Assembly: GCA_027365695.1 (NCBI GenBank)
Contig: DAHXMB010000053.1
Coordinates: forward strand, 1-31,932
Length of the DNA stretch: 31,932 nt
Direction: 5' to 3'
DNA from: Candidatus Acididesulfobacter sp.
GTDB taxonomy: Bacteria > SZUA-79 > Acidulodesulfobacterales > Acidulodesulfobacteraceae
Part shown: one piece after another, positions 1 through 31,932 of the stretch
How the letters are laid out: every line of letters starts with the position of its first letter
Position numbering within the stretch: the stretch's first letter is position 1
Translations under genes and position numbers: made by a program
The notes under the pieces: generated by a model
The model's database searches: none
The model's input: the letters and a program-made list of their open reading frames with translations, nothing else
What the model was told of the DNA's origin: nothing

Positions 1-5
1 AATTT

Positions 6-29
6 TTTAAAGGGGGTACCCCCTTTAAA
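6..29. repeat. Perfect 24-bp palindrome TTTAAAGGGGGTACCCCCTTTAAA
   Basis: Read directly; GC-rich core in very AT-rich non-coding DNA upstream of the traB fragment. Confidence 0.9.
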
Positions 30-125
30 TTATACTAATAAAAATAAATAATAATTAATAATTAAAATGATAATAAAAAAGAATTAAAAGAAGGAAGTAA
101 TAAAATAAAAAATTGGTCTTGACAA

Positions 126-500
126 ATGGGTGCAGTATATACCGCCACGGCGGTAGGAGAAGACGGCAAGGTCGGTCTCGCGGGCAAGGTCGTTACCAAA
201 CAAGGGGCGCTACTTGCAAGGGTTTTGGTAGCAGGTTTCCTTCAAGGCGTAGGTCAAGCGTTTCAGCAAAGTTCGGAAAATTTATCGTTTTCGGGACTTA
301 CCGGTAGTACGACGCAGCAGCCTATTACTCCGTCCGGCAGAGAATTATTATCGGTAGGTCTCGGCGGGGGCATATCTCAGGCTACGCAAAAACTCGCCCA
401 GTTTTATATGAATATGGCAAATAAAATGTTTCCGGTTATTCAAATTAACGCCGGCAGAAAAATAGACGTAATGTTTTTAAAAGGAGCGTATTTACCGTGA
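126..500 (+). pseudogene. traB: 3' fragment of TraB (VirB10-like core complex protein)
   Basis: AVGEDGKVGLAGKVVTKQGALLARVLVAGFLQG and FPVIQINAGRKIDVMFLKG match the TraB C-terminal domain; in-frame TGA at 120-122 and non-coding AT-rich DNA upstream, so the N-terminal part is not contiguous. Confidence 0.8.
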
Positions 501-712
501 AAGTCAAAATTATTCTATTAGGTTTATTAGGTTGTATAGCGTGTTTAACTTTAGCAGGCTGTTCTTTAATGCCGTACTCCGGAAGTTTTAATTCAGGCGG
601 CATTAAATACGTAAGAGGGGTAAACGGCGGTTACGTCGGTTCTTTAAATCAAGTTTACAAACAGTCTATCATAGAACAAAAGAAAGAAAATCTTAAAAAG
701 GAGCGTTATTAA
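497..712 (+). CDS. traV: Small lipoprotein resembling the N-terminal half of TraV
   Basis: Lipobox LAGC followed by SLMPYSGSF...GGYVGSLNQVY; GTG start overlaps the traB stop; AAGGAG at 481-486. Confidence 0.65.
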   Translation: MKVKIILLGLLGCIACLTLAGCSLMPYSGSFNSGGIKYVRGVNGGYVGSLNQVYKQSIIEQKKENLKKERY

Positions 713-715
713 ATC

Positions 716-1273
716 ATGAGAAAAAAAATTATAGCGGTTATTTTGCTTTTAAGCGTAAGCATATTTCCCGCTCTGCTCTCCGGTTGCGCTACCACTTATA
801 CGGGAGATAAATTACTTAGGCTTCCGAGCGGAGAACCGGTTAACAATAAAACCTTTTACGAGTCTTTATTATTAAAAAAATCCATTTTGGAAAAAGACAA
901 AACGGCTTTAGAAGAATCTTTAATCAATAGACCCGCTACGCCTATATATATTCATTCAAAGATTTTAAGAATGCTCGTTATGCCGTATGTGGACACCGAT
1001 AATATGCTTCATACTTATCAGTATATTTATTTCAAAATCAAAAAAGGCGGCTGGCTTTTAGGCAATTATTTAATGCGCGTGGGAACCAACAGAATTTTTA
1101 ATCCGCTGGGTTTTATCGGTAAAACGAATGAGGCGAATAAATCAAATATCGTTACATATTCTCAACCCAAACCGGTAGTAAAAAAATACAAAAAATCAAA
1201 AGGCGGATTTTATAATTCCGTCTTCCAAAACGATATTAACGCCGCTAAACGGGAGAACAATAGTGGTCGATAA
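716..1273 (+). CDS. traV: TraV-family outer-membrane lipoprotein (C-terminal TraV domain)
   Basis: Lipobox LSGC; PATPIY...ILRMLVMPYVDTDNMLHTYQYIYF...GGW resembles the TraV C-terminal motif; position between traB and traC. Confidence 0.8.
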   Translation: MRKKIIAVILLLSVSIFPALLSGCATTYTGDKLLRLPSGEPVNNKTFYESLLLKKSILEKDKTALEESLINRPATPIYIHSKILRMLVMPYVDTDNMLHTYQYIYFKIKKGGWLLGNYLMRVGTNRIFNPLGFIGKTNEANKSNIVTYSQPKPVVKKYKKSKGGFYNSVFQNDINAAKRENNSGR

Positions 1274-3773
1274 TCTTTTTTCCAAAATTAAAACGTTTTT
1301 GGGTCTAAGCGAACTCGACGCCGTTAAAGCCGAAGAGTTTTCGAGATTTTTCGAGAAAGTGCCTTTATCCAAGTATCTTTTTCCTCGAACCTACGATAAA
1401 GAACAGGAACTTTATATAATCGAAGACCCTATGTCTAAACCGGATTATTTGGGTTTCGGATTTATTTTGTATCCCAAGACGGTTATGGGAGCCGACACTC
1501 TTAAATTTCTCGAAACCGGTATATATCAAAATCCGTCCGTTCCAAACGATACTATTTTGCAGTGGAATATGTGGGGCGGAGATTTTACAGACCCGATAAT
1601 CGATAATTACGTAGCGAGGAAAGAAAAAAAAGTTCAAGAGATAGCCGAGGTTTACGCCAAATTTCTTAAAGAACATAAAAATAAAGGCTTTACTCTTGAC
1701 TGGCGCGCTCCGTTAAGGGATATAGTCGTCTTTTTAACCGTCAAAGTTCCCTTCAATTTAACCAACGACGACATTAAAAACGAAACGCAGGCTAACGCGG
1801 TAGTTTCTCTAAAAAATCAGATATTCTCTACTTTAAATCAGGCAAATTTATTGCCCGAACCTTTAGAGCCGGAAAGCCTTATATTTTTTTACAGAATGTT
1901 TTTTAATCCAGACCATAATTCAAACGATCCTTTTATTTACGACGAAAACGAGCTGATAAAAAGACAATCCGTATTAAGGGATACTCTTATAACACAGCCG
2001 CACCACGGCAAATATATCAAGATTGACAATTATTACGGAAGGGCTTTGACTATCAAAACTTTTCCGCAGGAAGTAACGAGTTTCGATACTATTGATTTTT
2101 TGGGTTCTACCGAACACTTAAACAGAAATCAGATAAATACGAGATTTTTTTATTCTTTTATCTTAAGAAAAGCCAACGATAACGAAAAAACTTCCGTATC
2201 CGGCAAGGCGGAAATTAATATGAAACAAAAAAGCCTTTCCGCTTTATCCCGCAAACTGCGCGACAGACAGGAAGATTCTGTAGTTTATTCAAGAGAAACC
2301 GAAGCGGGTCAACAGGTATGGAAAGGTTTTCCGATATGGTATCTATACGATAAAGACTATAAAGTATTGGACGACGCCGTATCTACCGTTAAAAATACCG
2401 TGGCGCAAAAAGCGTTCGAACTTCAGGAAGAACTCGTCGTTATGCCGTTCTTTTTGGCTTCAACGCCTTTTAACGCATCCAGAATACTAACGGATTTCGC
2501 TCCGAGAAGGGCTTATACGATGTTTTCCTATAACGCCGCTTCGTTAACTCCTTTGCAATCCGATTGGAAAGGTTCGGGCACTCCGATTATACCTTTGATA
2601 TCCCGCAGGGGCCAGCTTATGTTTATAGACTTATGGGATACCAACGGCGGTATGAACGCAAGCGTAGTGGGTCCTATGGGACAGGGTAAATCGTTTTTCG
2701 TAAACCATATTATATTTAACTATATTACCCTGCCGCAAAGTATTATCCGCGTGATAGACGTGGGAGCAAGCTATCTCGGCATAGCGAAACTTTTCGGCGG
2801 AGACTTTATAGAACCGGATTTCTCGCATCCTATATGCGTTAACCCGTTTTCCAACGTCGTAAATTTAAACCAAGAAATATCCCAACTCGTAGGAATAGTG
2901 GACAGAATGATAAAGCCTACTTCCGCTTGCACCGATACCGAAAGAGGCTTGATACAGCTCGCTATTAGAAATTCTTTCGAAAAATACGGCAACGATACGA
3001 ATATAACGATAGTGCGGGACGAAATACTTCAGATAGCCAAAGACGCCCAAGACGTCGAATTTAAAAAATTGGCGGATTATAATCTGCTTCCGTGGGCGAA
3101 GGGCGGACAATACGAAAAGTTTTTCGACGGCAAATCCGAAATAGATTTTACAAATAGGCTTATCGTTTTCGAGCTCGGAAAAATCAAGGAAGACACTACC
3201 CTTACAAATATTCTTTTAATGACTATATTTCATCATATTAATAAAGAGATTTACTACGGAGACAGAAGCGACAGAACGATTAAAAAGTTGGTCATTTGGG
3301 ACGAAGCTTGGAGATTTACGTCAAACGAGCTCGTTCTTCCGTTTATAGAAATGGGTTCGAGAGAATACAGAAAGTTCGGCGGATCTTTGGTATTTATAAC
3401 GCAGTCCGTTTCCGACTTGCAGAAAAACGACACGACTAAAACCATAAAAAGAAACAGCGAATATCTGTTCGTTTTCTACCAGAAACCGGAAGAATGGGAA
3501 AGGATAGTAAAAGACGACGAACTTTATATTTCCGAATACGAGAAAAACCTCTACAGAGATACTCTCCATACCGTAAAGGGAGCTTATTCCGAAGTGTTGG
3601 TTATAAGTTCGAGAGGAAAAGGCATAGGCAGGCTTTTAATGCCGCCGGAACTTTACTGGTTATATACGACCGACGCCGCCGAAGTGGGTATAAGGCAAAG
3701 ATTTATAGACGAAGAAAACGGCGACGTCTTAAAAGCGGTGCGAAGATGTATAGAATATAAAAAAAATCATTAA
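1263..3773 (+). CDS. traC: TraC (VirB4-family) conjugation ATPase
   Basis: Walker A GPMGQGKS, Walker B region VIWDEAWRF, RKFGGSLVFITQS; 836 aa. Confidence 0.95.
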   Translation: MVDNLFSKIKTFLGLSELDAVKAEEFSRFFEKVPLSKYLFPRTYDKEQELYIIEDPMSKPDYLGFGFILYPKTVMGADTLKFLETGIYQNPSVPNDTILQWNMWGGDFTDPIIDNYVARKEKKVQEIAEVYAKFLKEHKNKGFTLDWRAPLRDIVVFLTVKVPFNLTNDDIKNETQANAVVSLKNQIFSTLNQANLLPEPLEPESLIFFYRMFFNPDHNSNDPFIYDENELIKRQSVLRDTLITQPHHGKYIKIDNYYGRALTIKTFPQEVTSFDTIDFLGSTEHLNRNQINTRFFYSFILRKANDNEKTSVSGKAEINMKQKSLSALSRKLRDRQEDSVVYSRETEAGQQVWKGFPIWYLYDKDYKVLDDAVSTVKNTVAQKAFELQEELVVMPFFLASTPFNASRILTDFAPRRAYTMFSYNAASLTPLQSDWKGSGTPIIPLISRRGQLMFIDLWDTNGGMNASVVGPMGQGKSFFVNHIIFNYITLPQSIIRVIDVGASYLGIAKLFGGDFIEPDFSHPICVNPFSNVVNLNQEISQLVGIVDRMIKPTSACTDTERGLIQLAIRNSFEKYGNDTNITIVRDEILQIAKDAQDVEFKKLADYNLLPWAKGGQYEKFFDGKSEIDFTNRLIVFELGKIKEDTTLTNILLMTIFHHINKEIYYGDRSDRTIKKLVIWDEAWRFTSNELVLPFIEMGSREYRKFGGSLVFITQSVSDLQKNDTTKTIKRNSEYLFVFYQKPEEWERIVKDDELYISEYEKNLYRDTLHTVKGAYSEVLVISSRGKGIGRLLMPPELYWLYTTDAAEVGIRQRFIDEENGDVLKAVRRCIEYKKNH

Positions 3774-3786
3774 TTCGGGAGATGTT

Positions 3787-4125
3787 ATGAATAAGAATAA
3801 ATCAGCATTATTTGCGGCTACTTGGATTATTACTTTGGTAATTTCTATCGGCGGCGGCTTTATAGGAGCAAAGATTTACAACGTTTATTTTAATAAACCG
3901 CCTAAGTTTTACCAGTTTGACCTCGTTAAAGCCATAAAAAATGAAAATGCAGTTTTATACGGCGCTCATACTACGCCCGCTCTGGCAAATCAAATGTTTA
4001 CGAATTATTTAAAAAAAATTAACAATGGTCTTAAAAAATATTCCAAAAACGGAATAATTTTTATAAAAGGCGCCGTCGTAGCCGGAAACGTAAAAAACAT
4101 TACAAATAAAATTATCGGAAAATAG
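3787..4125 (+). CDS. trbI: TrbI-like F-pilus assembly protein
   Basis: N-terminal TM helix, FDLVKA and C-terminal IIFIKGAVVAGNVKNIT; directly follows traC. Confidence 0.6.
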   Translation: MNKNKSALFAATWIITLVISIGGGFIGAKIYNVYFNKPPKFYQFDLVKAIKNENAVLYGAHTTPALANQMFTNYLKKINNGLKKYSKNGIIFIKGAVVAGNVKNITNKIIGK

Positions 4126-4126
4126 A

Positions 4127-4699
4127 ATGTTTAACACTATTGCATTAGACGAATTTACTGATTTTATTCTCGAATTTATGGATGACAATTTTAATTTTCT
4201 TGGAAATCATTGCCGCCATACCGCCGCAGTTTGTGAAAAAATAGCGGATAGGTTAAATATCTGCTCTTCCGACAGAAAGCTTTTGAAATACGGAAGCCTG
4301 CTTCACGACATAGGCAAATTATATATACCGAGAGCTATTCTTTTAGCTCCGAGAAAACTTACGGATAAAGAATTTGAAATAGTCAAAGACCACCCTGTTT
4401 ACGGCAATCAAATAATAAAACGGTTTAATTCGCTTAACTCCGTAAGTCCTTTTATATTATATCATCATTACAGGGACGGATATGGTTATCCGGATTCGCC
4501 GCCGTTAGACCTGAGCGTGAATCCAATTTTAATTGACATTTTAACCGTTTCCGACTCTTATACGGCTATTAGCGAAAAAAGACCGTATGCGGATAACGGA
4601 AACATCAATCCTATAGAAATGTTAAAAAATACAAAAGATATAAAAAATAAAGGAATTAATGAGGAGATAGTGGATGTATTATCGACAATTACTTTCTAA
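4127..4699 (+). CDS. Stand-alone HD-GYP domain protein (putative cyclic-dinucleotide phosphodiesterase)
   Basis: NHC, LLHDIGK, LTDKEF..KDHP, HHYRDGYGYP, VSDSY, KRPY motifs. Confidence 0.85.
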   Translation: MFNTIALDEFTDFILEFMDDNFNFLGNHCRHTAAVCEKIADRLNICSSDRKLLKYGSLLHDIGKLYIPRAILLAPRKLTDKEFEIVKDHPVYGNQIIKRFNSLNSVSPFILYHHYRDGYGYPDSPPLDLSVNPILIDILTVSDSYTAISEKRPYADNGNINPIEMLKNTKDIKNKGINEEIVDVLSTITF

Positions 4700-5192
4700 A
4701 TACCGACTTCCGCTCTTAATCTTATTTTTTATGGCGGTCGGCTCTTTATCGATATTGCTATATTCTAAATACGTGGGTTATTTCGGCTGGAATTACCAAA
4801 CTTGCATAAAACCGAAATACTTCTACGTAAACAGACTCGATAAAAATATACCCGCCGGAGCGTTTTTTGTTTTTAAGTTTAAAGGAAGCTTCCTTTATCC
4901 TAAAGGCTCTTTGTTCGTAAAATATATGAGGTGCGTTCCCGGCGAAACGCTTAAAACCGTTTTACTCAAAAATCATTACCGCTACTACTGTAACGGAAAG
5001 TATTTAGGTTTTGGCAGAAACTATTCAGACCACGGCAAGGGATTTAAACTGCCGCATTTTATTTTTAACGGAATAATTCCTAAAAACAGGTATTTTGCAA
5101 TGGGCACGGCTTGGGACAGTTACGATTCGAGATACTGGGGATTCGTACGAAAAAAAGAAATAATAGGAATAGCTTATTCATTAATAAATTAA
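4674..5192 (+). CDS. trhF: S26-family conjugative transfer peptidase (TrhF-like pilin maturase)
   Basis: N-terminal TM; FVKYMRCVPGE (catalytic Lys region); SYDSRYWGFV. Confidence 0.85.
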   Translation: MYYRQLLSKYRLPLLILFFMAVGSLSILLYSKYVGYFGWNYQTCIKPKYFYVNRLDKNIPAGAFFVFKFKGSFLYPKGSLFVKYMRCVPGETLKTVLLKNHYRYYCNGKYLGFGRNYSDHGKGFKLPHFIFNGIIPKNRYFAMGTAWDSYDSRYWGFVRKKEIIGIAYSLIN

Positions 5193-5207
5193 TAAGGAGA
5201 TTATTTT

Positions 5208-5375
5208 ATGGGACTTTTAAAAAAAGACAAAGACAAAGAAGAAAAACCGAAAGAATACGTTAAAGAGGTCGAAAATATAAATACTTTTACCGACCCTAAG
5301 ACGGCTGAGACAAGAAACGAAATAATGAAAGATTTTATAAAAAAGGTAGTAATAAAAAGAAATGTCCAAGATTAA
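5208..5375 (+). CDS. 55-aa charged hypothetical protein (not in ORF track)
   Basis: AAGGAGA at 5194-5200, ATG at 5208, open to TAA at 5373-5375, overlapping the traW start; MGLLKKDKDKEEKPKEYVKEVENINTFTDPKTAETRNEIMKDFIKKVVIKRNVQD. Confidence 0.7.
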   Translation: MGLLKKDKDKEEKPKEYVKEVENINTFTDPKTAETRNEIMKDFIKKVVIKRNVQD

Positions 5376-6033
5376 ATTTTTATTAATTATAATTTTCGTT
5401 TTATTATTGCCGGCTAAAGTTTACGCTTTCGCTTTAAACGGAGAGACTTATCCTATTATAGAGCCGTCCATACTTGCGCAAATTCAAGCGGGAGCAAAAA
5501 AAATAGAATCTCATCCGCATAGATTAATAAAAATGTTTAAGAAAAAATTAATGAATTATATTCCAACGCATGCGTATCTTCCGCCTGCACGCAAAAGTTA
5601 TATATTTTATCACGACGTTATTTACAAACTTTCGTTTTCCATTCCGAGAGTGCAAAACGGCAAAGTCGTAGGAGTGTTATATCCCAAAGGATTTACCTTT
5701 CACGTTTTAAGATATTTACCTTTCGATTTTCCTACGCTCGTGATATTCGATATGAAAAACAAATATCAAAGATTTTACGTCGAAAAAAAATACGGAAGAC
5801 ATAATCCGGAAGCTATGCTTTTAACGACCGCGGGAGACCTTAAAAATATTTTGAAAATGGCTAAGCGCATTAAAAAGCCGGTTTACGCCAACATCGGCAA
5901 ATTAGACGAAAGGTTTGACGTTAAGAATACTATAAGCATAGTGAAAAGGTCTTTTATAAGACTTAACGACGTGCGCGTAAACGTAATAGGAATGGATTAT
6001 TTAATAAATTATTACGAAAAACATCATAAATAA
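5362..6033 (+). CDS. traW: TraW F-pilus assembly protein
   Basis: Signal peptide; GETYPIIEPSILAQI; LDERFDVKNTIS; position between trhF and traU. Confidence 0.8.
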   Translation: MSKIKFLLIIIFVLLLPAKVYAFALNGETYPIIEPSILAQIQAGAKKIESHPHRLIKMFKKKLMNYIPTHAYLPPARKSYIFYHDVIYKLSFSIPRVQNGKVVGVLYPKGFTFHVLRYLPFDFPTLVIFDMKNKYQRFYVEKKYGRHNPEAMLLTTAGDLKNILKMAKRIKKPVYANIGKLDERFDVKNTISIVKRSFIRLNDVRVNVIGMDYLINYYEKHHK

Positions 6034-6034
6034 A

Positions 6035-6583
6035 ATGGACGAAAATATCTCTATCGAGTTTTTTGAAAAGTTGACGAATGAAAAAACAAAAGACGAAATC
6101 TGGAAAATCCTCTGCGAATGCGATAAAGAATTTTATCCGCCGTTATCCGAAAGAAAAACTTTCGGCAGCCTGTTAGACTTAAACTGCCGCGCAAAAACCA
6201 ATAACAATCTTCCGCATGATTATTTTAAGTCGATGATTAAACAAAACTTTCTAATAGCTTTTATGGATAACCGCTATATAGTAGGTTTTCTTGCGTTCTT
6301 GTCAAATGTCAAGCCTAAAAACTTTAATATAAAATGCAATTATTATACGACTTTATGCGTCAGAAAAGCTAACAGACAGAAAGGCATAGCTACCGGATTA
6401 TTAACTTTTAGATTGCCCGATAACTTTCGTAATGAAATAACGCTAACAAGGACATGGAGTTTAAATTACCCAATTATCACAGCTTTAAACAAGGCTGGAT
6501 TTTCAATAAGAAAGGTAGTCGCAAGCGATAGGGATAAGGGAGTTGACACATTATATTACCAAAGACAAAAAGCTGTTTTTTGA
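6035..6583 (+). CDS. GNAT-family N-acetyltransferase
   Basis: Acetyl-CoA motif TLCVRKANRQKGIATGLL; C-terminal RTWSLN...LNKAGF. Confidence 0.75.
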   Translation: MDENISIEFFEKLTNEKTKDEIWKILCECDKEFYPPLSERKTFGSLLDLNCRAKTNNNLPHDYFKSMIKQNFLIAFMDNRYIVGFLAFLSNVKPKNFNIKCNYYTTLCVRKANRQKGIATGLLTFRLPDNFRNEITLTRTWSLNYPIITALNKAGFSIRKVVASDRDKGVDTLYYQRQKAVF

Positions 6584-6671
6584 ATATTCAAACTTTTAAA
6601 AATTGGTTTTTTATAGTATAATTTACTTTAATCTATCAAGATATAACTTATTACATATCACTATTAATAAA

Positions 6672-7175
6672 ATGAAAAAAATATTTTTAATATTTTTATT
6701 TATATTTATTCTAACGGCAAAAACTGCGGGAGCTATTACCTATTCCGAATTAAACAGGTATGTTTTCGCAAGCTATACTCCCGCAAATTATACGGGCAAG
6801 GTTCTTTATGTTTTCGAAGACCCTTTGTGCCCTTACTGCCATAAACTTAACGAACATATAGTTAAATACTCGCAAAAGTCCGGTTATAAAATCAACCTGA
6901 TATTTAAAATAATTCACGGTGAACAGGCGTTTACTTATGCCGTAGATTACGTTTGCGGTCATCAACAAATAGACAATTCAAATTTTATTAAATATATAGA
7001 TTTGGATTATAGCGGCAATTATTGCTCTTACGGCAAAGATTTGGTTCTTTACGATATTAAAATATCAAACCTTTTAGGCGTAAGTATAACTCCGTCTCTT
7101 ATAAGCAATACCGGCTTTAGAGAGTCGGGTTTAAGTTTAAGGGCGATCAAAAGGGGGTTAGGAATTTCAAGATGA
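6672..7175 (+). CDS. dsbC: DsbC/DsbG-like periplasmic thiol:disulfide oxidoreductase
   Basis: FEDPLCPYC and GVSITPS (cis-Pro); ATG at 6672 gives a clean signal peptide MKKIFLIFLF, so the listed 6603 start is probably too long. Confidence 0.8.
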   Translation: MKKIFLIFLFIFILTAKTAGAITYSELNRYVFASYTPANYTGKVLYVFEDPLCPYCHKLNEHIVKYSQKSGYKINLIFKIIHGEQAFTYAVDYVCGHQQIDNSNFIKYIDLDYSGNYCSYGKDLVLYDIKISNLLGVSITPSLISNTGFRESGLSLRAIKRGLGISR

Positions 7176-8233
7176 GAAAGATAAAAATTCTAATATTTTC
7201 TATCATCGTAAGTTTATTTGCGACGTTAACTCCGATAAAATCTTACGCTTTAATAGGTTGCGGTGCGTCTCCCGCAACTATGATACGTATATTTACGGAA
7301 TCTATCACTACCCTTTATAACGTCTTTCCAATATCGTTAGGAGGCGTTACGATAAATCCGTTCGGCAATCTTCCCAACTTCGAAAGTTGCGGCAGTTCTC
7401 CTGTTTGTATTTGTATGCTCGGGACTCCGCCGATTCCGCATCCCGGACTTACCGCAAGCTTATGGATGCCTACGGCGGTAATAGAGACGGTAAAAACTCC
7501 GTTTTGCTTTCCGTCATTAGGGCTTTCTATTCCCGGAGCTTCCGCTTATTTGGGAGACGCCAATAACGCGTCCCATAAACCCGGAAGCGGCGGAGAGATT
7601 AAACAACCGCAAAATACATCAGACGAAGTTCATTATATAGAATATCCTCTTTTTCTTCCGTTAAATTTATTTACGTCTATAACTTCCGGTAATATGAGTC
7701 AGGTATTGGGAAGTTTAGGAAATATAGGATATATCTCTGAAATAGACCCGACTTGGAAAAGCGATATGCTCTCAACCATATTGGACCCGGAGTCTATTCT
7801 TTTCGCAAATCCCATAGCGCAATTGTCTTGTATGGCAGATTCCGCAACGTCTGCCGTGGGTGAACCCTTAGACCCGATGTTTTGGTGTATGGGCGCATAC
7901 GGTTCTACTTATCCGGTAGCTCAGCAACTAAATTCTTTCGGCAACGTTCAAGGTTCGGCGGGACTTGCGGCAAGGACATTATTTCATTTATCGAGAATGC
8001 TTAAATTATGGAGTACGGAATCTTGCGCAGGTATTTGCGCGCCTATTCCTATGCCGATTTGGATTAAATCCGAATTTAGTTATTTTCCCGTCTATCCCGG
8101 AATGTATCCGATTAGAATTCCAATTGGTCAAACCGGTCTTATATGGGATCATGCCATAAATATGGCTATTCCGACCCAAAGCGATAACTTCGACTGGTTT
8201 ATGTATCAGCATTGGACTTTTTGTTTTTTATAA
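7172..8233 (+). CDS. traU: TraU
   Basis: LYNVFPISLGG, WMPTAVIETVKTPFCFPSLG, SEIDPTW, AQLSCMADS, MFWCMGAYGSTYP. Confidence 0.93.
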   Translation: MRKIKILIFSIIVSLFATLTPIKSYALIGCGASPATMIRIFTESITTLYNVFPISLGGVTINPFGNLPNFESCGSSPVCICMLGTPPIPHPGLTASLWMPTAVIETVKTPFCFPSLGLSIPGASAYLGDANNASHKPGSGGEIKQPQNTSDEVHYIEYPLFLPLNLFTSITSGNMSQVLGSLGNIGYISEIDPTWKSDMLSTILDPESILFANPIAQLSCMADSATSAVGEPLDPMFWCMGAYGSTYPVAQQLNSFGNVQGSAGLAARTLFHLSRMLKLWSTESCAGICAPIPMPIWIKSEFSYFPVYPGMYPIRIPIGQTGLIWDHAINMAIPTQSDNFDWFMYQHWTFCFL

Positions 8234-8248
8234 TAGGCGGTCAAAAGA

Positions 8249-10303
8249 ATGATTAAATATATAATAATTATTTTCATAACTTTATTTATAAGTATAAAAG
8301 GAGCTTATTCCTACTCCTATTCGACTACTCCGTCTTCCGCCGCCAATCAAGCGGCTGGACAGATTAGCGGAGCTTACAATTCGGGGACGATTAACGGTTC
8401 GCTTATTAATCCGCTATTAAATTCCAATACTCCTATGACGACTTTAAACGGCAAGACGTCTTTTAACGCTCAAATATCCTGTCCGTCCGCCTCTAATTTA
8501 TTGCAATTAAACTTTTTTCCGATGAGCTCCGGCGATTTTGAACTGCTTATATCTCAAAATACTAATCCGGCTTCATCAAACAGTTTCAATTACACCGCTA
8601 CCGTTCCTTTAATATCCGGCGTATGCACGAACGGTTTTATAGCTTGCGACGCAGGAACGTGGGATAATTGCAAATATTACCAGTGGGGAACGAATTCAAA
8701 CGGCGGCATTATTTGGAATAACGTATCTACTTTAGAATCTTTAGGAACTTGTTTTTGCGTAAACAATTCCTGCGGAGGTCTTTTTAATTCCGACTTTAAA
8801 AATATCGCGGGCACGATAGGCGGCGGTCTATCGATGCTTGTAGCCGAAACGGATAATATTGCGATATCCAATGCTCAGTTTAATATGCAGGCTGGTTATC
8901 AACTTTCGTATTACGGTCAGTCCGCCGCAAACTGTCAAACGGAAAGCGGCTCAGGCGGTTACGTAAATCCCGAGCAGTTTTACAAAAATCCGTCGGCAAT
9001 GGGCAACGAAGAAACGAATATAATTAGTTCGCAAAGTTCCGATACGTCTTCGCCTTATTACTCTATTACGAACAGCGAATACCTTAAAAATAATCCGGTA
9101 ACGGAAAAAACCTGTAATATCGATACGTCGGTAACGATTAATACGACGACGAGCATGACGAACGCTTTTTGTCCTTCGGGTTCAAGCTGGGATTACGTAT
9201 CAGGGCATAACGGTTCGGCAATTATACTGCTAAACGGTTGTTTTGCAAATGCTCAATATAGCAGCGGTTCAGGTTCTACGTCTGCCAATCAATACGAACT
9301 TTCTTGCCCTACCGGTTATTCGTTAACCTCTCAGGATTTTGTTTCAAACGGCAGCACGGTATCTTTTCCGGACGGAGACGGATGGGGCGGGACTTGGACT
9401 ATAGACCCTTCTATATATACGTCCAACGCATGTCTCGAATATATTTATACTCCGCAGGTATCCCACGATAACGGCTGTTCCAATATCGCGAATAATACTA
9501 AATGCAAACTCGAAACCGAACAGGTTTGCGGCGCTTTAGGGCAAAACTGCGTTTATACGGTTCAAGATTATAATCCAACCGGCGTTACTCCTCAAAGTAT
9601 GTGTAAAACTATCAATAATGGAACGGTTTCTACTCCGAATTTCGGCTCTTCTACTCTGTATTACTGGAACGTTTGCGCTAACGGCGGCTCTATAACTTAT
9701 ACGTCAAACGATCCCGCCGATGCTTCGGGAACTCTTTTAACATCGTCTAATAATAACGATTATTGGATTATACATAGAACTTACACTTGCCAGTCTTCCG
9801 CTCCGAACAGTTATAACTATACCGATATGGAAAACAGGACGAATGAAGTTAATCAGTCTCTTACGGCTTCCGGCGGTTCAAGCTACACCGATACCGAATA
9901 CAATTCAAACGGAACGACTACCCAGATAAGCGGAATTTCAACCGATTATTCAAGCAATGCGGTAGCCGCGGGACTCGGTTCTACTCCCTGCGTATATTCC
10001 TGCGTCGTGGAAAATAACGCTTCAAATTCGCAAGCGTTGGATACCAACTCCGATACGACTAATACCGCCCTAAACGGAACGCAGGCTTCCAATACCGTAG
10101 CGAGCAAAACGATTTTAACTTGCACGCAAAATCAGGCTTTAAGCACGGGGACGGCTCCGAGCAATAATACTTGGGTATGCCCTGCAACAAGCGGAGAAAC
10201 TATAGTAAAAAACTGCCAATGTTTAGACGAAAGCAATTATACGATAGCGACCGTTTCCGTTTTGGGTCAAGCGGCTAATTCTATGATATGTTCGTCAAAT
10301 TAA
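8249..10303 (+). CDS. traN: Cys-rich exported protein, probable N-terminal half of a split TraN
   Basis: Signal peptide; many paired Cys; INPLL..TPMTTLNGKTSFNAQISCP and SGVCTNGFIAC; lies between traU and the TraN C-terminal gene. Confidence 0.6.
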   Translation: MIKYIIIIFITLFISIKGAYSYSYSTTPSSAANQAAGQISGAYNSGTINGSLINPLLNSNTPMTTLNGKTSFNAQISCPSASNLLQLNFFPMSSGDFELLISQNTNPASSNSFNYTATVPLISGVCTNGFIACDAGTWDNCKYYQWGTNSNGGIIWNNVSTLESLGTCFCVNNSCGGLFNSDFKNIAGTIGGGLSMLVAETDNIAISNAQFNMQAGYQLSYYGQSAANCQTESGSGGYVNPEQFYKNPSAMGNEETNIISSQSSDTSSPYYSITNSEYLKNNPVTEKTCNIDTSVTINTTTSMTNAFCPSGSSWDYVSGHNGSAIILLNGCFANAQYSSGSGSTSANQYELSCPTGYSLTSQDFVSNGSTVSFPDGDGWGGTWTIDPSIYTSNACLEYIYTPQVSHDNGCSNIANNTKCKLETEQVCGALGQNCVYTVQDYNPTGVTPQSMCKTINNGTVSTPNFGSSTLYYWNVCANGGSITYTSNDPADASGTLLTSSNNNDYWIIHRTYTCQSSAPNSYNYTDMENRTNEVNQSLTASGGSSYTDTEYNSNGTTTQISGISTDYSSNAVAAGLGSTPCVYSCVVENNASNSQALDTNSDTTNTALNGTQASNTVASKTILTCTQNQALSTGTAPSNNTWVCPATSGETIVKNCQCLDESNYTIATVSVLGQAANSMICSSN

Positions 10304-10312
10304 GAGGTAAAA

Positions 10313-12592
10313 ATGTTTAAAAAAATATTTTTGATAAGTTTTTTGATTTTATTATTTGCGTCGGTTAAAGCGAACGCCCAATATCTTTGCGGAGCGACGG
10401 GATATATCTACCGCAACCAAGGTTTTTGCAACGCCAACTGTTCGTTAAACGGAAATTCTTCTCCCTGCGAAGAATTATCTTCGAGTTCGACTCCCGCTCC
10501 GTCCTGTCCGTCCGGATATCAAGGTTTCGTGTTTGACCCAAATAACAATACCACTTACGCTATAACTACTACTTCGCAATTCTGGACGGCTTTCGATTCT
10601 CCCGCGAGTTCGTCGTCAATGGCTATTATACCTAATAGTTCGGTTAATTCGTTATTAAACTCGATTTTAATTTATTACGATATCCCAAATGCTTGGATAG
10701 GATTATATAATCCGGAGATGTCGACCGATTACAACACCGTAAATCCCGACAGACCTTACTCTTGGTCAGACGGTTCTACTCCGTCTTATTATAACTGGGC
10801 AAGCGGAGAGCCGAATAACGCCCTGCCCAGTCAGGATTTAAGTTTATTGCCGGAGTCCGAATACGGTCAGCACTGGGTAGAAATGGAACAAAACGGGACT
10901 TGGAACGATATCGGATATAATTATACTTATCCTTCGTCGCAAAATTACGCTCCTTATCTGCCGGCTTTAGTCCAGTTTAATAACCAGTTATCCTGCGTAA
11001 GCGGGGTAGAGCCGCCCACTCAACTTACGACCGGACAGGAAGGCAATCTTGCGAATCAATATTGTGGCGGCAATACATCTAACTGCTATTTATGTTCCGA
11101 CGGAACTAATTTAGAGCAGTGCCAAAGCGGAAATACTTATCCGTCCGGCACGGCTTATTTATGCCCCGCGGGACAAACGCAGTGCAATAAGAACGAAATC
11201 GGCGGAACTCCAAAGTGCCCTTCGGGATATACTTTACAAAATGGAGAATGCGTAAGCAACATCGCTCCATCTTGTCCGGGAGGATATACTTTTTCCAACG
11301 GCGAATGCATAGAAAAAACATCGCCGTCATGTCCGTCCGGATATACCGAAACAAACGGACAATGCCAACAGGGAAACGTCGGTGGAAGCGTCTGGAATAT
11401 ATGGGGACAGGAATTATTATACACGTCGGGCAACTGTATTAATGGAGATAATTTTTGGGTCGGCAATATCTGTTTTAACACTTCCAATAACACTTTCGGC
11501 GGAACTATAGCATACGACAGTTATTGGTTATATGCCAATATGTATAGCGGTTCGGGAAGCGGCATAACCGGAGACGGCGGCTATTGGGGCGTCGGCGGCT
11601 ATATAAGCTATAACTCTTCTAATAATACTTTTTCTGGAGTAATATCCGGCGGCGGCGTCACTGTAACCGGAAACGGAAATTGTCTTGATTTTAGCGGCTA
11701 TGGAGTGAGCGGTTCGAACCAAGTCTGTATGAGCCTTCACACTACGGCTATGTCTTGCCCGTCGGGTTACGCTTTGCAAAACGGCGAATGCGTGGGAACG
11801 GCTTCTCCGTATTGTTCACAGGCAGGCTATAGCTTAACCAACGCCGATAACACTTGCACGTCTACGATTACTCCGACTTATACCTGTCCATCGGGAACGG
11901 AACTCGTAGGCGATCAATGCATTTCTTATTCCTGTCCTTTAGGCAATAACGATACCTGCGTCAATACCGGTTCCGGCTATTACTGTTCTCAATATTCCTG
12001 CGTTAATTATAATAGCAGTTCGGCATATACAATTAATAATCCGCCTGTAAACGCCAATAACCCTACCAATAACGGTCAAACTAATTCCGCCGGAGAATGT
12101 TTGGGGCAAATTTATATTTTTTCAGGACAAGCTTTGCAATGCAGAGACCCGGGTATCCAGACCGGCTGGGGCGGCGGTTGTTGCACGGCGGATAAAAGAT
12201 GGTTCGGGCTTTCAAATTGCAACTCTCAGGAAAAATTACTTGCGGAACAAAGAGCCGCCGGAGACTGCACTATGGTAGGCACTTATTGCGCGCAGAGCTT
12301 TTTAGGATATTGCCTGCAAACAGACCAGACTTGGTGCTGTTTTCCGTCTTTGCTTGCAAATATTATCCAACAGCAGACGAGAGCAATGCAGGGATTGCCG
12401 ATATCCGGCTGGGGAACGCCGACGTCTCCCAACTGTATCGGTTATACTCCGCAACAGTTTCAGGCAATTAATTTTTCGAAGATTAATTTATCGGCTTTTT
12501 ATAACAGCATAGAGCAACAGACGTCGAGCGTAATAAGCAACGCCGCTACTAATGCGGTTAATAAATTTCAGCAGAGTTTGAGCGGGAATTGA
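10313..12592 (+). CDS. traN: TraN mating-pair stabilisation adhesin (C-terminal half) with C-type lectin domain and CPxGY repeats
   Basis: Own RBS (GAGGT) and signal peptide; TraN C-terminus CLGQIYIFSGQALQC...GTYC...WCCFPSLLANIIQQQ...GWG...PNCIGYTPQQFQAINFSKINLS. Confidence 0.9.
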   Translation: MFKKIFLISFLILLFASVKANAQYLCGATGYIYRNQGFCNANCSLNGNSSPCEELSSSSTPAPSCPSGYQGFVFDPNNNTTYAITTTSQFWTAFDSPASSSSMAIIPNSSVNSLLNSILIYYDIPNAWIGLYNPEMSTDYNTVNPDRPYSWSDGSTPSYYNWASGEPNNALPSQDLSLLPESEYGQHWVEMEQNGTWNDIGYNYTYPSSQNYAPYLPALVQFNNQLSCVSGVEPPTQLTTGQEGNLANQYCGGNTSNCYLCSDGTNLEQCQSGNTYPSGTAYLCPAGQTQCNKNEIGGTPKCPSGYTLQNGECVSNIAPSCPGGYTFSNGECIEKTSPSCPSGYTETNGQCQQGNVGGSVWNIWGQELLYTSGNCINGDNFWVGNICFNTSNNTFGGTIAYDSYWLYANMYSGSGSGITGDGGYWGVGGYISYNSSNNTFSGVISGGGVTVTGNGNCLDFSGYGVSGSNQVCMSLHTTAMSCPSGYALQNGECVGTASPYCSQAGYSLTNADNTCTSTITPTYTCPSGTELVGDQCISYSCPLGNNDTCVNTGSGYYCSQYSCVNYNSSSAYTINNPPVNANNPTNNGQTNSAGECLGQIYIFSGQALQCRDPGIQTGWGGGCCTADKRWFGLSNCNSQEKLLAEQRAAGDCTMVGTYCAQSFLGYCLQTDQTWCCFPSLLANIIQQQTRAMQGLPISGWGTPTSPNCIGYTPQQFQAINFSKINLSAFYNSIEQQTSSVISNAATNAVNKFQQSLSGN
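11216..11920 (+). repeat. Six degenerate CP(S/G)GY-x5-C repeats, three on each side of a ~130-aa insert in TraN
   Basis: CPSGYTLQNGEC, CPGGYTFSNGEC, CPSGYTETNGQC | insert | CPSGYALQNGEC, CSQAGYSLTNADNTC, CPSGTELVGDQC. Confidence 0.85.
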
Positions 12593-12619
12593 TAAAATAC
12601 ATAAAATAAGGAGAAAATT

Positions 12620-12841
12620 ATGTTATATTTTAAAAAGATTAAATCCGCAACTTTAAATTATTTAATAATAATCGCCGATAAGGTTTATTTTGCGTTAACT
12701 ATGATATTTATAGTATTAGGATTAATATTCTTTTTCGGCTTCACGACTAAATTCTTTATAGTGAATCCACATATTTTTAAAGCTGACAAAATCGCAAGAC
12801 ATAAAATTATCGTAATTCAAAAAAGTCTGCACAACAAATAA
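12620..12841 (+). CDS. 73-aa single-TM hypothetical protein
   Basis: AAGGAG RBS; one hydrophobic helix; last gene of the + operon. Confidence 0.7.
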   Translation: MLYFKKIKSATLNYLIIIADKVYFALTMIFIVLGLIFFFGFTTKFFIVNPHIFKADKIARHKIIVIQKSLHNK

Positions 12842-13276
12842 TTATTTATTCCGTCTTCTTGCTATTTCATCTTTATATTGAGCTTCCGTGTCCAAATAAG
12901 AGTTATATATTTTATTGATAATTATTTTGACAATTTTTAAATTATATGGCAGTAGCAAAACAAGCGAAATAATATAAAAATAAAAAGCGAGCATAACGCC
13001 CAAGTGAAAATGATGATGTTTTACAGTGCCGCTAATATATTGCCATTTCCCGCTATATTTTAGTTTTAATATTATATACTTTATCAATTCCAATTTAGCC
13101 CAAATTTTCCATTTGTAAAACCAGTCTAAAAATAAAATAGGTAGCCCAAAACTTAAAATGATAGAAATTATGTAAAGATAAAAACTTATTTTTCTTATTT
13201 TTCTTTTTAATCTTTCTCCAGGACCTATTGACGTTTCTTCGACTTTGATTTCTTCATTATTATTATAGGTATCCAT
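12842..13276 (-). CDS. 144-aa two-TM membrane protein
   Basis: AAGAGG RBS; two hydrophobic segments; stop codon abuts the stop of the preceding + gene. Confidence 0.75.
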   Translation of the reverse strand: MDTYNNNEEIKVEETSIGPGERLKRKIRKISFYLYIISIILSFGLPILFLDWFYKWKIWAKLELIKYIILKLKYSGKWQYISGTVKHHHFHLGVMLAFYFYIISLVLLLPYNLKIVKIIINKIYNSYLDTEAQYKDEIARRRNK

Positions 13277-13290
13277 AACTACCTCTTTTT

Positions 13291-14466
13291 TTAATTTTCG
13301 TTTCTATTTTTATCTATTTCCTTAATTATTTCCAAAGATTTTGTTATTGCAATTTTTAGATTATTATTTTTAATCTTTGAATCAATTTCCTGAATGTCTT
13401 TTTTTATCCTTTCATAATTTTTTAAAATATCGTCGTCTTTTAAATTATAATGATCCATAATGCAAAATAGACATTGATAGCCTATTGCTATTATGTATAT
13501 AGGAGATTCTATAAAAGCTTTAAATTTAAATAAATGCTGCTCAGGGGTTTGATTAAAAAATATGGTAATTATATAAGATTCAATAAACTTTAGCAAAACT
13601 TCTTTGCTTGCTGGGTTAGAGTCAATATATGATTCGATATGCTCATTGCTTATATTGTCTAAGTTAGACGAATCACCTCGTTTCTGCATATCTAGGATAT
13701 GTCTATAAATTTCTAATAAATTTATGGTAATTCCCTTTCTGTCTTCGTTTAAAATAGAAAAATAATTATAATATTTTTCAAGATAATAAAAACAGGGATT
13801 TTTGATTAAATAAAGAAATTCTGGATTATATTCCGGGGTATCAATAATTATTGACGGGAGTAACCGAAGATTATTGAAAATTTTTAAAATTTTTTCATAA
13901 TTCAACGGATACTCTTGTTTTTCATAAAAAATCAAATCTTGGCTTATTCTTTCCAAATGCTCTATATGAATTTTAACTCTATTAAAGAAATGCTTTGCCG
14001 CATTAATTTCCTTGGAAGTCTCTTTTTCTTTATTATCTTTTAGTTCGTGAGCTATGGCTATAGTCATTCCTATAGTGCCGATAGCTATAAAGCCGCTAAA
14101 AGCAAGACCAAAATATTTTAAAATTATATATTGGAATTCTATTTTGTAACTAAAAATAAGGATAATTGCAATAATTAAAAATAAAAAAGAAAATAAAAAA
14201 ATTGCAATTAAAAACACGCTGATAACTATTTTAAATTGGGGTGTATCTATATCATTTAGGTTAAAATTTTCGATATAATTTTTCGGAGTATAAAAAAAAT
14301 TAATTATTCTTTTTATTTTTTTATTTTTTTCGGAGACTTTTTTATTAAAAAAACGAAGCAAAAAAATTGATAGAAACGCCAAGATAATAGCTGAAGCAAA
14401 TATTACTTCAAATAGTTCTATATGAAAAAATTTAAACAACGTTAAAACTTTATATTGATTTTTCAT
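13291..14466 (-). CDS. 391-aa hypothetical protein, about three N-terminal TM helices plus a soluble domain
   Basis: Long ORF in very AT-rich DNA; start overlaps the stop of the upstream gene. Confidence 0.75.
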   Translation of the reverse strand: MKNQYKVLTLFKFFHIELFEVIFASAIILAFLSIFLLRFFNKKVSEKNKKIKRIINFFYTPKNYIENFNLNDIDTPQFKIVISVFLIAIFLFSFLFLIIAIILIFSYKIEFQYIILKYFGLAFSGFIAIGTIGMTIAIAHELKDNKEKETSKEINAAKHFFNRVKIHIEHLERISQDLIFYEKQEYPLNYEKILKIFNNLRLLPSIIIDTPEYNPEFLYLIKNPCFYYLEKYYNYFSILNEDRKGITINLLEIYRHILDMQKRGDSSNLDNISNEHIESYIDSNPASKEVLLKFIESYIITIFFNQTPEQHLFKFKAFIESPIYIIAIGYQCLFCIMDHYNLKDDDILKNYERIKKDIQEIDSKIKNNNLKIAITKSLEIIKEIDKNRNEN

Positions 14467-14990
14467 AATATTTTTTTAAGAAACTCTACAATCTTATTTT
14501 TTGATGTCGCAGAAGTTATTTTTTTGGGATTAAAAATCATATATACTCCGTTGTTAGAATTTTGTGAATTTATATATCGCATAAAACCTTTAGGTGGGGG
14601 TGGTAAGGGACTCGAAAGTTTAACCGCTTCAATGGATTGTGAATCGAAATAACCGTTACCGGAAGATCTAATTAATCTTACATCGTAAATTCTCCCACGC
14701 GGCGATATTTGAAAGGCTACTATTGATTTATAATTTAAAGAGCTGTTGGAAACAGTAAAATTAGAACTTATTATAGTAGCTATTTTATTTGCATAATTTT
14801 GTTCGGATATTTGTTTATAATCATTATTAAAGTTTATTCCGTTATTTAAATCTTTATAAACTTTTGGATTTAAAGGTTTATTAGAAGGCTTGGAATTTTG
14901 CTGTTCTATTCCGAAAGCCGTTGTTGCGTTAACGACAAAAACGACCGTTATAATTATAAATAAAACTTTTAACGAAATATTCTTAAACAT
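14463..14990 (-). CDS. Exported protein with a TonB/TolA C-terminal domain
   Basis: VAFQISPRGRIYDVRLIRSSGNGYFDSQSIEAVKLSSPLPPPP; N-terminal hydrophobic signal; GGAG RBS. Confidence 0.8.
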   Translation of the reverse strand: MFKNISLKVLFIIITVVFVVNATTAFGIEQQNSKPSNKPLNPKVYKDLNNGINFNNDYKQISEQNYANKIATIISSNFTVSNSSLNYKSIVAFQISPRGRIYDVRLIRSSGNGYFDSQSIEAVKLSSPLPPPPKGFMRYINSQNSNNGVYMIFNPKKITSATSKNKIVEFLKKIL

Positions 14991-15031
14991 ATTTAAGTCT
15001 CCATAAAATTTAATTTTTCATATTTTTTAAA

Positions 15032-15060
15032 ATTCTATCATAAATTAATCGTTTTGCCAA
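15032..15060 (-). promoter_or_regulatory. Sigma70-type promoter TTGGCA-N17-TAGAAT with extended -10
   Basis: Read directly; about 40 nt upstream of the 14990 start; TG precedes the -10. Confidence 0.6.
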
Positions 15061-15066
15061 AAAAAA

Positions 15067-15099
15067 TTACTTCCTACTATGTATTATTTTAGGAAGTAA
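15067..15099. repeat. Inverted repeat TTACTTCCTA-N13-TAGGAAGTAA (operator or recombination site)
   Basis: Perfect 10-bp arms between divergent promoters. Confidence 0.8.
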
Positions 15100-15146
15100 A
15101 CCTACCATTCCGAATAAAAAAATAATAAAAATTTACTATTTTTATA

Positions 15147-15175
15147 TTGATTTTTAGCTCAAAAATTCCTATAAT
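15147..15175 (+). promoter_or_regulatory. Sigma70-type promoter TTGATT-N17-TATAAT for the rnhA-recombinase operon
   Basis: Read directly; canonical spacing. Confidence 0.6.
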
Positions 15176-15212
15176 AGTATTTAAGGAAGCTAAAAATTTA
15201 TTCAACAATTTT

Positions 15213-15221
15213 TGTGGATAA
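15213..15221 (-). promoter_or_regulatory. Consensus DnaA box (TTATCCACA)
   Basis: TGTGGATAA on + strand in an AT-rich intergenic region; single perfect copy, function unproven. Confidence 0.35.
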
Positions 15222-15320
15222 CTTTTCTAAGACCCAGATAATCAAAATTCTATATTTTAAAAATTTCGTTAGCTTAATCAAATTGCGTAATTTTTAATCA
15301 CGTAAAAATCAATAAAATTT

Positions 15321-15755
15321 ATGGACGACAAAACTCAAATAAATATCTACACCGACGGAGCATGTTCCGGAAATCCGGGTCCGGGAGCATACGCCGCTAT
15401 ACTGCTATATAAAGATAAAGAAAAAGTAATATCCGGCTTTAAAGAGCAAACGACAAATCAAGAAATGGAAATATCGGCCGTCCTAAACGCCCTGAAAGCT
15501 ATTAAGAATAAAAATATAAGCATAAATCTTTATTCCGATTCCAAATACGCGTTGGACGGTATGTCCGACTGGATGCACGGCTGGGCTAAAAAGCAATGGA
15601 AAAAAGAAATTAAGCATAAAAATATTTGGCAGGAAATTTATAATCTTTATAACGCTTTAAAAATTAACTGCGTCTGGGTTAAAGGACACTCTGATAATTT
15701 ATACAACGAAAGATGCGATAAAATAGCGCGGAGCTTAATTAAAGAAAATAGGTAA
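15321..15755 (+). CDS. rnhA: Ribonuclease HI
   Basis: YTDGACSGNPGPG, TNQEME, YSDSKY, WVKGHS..YNERCD; acidic catalytic residues present. Confidence 0.95.
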   Translation: MDDKTQINIYTDGACSGNPGPGAYAAILLYKDKEKVISGFKEQTTNQEMEISAVLNALKAIKNKNISINLYSDSKYALDGMSDWMHGWAKKQWKKEIKHKNIWQEIYNLYNALKINCVWVKGHSDNLYNERCDKIARSLIKENR

Positions 15756-15766
15756 ATCTTAATCTT

Positions 15767-16444
15767 ATGGACAATAATCAAATAGTAATCTATGCCGAAA
15801 CGCCTATTACCAAGAACGGCAAGAAAACAGAACTCGTAGAAACCGATTTAAAGACTAATAATTATTACGAAAACGACAATATCGTTTTCTTTACCGCTTC
15901 GCAGATTAAAACTTTAACGGACGGCATAGATAACCCTTTCCATAAGCTCGTTATTCTTTTGTTATACGAAACCGGAGCAAGAATCGAAGAAGCAAGGACC
16001 TTAAAATTTAGCGATATAGACATCGGCAATGGACGGGTTAAAGTATTGACGTTAAAACAGCGGAAAAAAAATAAAATTTACCGCTATTTAAAAATATCCG
16101 ATAAATTATTGTCGTTAATTTTAAATCATAGGGTTACCGCTAAACTTACCGACGAGGATTTTATTTTATCCCAACGGCAAGGCAAACCCGCCATCACGAG
16201 AAAAGGAATAAGCCTTATGTTTAAATCTTACGTCGTTAAATTATTAGGTCAAAGCAATTTAGACAAAGCCCATCCACACGCCTTAAGGCATACGAGAGCC
16301 GTTCATTTGCTTGATAGCGGTATGAATATAATGCTGTTGAAAAACTTTTTGGGACACGCAAGCATATCGAACACGCTAATCTATCTTAAATACAGCAATA
16401 AGGACATGGCGGAAGCGATAAGCAGGGCGAATAACGGATTGTAA
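15767..16444 (+). CDS. Tyrosine recombinase, catalytic domain only (resolvase/invertase size)
   Basis: ETGARIEE, HPHALRH, LGHASISNTLIY (R-H-R-H-Y); 225 aa with no N-terminal core-binding domain. Confidence 0.92.
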   Translation: MDNNQIVIYAETPITKNGKKTELVETDLKTNNYYENDNIVFFTASQIKTLTDGIDNPFHKLVILLLYETGARIEEARTLKFSDIDIGNGRVKVLTLKQRKKNKIYRYLKISDKLLSLILNHRVTAKLTDEDFILSQRQGKPAITRKGISLMFKSYVVKLLGQSNLDKAHPHALRHTRAVHLLDSGMNIMLLKNFLGHASISNTLIYLKYSNKDMAEAISRANNGL

Positions 16445-16447
16445 ATT

Positions 16448-16705
16448 ATGCTGCATAAAATATTATTTCAAATATTAAACTATTCGGGCTTATCGGCTAC
16501 TCTATTGGCCGTCTGGTTTTTTTCGTCGCATAAATATAAAATAGGATTTGCGGTCTCAATATTAAGTTGCATCTTGTGGATAGCGATAGCGTATATAGAT
16601 AACGTATGGAGCCTTTTAATTCTAAACGCTATATTGCTGATATTGGATATAAGAGGATATTTCAAAAAAGATAGTCAGAAAATAAAACAAACAGAGGCAA
16701 ATTAA
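16448..16705 (+). CDS. 85-aa three-TM protein (PnuC-like half-transporter fold suspected)
   Basis: Three hydrophobic helices; stop adjoins the start of the next gene. Confidence 0.55.
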   Translation: MLHKILFQILNYSGLSATLLAVWFFSSHKYKIGFAVSILSCILWIAIAYIDNVWSLLILNAILLILDIRGYFKKDSQKIKQTEAN

Positions 16706-17244
16706 TGTTAACCCAAACCGCATTAGATTTAGACGGCGTTATATTCGATTACGAGAAAACTTTTCAAAAAGAAGCTTTAAAACTTGGATTTGAAGTTTCG
16801 GTTAAGCATTCCGAAATTTATAATATGGCGGACAGATACGAGATTACGGCGGAGCAGGTCTCCTTAATCAATTCAAGAATTGACTTTTCCGATATGAAAG
16901 TTTTTGACGAGGTCATAAATCTAAAGCGTCACATTAAGAATATTAAATGCTTTATAACGTCAAGCCCGAAAGAAGCTTTGCATTTAAGGAAATTAAACAT
17001 AGCTAATGTATTCGGTAAAGACATTCCCGTATATCATGCCGATACGAAAGAAAAGCATAGAATTATTTCCGAACTTGGAATAAAATATTTCATAGACGAT
17101 TATAATTTGGCAATTCATCATATAGAATTAAACTGTCCTGAGTGCAACGCTTATTGGCTCAATAGAGGTTATGGAGATTTTAGTCTGCCGGAGCCGGAGA
17201 ATAAGATAAATAGTTTGACGGAATTTTTTAAAATTAAAAAATGA
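16705..17244 (+). CDS. HAD-superfamily phosphatase (5'-nucleotidase-like)
   Basis: Motif I ALDLDGVIFD, motif II FITS, motif III K, motif IV FIDD. Confidence 0.8.
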   Translation: MLTQTALDLDGVIFDYEKTFQKEALKLGFEVSVKHSEIYNMADRYEITAEQVSLINSRIDFSDMKVFDEVINLKRHIKNIKCFITSSPKEALHLRKLNIANVFGKDIPVYHADTKEKHRIISELGIKYFIDDYNLAIHHIELNCPECNAYWLNRGYGDFSLPEPENKINSLTEFFKIKK

Positions 17245-17765
17245 TTAAAATAATTTTTAAAATATTTATATTTGCATTTATTTTGTTTTCTGCAAATAAG
17301 GTTTTTGCTTTAGGGATTTTTAATATTCCTTACAACCAGTCAGACTCTAACTTTAACAAGCTTGCAATGCGGGTGTATAATTTAAATAGTCCTTATACTT
17401 ATACCAGCGGAGCTTATACCTATAACGCTTTGCCGCTAACGACGACTATGTCAGGGTGCAAGCTGATAAGCATAATCTGCAGGACACAGGGCTTCCCGAA
17501 ACCGGTTTATTGGGCTGTGGAAAATTATAAGATTTGCTCCGGCAATATAGCGGAAGTTAAAAATACCAATATGGCGGGTTGGGATAACTTGCCAAACGGG
17601 ATTAAATCTGTTATAAATAATACTATCCAAGAATCAAGGCAATACGGCAAAGCTACTGCTAATTATTACGGATATAGGATAATAGCAAAAACCGGGGCTT
17701 ACGTCGGGACGGTATTTGTATATGTGCTTAACGGGATTAAGTTAGAAGCGATGATGAGGTTTTAA
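17241..17765 (+). CDS. Exported hypothetical protein
   Basis: Signal peptide ending VFA; ATGA overlap with the HAD gene. Confidence 0.7.
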   Translation: MIKIIFKIFIFAFILFSANKVFALGIFNIPYNQSDSNFNKLAMRVYNLNSPYTYTSGAYTYNALPLTTTMSGCKLISIICRTQGFPKPVYWAVENYKICSGNIAEVKNTNMAGWDNLPNGIKSVINNTIQESRQYGKATANYYGYRIIAKTGAYVGTVFVYVLNGIKLEAMMRF

Positions 17766-17807
17766 GTAGAAAATATTTTAAAAACATTTATAATTTAATT
17801 ATAATAT

Positions 17808-18956
17808 ATGACAAATTCTTATAAAATAATAGAAATATTAGAAGTAAAAACAATAGGTGAAGTAGAAAAAATTATCGATGCGTTTAATAATAATTTTAGT
17901 AAAAACGACGTATATTTAATTATTAAAAAAGGTAAGTTAGTACTTTATATTAAAGAAATAGATATAGACCAATTTAAGATATTTTTCGATAAAATAAATA
18001 AAAAAACAAACAGTATTGATATTAAAATAATGCAGAATATTATTAAAAAAATAAAATCTATAAAAAGTTATGGCTTAAAAAATGGTAAAAGAAATTTCGT
18101 TGATTATAATAAAGAGAGAAAAGTGAAAGAAAGAAAAAATAAAACTAAAAAACGAGTGCAATATTATTATGCAATAGATAATGACTTTATAAAAAAAAAT
18201 AATGAAATACCAAATAAATATGAAAATAAAATAATGCAAGGCGACTGTCTAAATATATTGAAGGATATACCTGATAATACGATAGATTTAATTTTTACAT
18301 CTCCGCCTTATAATTTTGGTTTGGATTATAAAAATAGTCAGGATGAACATTATTGGGATGATTATTTTAAAAAACTTTTTGAAATATTTAATGAGTGCAT
18401 AAGAGTATTAAAATGGAGTGGCAGAATTATTGTGAATATCCAACCACTTTTTTCAGATTACATTCCTTCACATCATATTATTAGTAAATATTTTATAGAT
18501 AAAAAATTAATTTGGAAAGGTGAGATTTTATGGGAAAAAAACAATTATAATTGCAAATATACGGCGTGGGGTAGTTGGAAAAGTCCAAGCAGTCCTTATT
18601 TGAAATATACATGGGAATTTTTAGAAATATTTTTAAAAGGTGATTTGAAAAAAATAGGTGATAAGACTAATATTGATATTACAGACTCTGAATTTAAAGA
18701 ATGGGTCAATGCTAAATGGAATATAGCGCCTGAAAGGGATATGAATAAATTTGGGCATCCAGCTATGTTTCCAGAAAAGTTAGCGGAAAGGGTGTTAAAA
18801 CTATTTAGCTTTAAAAACGACATTATATTAGATCCATTCAATGGCGCAGGAACAACTACAATTGTGGCTAAAAAACTGAATAGAAGATATTTAGGCATTG
18901 ATATATCGCAAGAATATTGTAAAATTGCAGAGAAAAGATTAAAAGGAGAATTATAA
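17808..18956 (+). CDS. Beta-class amino (N4-C/N6-A) DNA methyltransferase with ~140-aa N-terminal extension
   Basis: Motif IV IFTSPPY precedes motif I LDPFNGAGTT; HPAMFPEKL. Confidence 0.93.
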   Translation: MTNSYKIIEILEVKTIGEVEKIIDAFNNNFSKNDVYLIIKKGKLVLYIKEIDIDQFKIFFDKINKKTNSIDIKIMQNIIKKIKSIKSYGLKNGKRNFVDYNKERKVKERKNKTKKRVQYYYAIDNDFIKKNNEIPNKYENKIMQGDCLNILKDIPDNTIDLIFTSPPYNFGLDYKNSQDEHYWDDYFKKLFEIFNECIRVLKWSGRIIVNIQPLFSDYIPSHHIISKYFIDKKLIWKGEILWEKNNYNCKYTAWGSWKSPSSPYLKYTWEFLEIFLKGDLKKIGDKTNIDITDSEFKEWVNAKWNIAPERDMNKFGHPAMFPEKLAERVLKLFSFKNDIILDPFNGAGTTTIVAKKLNRRYLGIDISQEYCKIAEKRLKGEL

Positions 18957-18960
18957 TTAT

Positions 18961-19785
18961 ATGCCACTAACCAGAAAACAAGTTCAATATATTAAGGAAA
19001 ATATTAATCGAAACTGTGTTCATGGAAATAATATACTTTCAAAAAAAGACAAAGAAGGAATCGAATATTTTTACAATGAATATATTAAATTTTATAAAAC
19101 AATGGAGATTGATAATATTGATGATAAAATCATCTCTTTTATAAATTACAAAGATTATGTCGCTAAAAACAATAGAACAACCGATAATAAACTAATATTT
19201 TCGTCGCAATCCAAATTTGAATCCACTATTTTAGAGGAATTTTTATATCACATTTTTAAAAATCTTATTGAAGAATATGATAATATTTTTGGGGCGGGTA
19301 GTGTAAAAGCATATAATAACTTATATTTTGCACCAACAGATATAAGAAGATTTAAGGAATATAATTTTATCAATATTAATAAAAAAGACCAAGATTTCGC
19401 TATTTATAAAAACGTGATTCTAAAAGATAATAATAAATCAATAGAGTTATCTATTCCAATAATAGCAATAGAATGTAAAACATATTTAGATAAGACAATG
19501 TTAGAAGGTAGCGTTGCAACAGCAGAAAAAATTAAATCCGGCAATCCTCATTGTAAATTTTACATTGTGACAGAAACCTACGAAGTTGACTTAAATGTTG
19601 ACCCATCAACGTCAAGAATTGACAATATTTTTGTATTAAAAAAAAGCAGAAACAATAATCAAGATTATCCAATATGTTCTGATGTTATTATGAATTTATA
19701 TAACGAAATTAAAAAACATTTAAATTCTAATTGGAGTAATATTGAAGAAAATATCAAAAATAAAGGAATTATTTTTGATAAATAA
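18961..19785 (+). CDS. Type II restriction endonuclease, Bpu10I-like PD-(D/E)xK family
   Basis: KFESTILEEF, KDQDFAI, IAIECKTYLDKTM; adjacent to the methyltransferase. Confidence 0.75.
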   Translation: MPLTRKQVQYIKENINRNCVHGNNILSKKDKEGIEYFYNEYIKFYKTMEIDNIDDKIISFINYKDYVAKNNRTTDNKLIFSSQSKFESTILEEFLYHIFKNLIEEYDNIFGAGSVKAYNNLYFAPTDIRRFKEYNFININKKDQDFAIYKNVILKDNNKSIELSIPIIAIECKTYLDKTMLEGSVATAEKIKSGNPHCKFYIVTETYEVDLNVDPSTSRIDNIFVLKKSRNNNQDYPICSDVIMNLYNEIKKHLNSNWSNIEENIKNKGIIFDK

Positions 19786-20377
19786 CCCCAAGCGCATATT
19801 TATTCTCCCCGTCCTTGCCGTCCTTGCCGGCATATTAATCCTATATCCTTTTTTCTCCCGCAATTTTGCCGATATTTATTTTACCGTTAAAACCGCTTTT
19901 TCAACCCATAAGTTAATTATCCCTGCCGGTTTTAATTTAAAATATCTCGTTCTTTTCTCCGGATTAATTTTAATGTCTTTGACGGATATGCTTTTTGAAA
20001 GAATACACAGGTTTATCCCTATATTTTTAATGCTGGCGGGCGTGTTATTCACTTATATCGCAAATAAGCCCCTTATTAACGCTTTTGAGGCGTTAGGCAT
20101 AGGTTTAGGGATATTTATCCTAATCGATATTTTAAGGCTCGGTTCTTACGCCACAGGCGACGTTTTATCGGTGGGAGCGATAGGGTCATTCGTAGGGATA
20201 GAAAATATAATTATTATTTCGATATGCGCTATAATATTAGGAAAGGCCATAACTTATTTTGGCGCAAAAATAGACGGGATATTCGATAAGAGCAAGGTAA
20301 AAGCGTTTCATTTCGCTTTCGTGCCGGTTTTGTTTTTGACATCAGCGGGTATGTTTATAATCGTAAAAAATATTTAA
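19742..20377 (+). CDS. A24-family (type IV prepilin) aspartic peptidase
   Basis: Multi-TM; SLTDM and YATGDV aspartates; FAFVPVL. True start may be TTG at 19775 (AAGGAA upstream). Confidence 0.75.
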   Translation: MKKISKIKELFLINNPKRIFILPVLAVLAGILILYPFFSRNFADIYFTVKTAFSTHKLIIPAGFNLKYLVLFSGLILMSLTDMLFERIHRFIPIFLMLAGVLFTYIANKPLINAFEALGIGLGIFILIDILRLGSYATGDVLSVGAIGSFVGIENIIIISICAIILGKAITYFGAKIDGIFDKSKVKAFHFAFVPVLFLTSAGMFIIVKNI

Positions 20378-20383
20378 AACAAT

Positions 20384-20596
20384 ATGCAAGAGCTCGGAAA
20401 GATTCTTATAATAACAGGAATAGTATTAATAATTTTCGGCGTATTATTTACCTTTTTCCATAAACTGTCTTTCGGCAGGCTTCCCGGCGATATAGTAATT
20501 AAAAAAGGCAACTTTACTTTTTATTTTCCGCTGGGATTAAGCATTATCGCAAGCATAATACTGACGGTTATTTTATATTTAATAAGCAAGCATTAA
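20384..20596 (+). CDS. DUF2905-like small membrane protein
   Basis: FGRLPGDIVIKKGNFTFYFPLGLSIIASIILT. Confidence 0.85.
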   Translation: MQELGKILIITGIVLIIFGVLFTFFHKLSFGRLPGDIVIKKGNFTFYFPLGLSIIASIILTVILYLISKH

Positions 20597-20937
20597 AAAT
20601 CATCGCCAAAGCCTGAACTGCCGCTATCAAAGCTATCGTCGTTGCCGAAACTGTTAAAACTATCGTTAGAAAAGCTATCGTTGCCGAAACTATCGCTACT
20701 TCCGAAATCGTTGTCGGAATTGATAAAACTATCGCTATTATTATTAAAATCGTCAGAATCATCCATGCCGAAAGGATTGCCTTCCACATCGACGCCGCTC
20801 GTATCTCCGCTAATCATCGGTAGTCCCGAAGCGGGATTAATCGTCGTGTCGGAACTTATAATATCGTCGGAACCGTTGATACCTATAGTATCGTCGTCGC
20901 TATTGAACAAACTGCCTAACCAATTAAATATGCCCAT
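20593..20937 (-). CDS. 114-aa highly acidic low-complexity protein
   Basis: AAGGAG RBS; INPASGLPM...GVDVEGNPFG core; xxDSF repeats; own promoter. Confidence 0.8.
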   Translation of the reverse strand: MGIFNWLGSLFNSDDDTIGINGSDDIISSDTTINPASGLPMISGDTSGVDVEGNPFGMDDSDDFNNNSDSFINSDNDFGSSDSFGNDSFSNDSFNSFGNDDSFDSGSSGFGDDF

Positions 20938-20999
20938 TTTGTGTCTCCTTTATAAAAATTATTTTCGCGGACAATCATCGTTCACTGCTCTTATTTTTA

Positions 21000-21028
21000 T
21001 TTATACCGCCTAAAATATATAGAGTCAA
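21000..21028 (-). promoter_or_regulatory. Sigma70-type promoter TTGACT-N17-TATAAA for the acidic protein
   Basis: Read directly between the topA stop and the 20937 start. Confidence 0.5.
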
Positions 21029-21034
21029 ATATTT

Positions 21035-23119
21035 TTACTTTTTTGCTTTCTTTTTCATCGCCTTTTCTATAAACTCCCTGCAAACCTTAGCATTTTCTTT
21101 ATAATCCTTCGGCAGTTTCAATCCCTTTTCTTCGCTTAATTTCTCCGCAAATAATATTTGCTTATCGCTCGATTTATGCGCAGGTTGCGTTTTAAAGACT
21201 TTATCGATAAATTTAGAACATATCTCTATATTTTCTTTATACCCTTCCGGCAAACTTAAACCCTGCTCCTTCGCAAGTTTTTCGGCTAATTCAATTTGTT
21301 TATCGCTTGCTTTCGGCACGATTTTATTTTTCTCGATAAATTCCGAACAAATCTTGCCGTCGGTTTTATAACCGTCCGGCAACGCTATCCCCTGCTCCTT
21401 AGCAATACGCTCTGCATATTCTATCTGCTTCGGAGACGGAATATAATCGCCAAACGTAAAATCGATATTATGGTTTTTAAGATTATCGTAAATTTCTTTT
21501 ACTACGTCCTTATAGGTAAGTTTGCCTTTTGCTATTTCGTCTAATTTTTCTTCCATTAAAGCCGTGTAATTAACGTCGAAAAGTTTGTCGAATTTTCCGA
21601 CAAGATACTCTACCGCTTTAATGCCAAGTTCGGTCGGAATTATTTTTTTATCTTTAATCGCTATATAATACGGCTCTATCTTTGCTATCTTGCCGTCTTT
21701 GCCTTTATACGCTCTCATTTTTAAGTTTTTGATAGTCTGGGCGTAAGTGGACGGTCTACCGATGCCTTTATCTTCCAACTCTTTTATAATGGAACTTTCC
21801 GTAAATCTTGCCGGCGGCTTCGTTTTCCAATTCTTAAGATTAACGCCCAAAACGCTCGTTTTTCCTTTTTCGATACCGGATAATACGTTTTCTTCGCCTT
21901 TTTCTTCGTCGTTGTAAACCGATTTATAGCCTTTAAATTTCATTACGCTTGCATGCGCTTCGGCTATTACTCTGCCGGATTTTACCGTAATAACCGTCTG
22001 GTCGTATATGGCGGAAGACATCTGAGAAGCTATGAAACGGTTAAGGATTAAGTTATAGACCTTTAATTCGTCTTCGGATAATCCGTTAATGGATTTATTG
22101 ACGTCTGCAGGTCTAATGGCTTCGTGGGCGTCTTGGGAACCGTCTTTATTTTTATAAACGCGGTTTTCAAAATATTTATCGCCGAATTTAGAAATTATAT
22201 AGCCTTTTGCCATGCCGATAGCCTCGTCGGAAAGTCTGACGCTGTCGGTTCGCATATAAGTAATATAACCTTCTTCGTAAAGTTTCTGGGCTATCTTCAT
22301 AGCTTCTTCGCCGGATATTCCAAGCATTGAATTTACGGCTTGCTGATAGGTTGACGTGGTAAACGGCGCGGGCGGATTTCTTTTAATATCTTTATGCGTT
22401 ATATTTATTATATCTGCCAGCTTACCTTGCAAATAACCGACTATTTTTTCTGCAAGGGATTTATCCTTGATTTCCGTTAAAGTATTTTTTTCTTCTCCGT
22501 CTTTTCTAACGACCGTAGCTATAAATTTATTTCCGTTTTGCTCTAAGTTAAGTTCTACGGAGTATCTGTCTTCGGGAATAAAATTTTTAATTTCTTTTTC
22601 TCTTTCTACTATAATCCTTAACGCCGCCGTCTGCACCCTACCAGCCGATTTTGCGTCGTTTATGGCTTTTCTTAAATCGGGCGATAACCCGTATCCTATT
22701 AATCTATCCAATACCCTGCGGGCTTCCTGCGCGGAGACTAAATTCATATCTAAAGTCCTTAAATGCTTAAGCCCATCTTTTATTCCTTTTTCCGTTATTT
22801 CGTGAAACTCCGCCCTTTTATAATTTTTTAAATTTAACGCTTTGGTTAAGTGCCAGCCGATAGCCTCGCCTTCTCGGTCGGGGTCGCTTGCTATAATTAC
22901 GCTACCCGCTTTTTCCAAAGCTTTTTTAAGCTCGCCTATTATTTTATGTTTATCCGGAATAATGGAATATTTAGGTTTTAACGTTTCCAAATCGACGTTT
23001 AATTCTTTTGGGCTTAAATCCCTAATATGACCAACCGACGCTTTGACCGTATAGCCAGAGCCCAAAATTTTATTAATAGTTTGCGCCTTATGCGGCGATT
23101 CAACGATAATTAAATCCAT
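21035..23119 (-). CDS. topA: Type IA DNA topoisomerase with three C-terminal repeats
   Basis: TOPRIM IVESPHKA, ASDPDREGEAI, SAGRVQT, catalytic GYITYMRTDS, GIGRPSTYA. Confidence 0.95.
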   Translation of the reverse strand: MDLIIVESPHKAQTINKILGSGYTVKASVGHIRDLSPKELNVDLETLKPKYSIIPDKHKIIGELKKALEKAGSVIIASDPDREGEAIGWHLTKALNLKNYKRAEFHEITEKGIKDGLKHLRTLDMNLVSAQEARRVLDRLIGYGLSPDLRKAINDAKSAGRVQTAALRIIVEREKEIKNFIPEDRYSVELNLEQNGNKFIATVVRKDGEEKNTLTEIKDKSLAEKIVGYLQGKLADIINITHKDIKRNPPAPFTTSTYQQAVNSMLGISGEEAMKIAQKLYEEGYITYMRTDSVRLSDEAIGMAKGYIISKFGDKYFENRVYKNKDGSQDAHEAIRPADVNKSINGLSEDELKVYNLILNRFIASQMSSAIYDQTVITVKSGRVIAEAHASVMKFKGYKSVYNDEEKGEENVLSGIEKGKTSVLGVNLKNWKTKPPARFTESSIIKELEDKGIGRPSTYAQTIKNLKMRAYKGKDGKIAKIEPYYIAIKDKKIIPTELGIKAVEYLVGKFDKLFDVNYTALMEEKLDEIAKGKLTYKDVVKEIYDNLKNHNIDFTFGDYIPSPKQIEYAERIAKEQGIALPDGYKTDGKICSEFIEKNKIVPKASDKQIELAEKLAKEQGLSLPEGYKENIEICSKFIDKVFKTQPAHKSSDKQILFAEKLSEEKGLKLPKDYKENAKVCREFIEKAMKKKAKK

Positions 23120-23696
23120 GGAAACCTCCGTTAAATTTATAAAAAGTTAAGATTACAAAAGCTATGCCTATTAACTGAAAAACGGTATTCCAAAACAGGT
23201 CGTCGTATTTTATATGAGCCAGAGCGAACCGTTGAAACCTGCCATTCTTTTTAACGAAAATTCCTCCTTCGGTCGGCATATCCAAAAGTAGATGAAGCGG
23301 CCCGACGAATAGACCCTGTATTAATATCCAGTATTGAAATCCGCTCGGCAGAAATTTATTTCTCGGCAAATGCAACATCGCAACCGTTAAAAAAATAGCG
23401 GGCAATAATCCCCAAATAGTTGCCCTTAATAAGCTATGCGTCTTATAAGTCCTTACCGTAATAACGACTTCTTTCTTTTTCTTATTTTTACGCCCGAAAT
23501 TAAATAATCCCGAACGGTTTTTATTATCCTCCGGCAAATAAACCTTTTTCTTCTTATGTCCAAACGTATCTATTGCGGTATTGCCGATTATGGACAGTAT
23601 TCCGGCAGATATAAAAGAAGCGACAGGAGTAGTAAATAAATAACCGATAGCCGTTAGGACGCCTATACTAAATAGATTATGGGTTTTGGTTTTCAT
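23100..23696 (-). CDS. Membrane metal-dependent hydrolase, DUF1286-like
   Basis: MKTKTH, IDTFGH, RTYKTHS, GPLHLLLDMPTEGG, RFALAHIKYD. Confidence 0.7.
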   Translation of the reverse strand: MKTKTHNLFSIGVLTAIGYLFTTPVASFISAGILSIIGNTAIDTFGHKKKKVYLPEDNKNRSGLFNFGRKNKKKKEVVITVRTYKTHSLLRATIWGLLPAIFLTVAMLHLPRNKFLPSGFQYWILIQGLFVGPLHLLLDMPTEGGIFVKKNGRFQRFALAHIKYDDLFWNTVFQLIGIAFVILTFYKFNGGFHGFNYR

Positions 23697-23974
23697 TAGA
23701 AACGTGAACTATCTCTTTTTACCGTTAATATTTTTTCGACGAACTCTCCTTTTTGGATACAATCATCGTAATAGCTTTTACCGAACATATATTTATATAT
23801 TTTTTCCAGTTTCTCGCCGGATAATTCGGGAACGTCTTCTTGAGCAAATATAATGCCGAGTTCGTCTATCGCATCGAAAATATTTTCAAGCAAAATTTTG
23901 ACCCGCTCTTTAGTTTCTTTGCCCATTCTTTTCTTTATTCCTCTAAAGCGCATTTTGTCATAGTAAGCGGTCAT
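23696..23974 (-). CDS. 92-aa hypothetical protein
   Basis: AGGAG RBS; overlaps both neighbours. Confidence 0.75.
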   Translation of the reverse strand: MTAYYDKMRFRGIKKRMGKETKERVKILLENIFDAIDELGIIFAQEDVPELSGEKLEKIYKYMFGKSYYDDCIQKGEFVEKILTVKRDSSRF

Positions 23975-24225
23975 TGTTTCTCCTTTTTGAAATACCGCCG
24001 CAATAAATCTTCCGCATATTTATCCCGCAAACGGCAAATATGCACACTTAAATTATCTATACGATATTTCTTTTTGATTTTATAATCGGATAGCCCGTTG
24101 TTTATATCCGCCAGTATGTTATTTATATCTTCTAATAAATTTTCGCTGCTAACTCCGGCGCCTATTTTGGCTCCTACGCATAACTGCTCTATCTCTGCGA
24201 ACGCTTGAAACATTTTTTTCGTCAT
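23971..24225 (-). CDS. 84-aa hypothetical protein
   Basis: Overlaps the downstream gene; start lies 8 nt after the tRNA CCA. Confidence 0.65.
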   Translation of the reverse strand: MTKKMFQAFAEIEQLCVGAKIGAGVSSENLLEDINNILADINNGLSDYKIKKKYRIDNLSVHICRLRDKYAEDLLRRYFKKEKQ

Positions 24226-24233
24226 ATTTATAA

Positions 24234-24310
24234 TGGGGGCGGGAGCCGGATTCGAACCGGCGACCTCAGGACTATGAAACCTGCAAGCTACCTGACTGCT
24301 CTACCCCGCC
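24234..24310 (-). tRNA. 77-nt tRNA with CAU anticodon and encoded CCA (atypical tRNA-Met)
   Basis: GGCGGGG TA GAGC AGTCAGGTA GCTT G CAGGT TTCATAG TCCTG AGGTC GCCGG TTCGAAT CCGGC TCCCGCC C CCA folds as a cloverleaf. Confidence 0.9.
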
Positions 24311-24337
24311 AAATTCGTTATCCATTATTATTGCTCC

Positions 24338-24823
24338 TTAACTGCTTAATTGTCTTAACACTGCGTAAACTTTATTGGCGTAAATTAGTCCGGCTGTATA
24401 GTCGGCGGAATGATACGCCGCTATTCCTCTCCAGTTATAACCGTATCTTGCTATCTTTCTCGCAAGGACGTAAGCTCCGAGATACACGTCGTCGCAGGGT
24501 TTAAGCCCGTATCTTAAAGGATAATGCAACTTGTCAAACCAGAAAGAATTTACCTGCATAATACCGATATCTATCGATAAATTGCGGTATTTATCGACTA
24601 TATTTAAAGCGGCGTTATAGCTATTGGGAAAATAAGGCGTTCCTTCGACGTCTATGGCGTAAGGGTTAAATCCGCTTTCGACGTCGGCTATTGCCATAAG
24701 AACATCCTGAGGAACTTTATAAAAATTAGCCGCTTGGTTAAAGCAATAAGCCAAATCGGCGTCGGCTACGGACGGAATAAATAAAATAAGTAAAAGCGTT
24801 ATCGCTATTATTTTTTTAATCAT
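24338..24823 (-). CDS. Lytic transglycosylase (SLT/VirB1-like)
   Basis: Signal peptide; AIADVESGFNPYAI (catalytic Glu), DIGIMQVN, AYHS. Confidence 0.93.
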   Translation of the reverse strand: MIKKIIAITLLLILFIPSVADADLAYCFNQAANFYKVPQDVLMAIADVESGFNPYAIDVEGTPYFPNSYNAALNIVDKYRNLSIDIGIMQVNSFWFDKLHYPLRYGLKPCDDVYLGAYVLARKIARYGYNWRGIAAYHSADYTAGLIYANKVYAVLRQLSS

Positions 24824-24869
24824 CTAAAAAATAACCTCATAATTTTTAAAGTTTAAATAATCTTTAAAA

Positions 24870-24913
24870 TTATTGTTAGTATTATTATTATAATATGTTT
24901 GATTAAATGTCAA
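24870..24913 (-). promoter_or_regulatory. Promoter-like motif TTGACA-N15-TATAATAATAATACTAACAATAA
   Basis: Read directly upstream of the transglycosylase gene; near-identical copy at 28473-28516. Confidence 0.7.

Positions 24914-31932: not shown

What the first reader, a model, noticed from the sequence alone, without database searches (positions are those of the whole stretch)
24226..24337. Initiator-derived CAU tRNA with rewritten identity elements, inside an operon
Seen: retains initiator-like features (77 nt with extra D-loop base 17a, A11-U24, G29-C41, G30-C40) but has a G1-C72 pair, C73, a U31xU39 mismatch and G38; CCA is encoded. It lies 27 nt after the transglycosylase stop and 8 nt before the next ATG, which has no RBS. 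Known: formylation needs the C1xA72 mismatch and A73; P-site selection needs three G-C pairs; enteric VapC cleaves tRNAfMet at 38/39; phage tRNAs can carry nuclease-evading changes. Inference: a nuclease-resistant Met tRNA or decoy countering tRNA-targeting toxins/defence, possibly also an RNA-processing signal for the operon.
Basis: partly seen in the sequence, partly recalled or inferred. Interest (0 to 1): 0.8.

Follow-up and report, generated by a model that had tools for sequence, protein, structure and literature searches.

The report
Initiator-derived Met tRNA on a conjugative element
A real transfer-RNA gene, descended from the start-codon (initiator) tRNA but with its top end rewritten to look like an ordinary methionine tRNA, sits inside a DNA-transfer operon of a conjugative element; it has been kept by selection in some relatives and lost in others, and its benefit is still untested.

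Summary

The setting is a conjugative element, not a phage. It has an F-like type IV secretion system, a coupling protein, an HD relaxase candidate, SLT, DUF1286 and topoisomerase III. The host is a 60%-complete MAG close to Candidatus Acidulodesulfobacterium.

The tRNA body is initiator-type. The top five acceptor pairs equal the host's elongator tRNA-Met, followed by C73.

Five sequence variants occur in closely related elements. Two lineages whose synonymous sites are about 63% identical keep the tRNA about 90% identical, which indicates purifying selection. One common variant has a damaged acceptor stem. One relative deleted the gene and more distant relatives lack it.

G1-C72 and C73 are conserved. 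The U31xU39 mismatch and G38 are not conserved in the clade, but the same anticodon arm recurs in two unrelated mobile-element tRNAs. Well-known phages carry similar initiator-like tRNA-Met genes.

Best reading: accessory, non-formylatable, elongator-type or dual-use Met tRNA cut out of the operon transcript. The nuclease-evasion idea stays untested; the host has at least 14 PIN genes. No expression data were available.

The parts
24234..24310 (-). tRNA gene, anticodon CAU, 77 nt, CCA encoded. Initiator-type body with G1-C72, C73, U31xU39 and G38.
   Evidence: ARAGORN; Rfam RF00005 at 55.2 bits; sequence read; variants in relatives.
24272..24339 (-). Remnant of a deleted RusA-like gene: Shine-Dalgarno AAGGAG (24339-24334), ATG (24325-24323) and a 17-codon frame that runs into the tRNA and ends at U36-A37-G38 (24274-24272).
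   Evidence: Comparison with L020, L021 and L017, where a 128-140 aa RusA-like ORF (Pfam RusA) lies between SLT and the tRNA.
24338..24823 (-). SLT lytic transglycosylase, the gene upstream of the tRNA.
   Evidence: Pfam PF01464, E 6.8e-15.
24884..24913 (-). Promoter-like site TTGACA-18-AATAAT (11 of 12) ahead of SLT; candidate promoter of the slt-tRNA-topoisomerase operon.
   Evidence: Consensus scan. The number of sites in the region does not exceed that in shuffles, so this is a lead only.
23971..24225 (-). 84-aa ORF of unknown function. It starts 8 nt after the tRNA's CCA and has no Shine-Dalgarno sequence.
   Evidence: ORF list; translation; no Pfam or PHROG family. Present in L020 and L065, mostly deleted in L021.
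23696..23974 (-). 92-aa ORF of unknown function.
   Evidence: Homologous ORF in L020 and L021.
23100..23696 (-). DUF1286 / YdjM-like membrane protein. In relatives without the insert it overlaps SLT directly. In L017 and L059 its start follows the tRNA by 8 nt.
   Evidence: Pfam PF06939; loci L013, L017 and L059.
21035..23119 (-). Topoisomerase III-type (Toprim + Topoisom_bac), a downstream gene of the same operon.
   Evidence: Pfam E 1.6e-111.
24910..27752 (-). HD-domain relaxase candidate (24910-26346) and type IV coupling protein (26343-27752); they mark the element as conjugative.
   Evidence: Pfam; homologues.

Best explanation
This is a genuine tRNA gene of initiator ancestry. A narrow clade of a conjugative element carries it as dispensable cargo. 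The element has an F-like type IV secretion system, an HD relaxase candidate, SLT and topoisomerase III, and lives in relatives of Candidatus Acidulodesulfobacterium.

Shown:
- It folds as a canonical cloverleaf with all tertiary-contact nucleotides.
- It lies in the sense direction between genes, with no terminator-like site in the scan and no strong promoter-like site of its own.
- It has evolved far more slowly than synonymous sites.
- Its acceptor stem has been converted from the initiator form (1x72 mismatch, A73) to G1-C72. This makes pairs 1-5 identical to the host's elongator tRNA-Met.
- It keeps only two of the three anticodon-stem G-C pairs.

Inferred from the established rules for E. 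coli tRNAfMet (1x72 mismatch needed for formylation and for exclusion from EF-Tu; three G-C pairs for P-site selection; CAU as the main MetRS determinant):
- It is transcribed with the slt-topoisomerase operon.
- It is released by RNase P and 3' trimming.
- It is charged with methionine and not formylated, or only poorly.
- EF-Tu delivers it as an extra elongator-type, possibly dual-use, Met tRNA.
- Excision would cut the operon mRNA 8 nt before the next start codon, leaving a short-leader message without a Shine-Dalgarno sequence.

The selective benefit is not established.
For: It is a tRNA.

Initiator ancestry:
- The best matches in 41 related genomes are initiator tRNAs, 80% identical over positions 2-72.
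- Identity is 78-79% to initiators against 73% and 68% to the host's elongator Met and Ile2-like tRNAs.
- A11-U24 and the GAGC/GCUU D arm are initiator-type (rules in PMC7949028).

Elongator-type acceptor: GGCGG/CCGCC at pairs 1-5 equals the host elongator Met on contig C90.

Purifying selection:
- Between the window lineage and the L017 lineage, third positions at conserved four-fold-type residues are 59-65% identical in four flanking genes.
- The tRNA is 90-91% identical. It shows 8 differing columns of 77 (6 substitutions plus a 2-nt gap) where about 28 are expected, binomial P about 1e-7.
- All three stem substitutions keep pairing: 7:66 G.U/A-U, 28:42 A-U/G.U, 49:65 G-C/G.U.
- The tRNA has about 64% G+C in a 37% G+C element.
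- The neighbouring RusA-like gene was deleted in the window while the tRNA was kept intact.

Operon context: a promoter-like site lies ahead of SLT and no minus-strand terminator-like site lies near the tRNA.

The 8-nt spacing between CCA and ATG is kept before two different downstream genes.

The host has fmt-like and TilS genes, so both modification systems are present.
Against:
- C73 is not the discriminator of any normal Met tRNA and may lower charging by MetRS. This is general knowledge and was not tested here.
- Each variant carries some defect. The window type has U31xU39 and G38. L017 has U56 in place of the invariant C56. The L060 type, seen in six assemblies, has an extra base in the acceptor 3' strand and UCA in place of CCA.
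- The gene is deleted in L021 and absent from L013-15, so it is dispensable.
- AUG has no synonymous codon, so codon-supply logic gives no obvious reason to carry an extra elongator Met tRNA. AUG makes up 2.0% of codons in both element and host.
- Five sequences give no compensatory double changes.
Confidence: 0.45

Rival explanations
1. Nuclease-evasion or decoy tRNA. The element carries a Met tRNA whose anticodon arm (U31, U32, changed 38/39) is not recognised by a host or competitor anticodon nuclease that cuts the initiator or a Met tRNA. A VapC-type PIN toxin is the example. The tRNA would either keep translation going or soak up the toxin.
For: - The arm GGUUUCAUAGUCC (U31xU39 with G38) recurs in two other mobile-element tRNAs with quite different acceptor and T stems: L033 in a tRNA array, and L070 in a phage-like contig with an initiator-type A1xA72/A73 end.
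- U31-U32 arms with altered 37-39 occur in the tRNA-Met genes of phages phiEa21-4 and outra and in the L034 array.
- The host MAG, 60% complete, has at least 14 PIN-domain frames of about 135 aa.
- VapCs of enterics and Leptospira cut initiator tRNA in the anticodon loop (PMC5175351).
- Phage tRNAs with anticodon-loop changes have been proposed to evade such enzymes (PMC10264068).
Against: - Positions 38 and 39 differ between the two lineages of the same element: G38/U39 against A38/G39.
- Some copies are damaged or deleted.
- The targets of the host PIN proteins are unknown.
- No PIN gene lies in the window.
- With G1-C72 the tRNA is not expected to work as a formylated initiator, so it could not simply replace a cleaved tRNAfMet.
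- The recurrence was found with patterns that fixed part of the arm, so its frequency is not measured.
Confidence: 0.2
2. Hitchhiking relic. The tRNA was acquired together with the RusA-like gene and small ORFs as one insert. It is no longer useful and is slowly decaying.
For: - The insert is absent from the 78%-identity relatives, where SLT overlaps DUF1286 directly.
- The tRNA is deleted in L021.
- There are lesions at conserved positions: U56 in L017; an acceptor bulge and loss of CCA in the L060 type; the U31xU39 mismatch in the window type.
- The Rfam score of 55 bits is lower than the 65-67 bits of host-family initiators.
Against: - Divergence is four-fold lower than at synonymous sites of the flanking genes, including the adjacent RusA-like gene.
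- High G+C is kept in an AT-rich element.
- Stem changes keep pairing.
- The neighbouring gene was deleted precisely while the tRNA was spared.
- L059 carries a variant without any obvious lesion.
Confidence: 0.15
3. The element acts mainly in cis on the RNA. The tRNA fold is an RNase P / 3'-end processing site ('tRNA punctuation'). It separates the upstream (slt, RusA-like) and downstream (84-aa ORF or DUF1286, topoisomerase) parts of the transcript. It also creates a short-leader mRNA for the next gene, which has no Shine-Dalgarno sequence.
For: - The stop codon of the upstream ORF lies inside the tRNA in every variant: at U8-A9-G10 in L017, and at U36-A37-G38 in L020 and the window.
- The CCA-to-ATG distance is 8 nt before two different downstream genes, neither with a Shine-Dalgarno sequence. 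Other genes of the element do have AGGAG-type sites.
- L070 shows the same layout in a phage-like contig, with the tRNA 12 nt before an ATG.
Against: - A processing signal would not need a conserved CAU anticodon arm or D arm.
- The L060-type changes fall in the acceptor and T region, the parts RNase P needs most.
- Relatives without the tRNA express the same downstream genes by ordinary overlap coupling.
- No RNA ends are available.
Confidence: 0.12
4. It is tRNA-Ile2. TilS converts C34 to lysidine, and the tRNA reads AUA, the commonest Ile codon in this AT-rich host and element.
For: - AUA makes up 4.0% of codons in the element and 4.9% in the host, about twice the share of AUG.
- The host encodes TilS.
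Against: - The host's own Ile2-like tRNA (contig C181) has C4-G69 and C5-G68, the pairs TilS uses in E. coli. The window tRNA has G4-C69 and G5-C68, like the Met tRNAs.
- The discriminator is C73 and position 38 is G, where IleRS uses A73 and A38 (general knowledge).
- The body is initiator-type, and identity to the Ile2-like tRNA is the lowest of the three, at 68%.
Confidence: 0.05

Closest known systems
Bacterial initiator tRNA (tRNAfMet), for example the initiators of the host family (loci L003-L010)
   Same: CAU anticodon; A11-U24 with the GAGC D stem; 9-nt D loop; G2-C71, C3-G70, G4-C69 and G5-C68; G29-C41 and G30-C40; variable loop AGGUC. Identity is 78-80%.
   Different: G1-C72 in place of the 1x72 mismatch; C73 in place of A73; third G-C pair replaced by U31xU39; U32 and G38 in place of C32 and A38; U25 in place of C25.
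Initiator-like tRNA-Met genes of phages (Erwinia phage phiEa21-4, Escherichia phage outra, Erwinia jumbo phage pEa_SNUABM_47) and of uncultured viral contigs (L042, L070, L034, L033)
   Same: An initiator-type D arm is combined with a paired or atypical 1:72, a pyrimidine or atypical base at 73, and U31-U32 arms with a weak or missing 31:39 pair. L042 shares G1-C72, C73 and the whole acceptor stem and D arm. L070 and L033 share the exact anticodon arm.
   Different: Those lie in phage genomes, mostly within tRNA clusters. This one is a single tRNA inside a transfer-region operon of a conjugative element. No function has been shown for any of them.
E. coli tRNAfMet mutants with a 1:72 base pair (RajBhandary laboratory) and the dual-use mitochondrial tRNA-Met
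   Same: An initiator body with a paired 1:72 end. In E. coli such mutants lose formylation and gain elongator activity. In mitochondria a G1-U72 tRNA-Met is partly formylated and serves both steps (PMC7949028).
   Different: Those are laboratory mutants or organellar tRNAs. This is a natural gene on a mobile element, and C73 is an extra change.
tRNA genes co-transcribed with protein genes (E. coli metY-nusA-infB and the tufB operon), and tRNA genes on ICEs and plasmids
   Same: A tRNA is matured from a polycistronic transcript, and mobile elements can carry tRNA genes. A 2026 preprint reports that plasmid tRNAs sit mostly on large non-mobilizable plasmids.
   Different: Here the tRNA sits between protein genes. 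The upstream stop codon lies inside the tRNA and the next start codon is 8 nt after the CCA. The element is a small conjugative one.

Membership tests
tRNA (Rfam RF00005) | Score above the gathering threshold, cloverleaf fold, conserved tertiary nucleotides | tested here: met
   55.2 bits against a gathering score of 29. 20 of 21 stem pairs are standard. U8, A14, G18, G19, U33, U54, U55, C56, A58 and C61 are present.
Bacterial initiator tRNA (tRNAfMet) | Mismatch at 1x72 (needed for formylation and for exclusion from EF-Tu) | tested here: not met
   G1-C72 in all five variants. Host-family initiators have C1xA72 or A1xA72.
Bacterial initiator tRNA (tRNAfMet) | Three consecutive G-C pairs: 29:41, 30:40, 31:39 | tested here: not met
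   G29-C41 and G30-C40 are present. Position 31:39 is UxU in the window type and U.G in L017 and L059.
Bacterial initiator tRNA (tRNAfMet) | A11-U24 in the D stem; G2-C71 and C3-G70 | tested here: met
   Read from the sequence; invariant in the five variants.
Elongator tRNA-Met | CAU anticodon and a Watson-Crick 1:72 pair; acceptor stem like the host's elongator Met | tested here: met
   Pairs 1-5 are identical to the host tRNA on contig C90.
Elongator tRNA-Met | A73 discriminator and an elongator-type D arm (GCUC/GAGC) | tested here: not met
   C73, and an initiator-type D arm GAGC/GCUU.
Elongator tRNA-Met | Charged with Met, bound by EF-Tu, not formylated | not testable with these tools
   Needs biochemical assays.
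tRNA-Ile2 (lysidine) | TilS acceptor-stem determinants C4-G69 and C5-G68; A73 and A38 for IleRS | tested here: not met
   G4-C69, G5-C68, C73 and G38. The host's Ile2-like tRNA (C181) has the C-G pairs.
Mobile-element tRNAs proposed to evade anticodon nucleases (van den Berg et al. 2023) | Anticodon-loop or stem differences from the host counterpart at or near a known cleavage site | tested here: met
   U31, U32, G38 and U39, against G31, C32, A38 and C39 in host-family initiators. These differences are not uniform within the clade.
Mobile-element tRNAs proposed to evade anticodon nucleases (van den Berg et al. 2023) | The host has a nuclease that targets the counterpart tRNA, and the element's tRNA resists it | tested here: inconclusive
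   At least 14 PIN-domain frames in the host MAG. Their targets are unknown and resistance cannot be tested here.
tRNA-gene attachment site of an integrating element | Only the 3' part of a host tRNA is present, it is identical to the host gene, and it lies next to an integrase at the element's end | tested here: not met
   A full-length tRNA in mid-operon, only about 80% identical to host-family initiators. The longest shared block is the 11-nt T loop region. The integrase-family gene is 8 kb away.

The most novel reading that the evidence does not exclude
The window tRNA may belong to an unrecognised class of initiator-derived Met tRNAs on mobile elements, both phages and conjugative elements. 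Their shared design would be an initiator D arm, a paired or altered 1:72, a non-A discriminator, and a U31-U32 arm with a weak or unpaired 31:39. Such tRNAs could act like mitochondrial tRNA-Met, as dual initiator/elongator tRNAs. Alternatively they could be invisible to PIN-type toxins that shut down translation by cutting the host initiator. Either way the element could keep translating during toxin activation, for instance on entry into a new cell. Excision of the tRNA could also produce a short-leader mRNA that such a tRNA would help to initiate.
Probability: 0.12. Interest if true: 0.8.

Novelty: new variant of a known kind. Interest (0 to 1): 0.45.

Why it matters
Why mobile elements carry tRNA genes is a long-standing question. 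It has mostly been discussed for phages, in terms of codon supply. A lone Met tRNA cannot be explained by codon supply.

This one shows a natural version of the laboratory switch from initiator to elongator (a 1:72 base pair). It sits in a conjugation operon and has been maintained by selection. The same unusual anticodon arm turns up in unrelated phage-like tRNAs. That points to a common pressure on the anticodon arm of initiator-type tRNAs of mobile elements, with toxin nucleases as the obvious candidate.

If confirmed, this would extend the 'tRNA as counter-defence' idea from phages to conjugative elements. It would also supply a defined substrate pair, host initiator against element tRNA, for testing the many PIN toxins of this host.

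If it proves to be merely an extra Met tRNA, the finding is ordinary.

Tried and rejected
- **Phage context: rejected.** Pfam shows an F-like type IV secretion system, a coupling protein, SLT and topoisomerase III.
- **JGI metagenome pattern scan for the D-arm-to-anticodon stretch.** It gave 16 hits, 14 of them chance matches in coding DNA and 2 tRNAs in arrays. None came from the element family.
- **Genome-collection pattern scan.** It found only the known relative (G049 / JAJZJD01) and one Bacteroidetes MAG.
- **Viral scan with the 3' end of the tRNA.** No hit.
- **PLSDB search.** No close relative of the element. The tRNA matches there were ordinary initiators on large replicons.
- **Is the tRNA linked to the RusA-like gene in general? 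No.** Homologues of that gene in a phage-like contig, a Rep3/ParAB plasmid and other contigs have no tRNA beside them.
- **Covariation test on the five variants.** Too little variation; no double changes.
- **Attachment-site reading: rejected** (see membership test).
- **Is the 3' cluster of changes in the L060 type a special recombination patch?** Differences between L020 and L060 are patchy throughout at 96% identity, so it is not distinctive.
- **Exact look-up of two host proteins to name the host.** Not on record. A homology search with CarB then placed the host.
- **Literature search** for phage or plasmid 'initiator-like tRNA' found nothing specific. The Winther and Gerdes 2011 paper is not held, so the exact 38/39 cleavage site was not checked against a source.

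Full report
**1. What is there**

ARAGORN finds a single tRNA in the window, tRNA-Met(CAU) at 24234-24310 on the minus strand. Rfam's tRNA model matches at 55.2 bits against a gathering score of 29, E 1.8e-9.

- 77 nt with a 9-nt D loop
- A11-U24 and G10.U25
- G29-C41 and G30-C40
- G1-C72 and C73, followed by an encoded CCA
- a U31xU39 mismatch and the loop UUCAUAG (G38)

All the usual tertiary-contact nucleotides are present. The SLT stop is 27 nt upstream. The next ATG (24225) is 8 nt downstream and has no Shine-Dalgarno sequence.

**2. Setting**

The window is a whole 31.9-kb contig of a 2.04-Mb MAG. The MAG has 30% G+C, 243 contigs and is 60.6% complete.

The contig is a conjugative element, not a phage. 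It encodes TrbI, TraV, TraC, TraU and TraN, an S26 peptidase, a thioredoxin-fold protein, a coupling protein, an HD-domain relaxase candidate, SLT, DUF1286 and topoisomerase III. It also encodes a Bpu10I-type restriction-modification pair, RNase H and a small integrase-family protein.

A promoter-like site (TTGACA-18-AATAAT) precedes SLT. No terminator-like site follows the tRNA on its strand. The tRNA is therefore most simply read as part of one operon: slt, tRNA, 84-aa ORF, 92-aa ORF, DUF1286 and topoisomerase.

The host's CarB is 77-80% identical to proteins named Candidatus Acidulodesulfobacterium. The host order has only 38 species genomes in the collection searched. The relaxase candidate occurs in two of them, in different genera. 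This supports the host assignment.

**3. Ancestry**

The MAG has two other CAU tRNAs:
- an elongator Met on contig C90
- an Ile2-like tRNA on contig C181, with C4-G69 and C5-G68

Its initiator was not assembled.

In 41 related genomes the best DNA matches to the window tRNA are initiator tRNAs, 80% identical over positions 2-72. Global identity is 78-79% to initiators, 73% to the host elongator Met and 68% to the Ile2-like tRNA. The D arm (GAGC/GCUU with A11-U24) is the initiator type (rules in PMC7949028).

The top five acceptor pairs, however, equal those of the host's elongator Met. Changing position 1 to G and position 72 to C is what makes them equal.

**4. Relatives**

Homologues of the relaxase candidate and of a RusA-like protein led to contigs of related elements.

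| Locus | Relaxase identity to window | Arrangement between SLT and DUF1286 |
|---|---|---|
| L013-15 | 78% | SLT overlaps DUF1286 directly; no tRNA |
| L017-19 and genome G049 | 87% | SLT, RusA-like ORF, tRNA, then DUF1286 start 8 nt later |
| L020 | 96% | SLT, RusA-like ORF, tRNA, 84-aa ORF, 87-aa ORF, DUF1286 |
| L021 | 88% | RusA-like ORF kept; the tRNA and most of the 84-aa ORF are deleted |
| Window | - | RusA-like ORF deleted between short repeats; its Shine-Dalgarno site, ATG and five codons are left fused to the tRNA |

The tRNA therefore belongs to an insert at the SLT/DUF1286 junction, found only in a narrow clade.

RusA-like homologues in other mobile elements have no tRNA beside them.

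**5. Variants**

Five versions exist:

| Variant | Source | Differences |
|---|---|---|
| V1 | window | G7 |
| V2 | L020 | A7 |
| V3 | L060-65, six assemblies | V2 plus a run of changes from the T loop to the 3' end; this leaves a 6-bp acceptor with an extra base and UCA in place of CCA |
| V4 | L017 type | D loop 2 nt shorter, G28, A38, G39, U56, A57 |
| V5 | L059 | V4 with the normal C56 |

G1-C72, C73, A11-U24, G29-C41, G30-C40 and U31-U32 are shared by all five. The U31xU39 mismatch and G38 are limited to V1-V3. V4 and V5 have U31.G39 and A38.

**6. Selection**

I compared the window lineage with the L017 lineage. Third codon positions at conserved four-fold-type residues are 59-65% identical in the relaxase candidate, SLT, topoisomerase and the adjacent RusA-like gene. 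The tRNA is 90-91% identical.

That is 8 differing columns of 77 (6 substitutions plus a 2-nt gap) where about 28 would be expected, binomial P about 1e-7.

The three stem substitutions all keep pairing, and the G+C content stays high. This argues against a freely decaying pseudogene.

Against that, the lesions in V3 and V4, the deletion in L021 and the absence from L013-15 show that the gene is dispensable. Five sequences are too few for covariation statistics.

**7. Wider class**

Similar chimeric CAU tRNAs are present in other mobile elements:

| Source | Position 1:72 | Position 73 | Anticodon arm |
|---|---|---|---|
| Erwinia phage phiEa21-4 | A1-U72 | U73 | U31xU39 |
| Escherichia phage outra | C1xC72 | U73 | U31.G39 |
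| Erwinia jumbo phage | U1-A72 | U73 | - |
| IMG/VR contig L042 | G1-C72 | C73 | different arm; same acceptor stem and D arm as the window tRNA |
| tRNA array L034 | C1xC72 | C73 | U31xU39 |
| L033, tRNA array | U1-A72 | A73 | GGUUUCAUAGUCC, identical to the window |
| L070, phage-like contig | A1xA72 (initiator-type) | A73 | GGUUUCAUAGUCC, identical to the window |

The acceptor and T stems of L033 and L070 differ from the window's by compensatory changes.

The design is therefore not unique to this element, and the anticodon arm looks selected rather than accidental. The searches that found these tRNAs fixed part of the arm, so frequencies cannot be stated.

**8. Mechanism**

From the established rules for E. 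coli tRNAfMet (PMC7949028), a G1-C72 pair should block formylation and allow EF-Tu binding. Two G-C pairs weaken P-site selection. The CAU anticodon should direct charging by MetRS.

I therefore read the gene as an accessory elongator-type, possibly dual-use, Met tRNA. It would be released from the operon transcript by RNase P and 3' trimming, and excision would leave a short-leader mRNA for the next gene. These steps are inferred, not shown.

The host has fmt-like and TilS genes. The Ile2 reading is unlikely despite heavy AUA use, because the TilS and IleRS determinants are missing.

**9.

It remains possible. The host MAG has at least 14 PIN-domain frames. VapCs of other bacteria cut initiator tRNA in the anticodon loop. 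A published hypothesis says phage tRNAs evade such enzymes through anticodon-loop changes.

On the other side, positions 38/39 vary within the clade, the toxins' targets are unknown, and a tRNA without the 1x72 mismatch cannot simply replace the initiator.

**10. Verdict**

It is a new variant of a known kind, the tRNA genes carried by mobile elements. Two things are unusual: the natural conversion of an initiator into an elongator-type tRNA, and its place inside a conjugation operon. Its function is unproven, and I rate the interest as moderate.

Noticed in passing
window 24272-24339 (-): A RusA-like Holliday-junction resolvase gene present in relatives (L020, L021, L017) has been deleted here between short repeats (ACGA[AT]TT). 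Its strong Shine-Dalgarno site and ATG now drive a 17-codon frame through the 5' half of the tRNA. In relatives the RusA-like stop codon also lies inside the tRNA.
   Followed up: yes
host genome G000, 15 places (for example C7:996-1346, C126:11632-11985): At least 14 PIN-domain (VapC-like) frames of about 135 aa above the Pfam cut-off in a 60%-complete 2-Mb MAG. This is a high density of putative toxin nucleases; their targets are unknown.
   Followed up: partly
L070:2434-2508 (-), IMG/VR UViG 3300020164_000115: A phage-like contig carries an initiator-type tRNA (A1xA72, A73) with the same D loop and the same anticodon arm (U31xU39, G38) as the window tRNA. It too sits between ORFs, 12 nt before an ATG.
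   Followed up: partly
L041:5452-5524 (+) and 7218-7290 (-), Bacteroidetes MAG SBGR01000033: An initiator tRNA and a second initiator-like CAU tRNA (G1.U72, mismatched T stem) flank a 386-aa ORF. This may be an integration scar or another mobile-element tRNA; it was not analysed.
   Followed up: no
L060-L065 (six assemblies), tRNA 3' end: The most often sampled variant of the element's tRNA has an extra base in the acceptor 3' strand, G49.U65, C60 and UCA in place of CCA. It is either a tolerated oddity or a dead copy.
   Followed up: partly
window 23696-24225 (-): Two small ORFs (84 and 92 aa) between the tRNA and DUF1286 have no Pfam or PHROG family. They are variably present among relatives.
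   Followed up: partly
window 17808-19785 (+), 15321-16444 (+): The cargo includes an N6/N4 DNA methylase with a Bpu10I-family restriction enzyme, an RNase H and a short (225 aa) integrase-family protein. Relatives carry a different restriction-modification pair (BsaWI-type in L013) at the corresponding end.
   Followed up: no
window 24910-27752 (-): The only relaxase candidate is an HD-domain protein with a weak Pfam HD hit (E about 1e-3) that overlaps the coupling-protein gene. Homologues at about 30% identity are widespread in Desulfobacterota-type MAGs and in Geobacter, Campylobacter and Aliarcobacter plasmids.
   Followed up: partly
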